Shown here one piece after another: positions 1-64,000 of a DNA stretch of 64,000 nt. The notes beneath the pieces are model-generated. The model saw only the letters and a program-made list of their open reading frames with translations, was not told where the DNA came from and ran no database searches. The position numbers were made by a program, and so were the translations under genes. Numbering within the stretch: position 1 is the stretch's first letter; every line of letters begins with the position of its first letter. Source of the stretch: Magallana gigas (taxonomy: Eukaryota). Location of the stretch: positions 41,044,001 through 41,108,000 of the forward strand of contig NC_088857.1 in assembly GCF_963853765.1 (NCBI RefSeq), written 5' to 3'.

Positions 1-1076
1 TACAATAGTTACGGTCAATTGACCAATAACGGCTGTTTATTTAAACTATATCTACAGGAATTCAAACCTATTAAATTCATTTAGTAAAAATTACAGATGA
101 TAAGCTCGCCCCTTCCCGCCCCTCCCACTTAAAAAAAAGCAAATAAATAAAATGCTGGATCCGAAGCGGAGAAAGTCGACTCCCCATACGTTGAAATCAC
201 CCCCCCCCCCCCCTCTGACTGTTTGGCGACTCCCCCGCGTTAGGGACTGTACATGGTGTTCAACTACCACTCTGCTCTCACTGCTAGTACTAGTAATGTA
301 TTGCTTCAATAAAATACGTAAGGTTGTGTCAGTGTTTCTTTGGAAACATAGACTTTATCATTTGCCATATAGGGCATGAATGTGTATATTTTCTGTGCGT
401 GTATGCGGTTGGGTGGAAGGGTTAGTTATATAATGCTTGCTATGAAATTAACAGTGATCTTCTACGCGGTAATTCACTTTTCTTGAAATGCGTGTATTTT
501 CATATCTTTCTTGATCATCTTTGCACTCTTACAGAAACCATCATACAAATTAATGATAAAACATGTTTGTCGTTGTTATAAAGCACTTTTAGAAAATATC
601 CTCTTAAATTTTTTTTGTCGAAGTACGGTAATTTGGGACCAGGACATGCATGTATCAACAAAATTTACAAGCCAGTAAACTGAATATATAGAAAACACTA
701 AAAATTGTGTCTTTGGTAATCTTACATTGTACAATAAGGCACATGCTATAATCGTAATCGATTGTAATGATTGCTCTTTTTCAAGTGCAAGTAAATTAAT
801 TTAGTAATTTAATCGACAGTAATCTGTAATCGAAGAAATTTTCGCATATTGTATGAGAAAATAATCTACAAGTATTGTTTAAAACATAATAAATAGATAA
901 AAAGTGTTTTTGCTTTATTACCGAAGTATTTTGATTTTCCACTTCACTCAAAATATAACTAAGAAAGGGTTTTCGGTCCACTCCGCTCCCATGGCCATTT
1001 CAAATTGCCTTGCAGATTGTTTGATTAATCAACCTAATGTGTCTGAGAAAAATCACATAAGCTACCTTATGATTAA

Positions 1077-1083
<7 letters not shown>

Positions 1084-1166
<83 letters not shown>
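1084..1166. repeat. (AG)n microsatellite, about 41 units
   Basis: Uninterrupted AG dinucleotide run; it explains the poly-ER stretch in ORF 904..1293. Confidence 0.97.
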
Positions 1167-1170
<4 letters not shown>

Positions 1171-1415
1171 CTTTCTATTTTGTCAGAAGAAGAGACAAAA
1201 TTATATGCGCGTAAGTGGATGTCACTTAGTGTGTTTGTCTGGTCAGTTAAGAAATTCACAAAGCAGGTAATGAGCGACCACCCGAATTTTTAGATAACAA
1301 AATTTTTAGATATCAAACTAGCCCCAGTAAGGATATACATATATTAAATTCGAACAATTACAATTACCGGTAAGTTCTACAAACAATTCGTTCAAATCAT
1401 GATGCAAAGGTTCCC

Positions 1416-2681
1416 TACGAAAGACGAATAGGGCCACTTAAAAAAATATTTTATCTCGTAATTACGAGAAAAGATCTCGTTATTACGAGTTAATTATCTC
1501 GTTATTACGAGAAAAGATCTCGTAATTACGAGAAAAGATCTCGTTATTACGAGTTAATTATCTCGTTATTACGAGTAAATACGAGTTAATTATCTCGTAA
1601 TTACGAGAAAAGATCTCGTAATTACGAGAAAAGATCTCATAAATACGAGAAAAGATCTCGTTATTATGAGTTAATTTTCTCGTAATTACGAGAAAAGATC
1701 TCGTTATTACAAGTTAATTATCTCGTAATTACGAGAAAAGATCTATTTTTGAAATGGCGCGTTTCATTATTCTATTCTTTTTATATAAAGTGTATGAACT
1801 ACTGCAATGTCTATTAATATACACTTACTTAGCATGATCATCGTTTAAAACGCATAATTTGATATAAAATCAGACCAAGCAGTTTTAAAGAAATTTCAGA
1901 AGAATTAGCAAAGCAAATTGATTAAAAAATTCATTGAACTATATGTCAATAATTAAGAAGGATACGTGTTATTTTTTTCAGACTCCAAAATGTTTATATA
2001 AAATCAATTATTTTCAATATACATGTAGGTTGTGTATGAACATGTAAAACACAAATTCGGGAAAATCCTGTGTATCCATGTCCATGACTGAAACTATATA
2101 GTCATTAAAGTTATCTGTAACTAATAAAACTGTGTTTTTACGACTATAGGACTACCTGGTATTTACTTCGGAGTGGGATTATAATATATATAAGTTGAAT
2201 AGAAAAATTACATGAAGTTCTTTCCTTTTATTAATATCAGATAAAATGTCAAATCCAATCATTTTGATATGTAGAAATTAATGAATAATGATCGTTGTTA
2301 TTTTTAAATATTGATCAAAATTGAATCAACGTTTCTGGAATGAAAAAGATAGACTTAAAGTGTGATCCAGTCGAATTCTTTTTCAGAAACGCACCATTTT
2401 ATATAGATCTTTTCTCGTAATAACGAGATCTTTTCTCGTAATAACGAGAAAATTAACTCGTAATAACGAGAAAATTATCTCGTAATAACGAGATCTTTTC
2501 TCGTAATAACGAGAAAATTATCTCGTAATAACGTGATCTTTTGTCGTAATTACGAGATCTTTTCTCGTAATAACGAGATAACTAACTCGTAATAACGAGA
2601 TCTTTTCTCGTAATAACGAGATCTTTTCTCGTAATTACGAAATAAAAATATTTTTTTATGTGGCCCTATTCGGCTTTCGTA
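1416..2681. mobile_element. Non-autonomous foldback/TIR element (1.27 kb) with about 300-350 bp inverted arms of tandem palindromic subrepeats
   Basis: Left end TACGAAAGACGAATAGGGCCAC (1416) is the reverse complement of right end GTGGCCCTATTCGGCTTTCGTA (ends 2681), with one mismatch. Arms are 21/22-bp tandem units containing CTCGTWATTACGAG. GTTCCC flanks both ends (1410-1415, 2682-2687); an alternative reading is a 4-bp TTCC TSD with C..G termini. No internal ORF. Confidence 0.88.
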
Positions 2682-3019
2682 GTTCCCTGATAGTTCTATG
2701 CATATTGCAAATAATATTCAATTATCAAATTTTAATCAAATTCTAATTTTCAAGAAATCAGTAACAACAGAATTAATTTATGGCTAATGGTGCAAGGTCA
2801 AGATTTCACCCAAACTCGTAAACTTCCAAAAATTAAAGAACTGCACCTAATGTAAAAGACTGATTTCTCAGTATTGCTTATAATTTGAAATTTTAATTTG
2901 ATTAATCAGTAGAAATTATATAATGTTATCTCATAGGATTGAAATATGAAATCTCAAATTAATGAAATTTATCTCTATAAACAAGTCCCTTGTATATAGA
3001 TCTGTGCACCGTGTGTTAT

Positions 3020-3089
3020 TTCGCGAAAATTACGACTAATTCGCGAATGTAACGCATTTATTTGCAATAGTTCCGCGTTTATTCGCGAA
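3020..3089. promoter_or_regulatory. Putative promoter with three TTCGCGAA palindromes upstream of the C6orf89-like gene
   Basis: TTCGCGAA at 3020, 3040 and 3082 in a CpG-rich patch 150-220 bp upstream of ATG 3244. Confidence 0.35.
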
Positions 3090-3243
3090 TGTTACGTGTG
3101 TGTTCTATCGCAATATCTATCGCAAAGGTTACTAGTATACGTGATATTTTTATAGTACTGAATTCGAGACGGAAGTCCTCTTTAGTTCTGTTTTCGTGTA
3201 TTAGTGAAACCCGCTTTTCACTTTCATTACGTCAACAATCAAC

Positions 3244-6110
3244 ATGGATCCATCTGTTATGGAATACGTGCAAGTCCTTCAACAAAATGTTGCTGAATTA
3301 CACCAAATGGGGAAAGAATGGGGCATGACAGAGGAAGAGATGTCAGCTTGTATCGAAAGAGTATTGAAGGAAGATGAGAATGTCGTTGTAACTCCCCCAC
3401 CTACCTTTACATTGAGGCGCATCTTACGACGTGTCCCCATGGCAATTTTCTTCCTGTTTGTGACCATTCTGGCCATCGCGTGTGGAACTTTGGTTCTATT
3501 TTACGTGTATCCGCCTGCAGAGAACTATGTATCAGGAGCTCTTCAGCCGTATGGTTACACAATCTTCAGAGCGGTGCGTCTTGCAACACTTCCTCTTCAC
3601 CGTTACTTCAATATCACGAGTAAGTTGGCAGAATTCAGAAAAGAGTTTCGCTTAGAACAGTAAACACTGGCTTATTTTCTGTCTGATTTGGAGACAGTCA
3701 TAACTATTGTCCCGAGGTATAGGAGAAGTTTTAAGGAAATGTCTGAGGCCATAGGCCGAGGACAAAAGTTTTTCAGGGCCTGTTCACAAGCGAGGGACAA
3801 TCCCTTGTAGGCCTCGGACATTTTACAATATTTAACAAAAAACGTGTTTCAAAAATTTGTGGAAAATAAAAATTCTAAAATCCCCAGCAGGATTCAAAAC
3901 TCTTTACTAACAAATTCATAGTAATTTCTGTAACCCACTGCACCATGCTGCAAGGTAGCAAATTTGTGCGAGAAACTATTTGCATAATTACACTTGATTT
4001 TATTGTTTTAATATTTCAATAAATAATCTGTCACAACATAGAGGTGTCCTATACCACCTTTATCTATACTACCACACTCTAATCAGCTAAATTTGTCAAG
4101 TTACTGAGAAATATTTCATCACTTGACTGATTAACAGTTTGTTGATAATTAATCAATATTATTTTAGCTTATAGTTGCAATAACCAAATGTCATATAAAA
4201 CTATAACCCTAATGAGAGGCAAAATGGTATTTCTAAGGCAGCAGTAATCTATTACAGGTAATATTTTTCTCTCTATTTTTCGCAGGTTTGTATGATGCTG
4301 AGTGTATTGTTGGAAACCCTTGGTTTGAGGAACCCTCCATGGACTGCATCTTTTGTGAGGGTGTGAAAAATATCGAAATTTTATATGACACCAATGACCA
4401 AGAGTTGATAATGAAATATCTTGCAGATGCCAGACCTATGGTTTTTCAGGTATGACCTCCTCTCTACATGAATTCATGTTGTTTGTATGTGTATGTGATT
4501 TTCCAAGAATAAAACTAAGCTGATTTTTTTTTTATAATTATATGTAATTTTAATTTTAAATCTGATTTCATTATGTCCATTGTTGCTTAGGTGAGCAATG
4601 TGGCCCATAGGCATCTCGCTGATGTTATTGAATGAACATTGTTTGATAGTTGAGTTTTATAAAACTAATGAATAATCAAGCAAAATGTGATGCAAGAATA
4701 TCTTTGGACAACGTATAGTACATTTTCAGTTGGCGTATTTACCTTAATTCTAAACATATAGTGTATTCCGCAATTTCATTGCAGGGGTTGGCTGAGACGG
4801 TATCATTCGAAGATTTAAGACACCTCTACAGAAATAATAAGGATGTCATTGATACTGCTGCTTTCTTCCAATCCAATGTGCCAGGAATGAAGAACATTCA
4901 GGACCTGTTCAAAGATGAAATAGATGAAAATGTTTTGTACAAGGACAAAACGACCATTCACTGGTAAGAAATTGTTAAGGAATGCACCAATTGATTTCAA
5001 TTGACAGTAACTATTGACTCATTTGAATGAATATATGTCGCCATGCTGGTAGGAAATGCATTTGTTTTACAGGTTGACAAAAAACATCGCCGGCAGTCAG
5101 GTGATGAGGAAGCTGTTTCCTCGGCCATCTTTTATTCCTCCTGATAGTGAGGTGGCCCTGGAGAAGGTGGTGTTTGTGGATGGACATAAATCTGAGCACT
5201 ATGAGCTGGTGAGAATTGTAGTCTGTTTGGATACAAGGATGAAATAAATAAGGAAATAGAAAATGAGATAAATTAGAAAGAAAGATATGTACCATAAGCA
5301 CTTTATCAAATTCATCTATAAAAGTTTTGTCTTTATGTTGTAAATATTTTTTTAATTCAATTTTAACATTTTCATGAATGCTGTAAGGTTTAATGGCATA
5401 ATTTTGTTTTTAATGCAGTGACTTGCTTTGTTATCTTATAGGTGGCAGTGATTTTACAGCAGGGCTATTACATGCAGCTGTCAGGCAGTCGTAAGGTGAT
5501 AGTCACACCCACCAAATCTTGTAGAGAGGTGTGCAGCCCCATGCATATCCTGATGAATGAAGGAGATGTCTGTATGTATACGAGAATTTCTTTTTCTTTT
5601 TCAGTGTCAGTAATCTGCCATTTTCTTCCTCTTTATAATGTAGCACATATTATTTTTTTATGAATATTTTTTAGTTTGTGAGGAAATAATTTCTAGATGT
5701 AAATACTTGTATTCTCAGGAAATTCTGATGCTATTTTTTCCCCTGAACTTATGCCCTATTGATTTCATTAATGCAATCATTGTCATTTTTCATGTGTAGA
5801 ATTGTGCAGTGAAGACTACATGTGTATTACCTAGATTGTACAATCCATCCATAGTTTTTAAAGTTCTCTTAAGCCAATTCTTGCCGATAAGTCTATTAAT
5901 TAACTATGCTCTTGCGCTAATCTTGTGATTTGCATGTCATTTTCAGTGACCTATAACCCTGGAATCTGGAGGGTAGTAATGATGCCAAACTTACAGAATA
6001 AGCTCAGCATTGGTTTTCTGGGGTCCTACTCTTTCAATGGATTAAATCATGGTGAAATTAAAATAGACGAGGAACCCACAACAGCAAATGGTGGAGAGAA
6101 AAGAGAATAA
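3244..6110 (+). CDS. C6orf89: C6orf89-like (bombesin receptor-activated protein family) single-pass membrane protein, 6 exons
   Basis: Exons 3244-3619, 4286-4449, 4785-4963, 5073-5208, 5442-5571 (acceptor uncertain; starts at 5460 or 5463 also possible) and 5947-6110. All GT-AG and in phase. N-terminal TM helix (PMAIFFLFVTILAIACGTLVLFY), then ECIVGNPW..C..CEGV, FPRPSFIPPDSEVALEK and YMQLSGSRKV..C...C motifs, which resemble this family. Confidence 0.72.
3835..4060 (-). mobile_element. Degenerate fragment of a Kolobok-like non-autonomous element with an internal tRNA-like (A/B box) segment
   Basis: Right end CACAACATAGAGGTGTCCTATACCACCTT resembles a TTAA-type TIR. The minus strand of 3881-3950 reads CAGCATGGTGCAGTGGGTT...GAGTTTTGAATCCTGCTGGGGA (A-box and B-box like). 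Lies in C6orf89 intron 1. Left boundary approximate. Confidence 0.45.
4578..4620 (+). mobile_element. Degenerate 3' end of a Helentron-type (HINE) element
   Basis: TGTTGCTTAGGTGAGCAATGTGGCCCATAGGCATCTCG matches the recurrent CAGGTGAGCGATGTGGCCCATGGGCCTCTTGTT end motif as I recall it from oyster repeats. Confidence 0.4.
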
Positions 6111-7694
6111 TTATAAATACCATAGAAATTTTTTTTCACAGATAAAATTGAATCCTTAATTAAGGAGAACAACATTACAAAGGACAGGAAACAATTCTAT
6201 TTCACATGAAATTGGCCATCAAATTTGATTAAATGAAATTTTAACTGAATTTTTGTCTTTGTGCTTAATACTTATATTCATGTCTCCATTTCCACTTTTA
6301 CCCCAAGAAATCTATTACATATACACTGTAGTTAATATTGTGATGCCCCAAATCAGAGATATTTTGTTGAAACAATGCTCTGTGTATGGATATGAATACT
6401 GCTTTTTAAAGCACTATGAGCTGTATTTTTTAAAATTTCATTTTGCTGTAAAAACCTGCTAGTATGCTAAGTCTGCATGTAACTTAATAAACTTTTGTGA
6501 TAAATAAGGTTGGAAAAAATCATTAATTTTTGTCAGAGGAAAGATATCTTTTCTAAGGAACATATAGCAAATCAATTTTTGTACAGGATGACAATAATTC
6601 AATTTTGCTCCAATTAAGGCTTCTTAACGGCCCTTTTCACAAAAATTTGGCGAAAAGAAATTTAAAAACCATGATATTTTTGTCATTTTAGTAGAAAATA
6701 ACATTTTCGTTAAAAAAAATTCATCATGAAAATTGCACCTCATGATTTTAAATGCATATGTAGGGATAAAGGAAAACAATTATATTATTAAATAATTTTT
6801 GCTGTTTTACCTACTTACTCAAAATACCCGGAATTGATGACGCGTAACATATTAAGGTTACCCATATTAAGGAGACCGACTTTAGTTTCATTGCACATAT
6901 TTTTGCGCTTTCTAGTAATATACAGTGTATTTATCGTATACATTTTGTGAAATCATTGCTGTTCCATTTATTAAATAGAATGCAAAAAAAAACCATATAT
7001 AAATATTTAAATTGTTATGGAAAATTTTATGTTTTACACGATATCAGTTCTATGACATGATGATAAAATGAAACTTTGTAGGAGTACGTTTGAAGAAATA
7101 GCCTAAAAGAAAAGGTAAAATATGTACGCCTTTGAAATTTTACACACAGAATAATGCTATCATCAGGGTTATTTTCTTAATTTTTGAATGAATCCATTTT
7201 ACCAAACTACATTTGTAATGCTCCCAATATATAGCAAAATTTGGTAAATTTTGAGGTGACATCCACTGAATACCTGACCGTAGAATTTAGTGTTTTTAAA
7301 AATATTAGGTAAAAAATGATATTCCTTACCACATGGTACAATTACAGGACAATGTACTCGAATGATTATAATTATTTCAAATAGGATAATGAAAAATGAT
7401 TTCCATCTACTACAATGTATTTATGCTACACTGGATACAGAAGGAGCAATGCACTATATAGCTGTCCTTTTCACGGTAAAGCATACCACGTTATCGAATG
7501 GGAGTTTCTTCTATATATAAATTTTGCGTCTGGTGGAAAAGTAGAACTGCCATACATCAATCATAACATAACAATGATAAACTTACGTGCATGAATCTGA
7601 AAACACTTCATTTGTTATATTAATAAAGAGACACAACATTTGGTTTATGTCCGTTAAAAATAGAGACCTCCTGACAAGTCACTCTAAGGGTTAT

Positions 7695-7737
7695 GGTACT
7701 CAGGTGACCGTTAAGGCATGTACATAGGCCTCTTATT
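7695..7737 (+). mobile_element. 3' end fragment of a Helentron-type element
   Basis: ACTCAGGTGACCGTTAAGGCATGTACATAGGCCTCTTATT, a variant of the CAGGTGACCGTTAAGGCC..GGGCCTCTTGTT terminus. A similar decayed copy is at 23537-23570. Confidence 0.4.
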
Positions 7738-8568
7738 AAATGTTTATGTATTTCTTATATTAATTTCGTATTTCTTCAAAGAATTACACTCTATTCACAC
7801 CCCCCCCCCCCCCCGACCATCAAAACATGTTTACATCTTTTAGATCATACGATAAAAACCTATTGCATTTTGTGGTTGTGAAATTTGGAGAACCCTTACG
7901 TCATTCATACAGGAAAAAGACATTTATATGATATCTTTAAAACATGGGAAATAAAATGTTTGGACTACATGTATGCCCCCTTGGAATTTTCACAAAATTT
8001 AAAGGATCTATTGCGAATAACAATTGAATTGACCTATGGGGAGATAGATTTCCCGAAAAAAAAAATCACTTTTGAAATTCAAAGGTTTTTTTTGGTAATT
8101 TTCCATCGTACATATTTCTAAATTTTTCGAGTTTGCACTCTAAACCTATCATATTGCTCTTACTATTTTATAATTAATCTTCATAGTTAGCTGAAACTGC
8201 ATTTTCTCAGTAAAATGGTATATTTCTGCATAGTTTTTTTTTTTGGTCTAGATATCCTTCAGGACCGGCCTGTCCCTAAAAATATCTCAAGTATTTCGAT
8301 AGGTTTTGTTCAAAGGAATAAATTAAGAAAAGCGTAAACTGCCCCAAGTTATGTCATATCGTATACTAGTAACATAAGTCAAAATTAAATTCATTCGTTA
8401 TAATTAAAACATAAAACAAAACTAACTCGCCGTACAATTTTCATGCTTTTGTTTTATGGTAGAACTTTTTTGGGGCATGTGCCCCGGTCCTGGGGTCAAA
8501 TTTTGCAGAAAAAAAATTCGGAAACTGATTTCTATTATACTGGTCTATTTTTACATGAGAAAGAGTAA

Positions 8569-8649
8569 GTCCCGGATAGCTCAGTAGGTTAACCGCTGAC
8601 TATGTCACACATGATGTTTTTGTGCCCTGGTTGGATTCCATCTGTGGGC
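8569..8649 (+). pseudogene. tRNA-derived (tRNA-Lys-like 5' end) degenerate sequence; SINE head or TE-internal Pol III cassette
   Basis: CCCGGATAGCTCAGT matches the 5' end and A-box of eukaryotic tRNA-Lys; B-box-like GGTTGGATTCC at 8629-8639; ends GGGC. The anticodon arm does not fold, so it is not called a functional tRNA. Confidence 0.5.
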
Positions 8650-8850
8650 TTAATTTTTCTTTTTTAAATTATAAACGGCATTTATTAACACAGATTTATT
8701 TTGTTTATGCAGAATTGTGCATTTTATATATTTTTAATCGTCTTCCTTAAATCCACATTTGCTCTTTGAATTAAAGATATCGATGGAAAAAGTTAAGTAC
8801 TTTAGTACTTTACTACATGCAAAAGCAGTCAACCGGAACTATACCCTAGT

Positions 8851-9901
8851 AGGTGCGTTCAGAGTACTGCCGTTGGCAGACAAAAGTTACCACTGGTAAT
8901 TTTTTTAACCATTGGTATGCCAAAGGTACCAATGTTTGCCGATAAAATTTACCATAGGTAGACATTTCTGCAGACGATCTAGAACTCTGTTAGCGATGGT
9001 AACTTTTTTATGACGTCACAAAAAATGGCGGATATTGTGTATGCATTGAGGGCAACATATTAATTTCACAGCTTTTTCCACCTTAAACCTTGTTGTAGCT
9101 GGACAATTCCTTATGAGCATTGTAATATACCAAAAATACAACTGAATAAAATTTCTTTCCACATATACACCTGTATGTAGGCATGTTGCAGGTGTTTGGG
9201 GGACATTGGTTGGAATATAACTGCCATCTAAAGCACCAAAACAATTTTGAAATTGAAAGTTTTCTCCAATTATGTGCTTAATTGTGATGTAGGCTATCTA
9301 TTCGGCCTTAATATTTTTTAAGGAGGAGAATATACTCTATTAAAAACCTCCTGATGTTCTAAAACCAATCAGCCATACACCGAAAGCTCAAACGTAGTTT
9401 TCACAATACACCAATAGTTCCTTTTCAACATTAGGGGTGGGACCATTTAGATTGTTGCTGGAATTAACCAAAGCATTGACTTTCAAATGTGTCCATTGAC
9501 AAACGGTATTAAAATCATATTGGGTGTCTATATTATGGTATTATTGTAATCGCATAGCAATGACTCAATCTAGCCATGTCTATCCAAAGATCTACACACG
9601 GAGAAAAAAAATGTAGGAATAAAAATACTTATTGTACACAAATTATATTTCTGAATGTATCCTTTCGGTGCAAAATGATCAACGAGGCAAAAGTATCGCA
9701 TCTTGGTTTCACATTTTCCGCTAAATAATCAGCCAGTGTTAACAATACACCAAAAGTACCATTGTTAACATTGGTAAATTTTCCACTATTCATACCCCAA
9801 AACTCGTTCAGAGTATATATGGGTCCAATGGCACCCATGGCACAAATTGTTACCATTGGCAAACAGGTATTGGTATAACTGGAAATACTCTGAACGCACC
9901 C
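8851..9901. mobile_element. Non-autonomous TIR DNA transposon (1.05 kb) with 3-bp TSD (PIF/Harbinger-like by TSD length)
   Basis: TIR GGTGCGTTCAGAGTA (8852-8866) and TACTCTGAACGCACC (9886-9900); AGT on both sides (8848-8850, 9902-9904); many subterminal ACCATTGG/ACCAATG motifs at both ends; no long ORF. Confidence 0.8.
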
Positions 9902-9942
9902 AGTGTAAGCACGCTTTGTTTGAGGACAAGAACCATTCACTC

Positions 9943-10132
9943 CATGCGCGGATCCAGAAATTTTTTCCAGGGGGGGTCCGAAGGATAATTGTGTTTGCCA
10001 GGGGGGGTCCGAGGCATATTTTCGCTAATTTTACTATGTAAATTTAATAAATTTTCATTTTCCAGGGGGGGGGGGGGGTCGGGACCCCCCCCCCCGACCC
10101 CCCCCCCCCCCCCCCCTCTAGATCCGCGCATG
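9943..10132. mobile_element. 190-bp G/C-run MITE with 5-bp TSD
   Basis: TIR CATGCGCGGATC / GATCCGCGCATG; CACTC duplicated at 9938-9942 and 10133-10137; internal poly-G and poly-C tracts. Confidence 0.9.
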
Positions 10133-10171
10133 CACTCTGTTACTCGAGACAGGTGCCACGTAAAAAAAAAC

Positions 10172-10581
10172 ATGCTGAGCAAAAACTGTTGCGTTTGCCT
10201 GTCCAGAACATCTATAGGAAATGGTTCAATTGTGGGCAAAGTAGATGCAGTTCGTTCTTTGAAAACGTGTGCATTGGTGACATTTTAAGCCAAAAATGCA
10301 TGAAGAAGGTTAATAGATTATTTTAAAAAATTGGGGGGGGGGGGTCGGTTAGAGTTTCCCGTCTCCTTGCCATTCCGGCATCCGGTTCGTCTCCTTATAC
10401 AAAGGATGCAGCTGTTAATATGGAAAAGAATTCAGTTGAATGTGAAGTGAATGATGATACTTTTCGAACGCCTCGTAAAAATCCTTCTACATCTAAAAAA
10501 TGCATCACTTTTCCTATTATTTCCGGTGGAGAAAATAAGGCGACGTGCATTATTTGTGGCAAAGAGTCAAGGGGTTTGTGA
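10172..10581 (+). pseudogene. Possible decayed N-terminal fragment of a transposase-associated Zn-binding ORF
   Basis: Two short Cys-rich frames (MLSKNCCVCLSRTS..., and ...ITFPIISGGENKATCIICGKESRGL*) separated by stops and a G-run, with no splice signals. Resemblance to N-termini of invertebrate ISL2EU/Harbinger-type transposases is from memory only. Confidence 0.3.
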
Positions 10582-12939
10582 CTTTTGAAATCGCGTCACG
10601 AGAGACGTTCGGTGAACATGTATTATCGAATGTAAACTGAATCAAAATAAAAATAAAAACTGTTCATAACTCATATATATATACTGCTCTGACAACGACA
10701 GTGAAACGTTTTTTTTTTCAATCACTATACATTATGAGAACTAAAACTTAAGAGTTTATGGCCTAAAATCAAGAGGTGGAATCGAAATGTTTTTTGTAAA
10801 GACAGAAACCAATACCGGTTTTTTAGGTCAATTCAATTGTTAAACGCAATAGATCCTTTACATAGCAGAATTATCATATCTACTAGGCCTAGATTTGATA
10901 GATATAACTGTATTAGCTTCAACTGAAAATTTAATGATTTGGCCCTTTTGAAAGCACATTTAATTAACTAATTTTCTTGGTTTAAACAAAACGTAAATTT
11001 TCGCGTATGCAAAATTTTCATCGGTCAAATAAATTCGTTGCGGAATTTTGCAATGAAACGCGAGGCAAGCTTTCGGGTTGTAAACGCTAAATTTTACACA
11101 AAATGTTTGAGATTAGACGCAAAACCATTGCATAGAGAGCACATATACATTGTATACAGCTCCAAAATCCTACGATTTTTCAGTTGTCTATTTCCTTACT
11201 TCATCTCTCGGTGGTTATTCAAGTTTTCCTCAACCCTAGTCAATATTTACATAATATATTTTTATTTTATATTGTTATATTTTATTACATCTATATTAAT
11301 ACATTATATTATTATTCTAGCAGCAGCTAGTCTACCTAACCCTCCTACGGCTACACTCGTAACTTAGTGAGGGGCCCACGTGTTGTTTTATTAGACCGTG
11401 CATGGTAAACAACATTTATGTGGCGGTGCATGGTTTTGTTAATACTTTGCTGCTCTGTTACAGATTTTAATTAAAGAAACATATTCAGATTTGTAGATGC
11501 GCTACATATGCATGTATTGCTTGAGGAAATAATCGCTATATTCATTCGCAATTAAAACTACGATATAAATTATTATGAATTTCCCCTGTTGTTGTTTTGT
11601 TTCTTGTTTTCTGAATTTATTACATAGACTATGATATGTCATTTTATAATCAGTTTAAAGGTTTTGAAGATTTTCAAAGCTGTTCATGCAAGTATATTTC
11701 AGGAGAAAAGACGGTGAATAAATCTCTGTTCGAGCACAACACAAGCTAGATTCGTCGGAAGAAGTTTTTTTTCCTTGTTTTATTTCTATTGTTACAGATA
11801 CAATAGTTCTATATATAAAGACAAACACACCAACAAGACAGAACACAAACTTTCACTCTCTCACTCATTCTAAACGTACATTTATGAATGTCATAATTTC
11901 TATGCATCAATATATATGTTGATATAAATATATGTGTAATGTTCATCACATGTATAACAAATAACTATATGGGGATGATTAAAAAGAATTAAACATTAAA
12001 AGTGATACTATTTGAAAGATTCTTTGGATAATCAGATCCTTGCAAAAGCTTTATTTACTTAAATGCGTTGTAATTGATATTTAAAATTCTTTTTGTAAAA
12101 TTTTATCGAATTCAATTTATACTATGAGATAAAACACGAAGAAAAAAGTATCATATAGCATTTGATTGAAGTCGCGAATCCAAACATATATTAATCAGCC
12201 GATAGTGGAAAATACTTTTACAGGAATAGTATATAATATCGTAAAGAATTAACTTATGGCTCTCAAATGATATCATTAAAATGATTAAAAGTATATTTCT
12301 TTGAAGAGAGTTCTTCTCTAAATATTTTTTTCCAAAGAAGAAATAAAAAGAAAGAACCAAAAAACTTAAAAGCCGATTACAGCTATGAGAAACTTACATA
12401 ATGCCTAAAAATAATCGTTTTCTTGAAAGCGTTGTCAGTTTAATTCATCCAATCTAATTAGAATTAGGCGTTCTGAATCCGCTACCGCTGATGTTGGAAA
12501 ATTTTAAATTAGATTGTCAGTAATATTCACCATAATATGACGCATTGTACCGCACAAGTTTTGCATTCATTAGCTCAAAGATTTGCGTAAATAATCAAGC
12601 GAAAGTTTCACGTTTGGTCATTTGGCTTTTGTATCACAAAAAAAAATCAGTAATATTTGGGAAAAATATTTCCCTAAAGAATTAAACTGTTGCGTCTCTG
12701 CGAGCGATGCATAAATGTATGTCTCGATAAATAAAATATCATCGATATTTAAAATCAACCAAACAAACAAAACACTGAGCTTATAAAAATATTTTTAATG
12801 TTTATATAATAAAACAATGTCTCACTTGGATACAGTAGCATAGTTGATACATAATCTCTGATAATCCTTCTAAATCCCTCTTTTGCGGATTTAAGTGTCA
12901 CCTACTTCTTGACTACCACGTGATATTGTGGTTACGGTT

Positions 12940-13200
12940 TGGCAACGTGCCCGAAGTAACGGTACGTGTAATCGGTTTTCATTGGACATTACACTGATCG
13001 AGTAGTTTCGTATAAAAATAAAACGAAGTTTTGAAAAATGGCCCTTTCTTAGAGTAAAGAATTAATCTTATAAAGGTTGAATATTAAGTTGAATACGTAT
13101 GACATTTTTGTTTTTGGAAAATTTTTGAGAATCACTCTTCGTTAGATAAAATGAGCCAATGAAATTCGTTGTAACATCAAGTTTGGCAAAAGACCGCGAA
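12940..13200 (+). promoter_or_regulatory. Putative PKMYT1 promoter
   Basis: CpG-containing patch with ATTGG (12981) and CCAAT (13156) boxes and a TTTGAA CHR-like site (13030) upstream of the first coding exon, as expected for a G2/M gene. TSS not determined. Confidence 0.3.
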
Positions 13201-13349
13201 AAGAATTACTGCTCCATTGAGAATTGTTTTTGTTTACAGTTCAATATACAAAGGATTAGGCTCTGAAACTATTTATATAAGTGTGTATGGTAGTACTTTC
13301 ATGCCTATGTGTTCCATTTATGAAATGGGTTGAGGAAATGTGAAACGAA

Positions 13350-16300
13350 ATGATGGATGTGTACCCAAGTCCAAGACCAACCCCCAAATTCTTTCAAGAA
13401 GTCCAAACATTTTCAACCAAAAAGGTACGAGTTCATGTCGATGTCAGTATTTTCCATAATGCACGGTGAAACCGCACACCATATATGATTTCTACATTAA
13501 ATTTAGACACAAGGTTGAACATATTGCTGATAGGCATTTTAACCGCCTCCCTCTCTCAGGCACCTGAAATTTATTTCAGGTGCCTGTGCTCTCTCCTCCT
13601 AGTCTCATACAGGCAACTTTTACCTTGAGGGGATCAGAGTATTCACCCAGTGGCCCCTTTAACATATCTTTTGTAGGATTGTGCCCTTTTGCAATTGCAG
13701 GGAAAACTTGGTTTGACTAAGTTGAAATTGTGTTCAATTAGCAATGTTTTCACCAAACCAAACCAGTTTTATGAATTTGCTCTACAAAAAAGCATGCAGT
13801 GGCACACTTTTTATAACAGGTTGCGATTAATCACCCAAATGGGATACAATATCCCAAATGGGATATATATTGGAAGTTCAAAAATAAGAAATTTTTTGCT
13901 AAATATAACGGTAAAAAAATGGTAAATCTGCATTAGAATAGATAAAATTGAAAAGGCTTTGGGTAAACAACTTTTTCTGTAATCGTTTTATTACTCGGAT
14001 TGATACCTCAGTATATCCAAAACTTCTTGAGGATCATCTTACAAACATTAACTGTTGGCTTATATGAGAACTTGCTGACCAAATGATGTTGCAATTAATA
14101 TACAGAATGTAGATATATATAAAAAATTACCATATCAAAAATTTTTATTATTTTTTACACTCTAACTTTATATCCCAAAGTGAAACGGGCTCTAAGTATT
14201 ATACTCCATTTGGGCGATTGGTCCCAATCTACATAAAGGGGTCCATTGCATTTTCCTTTAATGTGAAAGTCATTTCTTCCTGGTTTCAAATGCAACCTTG
14301 ATTTGTCAAATGTGTATTTTTACCTTTCAATTACACTATAAGGAATCTCAGCAAAGGAACCATTAATGATTACACTCGTATAAAATAACAAACATATCTT
14401 GTATGTTATGGATTTGACAATTGGATAAAGCAGGGATTCAGATAAAATTTTTGATTTAAGGGGAATTGGTACTGTTTGATATTTGTAAACACACCAGAGA
14501 ATAATATTCATTTGAAACTAGCATAGTTGGATTTGCCTATTGATTATTGATTGATTACTATGGTATACTAAGATGAAGCATAATCTACATTAGGACATCA
14601 TATTAAATATCAGTATGATGTACTGATGTAAAACGTAAAGGTTTTCTGTAAATGTGCTATGAAAAATCTCTTCATGCCTGTTAAGGCAATATACAGTACA
14701 TTTACGACAGGCATAGAAATGTTTGAAAAAAAATGATAAAAAGCAGTTTTCCCTTCATTTACATATGTTATCAACATCATTGGATGGGAAATTGAATCAA
14801 AATCTAAGGAAAGCAAACCCAAATAAAAAAAAAAGTCAATGTATGTACACATATATTCAAACGTAATTACTCCTTCACAGGCCCGTTCCACTCCTAAGAA
14901 TTGTGGTCCACCCAGACCCCCAGTGAAAAGTGCACCACCAGTCAGTCGTATCTTCCCACATCGACCAATTGAGAGGGCTCAGGTTGTGTCATTCCGCAGC
15001 GATGAAGGCAGCAGATGTATCCTTTATCTTTATGAGCAAAAGTTAAGGATGTTATATCATTATGGGAGTGACTTGTCTAGTTGTTCAGCTTATGTCCAAA
15101 ACACATCCAAAACTCTGAAGTGTGCTATGACATTTAAGCTATACAAGGGAATGGTACCTTAACCCACCCAATTAAGAAAAATAGCCTTGAAAATAGCACA
15201 AATGAAAATTATCTTCTTGACTTTGTAAAATGAAAATTTTATTACTATAATTTCAAAGTTTAAGAATAGGTAAGTATTTAGTCCTCTTGTGTAAAGTTCA
15301 GTACTAAGCAAATTATTTCATAGCTGACCATTTCTTTGCAGCCAACTAAGGACTTTTATTCTCAAAATAGGGAAAAATAATGTTTTTGGCAGTAAAAATG
15401 CGATGTACTTTTAAAATGATATTAAAAAAACTCATGTGTTTTGTCACTATTGATGTTTTACCTACTTATGAATTTAATAAATGTTATCGTCAAATTCAAC
15501 CTTCTTTAACTTGTGGGCAGCATTTTTAGAAAACCAGTACAACAGTCAAAGTAACCATTTGTACTTTGAACAAGGTTTTAAAGTGATCAGTCGTCTAGGT
15601 GCTGGGTCATTTGGAGAGGTAAATATTAAGTTATCAACGTTTGATAAAGACTTAATGATAAAAATGAAGAATGTTAAATATGCTTGCAGTGAATAACATT
15701 ACTTTGTAAAATGTTGTATTCCTTGCCCTGTATTGCACATTGTAGCTCAGTGGTCAGATTTTATTATCATGAAAGGTTTCAAATGCAGATGTAGAATAGA
15801 CACAGATGACAGCCATGTTAATTTGAGTTACATGTCTTTTGTCTTTTGAATGTAATAATTCTGCATTGGATATAGTTTTAAAATTTTAAACCACATTACT
15901 TTAAGACAGTAATACAAAATAGTAATGATATAATTTTGTGTTTAGAACACAATACTACTTCAACTTGTTTGATAAGCTCATGATATAAATCATTGGCTTT
16001 TAGGTCTTTAAAGTACAGAGCAAAGAAGATGGAAAACTCTATGCAATAAAAAAGTCAAGAGATCCTTTCAGGGGAGAATCAGACAGGTGAGTGAGGTTTA
16101 TTTTTTCTTCAAGAAAACTGTAAAAATGTCAGCCACATACATGAGTAGATTAAAGATTAGTGTCATTTCTTGCCCTGAATAGGAAAAGAAAGTTTGAAGA
16201 AGTTGCAAAGTATGAAACTTTACCACCACACCCAAACTGTGTTCACTTCTACCGAGCCTGGGAAGAACGTCAGTTCTTGTATATCCAGACTGAGCTTTGT

Positions 16301-19300
16301 AAGCTGAGGTTAGTGTGCTACATTGGGTAAATGTACATTCTAAATGACTGAAAGAGAATTATTGAACCTCATTGGGGACCAGTATTATATTATTGACATT
16401 TTTTGTAACATTACACACAAGTTCATCTCTTGATAAACTTTATTTTATATATGCACATGCTATTTATGATAAAAGAATATAAAATGAAAATGTCTGTGAT
16501 GAAATGATGTGTCTGTCGACCAGTGTAAGGCAATTTACCAAAGGTTAGCCTTTAACCTGATTACATAGTATTCATTTTAGTAGGAAAAATAGTTTTATAC
16601 CTCAGACATTTTATTTGGATGTGAAAAAATAGTTGAACTCTGATTCAATTCCTCTTGTGATTTTGTAGCTTGACAGACTACACAGAACAGAACCATGACT
16701 TGTCAGAGGCAACCATAGCAAATTATTTGGTTGATCTGCTTATGGTGAGAAAAGATTTTTGTGTTTCTTTTTCTTCATTATGTTGAATCTGCTTGAAAAT
16801 GATATTCTGTACTTGATTAAAGTAATATTACATTACACTTGTGTCCCTGTCCCATTAGAGGGAAAACCTTGTTTTATCAAGTTCAAGAACCTATTCTGCT
16901 AAGCCTTAATACATGTACATGGTTTAAAATTAGCAACAATTCTCTTTCAGGCATTGAAACATTTGCATGACCACAACCTTGTCCATATGGACATCAAACC
17001 AGATAACATATTTATTTCCTTTGATGACATATGCAAGCTTGGAGACTTCGGATTAGTGTTGGACCTCACAAAGGTATGAAAAAAAAAATATGGATTTTCT
17101 GATGTTCTTTATATTTAAAAGCTGTTAGATCTGATTGTATATCATTTTCTATGGATGTTATAAAACTGGTTATATTTCAGAGCAACGATGTATCTGATGC
17201 ACAAGAGGGAGATCCCAAATACCTGTCCCCGGAATTAATGGATGGCAAGTTTGGTAAACCTGCTGATATATTTAGGTAATTACAATACACAGATATTACA
17301 AGATTAGTATAATCGCAAAACTAGCATGAGAAAATACACTTTTCCTGATATAGCTATGCGTTGAGTGATGACACTATTTTTTGTAACATTTAAACAGGTC
17401 ATATTACAGGTTGCAGTTTAAAAAGAGAAGTGTTTTAATTGGCTGATTTAGTACACGCATTATTTTGTTGTAGCATATTCCTAGGAATTCACAACAGATG
17501 CTGACAATAAATATTACATAAATTGCATTTTATTGAACATCATTTGATCAATGCGCCAATCAGAATCTTTCTTGCAAATCGCAATTGTAATACACACGGA
17601 TTAGAAAGTGTCTTCGCTCAACTCAATGCTGTATCCTCTGTAGTGTATACTCTCATGTGTGATTTGTGATGAAAAATTATTTTGATGACAAAAATTGACT
17701 TTATCTGAAGTTTGCAATGGTTATGAGTACTTTTAATGAATTCAATTTTATTGTTGTTGCAGTCTTGGTATGACTATATTGGAGTTAGCAAGTGACCTTG
17801 ACCTTCCAAGGGGAGGAGATGGGTGGCATATGCTACGCTCTGGCAAGTTACCAGAAGAATTTTTGAGAGGTAAGTCACAATAATATTTCATGTTTGATTA
17901 CATGTAATGAGCATTTAAGTGTTAATTAAAAATCTTTCAGGAATATCAATACACATGTTAAATGTATATCATTTTAAATGTATTATTTATTGAAGTTTTA
18001 TGACCTTACTTGTTTGATTATGTTTTAGACAAGTCGTTTGACTTGAAGTATGTGATACAACAAATGTTAGACCCTGACCCAGGAAGTCGCCCTACAGTGG
18101 ACCAAGTGTTAGCATTTCCATATGTTAGAAAAGTAAGTGCTATTCATTGAGATGGTCTCTACAAATTTAATCGAGATTGATTATGTACTGTAAAGATTGA
18201 AAAATGGGAAAATCATTATATTAGTTTGTTTTCATTCTGTCTTGCACATTGTCACATGTAACACATTTGATTGTGCAAAATTAGTTTCTTTTGGATTATC
18301 ATTAATTGATTATGATTAATTGAAGGTTTGGAAGAGGAGACGGCGAGAATACATGTACAAACGAGCAGTAAGTGATGATTTATCAAAAGTCAATGCTCAG
18401 AAAAACAACAATTCTGCTATTGTTCATTTTAATGTCATTTATCATATGAATTATGTTAATTTGATTGCCTTGTAGTCCAAATTTGTCAGTAAAATTTAGA
18501 TTTTGAAAATTATTTTTTAAAGATTCATATGTAACTGTATGTCATGCCTTTGTAGGTCAGTGCTGTATCAGCCATGCTCCACAGTATCTTAACCTTCCTG
18601 TTCCTTCTGACCAGTGTGTTCACGCCCAGCTATTGGAGAGGCTCGAGACTGAGTGTGGGCTCCAGCAGCAAACTCAGTAGTAGCTTCAGCAATCACAGCT
18701 CCAGTGGACTGGATCACAGTATTTCTGATGGTAAGTGCTGCACACCTCAAATGCATTGGAAACTGATAAGCGTGATCATGTGTATTTTATCATTGTTATC
18801 AGTAATGCCATATATTGGAAAGATTGCATATGTTGTTCTACAGCCTGTCTCTAATTTACAAAGACCTCAATTTTTATTATCATTATCTGAATGCTTACCG
18901 TAAACTTTGATGTGCATATGATGTGTGTTAAGATTATTATTTGCAAAAAGTACGAATGTTAAACTGTTGTTTTGAATAAATGATTATTTTAGTAGAATTA
19001 TTGAGTAAGCATTGATTTCAATTTTAAATGGAACTGAGGTTAGGAAACACTGCATTATATTGTAAGATTGATTACTGGTATTTTTTGACAGATGAATGTT
19101 TTGATGATGACATAAGTATACACAACAACTCCTTGGGATCACCACTGGACAGCTCTTCTGGAGATAGCTTCAGTGAATTTATTGTTCCCTGGTAAGTGCT
19201 CAAGTGAAAATCAGGGAGGCATCAAGAATAAAAATTAGTTTTTACTTTTTGTGGGTTTTTTTCTGCAACTGTTAAATTTTTATATACATACATGTAAAGT

Positions 19301-20623
19301 CAATAGATATTGTAACTAATGTAATATAATCTTTTTATACACATACATGTAAAGTCAATAGATATTGTAACTAATGTAATATAATCTTGGCTACAGTAAG
19401 CCACCTCCAAGACGAGCCTTTACATCTCCAGTGTCCAGACAACGACCCTTGCACTACATCAGTCCCCCTATGAGTTCTTCCCCGGTGCACCTCAAGTTAA
19501 GGTACTGTTTCACTTGTATACACCACATTCCTATAACATTTGTGATCAACGCATCAATAATTTATGTTGCGGAGTTACACAAACTTTAAGAAATATTAAA
19601 ATGAAACAAAATGTACTGAGATTTTTAACAAAAATAAAGAAGAAAGTACATGTAAGGCCATTGTCTATCTCCCTGATATGGGTTTTAAAAGAGAATAAAT
19701 AATTATCGATTAACTAATCAAGTAAGGAAGGTAAACAGGTCTGTCATCAAGGTAATAAAAATTCTAGCCTAAACAAAAGGTACTTTGACTGATGGAATAA
19801 CTACCTGTAATCAAGTGATGTTCTGAAAGCACACTTAGAGTCACTCTAAATTGAAAAAATACAACTTTAAATAATTGATTGACTTTCTTCATTGTATTAA
19901 GTCTTTTAGAAAAATGTCCTGTACATGTGTAGGTTTCCTTAAAACCTTAAATAATTTAGTCTGCTTCAATACATATACATGTTCATTATTCTTTGTCGCA
20001 TAGAAAACCAGATACTCCGAACTCTAGCTTTGAGAGCAGTTTTGAGGATGAGAGATCTGTCACTCCTACATTCAACAGCAGCAACAACTTGGTGGACGGG
20101 GGAGAGGAAACCACAAAAGTCAGCATCGAGCCCAAGAACCTCATGGATGTAAGAAGCTATGAAATACTTTTCAGTGCAAATTTATAAGAAATTGTTAGCA
20201 AACTTTTATACACACTGATGTTGAGAAATATTTTGTTTCAATGTATAGCTTGCTATAACAAGGGTTGTCAGTCGGTAATCAGTGGTTGATATGAGTTCAT
20301 AGGTACTCTGTAAAATAACCAAAACAAATTGAAATAATTCTTTGTCGTTGTTTATGGATTTGTTGCATACATCATACTGTAATTGGGATAACCTGTAATA
20401 GCTGTAGTTTAAAATTCCTATCCTATTAGAAAGGTATCATGACACCTGTAAACTACAGTTTGCCCTGTTTAATATTCATAAAAATGACAAATCACTTTCA
20501 CTACTCCAAAGTACCTAAAATCAGGGTGCAGTGTAAAGAGAGTCTTTTGTAGTAAAATGTAAATAATATGATGGATTTAATTTCTGTTTTCAGATGTTTG
20601 ATGCCACAAGTGATGAAGACTAG
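13350..20623 (+). CDS. PKMYT1: Membrane-associated tyrosine/threonine Cdk1-inhibitory kinase Myt1, 16 exons, about 539 aa
   Basis: Exons 13350-13424, 14881-15016, 15521-15618, 16004-16086, 16183-16308, 16669-16744, 16951-17073, 17181-17275, 17763-17869, 18029-18132, 18326-18367, 18556-18730, 19092-19191, 19397-19501, 20004-20148, 20594-20623; total 1620 nt, in phase. Motifs: PRPTPKFF..FSTKK, PPRPPVKSAPPVSRIFP, LGAGSFGEV, HMDIKPDNIF, KLGDFGL, EGDPKYLSPE, a post-kinase hydrophobic segment, and C-terminal EPKNLMDMF. Confidence 0.95.
15017..15520 (+). other. U12-type (minor spliceosome) GT-AG intron, PKMYT1 intron 2
   Basis: 5' splice site GTATCCTTT; branch site TTCTTTAAC at 15502-15510, 10 nt before the AG; no polypyrimidine tract. 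Required to join exon 2 and exon 3 in frame. Confidence 0.85.
19277..19386. repeat. 55-bp tandem duplication in PKMYT1 intron 13
   Basis: Two near-identical copies (19277-19331, 19332-19386; one mismatch) ending 10 nt before the acceptor. Confidence 0.9.
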
Positions 20624-22302
20624 GAAGGTTGCTAAAAGTACATGTAAATGTATGAAGAATTCCACAAGTGTACACTGTAGCAAATTTGTTTCAGCCTTCA
20701 GTGTCTGTGTTTTATATACTGTATGTGTTCAACCAGCACAAACTGCCTTAAACTTTTCACCTAGTTGTGTTCAAGGAAATGATGTGAAACAGTGGAAGAA
20801 TGGGATGAATGGGAAAGCAAACACTGTATTAGTGCTTTAATATACTGTATCTGTTTTATGTTTTCTTTAAATATTATTTTAGGAACCACAAGACTTGTGT
20901 GTAAAAAAAATATTTCCATGTATTTTGTTTCTAATGTAATAATTTATTTTTGAAAAATCATGGCCACTTCTCATTTTCCAGAACTTCCAAGAAAATAGGG
21001 GTTTAATTATTGATGTATTATTTCGTACATGCAAAGTTCTGAAGAGAATCATCAGATATGGAAATTCTTGCCAATTCCATTATTTCACCAAGTATTATTA
21101 AGATCACATAGTTCATTTCACAAATATCATGTACTGATATTATAAACCATGCTGCCATACACGATCTACACTCAGGCTAACCCCAACAGGTGCTTGGATA
21201 GGTATCAAGTTTTATTCATTGGGCCACCAATTGTGTTTCAATCTTTTTGCTGCATAAACACCAGTGCAAAACCTACTTAAAACTACAACAGATGTGTTTT
21301 GTTTGGAAATTGCTTGGAAAGAATGTAGAAAAGTATTTGTTCATCTTAAGTTTTTTGTTTGTAATCTTTTTTAAATGTAAATTAATTACGGAGATGGGAA
21401 CTAACAAAATGTGAATAATTCTGTTGAAGAAATGTCTGTTCAAACTGAACATAAGAAAATGTGCTTTGTTATCATTTACATAATTTGTTGCTTCTGTTAT
21501 TTTTTGTTACTCTGTCTTGACTATGAGTTGGATTATCACAAGATATGTCTAACGTGACTAGTTTTGTTAATTGTCCTGCAAATCCACTGCGTGTTTGTGT
21601 AATATGTTTTGCCATTTGCATAGCTTTTGTAAGTTTATGAACTTTTATTAAATCTATTCCTTTTGGAATTATTGTCAAAAAATTTTGTAAGTTACATCTG
21701 TTTTATTTTTTCAAAGTCCAAGTTGTCACAAAAATGATTTACAGTATAAACTCGAGGTCACTGATATTTGACCACTTTAAATTATGCAAAAATGACCTTT
21801 TGTACTCAGTGCTTTTAGGGTGGAATAAAGCCTATACACCAGCAAAATTTTGGTTTTTTTTTTACTTGCATTAATGAAGGTACTTAACGAGACAATATTT
21901 GCAATCAGTATATATTTCCGGTTATATTTGCATTGGAATCTGCAACTTTCAATTTCCCATGAATACACTTGGGTAATTCATGCGCCATGAGCACAAATAT
22001 AGAGGTCGCACGTGTTTTGAGTATATTTATTATTGGAAGATTTACTGAAACGTTCAAACATACATAAGTAATAACTGTAATTCGATATGTACTAATGAAA
22101 AGTAATCGTTAAATCATATCTATTGGTCAATAAAAAGATTTTTAGATAAAGTTTCTAGTACTATATTTTTAGTTGCGAAGGGCAAACTAAATAACATGTT
22201 AATAGGGCTGTTCCATGTATGTTTCATATCCCTGACTAAGAGTGTATATAATGGCTTTGAAGCGATGATACACAAATAGTTCATACCAACAGATGCACAT
22301 CA

Positions 22303-22487
22303 GTTTGAATATAAATATAGCCATTGAATGCTTATTTTTGGATGTCGTCGGTCCTATAACACCAAGCAGTGCAGACAAATAATACCACGCCAACGCGTAG
22401 TAGTCAATTTGTCTGCCCCGCTTGGTGTGTTATAGGACGGACGACATCCAAAGATAAGCATTCAATGCTCAATTGTGATATTCAAAC
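22303..22487. repeat. Long inverted repeat (about 80-bp arms, 26-nt loop), probable MITE remnant
   Basis: 22322-22380 CATTGAATGCTTATTTTTGGATGTCGTCGGTCCTATAACACCAAGCAGTGCAGACAAAT pairs with 22407-22467; the arms extend to GTTTGAATAT/ATATTCAAAC. No TSD seen. Confidence 0.8.
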
Positions 22488-23272
22488 CTATGATTTACCA
22501 AATATCAAATTTTTACACGTTTTCCATATATTTTATATGAAAAGATCAACTTTTAAAATATTGTGATGTTCAGAAGTAAATAAATCTGGTAAAAAAGGAA
22601 AAAAGTAGTATTACATGTATTCATTGGCCCAACTTATAAATACTGAGTTTTCCATCTGCTTCATAGTCATACAAGTGCAGGGGAATGTAAATACTGTACA
22701 TGTACTGCAGAGTGGCATATACATGTAGCATAAGCAAGTGACATCTCCTAAAACTGATGCCTTCAAGAACTAGTATGTATTTATTTATTAAGATACACTC
22801 TCTATAAATGAATATTTCTATCTACAGACATCAAAGAACTTCAAATTCCAATTCTTTCCTCAGTGTGTCAATGCCACTGTTTAGATGGCATTCGCATGAC
22901 ACGCATCAATTTAAAAAAAGACAACTCTGTTTACATATGCAATTCTTGATGAGTTTTAACAACTTTTTAAAATTACATGTAGGTGATTATTTAGAGTGTG
23001 GGAAACCTCCTGTGTGATTAAATTTGTTTTAATTTCCGTTGTCATAATTAAGGAAAATATCTTTTTTGAGTAAATTTGTTAATTTCATGATGGCCATAGA
23101 TGAGTTCTGACTTCATGAGGTAGAGAATATAGCCATAGAGTTCATATAATTAATGTTTTTAAAAACCTTGTTTTGTTTTGCTGCTGAATTTGAATGCAAG
23201 ATGAATACACATTTTATTAAGAGAAGAGTTGGGATATCATGATAGCAAGAGTTCTGTCCTCATGTGGGCTAC

Positions 23273-23372
23273 CATCTTCGCTAGCCAAGGGTTTTCGGTC
23301 CACTTTGCTCCCCATAAACCCAAGGGTTTATGGAGAGCAAAGTGGACCGAAAACCCTTGGCTAGCGAAGATG
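23273..23372. mobile_element. 100-bp hairpin micro-MITE with 9-bp TSD
   Basis: 49-bp arms starting CATCTTCGCTAGCCAAGGG, one mismatch, 2-nt loop; GTGGGCTAC duplicated at 23264-23272 and 23373-23381. Confidence 0.92.
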
Positions 23373-24680
23373 GTGGGCTACATTCTGTTCTTTAAATTTA
23401 TTGACATGTAATGAAGACTGAATGCAAATAGAGAGTGAAAATGGAGAAGTTAGCCATTTTTTTTTATTTTAAATGCCCTGGGAAAGGTTTTATATCTGGC
23501 TCCAGGGAGTGTATACTAAGGTAAAGCTATGGAATTCTGGTGACTGTTTAGGCCTGTGGGCCTATTGTATGATTTCCCAATACTCTATATAGACAAGAAT
23601 CTAATGCAAAAAATTCTTTGAGGATGGGTATTGTGGTAATAGAGTAAAAGAATTGCTGGTACATGATTATGTTCTTGTGACCAACTTCAGCCAATCAGAA
23701 CTGATTTTGAAACAGCAACCTAGTCATCCCCACCTTCATTATTTTGTAGAGTAATTGATTGAATATATTTTTTAAAAATGATTAATATCCCCACCACTAT
23801 ACATGTTCATACCTACCATTAGTATGTTATAATGCATCTATGTGGTGTCTAGCATTATATTGGGCAAATGACCCAAGAATCATTTGTCAAATATCATTGG
23901 AAATGATTTAAAATCTCTATCATCATCAACAATATACATGACTGTATATATTTTTAAGTCTCAAGACAGGAAAGTTTATAAAAGCACCCCCTTGGTTATC
24001 CCTTACTCCACATTTTATTTACATGTATACCAGTAACCATGTATATTTTAGGAATGGCTGAATTCATGGCAAAAAAGCTCTATGACATCACCATTTGTAA
24101 TTATTTTTTTCCAAAAAGCTATTTTGGGACCCCATTGCTGTTTATCAAAACATTTGCCACTCTGAAAAAGAATTGTGTGTTCTAGTTCTCAATTTTTACA
24201 TCAAATGTATAGGCAAAAGAAGCAAAATTGAATCCCACATGTAAATTATTTCCATATTGTATGTACATAAAAAAACCCATTAAACTGAGTGATTCAAGCT
24301 TTATTAGCTATATCAAGAAAAACTGAAGTGCACTCAAAAGCACTCTTGTTTCAATACAAGATCATTCCACATTTGACAACTGTTGATATGACATCCTTAA
24401 CAATGTTCATGATCGAATAATTATACAAATGAATCACATGAAATAATGATTCTGAAAAAAAAATACATCAACACCTGATTAAAATCAGTGAAAAGCTGAT
24501 GTCCTGTGTTACTATCTTTTGGAATGAGACAGAAAAAAGTTGGTACATATACTATTAACACAAGCAAGTCATCTGTATGTTGATAAAAGCATATCTGAAC
24601 GAGTTCCTCTCATGGTAGAATTTCCTATTGCTTCATGATTTCCAGTGGCTAGGTGTTAAAACAAACTCGTGACTGACTGA

Positions 24681-27600
24681 TCAGTGTCCGGCCTTACACA
24701 GGTAATTGATAGGTAACATCCTGATGTGACCGGAGTCGGTCTTGATCACGCCTTCTGTTCCGTCTATACTCAGCAGGGTACCCATCAGTTCTCTCTCCTC
24801 TCCCAATATTACTTTAGCCTAAAAAGGACAAAGAAAACACAATCAATTGGATTCCATTTAGTCTTATTATTTGCCTATTCTCAATAGACGGTATACTCAT
24901 ACCTGTTAACCTTTCAAAGCTGCTATGTGGGAGAATCTCCCCCTTACCAACTTGGCTAAGGGGGAGATTTTGCGTAAACGACGTTTTTTCACGTGAAATG
25001 CAAATATATATTAAAAATACTGTTAGATACCTTATTTTACCATTGTAATTAATGCATTTGCAATCATTTTAAATTTTATTATTTCTATGACTACCAGTGT
25101 GCAATTACAGCTTGTGTTGCTGTACAAGTTCAGAAAACTATTATTTTGTTTGCATGGTACAATACAAGAATTCAAGAGTGCCACTTTTTATATTAAGTCT
25201 TTCTATTGTTCAGTTTTGAACCATCACTGCATGCTGACATCTAGGGTAAACACAGTTCTATTTTCTAAAATTTATTTTGCCTATTTTGAATTTGCAGTGA
25301 AACCCAGTTAAGAAAATACCAGAAAATAATATTCATTAAAATTATTTTTTGCCTTATATATAGGATAGATTTTTAATTCACATGTATTTCTCCAGTATCA
25401 TTTAAAAATGATCTCTGTTGTAATGTCTATAGCATCCCTGTAATTCATAGTACCGGTACTATAAACTTTAAAAACTCTTGTGAAATGCTTTTACACTTTT
25501 TCCTCGAGCTTCACTTTATTGGTAGCTTGTATAAACACTCAGTGTTCCAAACTCACTTTGATTTTTACCGACCGTGCTGGCCAGACAGAATTAGTCACGA
25601 CCCACTGCACGTGACTTGGGTGCTTTACCTGTGCACCTGTTAAGTGACACCACTGGCTGTTATTGTTTTCTTTGGTGTTACAGAGTAAAATCAAGATGTT
25701 TTAAGCTTTCACTTATTTTTTATAAGGCCTATGCATAACTATATAAATACGTAACTGATTTAAGTCAAAACCGGAAGTAAACGTAAAAAGTAATCTGGGC
25801 TATAACATGTCATACTATGATCACGGTAGATAGTACTTGGATGGATTTTGATTTATTCAAGCTACACTGCAGCTTTTTTAGTTCAAAATGAGAGAAAAAC
25901 CCGCAGTGGATGTTGAAATTTGCATGTAAAGATTCAGAATTGGGGGGGGGGGGGGGGGGGGGGGTATGGGGAAGACAAATACGATTGCGGGAGAAATTTG
26001 TCTCCCGCGCGGGAGAAAGGTTGGATGCGGGAGATCTTAGATTTTTAGGCCGTTTTGCGGGAGTCTCCCGCGCATTGCAGGAGGGGTTAACAGGTATGTA
26101 TACTTTCACATGTATATTCAGAACAATGCCTTCAGTACTTACTCTATCTCCCTTCTCCGGGGACACAGGCTCTAGATGTTCACATGCTATGTTCACCACC
26201 TTGTCCTCTTCTGGTATGAATAATGAACACATCCCTCCCTACAACAATTGAGTTGTATTAAATACACCTTTCAAAGCTCAAGATTACCGGTAAATTACAT
26301 GGACTATGTTAATTCCTCTAAATTTATCATTGAACCAAATGAATGTAAAAATAACTCTTTTAAAGCATCTAACAGCAAAACCATAGCATTTGCTTTAAAA
26401 TTAAAGTGGAAGATACATGTATGAACAGTTCACTATGGCCGGATACAATATACAGTCACGTTTATTGGTTATACTCACTGTAACACTGCGTATTATGCCT
26501 GTCTGGTGAATCAGCTTGTGGTCATCGTGTGTTTCTTTGATTTTGACCTCGATTTCTGTGGTATGCCAATCAGCCATACTTTGGTCCATCCCTGTCCCTG
26601 GGGTGAACGGTGCCCCACCAGGAGTCATTGGACTGTAACCAAGGGGTGAGGGGGTGGTGTTTGAGGGAGAGGGCTGATATCCAAGGGGGCTGGGTGAAGC
26701 ACCCCCAAAACCTGGACTTGGAGCTGTGAATAAACAACACTTTATCATAGATGATTTTCCATTAACACAATTTTGAAGTACATGTAGATACCGCCCGTCG
26801 GTGGCCTTATTGTAAGTCAAGACAATGAATTTCCCTCTTGAAGCAACAAACTTTTAACGAGCTATGGATAAATAAATATACAGGGAAATCAAACCAATAT
26901 CACAATAACATACAAGGAGGCTTTCAAAAAATTAATAATCCTTATCAAAATAGTGCTACATGTACATGTTTAATAACACTGCAGAATAACAAGTTGAAAT
27001 TGGTTGAATAAAGGAATCTACACATCTTTTTTAAAAATTGTTGTCATTTTAATTCAACAACCTTGACACCAACTGGACTTCTGTAAATCACTGATGTATA
27101 AATGTAGGTTACCTGAATAACTTCCTGGTGAAGGAGAAGGCTGTGCATATGGAGAGTAACTGGTGCCTGGAGTCTGTGGTGTGAATGGTCCCATTGGACT
27201 AGGGGTATCGGCTGTGTAGCCCGGTGTGCCTGGATTGGGGGTGGCTCCTCCATAATCTCCAGGGGAAGGGTTATCATCAAAGTGGTAGTCAAAATCATTG
27301 TTCCTATGATCAAAAACATTTTTATGCTTATGAATTACTTTTTAACCTTGTCAAAAGACCTCTAATTCCTCTTTAGACTGTATTAAGATATAAGTTTTCT
27401 TAATGTTTGAGTTTTTCAAATAAATACACCTGTATATTTACAATGCACAGAATCTGCAGGGATCATTTACAGTATCTAGAGCTGTAACAGCAGTCCTTAG
27501 GTACATGGAAGTGTGTGTTACCTGGTAGGTGTGTTGGGATTGGTGGGGTCCCAAGCACTCTGTCCCGGGGTTCTGCTGCCAGGCTCATGGAGTGGTGTCA

Positions 27601-30600
27601 TACTGCCATAATTTGGAGTTCTGCTTCCATCATGTAGTGGCGTCTGTGAACCATACATCGGTGTGCGAGATCCATACATAGGAGTCTGGGAGCCGTGCAT
27701 CGGGGTGCGACCGCCAGGTGTGGCAGCTGATCCAACACTCCTCCCACCACTGAAATCAGACAACAAAGAAAAGTCAGTAAAAACAATAAAACAGTATACC
27801 CCCCCCCCCCCCTCCATTGGAGCGGGGTATTATAAAGTAAGTAAAAAACAGTTGCTATTAGAACAGGAGATAAGTGCACATACACCAGGTTGCTTAGACG
27901 GGCTCTGTCCACGGATATAGTCTTACAGCTAGAGTGAAGCTCAACACGAGCCGTGGAATCTGTGGCATCCTTAACAATTCCAATGTAACCTTAAAAGAGA
28001 AGGCTTGTTAGGTCATTTAATGCATTTATTTCTATGATCAACTTTATTTCTTTATCTAACCCATAAATGAAAAACTTGTGTTAGGTGTTATTGGACAATC
28101 AAAGCAATCTGTAGGGTAATGTAATATAAAACCTTTGAAGGGTCCTTGGATGATTCTGACTGTTGTTCCAATAAGGTCCCTGTCTCTCTTACTGAGTCCT
28201 CCTCCTGCTCCTCTACCCCTCCCTGGAGTAGCACCCCCTCCTCCAGGGGCTCCACCAACTCCCCCACCCCCTGGGTGAGCAGGGCTGGATAATCTGGGAG
28301 ACATGGGAGCAAACCCTGTCACTCCCAGCTGGGCTCTGTTTCCCTACAAAAGCAAATTTTTTAGGATACATTTTCTTCATCTAATTGTTCATATTTTGCT
28401 AATCAAATATACAAAAACACATAATTGTTGTTGGCAAACAGTGCAATTTTCTTACCGATGATCCACCTGCTAACACCACATGCCTGGTCCTACACACAAA
28501 GTAGCCACCATTTTCTGTCATAGTCCTGGACATCAGGAAACAATAACTCCTGTACAGATGTTTGATCTCACCTTGGCGACCCTATTGGCAGGACAAAAAA
28601 CCCAAAAATAATTAAAAATGCTAAAGATTCATAGAAGCAAAATGCACACACTAAACAATATATGTCCATTATTGGTTACAGGTGTAATCAAGGATATAAC
28701 CCCAGTGACCAATTCAGGGTATACAAATTTCAAATATGAAGGTATTTACCGAGTGAGGTCCATCTATGACTTTGATAACATCCTTGACTTGAATGCTGTT
28801 GTTCTCAGAATCTAAAGCTACAGCATATTTTGTGTCTCTCTTCCTTGTCACTGCTGCTGGCTTCAAATTGAGTATCTGTAAACAGAACATAGTTGCAGCA
28901 AAACACATCCAGAAACACATGGCAGAGAGTAATCAGTCAAACCAATCATATATTAGATCAGTGGATTCATCACTGTACCTTGTTGTGCATAGAGAGAATC
29001 TGGAAGTTTTCCTTTTCTAATCTAACAATGACTCCAACTGTCTGTGGACTGAAATAAATATTGATCCAGTTTAGATTCATGTGTTCAATATTATCTAGAA
29101 CATAATAAGCACACATTTACTTTAAAGCTAATTACAGGTAAGGTTGCAAGCATCCCTTGCTATTGTTTAATGAGCATTCTAGAGGTACATGTAACTTAAT
29201 TTTCACATGATTATTTGTGTAAGCAGCTAAAGAACACAGAGCTGACTTACTCAATCTGAACCAGGTCCCCAAACTGATACTGTCCCAGAGAGTCTACACC
29301 AGTAGCCATGTCTGTGCACAACTGTAAATCTTTGGGTAACACTTTCATCTAAAAAAAAAAAAAACCCCATAAAAACAGAATCAATTCCTGTTCCATCCCC
29401 TACATGTACATCTGCTTAAAAATTTTAAAATAATTCAATTTAAACAATTTTGCAATACCTAATCTTCATTTTGTAAAAATCAAACGTTCTCCCAAGTGTG
29501 GCAGTGAAAAAAACTATAATGCAGCATACTGTGGAATCATTGAAGTATGTTGAGACTTTATTTTTTAAGGATTTCATTAGTAATTCTTATCCAGAAATCA
29601 ACATCCCAAACAAAATAATAAAATCCAGTATTTATTTATCATTAATAGAAGCAAATTCCACAAAAATACATCCTAAAAAACTTCCAATCCAGGAAAATTA
29701 GCTCCAACAAAATTAAATGATTCCACAGTGTAAAATAATATATTCCAGAAACATTCAGTAAGAACTGTGTACCTCATGCATTGTGAGATCCGAGAATAGA
29801 ACCACGAGATTCTCCTCCACGCGGACGATCAGTCCAGTGTCCCCCTCATACCTCCCCGCTATCACCTTGACATGGTCACCCATCTTGAAGTGCTTCTTCA
29901 GCTCATGGGACATAAACTCCAGCGGGTCGCGGAGGTCCTCGTGTTTGGGCATCATGGTTATCTTGTTGCCGTCCACACTGATCACCTTACCCTGGAGGTG
30001 GACCAACTCCCCCTCACACACCTCCACCACGTCCCCTGGGATCAGGCTGTGATTTACCTCCCCTTGCTGCCTCTCTGGCACCACTGCAAGAAGCAAAAGG
30101 CTATTTACACATGACAAACACTTCTTTTCAATTTATCTCTTCTGACAGAGAATGCATGTTTCCCATGAATCATGTGTCCACTGTGTTTATTTCCAATTAT
30201 TTTACTATGAACTAACAAATGTAACCTACATTCAACTTCTGCTCCTTCTGGGGTATCCTCAAATTTTTCCAGTTCAGCTAGAGTTGGCTTCACTCCTTCT
30301 GCGATCTGTCAAGAAAACATTTTTTATACAAATTTTATAATTTTCCAAGTTATATTTTTAATAAAAAAAAAACAGGTCATGTCTGTATAAAAATCATTCA
30401 GTACTTACAATTGCTGACATGACAAAACTTTTGAACAGAAATCCTTTCCTTGTGTAACGGTTGTTCTCAAAGAGTAGAAAATCTCCGTCACTTGATACTT
30501 CTCCACCAATGGCCCTGTAAATATGAGATTGTTCTTTTTTCATATTATACAAGTTGATGATATAGGAAAATTTATACATCTTAAAATATCATTTTTAATG

Positions 30601-33600
30601 TACAGTGTAAATAAAATTAATATCTATTTATTATGTATACATAAATCTTACCTGACAGCATCCACATCAAACAGCTTTTGTGGTGGTCTTCTCTTCTTTT
30701 TCCTCTTCTCTACTTCCTATAAGTACATCAACAAAAAATAGCACTGTAATTTAAATATCACCACAACTCACATTCCCATTTTGTGACAACAGCAAATCTA
30801 CAAAGTGTATTGTGTATAAAATGCATGTTATGCAAGTTCAACTTCATCAAATGTATTTTACTCTAGATTTTTTTTTTTACCCGAGCACTTTATTTTAAAC
30901 AGATATTAATTCCGTATGTTTAATTATGAATCTACAGTGCTCAAAATTAATTTATTTACCGTACTTTTTCTTTGTTAAACAACAAACAAAAAGTAAATAA
31001 CTTAAAATACAAATAACACTTCTCAGGTTGCAAACACTCAATTTTACTGCATTTAAATTATTACCACAGTTAAAATTGTCAAATGTTATGTTAAGCTCAT
31101 ATAAATGATGCTTATAATTCTATTTAGCAATGACAATGAAAATGAACTTTATTCTCAATAAACTGTGTTTACAGTGTAGAGAAAATATATACAAAAATTA
31201 CACTGTGAAGAAGGATTAGTACATGTACATTAACCAAGAGAGTAGCACAGGAGAGTTGGAACTACCCTTGAATAGGCATAAATCTAATTATGATTAACGG
31301 TACACTTTTAATGAACTGACACAAACTTCAACTAATTAAACCAATACAATGCAGAGAAAGAGTCAAAAACCCAACTATTTCTGCTGAGTGATACTTACAT
31401 CAACGTGCACTCTCAACACGCCCCTTTTCTTGGTGTAATCAATCCGAGGAATCATCTTCAGGTGGACAATGTTCTGGGCTGGCTCAAAGTAGTCAACCTG
31501 TTTGAAAACAGAATATCACAAACTTCATACATAAGAAATAAACATACAACGTAATGAAAACTGTTCATGTACATGTATGTTATCATTTTCGATTTCTCTC
31601 TGAAGATTCATTTTGTTCTCCTAAACACATGTATTCATAAATATAATGATGAAATGAAAATGCCTTCACAAGTCTTTTTAAAGATTGAAATTATAAGATT
31701 TGCTAATGATTACCTGAGCCAGATCGTCTTTGAAGATACCTCTCTTTAAGCGGACCCACTGTCTTGGTTTTAACTGAGCTGTCTCCTTCACAACTTTTAA
31801 CACATCTGTCATTTCTTTGATGGGTACCATCTACCAAAAATAAATCACACATGATACTAGGGTTCAAGAAACCTATATACATGTAAAAATTGTAAATGCA
31901 TTGGAAGTTACATGTAAACAAAAAAAAAAGGAAACTTTTTAATGAATTGCAATGCACAGTATATCAACCCTCAGAAGTCTATACATACCTGTTGAGCCCA
32001 CTGTCCCATGCGAAGATTTCCAATTCCATCAATGGCTTGTTTGACATGGGTCTGTTTGTAAGCCTCAATGTAAATGTATCCCTTTAAGCTTTCCTTTGAA
32101 ATCACTGCTTTGATTTGTAGTGGCTTTAATGAAAAAGATTACAGAAATGTAAAAATAATCTAATACATAAATCACAACTGTTATCACATGTACATTATTC
32201 ATATTCTCTACCTCATCAGTGAACTGGTAGGCAATAAATTTTCTCATCAGCTGAAGAGCTGTAGCTCTCTCTTCTCCGATTCTACACTTCACTAACCACA
32301 AGTTTGGATCTCTGCAAAAATAACAGGTAAATGAAAGAATAAAGTGATCATCATCACCATCATCATTATCTGCATCATTTCATTTAAGCTGAGTAAAAGG
32401 ATGTTCAAGCTGATTGGATGGAAGACTTACTTTACACCTGGTAGAAGCCCCTGTTGTGTTATTTCATCAGACATTTCCTCTCCCTCACCAAATCTAGCAG
32501 CAACTGAAGTCTGTCCATATTTGTTTCTGTAGTATTCTTCTAGTTCATCCTCTCTTTGGGAACTGAACAGAATCAAAGCAAAGGGCATTTTCAAACATGT
32601 AGATCAAGATTAATCATGCTGTAAATAATACATAATAGTAGATCAAAATGATGCTTATCTTTGAAAATAACTACCTGTGCTTATCACTTTTGATCTTTTC
32701 CATCACTTTCCTCATTGAATTACAATTGTCATTCTATTGATATCAGTTCATAATCTCACCAATTTTCCTTCATTTTCTTCACACCAAATATGAAATTTTT
32801 CATCATTATTGCACATAATCAAACATAGCAGCAATACCTAAACAAATGTCCAAGTCTCCTGTTATTTTCAATTTCCTTGGCAGTGGGGCCCTCGTAAGAG
32901 GAGACCTTGTCAATTAAATCCTCTGCTCCCTCTTCCCATTCTTCTTCATCTTCATCACCCTCCTCATCAACATCTAAGTTCAACAAATAGAAATATTAAC
33001 AGCATGTACTTTTTCCTTATGATATATATGTTTATAAAGTAAACATGCACATTTTAAACATTCTTATATGTTTTCTAGATAACCATACCAGCTTCATCTA
33101 AAATGTATCCAGCATGTCTTGGCTTCTTTTTCTTTCTTCCACTTTCCTCATAATCTTCATCCTCTTCTTCATCATAGTCCTGTATTGTACAGGTGCAATT
33201 TTAACGATTCATTGAATGCCTGTGTTTTAAATTTAACACTTAATCATGTGACAATGTAGTACATGTAATAGATATGTTTAAGAGACAATTCCTAAAAAAG
33301 TGAATGATGAGGAAATAAAATTATAATTCAAAAACAACTATCATTCCATCATGTTTTTCAAAAGATGAACTAGAAATTAACTGTCTCAAAACAAGATGCT
33401 TCAATCTTTGAAATGTTAATACCATAGCTGGCAAAAAACAAAATGTTATTGAAAGTGTAAAATTTGTTCAGTTTATGGTTAAGAGAGACATATCCAATAT
33501 AAAACTGCCCAGTCTATTGTTAAGCGATACATTTTCAGTAAATACATGAACAATGATTAGTCTTGGTTTAATGGTATACCAAGATATCATTCAAACAGAT

Positions 33601-34247
33601 TGTTGGTGCATTAAATTTCCTTTTTCTTAGTGATACTGATACATGTATTAAGGAGGCTTCAGGACAATAATTACATCTTCATCATCAATGATATCGTCCA
33701 CACTGCGTCCCCGCCCTCTTCTCTTGTTGACTGGGGATCCTTCTTCGCTTCCATCATCACTGCCTACATCGCTTCCAACATCACTGCCTGCATTGCTTTT
33801 TCCATCTTCATTCTGCATTTCATATCAATGGGAACATTTTTTTTGATTGATAGCTTTCAATATGTGTGTTAAACATATCTTCACATCATTCACATAAAAG
33901 GAAATATTCTATTTTATGCAGGTATCAGTCAATCAACATTTATTTATACCCATTCTAATACACAATTCATAATGTGTATCTTTAAAAAAATATTTGTTGT
34001 TTAAAAACTAAATAATGATAAAGTTTTTTTTATAGCTTTAAACAGAGAAATAAAAATTATGTTCAAAATATATTTGTCTTTGTTTTGTATATTTAAATCC
34101 ACACAAAAACCTTAGTGTGGATATATACATGTATGATAACTGAAATATGTATTTTATTTTACTTTTCATACTTACATCACTCCCTCCTTCATTTCTTCCA
34201 CTCCCAGCATCAGAGTAAACACTTCCTTCATCTTCACTGTCAGACAT
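24681..34247 (-). CDS. SUPT5H: Transcription elongation factor Spt5 (DSIF large subunit), 24 coding exons, about 1070 aa
   Basis: Exons (transcript order) 34176-34247, 33675-33812, 33089-33179, 32838-32973, 32431-32562, 32212-32311, 31989-32123, 31714-31830, 31399-31497, 30652-30716, 30409-30514, 30230-30305, 29773-30083, 29251-29348, 28979-29048, 28750-28875, 28456-28581, 28133-28343, 27884-27989, 27522-27749, 27113-27303, 26479-26723, 26143-26238, 24681-24818; total 3213 nt. Acidic N-terminus, NGN domain ([16 protein letters not shown]), KOW domains, CTR repeats ([18 protein letters not shown]), PSPxGY repeats and C-terminal KOWs. Confidence 0.97.
24898..26098. mobile_element. 1.2-kb non-autonomous TIR element in the last SUPT5H intron, apparent 6-bp TSD
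   Basis: Perfect 13-bp TIR CATACCTGTTAAC / GTTAACAGGTATG; TATACT at 24892-24897 and 26099-26104; repeated subterminal GCGGGAGA/TCTCCC motifs; no ORF. Confidence 0.85.
27762..27836 (-). mobile_element. Possible minimal Helentron-type remnant (5' hairpin box joined to 3' end)
   Basis: Minus strand TTTATAATACCCCGCTCCAATGGAGGGGG..GTATACTGTTTT...TTTACTGACTTTTCTTTGTT resembles both terminal boxes with the interior deleted. Confidence 0.3.
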
Positions 34248-34810
34248 ATCTGAAGAAGACGATATTTGATTTTGAGAGCTTTCTCCTCAATCTCTCTTTT
34301 TACATAATTAGCGCTGGAGTATTAATCTTCTTTTAATTATTTATACCCTCTCCGTTCCTCAATACAGTCTATCTATAATATGATGTGTTATAATCTAAGT
34401 TAAAGTTACAAGCTTTCTTCAGAAAACCTTCAGAAGTTATAACTACTGTAGGCCTATATAATGCATAACTTGCTTTCTTGTGAGGTTATCAGCACAGAAC
34501 TTTTTACGATCAGGTTGGGTCCTAATCAGTTTTAATCTTTATTGCAAGCCCATTACAAAGGTAAAGTTGTTGATAGTTAATAACATGAAATCGGTAAAAA
34601 TCTTTTTAAAAAATACCTAAAACCATCTGTTAAAGTAGTGTCTATAAGTTGATAATACGTTAGAATATAAAAACAGTACGTACTGCAGTTTCATTTTAAA
34701 TATGAACCATAATACTCTAATCCCCCTTAACATACTATTGTATATTTGATTCTTGCAACAAAACGCATGCCATTAAGTGTATTGAAATTAACAAAAAATT
34801 CAAGCTTTAC

Positions 34811-34885
34811 CTGCTGAAAATTGAAATTTCAGTCAGAATATTTTGCAAGTTCGACAACCACAGCCAATATAGATGGCGCTTCATA
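34811..34885 (-). promoter_or_regulatory. Putative SUPT5H non-coding first exon and TSS region
   Basis: Donor GTAAAG (minus strand) immediately after 34811; YY1-like AGATGGCGCT at 34871-34880; acceptor at 34250 lies just upstream of the ATG. Confidence 0.5.
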
Positions 34886-35099
34886 AAACGCGTTGAAAAG
34901 TTATAGACAATTTGTACGATAAATCTTTCTGCCTTTATTCGTAATAAACGAACTACCTTCTTTTTGCGCAATTTGTGGGGAAAAAAATCATGCAACAGAT
35001 GAAATTGCTGACCGACTACCATCATAACCTCGTCAAATAAAAAAAATCGAATAAAAATATATATTATAAAAAAAATATATATGAAATCAATGCCTGTTA

Positions 35100-35383
35100 C
35101 GGGCACGTAGCATAGTTTTGGAAACGGTGGAGGGGTTGGGGGGGGGGGAGGGTGCAGACTCATCCCAAAGGGGTTATCGCAGGGCGTATTGTACCTTTAT
35201 ATATACGTTCAATTTCCAATTTTACTGTTCATTTCCTTCCTTTCACTTCAATTGTTTGCATGCTCAGCAAAAAGTAGGGGGGGGGGGGCAACTCTGTTAT
35301 AGTGCACTTTTTTTATATACCGGAACATGTAATGTTTAAAATGTTTCATGCGAAAAGGGGGGGGGGGGGCTAGTACGTGCCTA
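35100..35383. mobile_element. G-run MITE, degenerate
   Basis: Imperfect TIR CGGGCACGTA / TACGTGCCTA with three internal poly-G tracts; no TSD retained. Confidence 0.55.
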
Positions 35384-35781
35384 TTTTGCTATCAAAGTGT
35401 ATTAAAGGTATATATTATAATCAAATAGATATCATATCACTTTTTGTGACTTTTATCTTCGAGAATCGATGTAAATAATCAAGTTGTACTAAACATTTAA
35501 CAGAATACAACAGAAAACAGTGGACCCCCTCCCTAATGGATGGACCATCGGTGAACCAAATATATTGAAGAATAATTAGGCCACTTTTCCGAACTTTGAT
35601 CAAATTTTCAAAAATGAGGAAACAAAGCAAATTCTATACCTAATTCTTACGTATACCATCATATGGATGATATGGATTAAAAGTTACTGGCGTCAGTATT
35701 TTTTGTAAAAATGGTCAAGATTTTTAGGTAGGACTTAGGTCTGCCGACCGCCCACCTCCTCTTCCCCCTCTCATATGCTAT

Positions 35782-35860
35782 CATCTTCGCTAGCCAAGGG
35801 TGATGATCCATGGTGTTTCTCTATTCGTGCATGGTCCGTGACCCTTGGCTAGCGGAGATG
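35782..35860. mobile_element. Micro-MITE of the CATCTTCGCTAGCCAAGGG family (79 bp)
   Basis: TIR CATCTTCGCTAGCCAAGGGT / ACCCTTGGCTAGCGGAGATG with an unrelated 39-nt spacer; flanks only partly similar (ATATGC / AAATGC). Confidence 0.8.
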
Positions 35861-36269
35861 AAATGCATGCCTCAAATGTTGCCAGTCATTGGCCTACTGC
35901 ATGTTTATATTTTCGATAAAGTATGACATCGATCATACCATCAGAAATAACCTTTTTCTTTTATTATCATAGTGGAAAAAGCTGTTGGTGAGTGTACATT
36001 TGATAAAACTTGACAAGATGGAAGTAAAAATATAATTCATATTTGTAGATGATCTACATTGACCTTAAAATGCAAATATTTGGGGTCACGAAGTAGTGCA
36101 AGCGATCTCAGTAATATATATTCAAGAAAGCTCAACATTTAAACAATATATATCTAGATTATATTATAGTCTCTTGACATGGACACAAATTCACACCGTA
36201 ACAGAGGTTTGTGACCACTGATGGAACCTTCTTTTTTCGTGTAAACGATGCATCAAAAATAGATATTGG

Positions 36270-36310
36270 AGTCACGTGACTGATATCGTTTTATTACGTC
36301 GCCATTTTGT
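36270..36310. promoter_or_regulatory. Promoter-like patch: GTCACGTGAC E-box palindrome and CGCCATTTTG YY1-like site
   Basis: Motifs seen at 36270-36279 and 36300-36309 between the divergent SUPT5H and ZC3H4 genes; which transcript it serves is unknown. Confidence 0.3.
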
Positions 36311-37140
36311 TAGCAAGGGGAAATGTGTTGTGCTTGTTGAGACTGGACATACGCATTCAATCTGGACGCAGTTGGACAAATTTCCAAAGCAAAATACGAT
36401 CAGTTAATTGTACATCCTGAAAAAGACTTCAGTGAAACACTACCTATCCGGTATCTTTCCCTTATTTCATAAATTTAACTCCTCTCTATCTGTGACTCCC
36501 TAAATCCTTGTACAAAAGGTGCAAGATTGATATATTCCTAACCACAATGAGAAACACGGATAGGCGAAGGATTGATGAAGAGCAACGATTAAATCATCTT
36601 ACCTAGACAAAATTTTGGTCAAATTTTGTCTAGTTTGCAATTTAACAGAAAAGGATAAAAATAATCCGCTGAAGGTATTGTAGTAAAGTATGCATAAATT
36701 ATGCAAATGTGTAAGCCATTTTGAATAGTAATTTATCAGTACGCAGTGGAATCAATGGCATGGCTAGACTTCGAACAAGCCGACTTCTCAAAGTTTATGA
36801 ACAAGGTGTCTTTGCAAATGGAATATAGACACTGAAGGTTTCAAACACCAATTTGTTAAGACAAAGTTCTTATATTCAAAATAATTCTGAACGAATTTAA
36901 CACAGCTTTATTTAAGCGAAGGTAAGCGGGACACGACATATACAAGAGTAAATAACCGTAAAGTCAAATTGTTATGTTCGTAAAATGCATCCTAACGATA
37001 ATTTTCTGAATATAAAATTATCGATATGAATGTTGAGAGTAAAATTAAGTATAATTTTACGGAATCGTGTATGTATGTATTTGCTGAAAGTCGATGATCA
37101 GGGATGTAAATTTGGGATTTTGTTTTCGTTTCGACATATT

Positions 37141-37192
37141 GGGCGTGGTCATCATCCGGATATGCGCGTTTCATCCGCCATAGTTACTCAAG
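37141..37192 (+). promoter_or_regulatory. Putative ZC3H4 promoter and non-coding first exon
   Basis: GC box GGGCGTGGTC (37141), CCGCCAT, and donor AAG|GTAATC at 37192/37193; acceptor at 38633 precedes the ATG exon. Confidence 0.4.
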
Positions 37193-38665
37193 GTAATCGC
37201 GCAATAGGACCTATAAATAGCTCTGATTACGTGTGTCAAAGCGTCCGTGTTTCTCACTGTGTGGATTAGTGACCCAGATAAACATAATGTGAAGGGCTCG
37301 ATAAAATGAAATAGTTGGACAATATTGAGAATGGAACAAAAATACTGCACCATAACCTAAGATGTATTTTTAATGACATATTACAGTGAATTTGCATATT
37401 TATGGAAGTGATCATTCAAGTACAGTAATTGACCAAAAAAATATTGATTTAAAATATTAATGAATGATATACAAAATTGTATGTATTTGTCCAATCTATC
37501 AGAAGAACTCTCTAGCCCATGACTGCCTTCCTCTTTTTCATATTTCTGGGGGGTGGGGGAGGGGGCTGATCAACCATTATTATCATCATTTTAATATTAT
37601 TTTCAATATTTCTAGGTGTTTAAATGTTATGATGTCGAACTCAGATTATTTATTTAACCCACCTCCATTCCAAGTTCAGCCTTTGGATTCCCAGATTAGT
37701 TTACATATCCACAACAAAACAAATGATGGCCACAATACACACATTCAAACAGAAGCATTTTTCTCCCATATGTATAACACATTGTGACCTTAAAATCATA
37801 TTGCATGTTGGACAAAATATTATGATAAAGTGATATCAACAATGAACAAGTGACCACACATCCACAGAATACTCAAATTTTCTTAGTCTTTTGAAAGTAA
37901 AATGTGATAAATTCACAACTGTAAAGCAATGTCAAATCCAATTTTAGATGAGAAACAACGAAAAACATTTACAATTTATGATTTATAGAATACAGTTCCT
38001 GATTAAAGAATACACTGAAAGATATACTTGAAAAGATAAACAATGAATTTTTAGAGAGGGGGAGGGGTTAAACACTTATTAGAGTTTATTTACTTTGTTA
38101 GTACTACTCAACTGTCTATTGGACATTATCTTAATACTGTTCAAATTAAAAGGTTTTACAAGTTAAAGTTTCCGTGGATTCATTAGATTTCATGGTGGCT
38201 CAATTTTGGTGGAATTTGTACCTCTCATCCACAAATTAATATCCTAATTGAATTAATAATCAAGGGTTACAACTTCATATTTCGGTAACCTTTTGTTGTT
38301 ATATGATAATTATGTCCCCACGAACCTGTAAAGTGTAAGCAATCAATGAAAATTGGCCCCTTCAAATTTTAATGTTTCCACAGAAACTATTCAGACTCAG
38401 ATAATTTTGAAAAGAATAACTTTCTTGTATGAAAAAAAGAAATAGTGTAAATATTACTTCTCCTCCCCCTTCCACCACCACAAAAAAAAAACCACAAATA
38501 TAAAAGCAAAACAAAACGAAAAAGGGAACTTTAAATATAGTGAAAGGAAGTGCTAAAAATGAAGAACAAAATAAAATTGAAAGTAAATTGCTACATTTTG
38601 CATGATTTAATAATTGTGATATTTATTTTATAGAATAAAGTGAGACCATGTAACTAGAGAAAAAA

Positions 38666-41600
38666 ATGACAGATGTGATGGAACAAGAAGATGAATATGG
38701 AGGAGGTACAACTGATGAGTATGATCCTGAAGAAGACACTAAGCCAAACCAAAATGTAGAGGAGGGGGAACAGGGAGAAGCAGGTCCAGAGGAGAAGCAG
38801 GAAGAGGGTGAAGAAGAGGAGGAAGGAGAAGAAGAAGGGGGCATAGAACAGGATGTAGAACAGGAGACAGGGAAGCATAGAAGAAAACGTCACAGAAGTA
38901 GTCAAGAGGATCCAGAGGGGAACCATTATGGAGACTTGAGAAGAAGAGGTCATCGGTCACATGATTCTGAATATAAAAAATTTAAACACTCGGGAAGTGA
39001 TCGCTCGGAGGGCGAACAAGACAGTCAGCAATATCCAGGGGGAGATTACTCTGACCAAGAGGAATCGCATGAGAAAGAGCGTCGAAGACATAGAAGGTCA
39101 GAGGACAGGGGAAAGCATAGGCGTCATGGAAGACGTAGAAAGGACAAGTCCAAGAGCAAAGTGAGGTTAGATGACTCGAGAAGCAGCCAAGACATGGAAG
39201 CAGAGGACGGTGAGATTCTGGAGGATGGGGAAATTGAAGAGGAAGGGGAAGAAGGGGGTGACATTCGAGAGGAAAACCATAGAAATGGTTCCAGAATGGA
39301 ACATCATGGTAGTAGGAGGAAATATGACAGAGATGGAGGTAGGGCAGGTTCATAGTGATAAGTACAGTTTCTGTTTGTTTATTTTCCATTAACTCACAAT
39401 TAGTTTTATGTTATTTCTCACACTGAAATGTCTCTTTATTTAAGAAGTTGTCATGAAAATGTCATAAATGATGTAGATGCATGAATATATTTTGTGAGTT
39501 TGGTTTTTTATTAGGGAAGTCTGGAGACAACAGAAGAGATGGAGATTATCAGGACGATGATTTTGAAGAGGGGGGCAGTGATCAGGATAAGGGGCATCCC
39601 AGGGAACGGCACGACAACAGACGACCTCATCCTCGCAGGGACCGACATGGCAGGGATAGAGAGAGGCGGGATCGCAGAGGAAGGAGAGATGAAAAGGTGA
39701 GGAAATTATTCTGACATTATATATATATATTTATATATTAACAGACTGTTATGGATTATCCACACATTTATATATTGATAACTTTATTGCGACATCATAA
39801 AAGCAGCTATTAACTTATTTTGGTAATTAATTGCGAAATTTATTTTTAACAATAATTTACATAGCAACAGAGAAACAAAGGGAAAAGGTCATCAAAATAC
39901 CACGATTATGACAATGTTGATGATGAGAATCAACAAGCTTGGATGTCTCACAAAAAGAACTCTTCAGGCTCACACAAGCATGATTACGACTCCCAGAATT
40001 ATGGAGGAGGAGACAGGCGGGGGGATAGATTCGAGAGCCCTCCAGGTCCCTATGACAGTCCTTCAGATGAAGATGAAGGGTAAGTCAATCTTGTCTATCT
40101 AAAGAATAACCATGAATGAATTTATATATAAATATTCAATTGTAAGTGTTAAGATTTTAAAAAATTTTACATGTAAATTGTATGTAAAAATTTTAATATA
40201 TTTTGTTCTAATCACCATATTTGAATCATTTGTAAGTTTAATTCCTATTTGATCGTGAATTTAATAAGAATATTTTGATGTAAATAACACCCTATAAATA
40301 TGTTCTAGTTAATAACCCCAGGTAATATAGTTTTTAATCAACATTTTGTTGATCAGAAATAAGATTAAGAGGGGAAAACTCTTATATGATAAGATAACTC
40401 TTGCACTTCTGTAGATACAATGGACACCATGAAAGATCAAAGAAGAACAAAAGTATGTTAAGTTTAGTAGGAGATAACATGCTGGATCCAAATATTGCAG
40501 CTGAAGAAGGCCAGGTATACATTTATGCATATAATTTGGCAATGCTTATCGTTTAAATAAATACAACTGTGTTAAGTTTAATTAAAAACAGAATTGCATC
40601 TTGTGCAAAAGTAACAGGTTTATAATAACAGGTTATTTATTAAATTTGTATTTAGTAAGTATTTGAATCCTTTATTCTCTCTAATGATATATTTTAATAG
40701 GCAATATGTGTAGTTCTCAGTCTTTACCAAATTTTTTTTCCAACAACTGCCCTTCGGGCAGATGTATCAATGAATTGTACCAGCCCGAACAAAAATGTAC
40801 ATGCCCAAGAAAAAACTCACAGAAAAGTTTTATTAAAGTCATTTTATTCTTAAAGTTAATATCTGCATTTATATTCTCTCTAGTTCTCTTTCAACTTCAA
40901 GCTCTGTTAGTTTGTTATCACTATCAGAATCTGATTCTGTGTCACTCTCAGCATAGGCGTCGGAACCGGGGGGCTTAGCCCCCCCCCCCCCCCCCCCCCT
41001 CCCCCACCACCACTTTTTTTGCTAAGTTATGATTTTGGGAATTAGGTTTTTTTCTCTCAATATTTCTGAGGATCAGTCTAGCCCCCCCTTTCAATTTGCT
41101 TCCGACGCCAGTGCTCAGTGACAGTCTCTCCTTCCATTTCAACCTGTAACAACAGAAAGATGTAAGTCAGATATTTCAGCCCAGGAATCATAGCGAGATC
41201 TCATGGCAAATTTGTTGCCATCGACGTTAAAAAGACGCTTTCATATCTACGAACACAGTCGAGTATTGCAAGCGTTTGCATGATTCGAATTAAGTTAAGT
41301 TGTACGAAGATTTATTCATATTAGTTAATTTATTGAACGAATCGATGTTATAAAAAATGGCGACGAACGTAAATAAAGTATCTATTGGAGATTGAAAGTT
41401 TACATGCCCATCGGGCTTGCGAGTGTGTAAGTTTCACATGCCCTCTTTCATTATTACCAGGCCCCGGGCATCGGACTCCCGGGATTTGTCGCAGACTGAG
41501 TTCTAGGGTTTGAGAGTTATTCATTAATTATGAATATAAAAGCTTTATTCTGACGTGTTTGTTATTATGCAATTCATTGTATGTGAAAATTGTAATGTTT

Positions 41601-44600
41601 GCCACAAATCAAATATTTTTTCATCAGGAAATATATAAGAAACCACCACCAAAGAAAAAAAGAAATTTTGACAGAGATGGAAGAGGAGGTGGCCATAATA
41701 ACCATGACAAGGGAAACAATAAAAGGAAAATGCAGTCTCGAGATCACAACCCTGATCAACCCAAGAAAAAGCCCTTACTTAAAACTCCAATGGAGGAAAG
41801 ACCCATATGTAGATTTTACAAGGAGGGAAAGTGTCAAAAGGTAAAGATTTTTTGGAAGTCTGTTCTGATTTTTTTTATTGTTAACCGTGTTTTCCAACGG
41901 AAAAATCCGGTTATTAAAATGGTGAAAATGGCGGGCGGGCGGCTGCCAAAAGGGTACCCTCATTGTACGGATAACTCCTCCTACAGTTTTCAAGATAGGA
42001 AGTTGTTCTTTTGCAGATCAATTGTACATATATCAGAGGTGTGCATATTGCTAGGATTTTGATTTCCGATAATTTATCAAAATAATACCAGCTTTTGAAC
42101 TTAGTCATTTTTTGGCAAAATATTTCATATAGGGTACCCTCATTGTACGGATAACTCCTCCTACAGTTCTCAAGATAGGAAGTTGTTCTTTTGCAGATCA
42201 ATTGTACATATATTAGAGGTGTGCATATTGCTAGGATTTTGAATTCTGATAATTAATCGAAAAAATACCAGCTTTTGAACTTAGTCATTTTTTGGCAAAA
42301 TATTGCATATAGGGTACCCTCATTGTACGGATAACTCCTCCTACAGTTCTCAAGATAGGAAGTTGTTCCTTTGCAGATCAATTGTACATATATCAGAGGT
42401 GTGCATATTGCTAGGATTTTGATTTCCAATAATTTATCGAAAAAATACATGTACCAGCTTTTGAACTTAGTCATTTTTTGGCAAAATATTGCATATAGGG
42501 TACCCTCATTGTACGGATAACTCATCCTACAGTTTTCAAGATAGGAAGTTGTTCTTTTGCAGATCAATTGTTCATATATCAGAGGTGTGCATATTGCTAG
42601 GATTTTGATTTCTGATTATTTATGAAAAAATACTAGCGTTTGAACTTAGTCATTTTTTGGCAAAATGTTGCATATAGGGTACTCCATTTCACTGGATATG
42701 GGTTGACATGGATTATGGATACAGTTCGCATAAAAGAAAACCTGGTTTGCTGTCACATTGACAGCTTTTCACTTGTTCATTTTTTTTTTAAATGCTAGAG
42801 AAATTTGTTTTTGATAAAGAGGTGTTGATTTCAGTGTTTTGATACCATTTTTCACAATTGTAAATGGGGTAAATATAGAATTCCAATAATAATCAATTGA
42901 CTGTTCTCTTTTATAGGGGAGTGATTGTCCATTCAACCATGAGAAAATGCCAAAGAAACCAGAACTCTGCAAATACTATTTGAATTCCTATTGTTCCAAA
43001 GAAGATAACTGCATTTTCATGCACAATATCCTTTCTAAAATTTCAAAAAAAAAAAGAAAAAAAAAAAAAAAAGATGTTTTAAAAGTTTTGTTTTTTACCT
43101 GCAAAGGCTTGATATGCATTAAGAAAAAAAATCCAAATGTTGTGTGTAATATTCCTTAACTGATGTAAGTGAATTTCCTTGCAAGTTCTTTCATACTGGT
43201 CAAGAATGCTATGGCGGAGATAACTGTAAATTCTCACATGATCCTCTTACAGATGAAACGAAGCATCTAATTGAAAAGGTAAGAAATGATTGTGACAGGA
43301 GAATTTTCTTGAGAAATACCTATGTGTTTGAACAAAATTATTATACTGCCAATACCTTAATTACAGAGGTACAGCAACCATGACCATGATGCTGAATTTG
43401 AGGAGGACAGACAGAGAAACAAAAATCGACCAAGTTTATTAGGTATGTGTTACTATATTAAACCAAACTTCTATTTTCCTTTATTTTTATGTCGGTCTGT
43501 CTGTTGGTCGGTCGGTCCACCAACAGTTTCCGTTCATTTTCTTCGCAGAGGATGACCATATTGAAATGAAATTTGATATACAGGTCTATCATGATAATAT
43601 CTAGGTCAAGTCCGATATTGGGTATGATAGAGCTATTTTCCACAGAGTTATGGCCCTTGGACGTAGAAAAATTCTAGTTTTTTGCAGTTTCCGTTCATTT
43701 TCCTCGCAGAGGATGAACATATTGAAATGAAATTTGGTATACAGGTTTATCATGATAATATCTAGGTCAAGTTCGATATTGGGTATGATAGAGCTATTTT
43801 CGACAGAGTTATGACCCTTGGACGTAGAAAAATTCTAGTTTTTTGCAGTTTCCGCTCATTTTCCTCACAGAGGATGAACATATTGAAATGAAATTTGGTA
43901 TACAGGTTTATCATGACAATATCTAGGTAGAAAAATTCCAGTTATTTGAAGTTTGCGTTCATTTTCTTTGTGGATGTTTCCAAGGGAGGGGGGCATAAGT
44001 GTTTCACAAACATCTCTTGTTTCATAGATTTTTTTTTTTTGAGTAATGTTACATTGACTAGTATTGGTTTAGATCAACCGATAATCTCACTATTTATAGG
44101 TGTTTTTTTTATGAATGGCACATGTACCGGTAGTACTTCTTGGACAAAGATGAAATTCACAGTGCATTGTAAAATGTAGATCATTTAAGTTTGCAAGACA
44201 TGCAAATATTTCTGTTTTTTTCAGGATCTCCTCCAAGACACTTACTTGTAGACCCTGCTGTTCAAGAGAGAATAAAGAAAATTCCATCCATATTTGATAT
44301 TGAAACACACCCACCAAATCAAAGTCCCAACAAACCAAGTGGACATGGGGGTCCACCAAACATGATGCACCCTCCTCACATGCAACCTCCCAGGTGGGCT
44401 TAACAGTGTAATTCAGTATCGATCATAAAATTTTAATAACAAAGAAAATTTAGATTCATCATATGTTCTAATGTTATTTAACTCTACACAAAGACCATAC
44501 CATTTATTTGTTTGTAGGCCAGGATTTTACAATGAAATGAATATGAACCGCATGCAAGGCCCAGGACATCAAATGAACCAAGGTCCTCCTGGACATATGG

Positions 44601-47433
44601 GACCGATGGGCCCAATGGGTCCCATGAACCAAGGACACATGATGGGTCCCAGAGGGCCTATGAACCAAGGCCCGCACATGGGACCACCAGTTTCCTTGCC
44701 CGGACCAATGATGGGTCCTCCACGAATGATGAATCAAATGAATCCAGCTCTGAATCCTGCTGTGGCATTAGTTGGGGCATTACTACAACATGCTGCTGGG
44801 GTGAGGCAGCCCAATGTATCTGCTGGAGGGCCAATGCCCAACCAACAAGGGGGGAATTTCCAAGGTCCCGGTGATCATCAAGAGGGACCATTTGCAGGGC
44901 ATTCAGACCAAAACAAACCTTTCCAGGAAGTAGATAATCAAGGCCCTGGACCACAATCAGGTGATGATATGGAGGAACAGAATCAAACATTCCAAGGCAG
45001 CAGCAGAGACAGAGGTACAGCATGTTACTTGATGATATTATACAGTGTATTTAATGAAAATGTGTCATTTGATATATATGGGTAATCGATTCATTTTGTT
45101 TCAGATGGTGATGGTAGTAAGAGAGATGATAAAATGAAAGACGCAGATCCAAATAAAGAAAAACTGGCAATGCTTGGAATTGAAACTGATGAGTACTTAA
45201 CATCAAACCAAAGAGAACTGTTCCAAAGAATCAACAAGACCTCAGAGGGAAAAGAAGAAACAAAAGAAAACCAAGAAACAAACTCCAAGTCTGATAACAA
45301 CACGGAGAGTGATTCTAAAGAGAAAGGTAAAGAGACGAGAATACGATGACAGTCTTTTGCAATTACGTATATGTACATTATCAGCAATTTCTATCTAATA
45401 TTAAGATATAAATTTATCAGTTACACAGAATATGTATTTAAATTATTTTCATTTTGCTTATTTCACAGTTTATGTGTTCTTTTTTTTTATAGTTGAGGAT
45501 GACAACTGGTACTCAAGTGATGAAGAGGATCAAAAAGATTCCAAAAAACTGACAGATGTACTCAAGAACATTAACCGACAAGTAAGTACAAATGATGCAA
45601 GTTATCTTAAAGGAATTTTACAAGTACTTAAAGGAAGTTCATGATGAATAAAAAAAGAGCTTGTTGATAAGATTGCAGTGAAGATATAAATTATTGTCTC
45701 TCTTCTTGTTTCAGTCTTCCACTCCACTCAGTCCACAGTCAAACAATCCTCCCTCTAGCACTCCAAGCACCATGAACATCATGCAAATGATTAATGCTAT
45801 CAAAACTAGTAGCACTGGGGCTACCTCACCTCCAATCAAGTATGTTTATAATACTTATATGTTTATTTTATCTCTTAATTGTTATGTTGATATACAAGTA
45901 GATTTTTACTTTTAAAAAAACCCCAGCAGACTTGTTGATAAATCACTTTTACTTTAGGATGTAAAATACATTTGTAAAATGCAAATGTTTTTCTTATCTG
46001 TAATCTATTATCATTGCCTCTAAAAGGTTTGTCCTCCTCATAAATATATGTGTTGATTATTATTTGATTATTGTATGTTTTGTAGCTCTACTGCTTCTAT
46101 GCCTAGAGATCCAAGAAAAAGACAAGATCCAAGGTCATTTGGTAAATCGGGGGATAAATCAACTCCTCCAATCATTCCCATAGAATCTCAAGACACTCCA
46201 TTTGAAGCCCCTCCTCCAGTGTTTATAACTTCAAGTGAAGGTGATGTGGTGTGGAATGTCATACCAGTGACAGTAGAACGTTCTCCTAAAACACCCCCCA
46301 CAGGTGTCAATCTCTCTGATCCAAAGTACAAAAGTGATCCAAGGGTTCAAAAACTGTTAAAACACATAGAAGCCACAAGGGGTCAGACTGCAGATAATAA
46401 AACAGATGTTCAGAAGCAGGTTGATCCTCGTACTGGCCAGCCTGTCAAAGCGGGGGCTTCCCAAGGAGATCCTCGCTTAAAAGCTGGAAGTGATTCTGTA
46501 AACCAGTGGGATCCACGTCTCGGGCGAACAAATTCTGATTCAGGTGCTCGTGCTGGTGACCCAAGGTTACAGCGTACTCCTTTAAATCCACCAATGGGTG
46601 TTCAACCAGTGAGACCCACATTGGATCCCAGAATGGGCAGACAAAACAGTCAATCTGACAATTTAGGTTCTGTGGACCCTCGCTTCTCAAGGCAAAATAG
46701 TTTAAGTGGTATGACAAGGCCTGCTGACCCTAGAATGGGAAGGCAAATATCTGAACAACCTGTAGAACAAAGGTCACCAGGGCTTCTGCCTACACCCCCC
46801 ATACCTCCAATGCCAGCAGCCATAGCAAATGATCCAAGACAAAGCAGTGATCCAAGAAAGTTTGGTAGACAGAACTCGACTCCTGATCCAAACAGTGCTA
46901 TGTTACCTGACTTAAGTCTCAAACCTCTCGGTGAACCATTAATTAATCCAAAAACTGATTTGTTATTAGATGAAGAAAGTCTTCAAAATATGACAATGGA
47001 CAGGCAGCTTAGTCAGTCTGATTCAGAGAAGGGAGGTGGAGATCCTGCAGACAAACCCAAACTAGACTACCGCAATGATCCACGCTTCAAGCGAAAACCA
47101 GCCACTAAACGAAAAGGAAGTATGGAGTATGCCTCCCCGCTAGACAGAGAAGAGCCAGGACAGGATAATGTGTCAAGCTATAACAGTTACAATCGTCCCC
47201 CACCAAATAATCCACCCAAAACTGATCCCCGAATGAACAAAAGTGATCCAAGGACAATGCCCAAACCAGAACAGAAAGTAGCTCCAGAAAGTGTAAATGT
47301 GGCTCCAGCTGTGGACAATGAAGCAGGGGGCTTAACTCCTCCTGGACCTGACTTGGCTTTTGCATCAGAAGCTGAAATTAACACAAAAGATTTCTTTAAG
47401 ACTATGGATCCCACAGCATCACCATTTTGTTAG
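38666..47433 (+). CDS. ZC3H4: CCCH zinc finger protein ZC3H4/ZC3H6 family (Suppressor of sable / Restrictor subunit homolog), 14 exons, about 1375 aa
   Basis: Exons 38666-39338, 39515-39696, 39865-40079, 40415-40514, 41628-41840, 42917-43025, 43169-43278, 43367-43442, 44225-44393, 44518-45014, 45105-45326, 45493-45581, 45715-45839, 46086-47433; total 4128 nt. Three tandem CCCH fingers ([58 protein letters not shown]), [17 protein letters not shown], many DPR motifs and C-terminal DPTASPFC. Co-ortholog of vertebrate ZC3H4/6. Confidence 0.92.
40952..41113. mobile_element. 162-bp C-run MITE with 5-bp TSD
   Basis: TIR CATAGGCGTCGGAA / TTCCGACGCCAGTG (2 mismatches); CTCAG at 40947-40951 and 41114-41118; in ZC3H4 intron 4. 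Confidence 0.88.
41870..42777 (+). mobile_element. Helentron-type non-autonomous element (HINE) carrying a 180-bp tandem array (4 full units plus a partial)
   Basis: 5' subTIR/IR hairpin AACCGTGTTTTCC..GGAAAAATCCGGTT, then (GGCG)n; units start at 41951, 42131, 42311, 42497, 42676; 3' subTIR GAAAACCTGGTT, palindrome GCTGTCA-CAT-TGACAGC (42749-42765), end CACTTGTT; T-rich flanks without TSD. Confidence 0.85.
43026..43168 (+). other. U12-type intron with apparent AT-AA termini, ZC3H4 intron 6
   Basis: 5' splice site ATATCCTTT; perfect branch site TTCCTTAAC at 43152-43160. Only a junction after 43168 (..TGTAA|GT GAA) keeps CCCH2 in frame with CCCH3 ([14 protein letters not shown]). Confidence 0.85.
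43484..44021 (+). mobile_element. Helentron-type element with 161-bp satellite-like monomers (2 full plus 1 internally deleted)
   Basis: (GTCG/GTCT)n microsatellite at the 5' side; monomers start at 43524, 43685 and 43846; 3' box GGGGGCATAAG, hairpin TGTTT-CAC-AAACA, end CTTGTT. The 5' box is largely deleted. The monomer resembles the oyster Cg170-type satellite (from memory). Confidence 0.8.
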
Positions 47434-48703
47434 ATGTCTCCCTTTACATAACATCTTAAAGCTTTACATAATTTCTTTGAATTGATTGGTATATGTACAT
47501 GTTGTATGTAATTGTGAATCTGAAAGTTTTATAAAATGTATGAATACATTGATATGAAATGCATGTGACATGGTATCATGATTGAATGATGAAGAGAAAA
47601 AGAAAGCTCCGAATAGAAAAGAAATTCATCTTGTTGCCAAATGATCTACTTATTGACATTTTTATGGTTGTTTTATATTTTGGACAACCGTTGTTACATT
47701 GTTGATTGTGAGATTGTTGTTGACCGTCTCTGGCTTTACTGGATTATCATTATTAATGTGTTCAGTTTGCAATACTACTAAACATTGCTTCACCAAATTT
47801 TCTTGGAACAAATTAGACTTTAGATAGAGTTTATGTACATACAAGTGTTGCATTTACTTTTTAAAGATATTTTTAAAAGTTGTATTGTTTATACATGCAT
47901 ATTATATGTTTTAAAGATCAAAAGTAATACATGTGATTGCGTTTATTAAATTTCAATACATTGTAGTTGATAAAACGATTTCTTGCAACAAGTGCTCATG
48001 GAAATTAATATGTGAATGTGATATTTTGGTAGAATGTGTGTTTTACTGACCCATAACGATTCTTAACTCTTTTTCTTAAAGCATACTGCAACATTTTGAT
48101 AGATTTATGATAACTGTAACCAGAAAGTTTTATATGAATGAATTCATGATGAAAAGTTATATGAAATATGGAAAGGTTTTATGATGAAATTAATGATGAA
48201 AAGTTATATGAAATATGGAAAGGTTTTATTTCAGTTTTGATAATTTTTTCCCCTAGAATATACATGTATAAATATTTTAACCATGGTTGTTTCATGAATG
48301 CATGAATTCATGTAAAATGTTTAATGTTTTTCTTGTAAGATATGTGTGAATGAATTGCTAGAATGAGTGTATGGAAGTTTTAAGAAAGAGAAATTGTAGT
48401 GCAGAATTGACCTGTGATGTTGTATACTCTATACTCCACCCTACAAAATTAAAAAAATATGGACATTTTAAATGTGTTGTGTTTGTATATAGTATACATA
48501 AACCTTGATAACACAAGCAGATTAATTAAAGTGAAACAATATATTTTTTTAAAGTTCTTTTTTAAAATTTCCGCGTTAAATCAGGTTATATGTAGGGCGA
48601 ACGAGTTATCTTTCTTTAATGGCAAAAGGATCTCTTACGTCGGAGGTACTAATAGTCTCATACAAAACAAAAGTTACAATCATCATCGTAATCGTTTGGT
48701 AAA

Positions 48704-51280
48704 ATGAAACGTGCATATTCAGATCGAGAAGGTGGTCAGTCGGCAGGTAGAAGGCGACATAGTGACGAAAATGAACCCTTACCACAGTTGCATACCATAT
48801 TTTATGGCGAGGTAAAGACTCCAAATTCCTACACCGACAGCCATCTTGATATGAATTTTACTATACATTAGGCATAATACTTATTGATCAACAATAATAG
48901 AGTATTCTATTGACAGGTTGCATCTGTTCAACAGTATGGGGTTTTTGTGAAAATTCCAGGATACAGAAAACAGGGTATGTAAAGGGTGTTCTTATCAGGC
49001 CAATTGCCCAAATAGGGTATAGCTTTTACAGAATGACTCTCCAAATGTCTATAATTTGGTGTCTGATCAACAGAATTTTATTGACAGGTTACTGTTGAAG
49101 AAGTTTGTTTTCTGCTGTTTGTTCTAAACAGAATAGCGTCATTGTTACAGGTTATATTAAACATGTTATAAAATAGTTGCTCTTTTTAGGCTTGGTGCAT
49201 AAATCCCAGATGTCAAAAAGCCGAGTTGAAGATCCCTCAGAAATGCTGGCCACTGGTGAAAAAGTCTATTGCAAAGTTATATCAGTGGAGGTATGACAGC
49301 AGAATTAATGATAATTAAATAATGGTTATTATTGCCTTTTGTTATTTTTGCTTGGTTGTAAATGACATCACTATTAATTCTTACATTCACCCTAACAGCT
49401 TATTTTAAGAGCAGACTGAACTTGTTCTATTAATTAGCCATTGGCTGAATAATAAAGTACTTCTTTCAGTACTAACTACTTTCAGCACTAAATACTTGTT
49501 CATTGATTAACATAGAAACTTCAATTTGTTTTATCTGTTTGATTTTTCCAACATGATAAAAAAAAAACCCTCAATGAATTGATCTTTCAGAACAACAAAG
49601 TAGGTTTGTCAATGAAGGTAGTAAGTCAAACATCAGGTCGGGATGAAGACTCTGCAAATGTACAGTCATCGTAAGTAATGATAAACATGCAAAAATTAAC
49701 ATTAACATATGGATTAAACTTATGATTATAATCTGAGTCAGTAAAGAGAAGGCTATTAGAAGTAGAGAACATCTGTAATCAATGACTCATTATTATAATA
49801 GTCAAAATGTTCTTTTATAAAACTTGAAGCTTTTTTATACATTAATATTGTTTAAATACAATGTTATTCAAGATATTGTATTCATTATATTATTTAGGAT
49901 GTTATTTTAGAATGGACTTGCAGAAGAACAGAAAGTTTCACAAAGGAGAGAGACCAAAGATTGAGTTAGGGGCAGTTCTAGACACCAACTGCAAAAAGTG
50001 TGGGGGTCATGGTAATTCTCAAATTCCTGTACAATATAGTTCTAACAAAAGACCATGTAAAATAAAATGTTGTGTTTTCGTAAACATTTTTATTTAGTAT
50101 AAAACTTAAGTGACATCTAACAGGCTTGATTATGGTCATGTATCTTCGTAAATAAAGTTCTGATAATGTGCAGGTAGTATTTATACACAATCTTATACTT
50201 TTAGTATTACTGTAATTTAAAGCCTAATCCTAATTTAAGAGATACTGTTCATAGAAACAAAGGAAGGAGACTACATGTATCTACTCGTGTCATGATTTTC
50301 ATTTATAGGTCATTTAGCCCAGGACTGTTTCCATGTGGCTGGAGGAAAGGGGTATGACTTGATAGAGGAAGAGGATGAAGCATTTGAATCACATGAAAAA
50401 ACACCAAAACAAAAATCCTCCAAATCCAAGAAAAAGGTAGAATGTGATTGAGCTTGACTGTTAACTTGAACAGACTTGTTTGGTGCTTAAAAAGTTGGGG
50501 CAGTCAGTAATCAGTTTTGTTTGCAATCAACATTTAATCGCTCTTCTCTACTTAACATCTCATCAAATCAGAACCAACTATGACCTTTGAGACACAAAAC
50601 AATACCGATAACTGGAAGAATCAGTGTTGCTTGTAACATTGCTTTTGAATGTGATGTTATTAAATGACCCTTCCATTATTACACATCTGCGGTAAAAGGT
50701 TCTTACATATGTCATTATTTGTTTATGCAAGTAAATATAATACAACATGTATATAACATTTCTAAATCATTTTTATTTTTATATGAAAAAATAAAAAACA
50801 GAAAAACAAAAAAGAAAAGAAATCAAAGAAAGCGAAGAAGAGGCATCACGGGAGTTCCGAGTCAGATGAGGACAGTCCCCGACACAAGGTGGGTCCGTCA
50901 CTATCATGACATGAGGTAGAAAGACATACAAGTCAAAATTTTAGGGAGAATGCTGCTTCACCTCAATAAAAAACAATTTTGCAGCATAAGTTCAGCTATT
51001 GTTCTTTTTAATTAAATGATTGGTTAATCTATGATGTTGTTAACCAAATACCGCTATCTCTTGTGGTTAAAGGTGATTTTTTCAGTGTATGATATGTGAA
51101 TACTTGTGTAAAGTGGTTCATTTTCTGATAATAAACCATATATTTATTATGATAATTATGTTCTATTTATAATAAATACAAACTTAAACTGATATTCATA
51201 TATTTTTGTGGGTATTGTAGAAACTTAAAAAGCACAAACAGAGGAGTAGGAAGTCCTCCAGTAGTGACAGCGATGGATAA
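48704..51280 (+). CDS. ZCCHC17: Nucleolar S1-domain and CCHC zinc knuckle protein (pNO40), 8 exons, about 240 aa
   Basis: Exons 48704-48811, 48917-48974, 49190-49290, 49591-49670, 49911-50011, 50309-50436, 50802-50888, 51221-51280; total 723 nt. S1 domain (LPQLHTIFYGEVASVQQYGVFVKIPGYRKQGLVHKSQMS), CKKCGGHGHLAQDC knuckle and Lys/Ser-rich tail. AATAAA at 51312. Confidence 0.93.
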
Positions 51281-51399
51281 TGCTCTGTAACAATGATAAG
51301 AGTTCATATTCAATAAATACTATCCCAAAAATTGGATTGTTTTATGTCTGATAAAGGGGAATTGGGTATAGAATACAAGATACTGCAAATATCTGATGT

Positions 51400-51790
51400 G
51401 TTGTCCAAACTATATATCAAGACACTATTAGCTAACAGACTTCAAACTTGGCACATAGGCACCCCCTAATGAGTAATTGACCCCTAGTGAATTTAAGGTC
51501 AAAGGTCAAGAGTTGAACACCCCTAAATATAAACCAGAGGGTACTGGTTAGTGTTCTTTCAACATCTCAAGAACTATTTGACAGACGGCAAATCTGGTAC
51601 AAAGGTAACCTTAATGGGTTAAATAGTACTTGTATCTTTGATTTTCAGATCACAAGACAAAGGACGAAACTAATTTGAACCTACATAGATGTTGCTGACT
51701 AAACATCTTGAAAACATTGGCTTGAAATACTTTCAACTTGATACACATACACTCCAATGAATTAGAAGATGCATTACGGTTTTAAAGATA
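51400..51790 (+). repeat. Highly decayed Helentron-satellite-like sequence
   Basis: Motifs TTCAAACTTGGCACA and AAGGTCAAAGGTCAAG typical of these monomers; no clean period or termini. Confidence 0.3.
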
Positions 51791-52913
51791 AAGTGGTATT
51801 CTTAAACCTGACATGAAGTCATAAATGTGCATTTTTCCCCTTTCATCTCCGACTACTGCCTTATTAGTTGTCAATTTCTATTGTTTTCTCATCGCTACAC
51901 ACCCCCTATACATGTATAAGACCTAGAACACTATTCATGCTTCATCCTATTATTTCATTCACCTGAATGTGTTACATTGGACACAAAGATTTGTAGAAAC
52001 ATGGTTTTAAAGAAAATATGTCGACCACTGCAATGGTTAGGAACATTCAATGAACAACCAGCAAAACAGATTGAAATCCAGGTACACATATTTTCAAAAA
52101 TCAAAAAAGTCTCCTACTGTTGTAATACAGCACATGTGCAGTGAAGTGTTATGCAATCAATCTGTATGAATGATGCATGTATTTGATGTGCACATGAAGT
52201 AAGGCAGCACTATCTATGCATAATGATTCGGCTAGTTTTACCGTGGCAAGTCATGCTTCCATTTTCTTTTGACTATGTTTTTAATTTTAATTTTTTTTAA
52301 GTTTTGAAACTTATTATTAAGAAGTATAGTTCATGCATTTAGAAGTCTGTGCATCCTAAATGCCTGGATCAGAAAGCAACATACCATAACATTATCAACC
52401 GGTATATAATATACCCCAGTGGCAGCTGAGGAGCAATCATAACTACCGTAATATAGCTACCAAGTACTTTTTTGAATTCATGTCAGCTTTAAAAAAGTAG
52501 AGGACCTGTACCAATTTTGAGGTCACAAAGGTCAAAACTCAATCAACATTAAGCATATAAATATCTTGTCTGCAATATCTTAAAACACTTTGCTCATCCA
52601 TTCAGTGTCTTGTTTAAAATGACGATTGTTTTCAATATTTACACAAGGAGGTTTATAGGTTTCTAAAATAAACATTTGATTAACTCATTTACTCAACATG
52701 AACACCTATTTCTCCTCCTCAACCAAACTACAAAGAAACATATTAGCTAAACACTAAAAAATTGCATAAAAAACATTACTACAACAATTTTATTTTCTGA
52801 AAATGACATTCAAAAATAAAAAAAAACAAAATGACAGAAAAGAATTTGAAAATAACAAAATATAGAGACAATAATTTCAATGCAAGATGTAATGATATTA
52901 GTTCTCATAAAAC

Positions 52914-55745
52914 TCAGTCAATCTCATATTTGCGGGCATTTCCACAAGGGAAGCAACTCCGGACATTAGCCAATGAGCCTCCGGCTATGTAGTATGCTAG
53001 GACTCCCATGATGACTGTCATGACATAAGCAGGGAGAATACTAGCCAGGTACAAGGGGCTGTCCCGCGAGGAGGTTTTCTGGTTCAAAAGGGTCTGCAAA
53101 AGAGAAAGTTCACTTGTTACTATATATTGTAGCATTCCAAAAGTCATTATATTACTGTTACTTCAGGAAGACATGACAAAAGTTACAAACTACAGAAAGA
53201 AATGACAGATTATTTGGGTTTAATAAGTTTGACAATGGATCAAACTTTTAAAATATTCTAAATACATTTCTATTACATTATTTTGTAATAAGAACTGATG
53301 AACGGTTCTTAACTTATCAATTGTCAAATTATCAAATTTCTCATTAATCTACAACTATTCTTCTGAGGAAAATGGGAAAATACTTAACGATGTGAATATA
53401 CATGTATATTGATAATGCCTCTTCATATTATTTTGATCCTAACTTACCAGACATGACAGAAGCATATGGGATCCAACCACAAGGGCCACCATGTAGTATT
53501 GTTTCTTGTCCAGCCCATTAAAGAAAATAACTCCCCAGAATGTGTGTAAAAGTATGAAACTTAATGTCAAAAAAGCTGAAAAAAAACAAGACTGGTATAT
53601 GTTGCAGTTAAAATAAGTAAGTTCCACTATGATGGTAATTGGCTGCATAATGACGAAATGATTTAAATGTTGAAATTCAGGACAATATAAAACTTGAAAC
53701 ATGTTACATTTTGATTACCTGTAGCAACAAAGAAGTACTTTGAGTCCCCATATATACCAATGGTTCCAGGACCAACCATATCAGCTAAAACGTTGACAGT
53801 GGAGAAAGCTCCAGACAAGATCCCAAATCCAAGACCAGAGACTGAAACATAAATGTGGTAACCGTAATTAAAAAACCAATATGTCAGCCATCTGTAAGCC
53901 AATGGTTTTTGACCTTATTACAGTCCCATAAAACACAAGTTTATAACTTAAATGTAAACTCTAAAATTCTTTAATAAATTACTGCAACTTATTTGACAAT
54001 TATTAGTACAAATTGCAACTTATTTGACCAATAAAAGTACATGTATCAGAATATCATATGTCTTTCAATGTTCTAATACTTTTTGTACTATAAAATACAA
54101 GATTTCCATGGAAATCTTAATGACAATGAAATTTTGCAAACAATTCTAACTGAATTAGTTTTTGAAAAATTATAGGTTTCTTCCTTTTGAACATTAAATC
54201 ATATGAAGAAATACTCGGTAAACACAAAACCAATATGATCTACACTGAGGAAAGTTGATCTAGCTAAACATTTGTTAGATGAATTTTTATTTGACCTTCA
54301 TTATCAACATGTTTTATTAACATGATAATTGTCTGTACTTATATAATGCCTAAATCATGATTAATCTGGAATAATGCTTCATTACCATAAGCCATAATAT
54401 GTTTATTTGTGATATCTCTGGGAGTCATGTGCATTTCTTGCCCTGTTTGGCTAACTTTCTGCAAGCCATCATCTGCCTTTCTGCAAAACAAAGAATCAAT
54501 TTGTTATATGTGTATATTACATATTATTCTACTACAGTTATTGCCGAGATCAAAGAGATGCCGCGGCCATTATTCTCCAATATACCACGAACGTCATCAG
54601 TAAATTATCAGATCAGAAATACCTATTTGTCTCGCACTGATCATGGAAGTACAACTTTAAACCGTAAAAAGTTTTATAACCATGTCAATTTCACGTGTTA
54701 GTTCCAGTCAAAGCAATGTGTATTGCCTCAAATCTTTATTTCTAAGAGATCAATACGGCTGTTCCTAGGACCTCCCTAGCACATTTTCACTGCGTGTTTT
54801 TACATAAAATATATAACGTGTACTAGTAATAAACGTATTAAATTGCCCTTAAAATATTAGGAATGTGATTCAAAGATATTTTATAAATAAGTGAAGAGTA
54901 TTAAAAAGTCTGTCTTCTGCATGTGATTCCTTTCATCGATACACATGTAAACATTACTAACAAAACCATTGGGGTTACACGGAACAGCCATCAAAATGAC
55001 CTAGATCTTCTCTCTATAGGAGAAACGATCTGTAGAAATACTGGGCTGTTAGTAGAATAGAAAAAAAGTTATTGTTTTCGTGAATGTTCCAGGATTACCT
55101 CCTCAGTCTCGAAATGTTGTTTGAAATATAAAAACCTCGGCTAACGCCTTGGCTTTTATATTTTAAAACAACATTTCTCGACATCGGAGGTTATTCTGCA
55201 ACATTCACGAAAACTCATACTTTATTTCTTAAATATATGTCAAAAAAACGGTGTAATTGCAGAGTACATTTCTAGCATAAAATAATAAATATATAGCAAC
55301 ATGCCAAAGTATTACCTTAAAAGTTTGTAGAATAGAAATCTAAATGCTTCTTGAAACAGAACTGAGAAAACCAGACCAAAAACCAACTGCTCTCTGAGTG
55401 GAACTACAGCATACCACAATATTGAGGATACCAAAAGTGATAGCAACCAAAAAAATCCACTGAAAAGAGAAAGTTTTAAGTCAATAAACATGATAAACAA
55501 ACAAACATGTTTAACACTGTTCAAATATCTTTAAAAGAAATCTTTGAATATGACCATATGAAAATAACTTTGCACATTAGGGCTACCATTCATATGAAAT
55601 AAATATAGAAACAAACGGTATAATAAAAACACCTTGCAATAAGCACTATGATTCGAAGAGGATCTCTTGCAATTGTGAAAACAAACAAAGCAAAGGGAGG
55701 TCCAAACGCTATAAAAGTACAGCCGAAAAATTCCATCACAGTCAT
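52914..55745 (-). CDS. APH1: Gamma-secretase subunit APH-1, 6 exons, about 260 aa
   Basis: Exons (transcript order) 55633-55745, 55316-55459, 54386-54480, 53719-53841, 53448-53575, 52914-53093; total 783 nt. MTVMEFFGCTFIAFGPPF, QEAFRFLFYKLLRKADDGL, GxxxG motif AYVSGLGFGILSG, conserved His in LLHTFWGVIFF and HMLLS. Confidence 0.96.
55060..55236. mobile_element. Palindromic (Crypton-like) non-autonomous element in APH1 intron 2
   Basis: Arms of about 61 bp (55074-55134 / 55154-55214) around CCTCGGCTAACGCCTTGG; terminal TTTATTTCTTAAATA. Family assignment is from recalled motif similarity. Confidence 0.6.
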
Positions 55746-56404
55746 GTTGGTATATTTAAGAAAAGGAAATGGACGAATCCGAACAAATAACAGTTATGAA
55801 TGTTATTAATAAGGAATTTAAAAGGATAATCAAGATCAGTCAACTTTCAGGGTGCAACTTTCACTTCCTCAATTGTCTTAATCACGAAAGTGTTTTAAAG
55901 AATAGTAACTTGTACAATACATGCTAACCCCCATGTTTTCTTTTTTTCACCATAAAACATTGTAGAAAGTGTTTAATACGATATATTATAATAATGATTT
56001 ATTCTGTTTAAGGTAGAAATAAAATTTATCATTATAGAAATGCATTTCTTAATTTTACCTCTGAAATAAAGATTTGTCGAAATATATGATGAATGAATTA
56101 GCCAAATAGTAATTTGATCCTGATCAATATCAACAGGAGTGGGAGACAGATAGTAAACAAACTTTATTAAAAGTTTGAATGCAGCGGACTCGATAACAAA
56201 TATGTCATTATATGGTAAGATCAAGTTCGCCACTTGAATATTTTTAAAAAAAATTATGTAGCTGGTGATATACCCATGTTACATAAACTAATGATGCTCT
56301 GGTCAAGCTCATCATGTTGACGATGAGGAGGTTGAATCACGTAATGTTTTAAGATATTCAGTCGATAGGGTTATATTATATTTTCAAAGCAATATATTCC
56401 TGCC

Positions 56405-59276
56405 ATGGCGCTTGGTAAAATGGAGATTTTTTTTTGGATTTAGATTGAAATAAATTAGATGTAAAGTTTGGCAGAATAAGTACAAGTAAAACTAAAAAGT
56501 ATTTAAAAAGGCATAATACCGTTATCTGCACCGCGGTGCAGATAATTTATGACGTTATTTGACGTTGTTGACGTTGAGTGTAAGTTGCTTACAAAGTATA
56601 TAAATCTCTTCTTTGAGAAAAAAATAATATCGTTCAATTTACCGGAGGTACATGTAGAGACGTATGCTTAAGATTTAATGTGGTTCCGTGTATGACAATA
56701 TTTCAGATTCTGTGTTGTGACCAAATGAAACATCTTCGCTAGCCAAGGGTTTCTGACCCTTCGCTAGCGAATATGCGAATAAAAGTAAATAGTATAATTG
56801 CAGCTTATTCCGTTTGTGCTGATTTTTATTTTTGTGTTATTACAGAAAGAAGAAAAACCCGGTTATTTAAGTAAAATAGCAGCTTATTCCGTGAAGGGAT
56901 GAAAGGCCATTTACATGACACCGAGCTCTGCTTATTACGTGTATGGTTATAAGGTTGTTTATTAACGGAATAAACTGCTTTTTACTTAAAACAGAAGCTT
57001 ATATCGTACAATTATGCTTGTTCAAGTTTTCGTGTTATCACGGAATAAACGGCTTTTCACTATCCATATTTTCTTTTAATTCCCTGAAATGTCAAACAAA
57101 CTAAATCCAAATGATAACGATTAAATATTTTGAAATGTGCATATATGCTATGGACACTATGGGCATATTCATTAATGCCTGCTGTCCCATCCGTTTACGT
57201 GAGGCATAATAAATATCATTTAGATTAATATTTATTATTATGTACATGTAAATTTAATTTACTTTTGATTTCAACAATTTATTTTATTCCTTCACAAATC
57301 GAAACGAAATAAACCGAACACAATCTGAACGTGTTTTGTAAAGAAAAAAACCCGGCTTACTCAGTTTTCAAAATTCTTCTTTTTCTGATGTCTCTTATTT
57401 CACCTATAGAATGTCCCCCCCAAAAGATTCTAAACCCCATTTTCTCATGTTTGTCCCCCAAAGAAAACCCTTTTCCCGGGAATACTTCCCTTTTGGAGGC
57501 ATATTTAGTATGATAAATTGAATGACGTCTCTCTATATATACTCCTGTTATCTGCACCGCGGTGCAGATTAGTTTGAGCCTTTTTTCAAATGTCTCTTAT
57601 TTCACCTATAGAATGTTCCCCAAAAAGATTCTAAACCCCATTTTCTGATGTTTGTCCCCCAAAGAAAACCCTTCTCCCGGGAATACTTCCCTTTTGGAGG
57701 CATATTTATCATGATAAATTGAGTGTCGTCTCTCTATATATACTCCTGTTATCTGCACCGCGGTGCAGATTAGTTTGAGCCTTTTTCAAATGTCTCTTAT
57801 TTTACCTATAGAATGTTCCCCAAAAGATTCTAAACCCCATTTTCTCATGTTTGCCCCCCAAAGAAAACCCTTTTCCCGGGAATACTTCCTTTCAGAGGCG
57901 CATTTATCATGATAAATTATGTGCCGTCTCTCTATATATACTCCTGTTATCTGCACCGCGGTGCGGAGTAGTTTGAGTCTTTTTCTGATGTCTCTTATTT
58001 CACCTATAGAATGTTCCCCAAAAAGATTCTAAACTCCATTTTCTCATGTTTGCCCCCCAAAGAAAACCCTTTTCCCAGGAATACTTCCCTTAGCTTTTGG
58101 AGGCATATTTAGTATGATAAATTGAATGTCGTCTCTCTATATATACTGCTGTTATCTGCACCGCGGTGCAGATTAGTTTGAGCCTTTTTCAAATGTCTCT
58201 TATTTCACCTATAGAATGTTCCCCCAAAAGATTCTAAACCCCATTTTCTGATGTTTGTCCCCCAAAGAAAACCCCTTTCCCAGGAATACTTTTTTTTTGG
58301 AGGCATATTTAATATGATAAATTGAATGTCGTCTCTCTATATATACTCCTGTTATCTGCACCGCGGTGCAGATTAGTATAGATATTTTTACAATTCTATA
58401 ACAATGATATTATTTCTTATTGTTTCATAGTTGTGTTAAATAATACATTTATTATAATAATGTATAAAATTTGTTGATGTAAATATATCCGAATATATTA
58501 ATATATCACAAAGTGGTTAGATCCGTCCCGTGAATTCATTTTTTTTTCCCATAATGCTCTAAGAATAAAATCAACAGGAAGTCGATGAAAAGAGGCAAAT
58601 ACCTCATATATATCTTATTCGACATCTTTATCGATAGTTGACGTTACGTCAAATAACGTCAAAAATTATCTGCACCGCGGTGCAGATAACGGTATTATGC
58701 CCTTAAAAACAAAGTACTTTAAAACCAAGTCATGTGTAAAAGTGAAAGATTTACCCCCAAAGTTTTTGCCACAAGCACTGGATTTTCAAAAAAACATTTT
58801 CGCTGTCTTAAATGGAAAAGTGTTACTGCAAATATCTCGCACATCTACCTCTATATTCTTTGTTATGTGTAAACAGCATTCCACTACTGTATTGTATGTA
58901 AACATGGCTGGCCGACTGAAAAAGCTGCAATGCAATATTTTTATTAGAATGTATATTTGTTCGCCTTACAATGCATTCACCCTTGACATCGTTCACCCTA
59001 GTTTTTGCTCGCGCTAGGTCCATTCGCCCTTGTTTTTTCCGCCCAAGGTCCGTTCGCCCTAGTTTAATACAAGAAAATAAATGTAGTCATAAATTTTGAT
59101 ATTTGTGTTATTATATACTTCCTCATTAGTTTTAATACAATGATCATTTTATTAATTTAAAGATCATGAAGATGTATATAAATACATAAAACAACACTAC
59201 TATAGCAGTTATACATAATGATAACCAGTTTACTGACCTGATAATGATATGATGGATCATTGTTTCATGTTCCATC

Positions 59277-59311
<35 letters not shown>

Positions 59312-62300
59312 TTTAGAGAAACAAACTACTTCAGAGCCAACGAACCTAAGGCAAACGGATTCGAGCAAACAGGTAGGTAGGGCGAACGAACCGGATACCT
59401 TCCCATTATGGTCATTGCACCCCGATTATGTGGTGTTAATCATTTATCATTTCCCCATCTCTACCAAGGTGATTTATATCGAAGGACGAAAATTCTTCAG
59501 CATATTTTATTCAGCACTCTGTAATTTGTCTGATTTTTTGTGAATTATTTTTAGATTTCCATAAGATATCTCAAGAGGATCCTATTAGCAGAGAGAATCT
59601 AAAATTGTCAGAAGAGGAGAAGCATGCTGCCACTCTTGGTCTTCTTCATGCCCACTGCACAGCTTGTGTCAATAGATACTGTAACATAACTCCGGATGGA
59701 CTCAGTAGTTGTTCATTAATAGACTGTCCATATTCTTGTGGTCAGAGGTTTCACAGATGCAAACTTGATGAGCATGAAAATTTCTGCATGAGAAAAAAAG
59801 TTCCCTGTATCAACTGTATATATGGATGTCCCTTTGAGATATCTAGGGATCAACAGGCTAACCACATTAGCACTTGTCCTGCAAGTGTTGTTAAGTGTAT
59901 GATTGAATGGCACAGATGGCCAATGCATTCGAGTGATTTACGTGTTAAAGCACCTCTGCCGTTGAATAATCCACATGTACAATGTGGACAGCTAGATGTT
60001 GCCTTAGCACTACGAGATCAACGTATGCTGTTAGAAAAAATGGCTTCAGAAAAATCAGAGCCGTCTGTAAAAGCAAAAGAGATGGCTGATGACGTGCCAT
60101 GGAAAACCAGCGAGTTTCCTCCAGGTCTTCAAAAATCTCTATATCATGGAATTTTTTCACCATCACCAAAAGACAATGATTATTGTGCCAAAGATCCAGT
60201 CTGTGATGATAGAAATAATTTTGCAAAAGCACATGCCTCCTCAAAGTTAGGTGATACAGGTGTAGATTACATTTCATCCCAAATGGGGCTTGCAGGTCTT
60301 CGAAGATTAAGCAGTATTGAAAGAGAAAGACAGAAAAAGATGGAAGAATTACTAGCAACCTCTCGTCAACAGCAAGAGGAGGAAAAAGTGATGCAATCCA
60401 CTTCCACTGAAATGAAAGAGGAGAGTTTAGAAGAAGGGGGTAGTGATGAAGACAAATTAGTCAACCTCTACAAGAGAAAAATTCAACTTCATGAACTTTT
60501 AGGTGTGTGCCTTACTATGGAAAGCTATTCTAGTGGATCAAAACTATTCCCATTTCACTGTGGTCAGAGTTTTAGGAGAGATGAGATTGCATGGCATTTC
60601 AAAAATGTTCACAATGAAATACACAGTGGTTTGAATGGAGTTATGGAGCAAAGATGTCCCCTTGCTTATTTGGGCTGTAGTTTTACTCATCGCAAGCTTG
60701 TCCCTCTTATACCAAGAGGAAAGATTATACACAGTTCTCTGTTAGGTAGTTTTGGCCTCACAATTGGAGAGGAAAATGAGCCTGAAATAACTGAATGCAT
60801 TGATGATCTACCAGCCTCAGGGAATAAAGATTCAGACAAGATTCGACGACTTAGAGAAGCCACTCCTGAAATTGTTACGTCTTCCAAATATGACTCTCTT
60901 ATCAAGGTCATTCCAAGGTTCCGACGAGCATCTGGACCAGATGTACCAAGCAGGATGTCTCAAGAGAGAGAAGCATTGAAATTGATCACTCTGCCAGTGG
61001 AAATCTTAGAACATATCATTTGTTATCTGGATGGCTTTAGCTTAAACAATCTATCACTGACTTGTAGGGGGCTAAGAAATATATGTGCCTCTTTGTTGCA
61101 AGAAAAAGGAATGGTTCTGATGGAATGGGAAAAACTTGAACATAGTAACTCTTGGCACGTCAAAGAGAATGTAAGTGTCTTTACATGTCTTAATATTAAA
61201 AGATGAAGCTTGTGTTATGTAAGTTTTTAATTTGGAAATGATCAGTCAATAACTTGATGAAGATAATTGACAATAAATTGTGTTAAAGGGTATACATGTT
61301 ATGTACTGGTCAATATTTGATAAACGATCATGTTATTTTAAATTGGTTCTTTTTTCGGACTTGGACACGATTTGAGCTCAAAATTTAAAATTTTATTTTT
61401 CGATTCATATTGTTTAGAATGGTTATTAGGGGTATATTTAATGCTTTGTCAAAACTTGAAAGTCAAATGTTAAGTTATAAGCAAGATACAGAGTTTAAAA
61501 TTCTTTGTTTTGTAAACAAAGATCGAGCCTTGTAATTGTTAACATATGGGTCATACTGGTATAAGTTTCAATCAAATGTTGCTTTTCTCTGTTGTAATAT
61601 TATTCATGAATACATTAAATCAGTTTATCTTGTTTGCCACAAGTCATTTTGTCAAATAAATGATAATTAATTACTTACCATTATTTGTAAACAAATATAA
61701 GACTCGAGCTTTGTTTACATAACAAAGAATTCTAACCTCTGCATTTCTCTTAAGGCTTGACTTCAAACATCCAAATTTTGGTCAATCATTCAAAATGCAC
61801 AAGTAAACCAGTTTTTACATAAAAAACAAAAAATAAAATTTTGAACTCAAATCATGTCCAAGTCCCTTTAAAATGAAATACAGTAAAATCAGAGGGGTTC
61901 TTCACATATATTTTCCTCTTGCTTTTAATTTGACTTCCCTTTATTTTATAATACATAGGGGTGGTAACAAATTTATCATGATGAGCCCATATTGTGGTAA
62001 ATTTTTGGTGTTTGGGAATAGTGTACACTGGTAAGCAAATGAAAATGAAATGGATCCAGGGTTCTGTTTATCTTAAACTATTTGCACAATGATAATGAAA
62101 TCTTTCTCATGCATAGTGTATGTCTTTATTTTCTAAGCTTTTATGTAGAAATGGTTTTACTTTCCAGATAATAGAGATACTGTGCATTATGTAGTACGTC
62201 CTCTCATGCCCTGAATGATTAACATAACTGGGTTTTTACACTGTAGAAATGGAGTTTTAGTAAGAGTATGACCCCTATCAGAAAATGGAAAATGATTGGA

Positions 62301-62708
62301 GATGGAGTCTTGTCGGAACATTTGAAAGTATGTGAGTTCAACCAGGAAAGTGACAAGATAATTCGCACTGAGAAGTTTAAGGTCATGGAGAATTTAGGTA
62401 GGTGTATTTTTTTTATGTATATACATAAGAAAAACTCAACAAAAAGTATGAGAATTATTTTCTGATTCAGTCTGTTGATCAGAGTATGAAGTATCGATAA
62501 TGTATCATGATATGGGAGGGGGTGGGGAGGGGTTGATATTATAATGATAACGTTCATACATGAAGATGATGTTAATCCCATAAAGATTTTTAAACATGAG
62601 TTATTTTTTATTATTATCATATTAAAGTCATAAAAATAGTTTTGATTTTTTTCCTTTTAATCATGTCTTTCAGATTTAGTTGAGACAACAGAACAAAAAG
62701 TGCAATAG
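56405..62708 (+). CDS. FBXO30: F-box protein FBXO30/FBXO40 family (TRAF-type Zn finger, C-terminal F-box), 4 exons, about 603 aa
   Basis: Exons 56405-56414 (inferred: GCCATGGCGCTTG|GTAAAA), 59555-61170, 62247-62397, 62674-62708; total 1812 nt, in phase. H-C..C cluster, VPCINCIYGCP, HISTCPASVVKCMIEWHRWP, CGQSFRRDEIAWHFKNVH, QRCPLAYLGC, F-box LITLPVEILEHIICYLDGFSLNNLS, and HLKVCEFN. First and last exons are less certain. Confidence 0.88.
56731..56775. mobile_element. 45-bp micro-MITE of the CATCTTCGCTAGCCAAGGG family nested in the larger element
   Basis: 20-bp arms (2 mismatches), 5-nt spacer; flanks CAAATGAAA / CGAATAAAA match at 7 of 9 positions. Confidence 0.75.
57389..58377. repeat. Tandem array of five 198-205 bp monomers
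   Basis: Monomers start at 57389, 57591, 57791, 57989 and 58194; each carries the palindrome TCTGCACCGCGGTGCAGA near its end (one copy mutated). Confidence 0.93.
58960..59399. mobile_element. Degenerate MITE with GTTCGCCC subterminal repeats and internal (AT)15
   Basis: Several TTCGCCC/TTCACCC copies at left and GGGCGAAC/GGCAAAC copies at right, ending GGGCGAACGAACCGGATACC; (AT)n at 59280-59309. Left terminus decayed. Confidence 0.5.
61355..61867. mobile_element. Kolobok-like non-autonomous element in FBXO intron 2
   Basis: TIR GGACTTGGACACGATTTGAGCTCAAAATTT (61357) and AAATTTTGAACTCAAATCATGTCCAAGTCCCT (ends 61867) followed by TTAA; the left TTAA is eroded. Confidence 0.8.
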
Positions 62709-64000
62709 ATGTGATAGATCAAATTCTTCAAACAAACTTCCATATATTGTGTTACGAGATGGTAAAGCCACTGTTATCCATATATGGTGCCTTTTATTAC
62801 TACATGTATTATGTGTTAATTGTTTTATCAAAGTCTTTCAATGTCAGTAGAAATGTCAACATTAAAACTACATAGTAATTTTAGTTAATCAAAGTCAAGA
62901 TATAGTAAATGATTCCAGAGTGTCTTTTTGATGGCCAAACCATTATGATGTCACAATTGATTTGTTAATTTTCCCCCCATACTTTCTTTACGGAGTTAAA
63001 TGAATTAAGAAAAAAATAAAACAGTTTCTTGACATTCTATTAAATCATTGGAAGAGTAATCCTGAAACAAACTTATATTCAATTCGACATCATTTTAAAG
63101 GTCAGGTCAAGAGCTTGTTTATTGCCATTTTTGGAGAGACTGTAGGCATTCTAGATTTATTTCATTGGTCAAAAATGAACAAAACTTTGAGATTTGTTAC
63201 TTATTTCCTTCATATTATATATAAATTGACAGTTAAAAACATGACTCTTCGTTGTGTTTACCTAACATTTAAGCCCTGATACACCCTATCAAACAGAGCT
63301 ATTGTTATGAAACATCATTCAAAGAATTTATATCCTGAACTTCTAAAACCTGAAGGCACTTTTTCATTTACTAGATCTTGACCTTAAAGTGCAGATAATC
63401 AGATTTTACAGTCAAACATCCTATTGTTCATATCCTCTTCATTTTTTGTTGAATATTTGTTTTATAGCTTGGATTGTGGGATTTTACATGCATGATCATT
63501 TTATGAGTGTAACAAATTTGTTTTGAAAGTCTTTTTGTTGAAATTTAATTATATTAAGTATGAATTCTTTTAGTGATATCTTTATATCAGAGGTTACATT
63601 GCTCTAAAAACTTAAGGATCTTTTATTTTTATTTAATTTTCCAATCTTTGTAACGGCTGGAATGTCTCTTAAAGTAATTTTCATGGTGAATTCAGAATGA
63701 TATATTTTTAAACCATTGTAATTCAATATTCTGGAAGAATACTGTTTTCTAATCAGAACATCAATAGCAAGTTGTATGCATCTGATTTATGTATGCATGA
63801 ACCTTATAGGCATTATTGGTAAGGCACCAATATATATGATTTGATAGATTTGTGTTTGTGTGATGATGTCCATACTGTTGATTGCAAATTTAATATATTT
63901 TGGAGGTAAGACCCCTCTCTTCAGTCAAATTAGTTGACAAGTCCTAGTTGCATTTATTCATTACATTGAAATCTGGTAAATATTAATTATGATGCAACGT

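What the first reader, a model, noticed from the sequence alone, without database searches (positions are those of the whole stretch)
43026..43168. Non-canonical AT-AA minor intron splitting the CCCH array of ZC3H4
Perfect U12 donor (ATATCCTTT) and branch site (TTCCTTAAC), but no AC at the expected distance. The only frame-preserving 3' end is ..GTAA|, 8 nt after the branch motif. Using the AG one base further shifts the frame to a stop within the next exon, removing finger 3 and the whole DPR region (seen). AT-AA is a rare documented U12 subtype (established). Competition between adjacent AA and AG acceptors could act as a built-in productive/NMD switch that ties Restrictor levels to minor-spliceosome activity (inference). 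Gene predictors will probably mis-model this junction.
Basis: partly seen in the sequence, partly recalled or inferred. Interest (0 to 1): 0.72.

Follow-up and report, generated by a model that had tools for sequence, protein, structure and literature searches.

The report
Oyster ZC3H4 minor intron ending AA
This is a real, efficiently spliced U12-type (minor-spliceosome) intron in the oyster ZC3H4-like gene whose last base is A, not the usual C. It is a one-letter variant of an ancient intron already catalogued in human ZC3H4, ZC3H6 and ZC3H8, so it is ordinary, and the data show no sign of a built-in NMD switch.

Summary
The intron at 43026-43168 (143 nt) starts ATATCCTTT, has TTCCTTAAC 8 nt before its end, and ends AA.

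- **RNA evidence:** 5 and 13 junction reads in two poly(A) libraries, plus a 3,424-nt transcript contig with no mismatches, join 43025 to 43169. This gives in-frame ...[14 protein letters not shown]... Support is about equal to the two neighbouring GT-AG junctions.
- **DNA evidence:** a DNA-run contig reproduces the AA.
- **Frameshifting junction:** no junction using the AG at 43168-43169 reached the listing threshold.
- **Orthologues:** at the same codon position, the intron is AT-AC in Saccostrea (identical branch-to-end spacing), Argopecten, Mercenaria, Physella and Ptychodera. It is AT-AT in seahorse ZC3H6.
- **Literature:** published tables list human ZC3H4, ZC3H6 and ZC3H8 as AT-AC U12 introns at this junction. 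A 2006 paper records an AT-AC/AT-AT switch at human versus mouse ZC3H6. AT-AA is the commonest non-canonical minor-intron type.

So this is one more case of terminal-base switching in a known conserved intron. The NMD-switch idea is unsupported. The expectation that gene predictors mis-model this junction is borne out in relatives. Low interest.

The parts
42917..43025 (+). Exon A (109 nt): end of CCCH finger 1 and the whole of finger 2 (…[19 protein letters not shown]), plus the first base of the split codon (phase-1 intron follows)
   Evidence: Translation. Pfam zf-CCCH, 28 bits. RNA contig piece 42915-43024 with 0 differences, and an upstream loose end that reads the previous exon (…[10 protein letters not shown]).
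43026..43168 (+). U12-type (minor) intron, 143 nt, with AT-AA termini
   Evidence: Joint that skips 143 nt: 5 + 13 raw RNA reads and one RNA contig. Orthologous U12 introns lie at the same codon position in 6 other species.
43026..43034 (+). U12-type 5' splice-site motif ATATCCTTT
   Evidence: the only copy in the window. The same motif lies at the same place in all orthologues. It is complementary to the AAGGAGA stretch of this genome's U6atac snRNA (pairing judged by eye).
43046..43075 (+). A-rich low-complexity tract inside the intron
   Evidence: read laying skipped 43036-43084 as a repeat, so neither DNA nor RNA support was obtained for this stretch.
43152..43160 (+). U12-type branch-site motif TTCCTTAAC, 8 nt upstream of the 3' junction
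   Evidence: It is complementary to GUAAGGAA in this genome's U12 snRNA. Saccostrea has the identical motif and identical 8-nt spacing.
43167..43168 (+). 3' terminal dinucleotide AA (AC in the orthologous introns)
   Evidence: The assembly and DNA contig X3 record 8 agree. Saccostrea has …TTAC|GTGAA where this oyster has …GTAA|GTGAA.
43168..43169 (+). Overlapping AG (last intron base plus first exon base). Use as an acceptor would shift the frame by -1 and give a premature stop in exon B
   Evidence: frameshift to stop. No such joint is listed.
43169..43278 (+). Exon B (110 nt): CCCH finger 3 ([23 protein letters not shown]…)
   Evidence: Pfam PF22623 zf-CCCH_9 'KIAA1064-like', 58 bits against a cut-off of 27. 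RNA contig piece 43168-43276. Single copy in the genome.
43279..43366 (+). Next intron, an ordinary GT-AG intron (88 nt), used as an internal comparison
   Evidence: Joint 43276 to 43365 (cut +2), GT..AG, 6 and 20 reads.
43367..43442 (+). Exon C (76 nt), followed by the GT-AG intron 43443-44224
   Evidence: Joint 43440 to 44223 (cut +2), GT..AG, 3 and 14 reads.

Best explanation
The intron 43026-43168 is the oyster orthologue of an ancient, conserved A-type U12 intron. That intron sits one base after the final histidine codon of CCCH finger 2 throughout the ZC3H4/ZC3H6/ZC3H8 family.

Inferred from motifs, not shown: U11 and U6atac recognise the ATATCCTTT donor, U12 recognises the TTCCTTAAC branch site, and the 3' cut is placed by distance from the branch site.

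In this oyster the last intron base is A where relatives have C. This is a single-base subtype switch from AT-AC to AT-AA. The position of the junction, the reading frame and the protein (H-S-E-F-P-C, as in Saccostrea) are unchanged. In poly(A) RNA the intron is removed about as well as its GT-AG neighbours.
For: - **Junction used in RNA.** 5 reads in X21, 13 reads in X22 and a 3,424-nt contig in X17, all giving CAC-A|GT-GAA. Neighbouring GT-AG junctions have 6/20 and 3/14 reads.
- **Little retention.** Intron-body depth is 0 (X21) and about 2 (X22), against exon depths of about 6 and about 20.
- **DNA agrees.** A DNA contig reproduces the AA.
- **Minor spliceosome present.** The genome carries a U12 snRNA gene (126 bits) and a U6atac gene (90 bits) with the expected pairing stretches.
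- **Orthologues at the same phase-1 position.** All begin ATATCCTT. Saccostrea, Argopecten, Mercenaria, Physella and Ptychodera end AC. Seahorse ZC3H6 ends AT (protein P0071 reads H-S-E-Y).
- **Same spacing in the nearest relative.** Saccostrea has the same 8-nt gap between TTCCTTAAC and the junction.
- **Gene identity.** The last exon is 84% identical to the Saccostrea 'ZC3H4-like' protein. Exon B matches PF22623 'KIAA1064-like'. The gene is single copy.
- **Literature.** Human ZC3H4, ZC3H6 and ZC3H8 are listed as AT-AC U12 introns with …GCAY-N|ATATCCTTT donors (PMC8280824 and PMC6717393 supplements). Human ZC3H6 is AT-AC where mouse is AT-AT (PMC1557818 Table 3). AT-AA is the most common non-canonical minor terminus in animals and plants (PMC10639083).
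Against: - No experiment shows that the minor spliceosome does the cutting. That rests on motifs and orthology.
- The read aligner leaves a 1-nt ambiguity: skipping 43025-43167 or 43026-43168 gives the same mRNA. The AT-AA reading is chosen by the consensus and by orthologues.
- The DNA run used (X3) may come from the assembled individual, so fixation of A in the species is not shown.
- Only about 1% of each raw run was read, so a rare alternative junction cannot be excluded.
Confidence: 0.9

Rival explanations
1. The adjacent AA (43168) and AG (43169) acceptors compete. AG use gives a frameshifted, NMD-targeted mRNA, so ZC3H4 (Restrictor) dosage follows minor-spliceosome activity.
For: The AG overlaps the junction, and its use gives a stop in exon B with many junctions downstream. 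NMD could hide such transcripts in steady-state poly(A) RNA. In human cells A-type minor introns, the ZC3H4 intron among them, are more retained when CENATAC or ZRSR2 is impaired (PMC8280824). So a general dependence on the minor spliceosome is real.
Against: No 43025-to-43170 joint was listed in either raw-read run (threshold 3 reads), against 5 and 13 reads for AA, and no contig carries one. The AG is an automatic by-product of the C-to-A change before an exon that starts with G. It is not a conserved feature: the orthologues have AC|G or AC|A. Any gene with a minor intron depends on minor splicing without needing a tandem acceptor.
Confidence: 0.05
2. Assembly or base-call error: the true genomic end is AC and the intron is an ordinary AT-AC one.
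For: The mRNA junction sequence would be identical either way. All other molluscs examined have AC.
Against: DNA-run contig X3 record 8 covers 43085-43526 at about 16x with 0 differences. No 'other letter' row is shown at 43167-43168, although that table is truncated (746 more rows are not shown).
Confidence: 0.03
3. The intron is removed by the major spliceosome, or at the alternative register (43025-43167, AA..TA), and the U12-like motifs are coincidental.
For: The aligner's first-listed register is AA..TA. Each 9-mer alone is expected about once per window by chance.
Against: Both motifs are conserved at the same places in seven species spanning molluscs, a hemichordate and a fish, and in human paralogues classed as U12. 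There is no GT/AG pair and no polypyrimidine tract before the 3' end.
Confidence: 0.02

Closest known systems
The AT-AC U12-type intron of human ZC3H4, ZC3H6 and ZC3H8 (catalogued in the MIDB paper PMC6717393 and the CENATAC paper PMC8280824)
   Same: Same gene family. Same position, one base after the C-x3-H histidine codon of the second CCCH finger. Same ATATCCTTT donor and a TCCTTAAY-type branch site close to the 3' end.
   Different: The last base is A instead of C. The host is an oyster with a single family member.
Subtype switching at the 3' terminal base of U12 introns (Sheth et al. 2006, PMC1557818). It includes ZC3H6: human AT-AC versus mouse AT-AT
   Same: A one-nucleotide difference at the intron border between orthologues, with the junction and frame kept. 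Here it is AC in Saccostrea and AA in this oyster, and AT in seahorse ZC3H6.
   Different: The new terminal base is A rather than T, and the lineage is a bivalve.
AT-AA minor introns as a class (A-type / AT-AN introns; PMC10639083, PMC8280824)
   Same: AT start, AA end, U12 donor and branch motifs. This is the most frequent non-canonical minor-intron type in animals and plants.
   Different: Nothing in kind. This is one more instance, here with RNA-read support.

Membership tests
U12-type (minor spliceosomal) intron | 5' splice-site consensus /RTATCCTT at the first intron bases | tested here: met
   ATATCCTTT at 43026-43034, exactly at the RNA-defined junction.
U12-type (minor spliceosomal) intron | Branch-site consensus TCCTTAAC close to the 3' end (roughly 10-15 nt from branch A to the junction, from established knowledge), with no polypyrimidine tract | tested here: met
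   TTCCTTAAC at 43152-43160. Branch A is 9-10 nt from the junction, at the short end of the range but identical to Saccostrea. The sequence between is TGATGTAA.
U12-type (minor spliceosomal) intron | The host genome encodes minor-spliceosome snRNAs | tested here: met
   U12 (RF00007, 126 bits) and U6atac (RF00619, 90 bits), both above the gathering score. Pairing stretches are present. U11 and U4atac were not searched.
U12-type (minor spliceosomal) intron | Removal depends on the minor spliceosome (U11/U12/U4atac/U6atac) | not testable with these tools
   Needs knock-down or in vitro splicing.
U12-type (minor spliceosomal) intron | The intron is actually spliced at the predicted borders | tested here: met
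   18 raw junction reads in two libraries plus one RNA contig. A 1-nt register ambiguity was resolved by consensus.
AT-AA subtype | First two bases AT and last two bases AA in genomic DNA | tested here: met
   The assembly plus DNA contig X3, with 0 differences over 43085-43526. Independence of X3 from the assembled sample is unknown.
Orthologue of the ZC3H4/6/8 family U12 intron | Same codon position and phase in a homologous protein alignment, with U12 motifs in the relatives | tested here: met
   Six species all have H-codon + 1 nt | ATATCCTT. Human entries come from paper supplements.
ZC3H4-like (KIAA1064-like) CCCH protein | Three tandem CCCH fingers including the KIAA1064-like finger, and the conserved C-terminal end | tested here: met
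   PF22623, 58 bits on exon B. The last exon is 84% identical to Saccostrea 'ZC3H4-like', ending …DPTASPFC as in all full-length relatives.
   No such joint is listed at a 3-read threshold in two poly(A) libraries, and no contig carries one. Low-level use masked by NMD is not excluded.

The most novel reading that the evidence does not exclude
The C-to-A change created an overlapping AA|G / AG acceptor pair. Under reduced minor-spliceosome activity, or in particular tissues or stresses, the cut slips by one base to AG. The resulting NMD substrate would lower ZC3H4 (Restrictor) dosage in an oyster-lineage-specific way.
Probability: 0.05. Interest if true: 0.45.

Novelty: new member of a known kind. 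Interest (0 to 1): 0.15.

Why it matters
Its main value is practical, for annotation. The junction is non-canonical, so ab initio gene models can break finger 3 of an essential transcription-termination factor. Public models of relatives do break there.

It also adds a bivalve data point to two known patterns. The ZC3H4-family minor intron is conserved across bilaterians, and the 3' terminal base of A-type minor introns drifts (AC, AA, AT) without moving the junction. It opens no new question.

Tried and rejected
- **Shifted register 43027-43169 (TA..AG).** It would give H-N-E-F-P-C, like most vertebrate proteins. Rejected: the reads give CAC-AGT-GAA, not CAC-AAT-GAA.
- **Other in-frame 3' ends every 3 nt**. 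None is seen in RNA.
- **Paralogues in the same genome for an internal comparison.** Only one copy exists; the second hit is an unrelated weak CCCH match.
- **The species' own annotated protein, and other Crassostrea-type oysters, to date the C-to-A change.** Neither protein search showed them. The tools say that records of the window's genome or close relatives may be left out. So whether this junction is already annotated in the source genome is unknown.
- **Loci that were mRNA, not genomic.** P0005 was not on record. P0008 and P0032 turned out to be transcript contigs without introns. They were useful only for the junction codon.
- **Chance tests of the single 9-mers** are uninformative on their own.
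- **Earlier scan notes.** Nothing near this place. A word search returned only unrelated U12 notes elsewhere in the genome.
- **Intron-retention comparison.** The 61-nt depth bins are too coarse for more than 'low, and not higher than the neighbouring 88-nt GT-AG intron'.

Full report
**What is there**

The window comes from an oyster. The sequencing runs that hold it are labelled as an oyster species or 'oyster metagenome'.

On the + strand, between about 38666 and 47433, lies a multi-exon gene for a ZC3H4-like protein:
- Exon B (43169-43278) matches Pfam PF22623 'KIAA1064-like CCCH zinc finger' at 58 bits against a cut-off of 27.
- The last exon (46075-47433) is 84% identical to the C-terminus of the Saccostrea cucullata protein named 'zinc finger CCCH domain-containing protein 4-like'.
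- It ends with the …DPTASPFC tail shared by all full-length relatives.
- The finger-3 exon occurs once in the 564-Mb genome.

**Check of the observation**

- Exon A (42917-43025) ends …ATG CAC A.
- The next nine bases are ATATCCTTT (43026-43034).
- TTCCTTAAC lies at 43152-43160, followed by TGATGTAA.
- The bases at 43167-43168 are AA.
- Exon B starts GT GAA TTT CCT TGC.

Removing 43026-43168 gives …[16 protein letters not shown]… in frame. Taking the AG at 43168-43169 as acceptor shifts the frame to a stop inside exon B.

Each 9-mer alone is expected about once per window by chance. The case therefore rests on position, RNA evidence and orthology.

**RNA and DNA evidence**

The stretch 42650-44450 was laid against two raw-read poly(A) RNA runs, one RNA contig set and one DNA contig set.

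| Junction | X21 reads | X22 reads | Other support |
|---|---|---|---|
| 43024 to 43168, skips 143 nt (1-nt ambiguity; same mRNA as removing 43026-43168) | 5 | 13 (10 start places) | 3,424-nt RNA contig, depth 350, no mismatch |
| 43279-43366, GT-AG | 6 | 20 | same RNA contig (X17, depth 350) |
| 43443-44224, GT-AG | 3 | 14 | same RNA contig (X17, depth 350) |

- The AA junction is therefore used about as much as its neighbours.
- No joint using the AG one base further on is listed. The threshold is 3 reads or a contig.
- Depth inside the intron is 0 (X21) and about 2 (X22), against exon depths of about 6 and about 20. Retention is low.
- A DNA contig (X3, record 8) covers 43085-43526 without a difference, so AA is not an obvious assembly error. 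That run may not be independent of the assembled animal.
- The A-rich tract 43036-43084 was skipped by the tool.

**Minor-spliceosome context**

The genome has a U12 snRNA gene (126 bits) and a U6atac gene (90 bits). Their sequences contain GTAAGGAA and AAGGAGA, the stretches that pair with the branch site and the donor. The pairing was judged by eye, from established knowledge of these snRNAs.

**Orthologous introns**

Genomic loci of relatives were fetched through protein hits. In every one the intron sits one base after the histidine codon of finger 2 and begins ATATCCTT.

| Species | Termini | Bases after the branch motif |
|---|---|---|
| This oyster | AT-AA | 8 |
| Saccostrea cucullata | AT-AC | 8 |
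| Argopecten irradians | AT-AC | 10 |
| Mercenaria mercenaria | AT-AC | 9 |
| Physella acuta | AT-AC | 9 |
| Ptychodera flava | AT-AC | 8 |
| Hippocampus comes ZC3H6 | AT-AT (its protein reads H-S-E-Y) | 12 |

The pairwise alignment with Saccostrea shows …TTAC|GTGAA against …GTAA|GTGAA. The oyster intron therefore differs from the ancestral state by the last base. The overlapping AG exists only because the exon starts with G.

**Literature**

- Supplements of PMC8280824 and PMC6717393 list human ZC3H4, ZC3H6 and ZC3H8 as AT-AC U12 introns, with donors placed after the same …GCA(C/T)-N context.
- PMC12750831 treats ZC3H8 as a U12-intron gene.
- PMC1557818 Table 3 records ZC3H6 as AT-AC in human and AT-AT in mouse. 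It also notes that such non-conserved borders differ at a single position.
- PMC10639083 reports AT-AA as the commonest non-canonical minor terminus in animals and plants.
- PMC8280824 shows that AT-AN introns are a class with higher basal retention and CENATAC dependence.

**Interpretation**

The most likely account (about 0.9) is an ordinary, conserved A-type U12 intron with a single-base AC-to-AA subtype switch that is neutral for the product.

- Shown: the junction, the frame, the motifs, the snRNA genes and the orthology.
- Inferred: that the minor spliceosome does the cutting, and that the 3' cut is set by distance from the branch site.

It remains possible only at a low level, masked by NMD (about 0.05).

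- An older Mizuhopecten model (P0028) reads 'DIL…' into the intron and drops most of finger 3.
- A Lymnaea model (P0148) reads 'HILFISIN' into the intron.
- P0023 skips the end of finger 2.

I could not see this genome's own annotation.

**Limits**

- Only about 1% of each raw run was read.
- No second oyster of the same subfamily could be fetched, so the age and fixation of the A are unknown.

**Verdict**

The feature is real and validated, but it belongs to a known kind in a gene family where this intron, and even its terminal-base drift, are already documented.

Noticed in passing
window 42650-42780 and 43500-44050: Intronic stretches with enormous summed contig depth (10^4 to 10^5) in both DNA and RNA runs, many variants and many chimeric joints. 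These are high-copy interspersed repeats flanking the CCCH exons.
   Followed up: no
window 41914-42567 (- strand ORFs): Two tandem copies of an element whose minus-strand ORFs repeat the same peptide ([24 protein letters not shown]…), inside the intron upstream of exon A. It looks like a duplicated repeat unit.
   Followed up: no
L012:4465-4544 (Hippocampus comes ZC3H6): The orthologous minor intron appears to be AT-AT (…GGCTGAAT|GTGAA), consistent with the annotated protein (H-S-E-Y). It parallels the AT-AT reported for mouse Zc3h6 in PMC1557818.
   Followed up: partly
proteins P0028 (Mizuhopecten), P0148 (Lymnaea), P0023: Public gene models that break at this junction. They translate into the ATATCCTT… intron (DIL…, HIL…) or skip part of a finger, even where the intron is canonical AT-AC.
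   Followed up: partly
window 46075-47433: The 452-aa last exon is full of DPR(x) repeats. It has no Pfam match, yet it is conserved to the C-terminal …DPTASPFC in molluscs and beyond.
   Followed up: no
window 44094 and 44215: A 3-nt and a 1-nt deletion relative to the window, present in both the RNA-library contig (X17) and the DNA contig (X3). Both lie in the intron just upstream of the exon that starts at 44225. Probably allelic indels.
   Followed up: no
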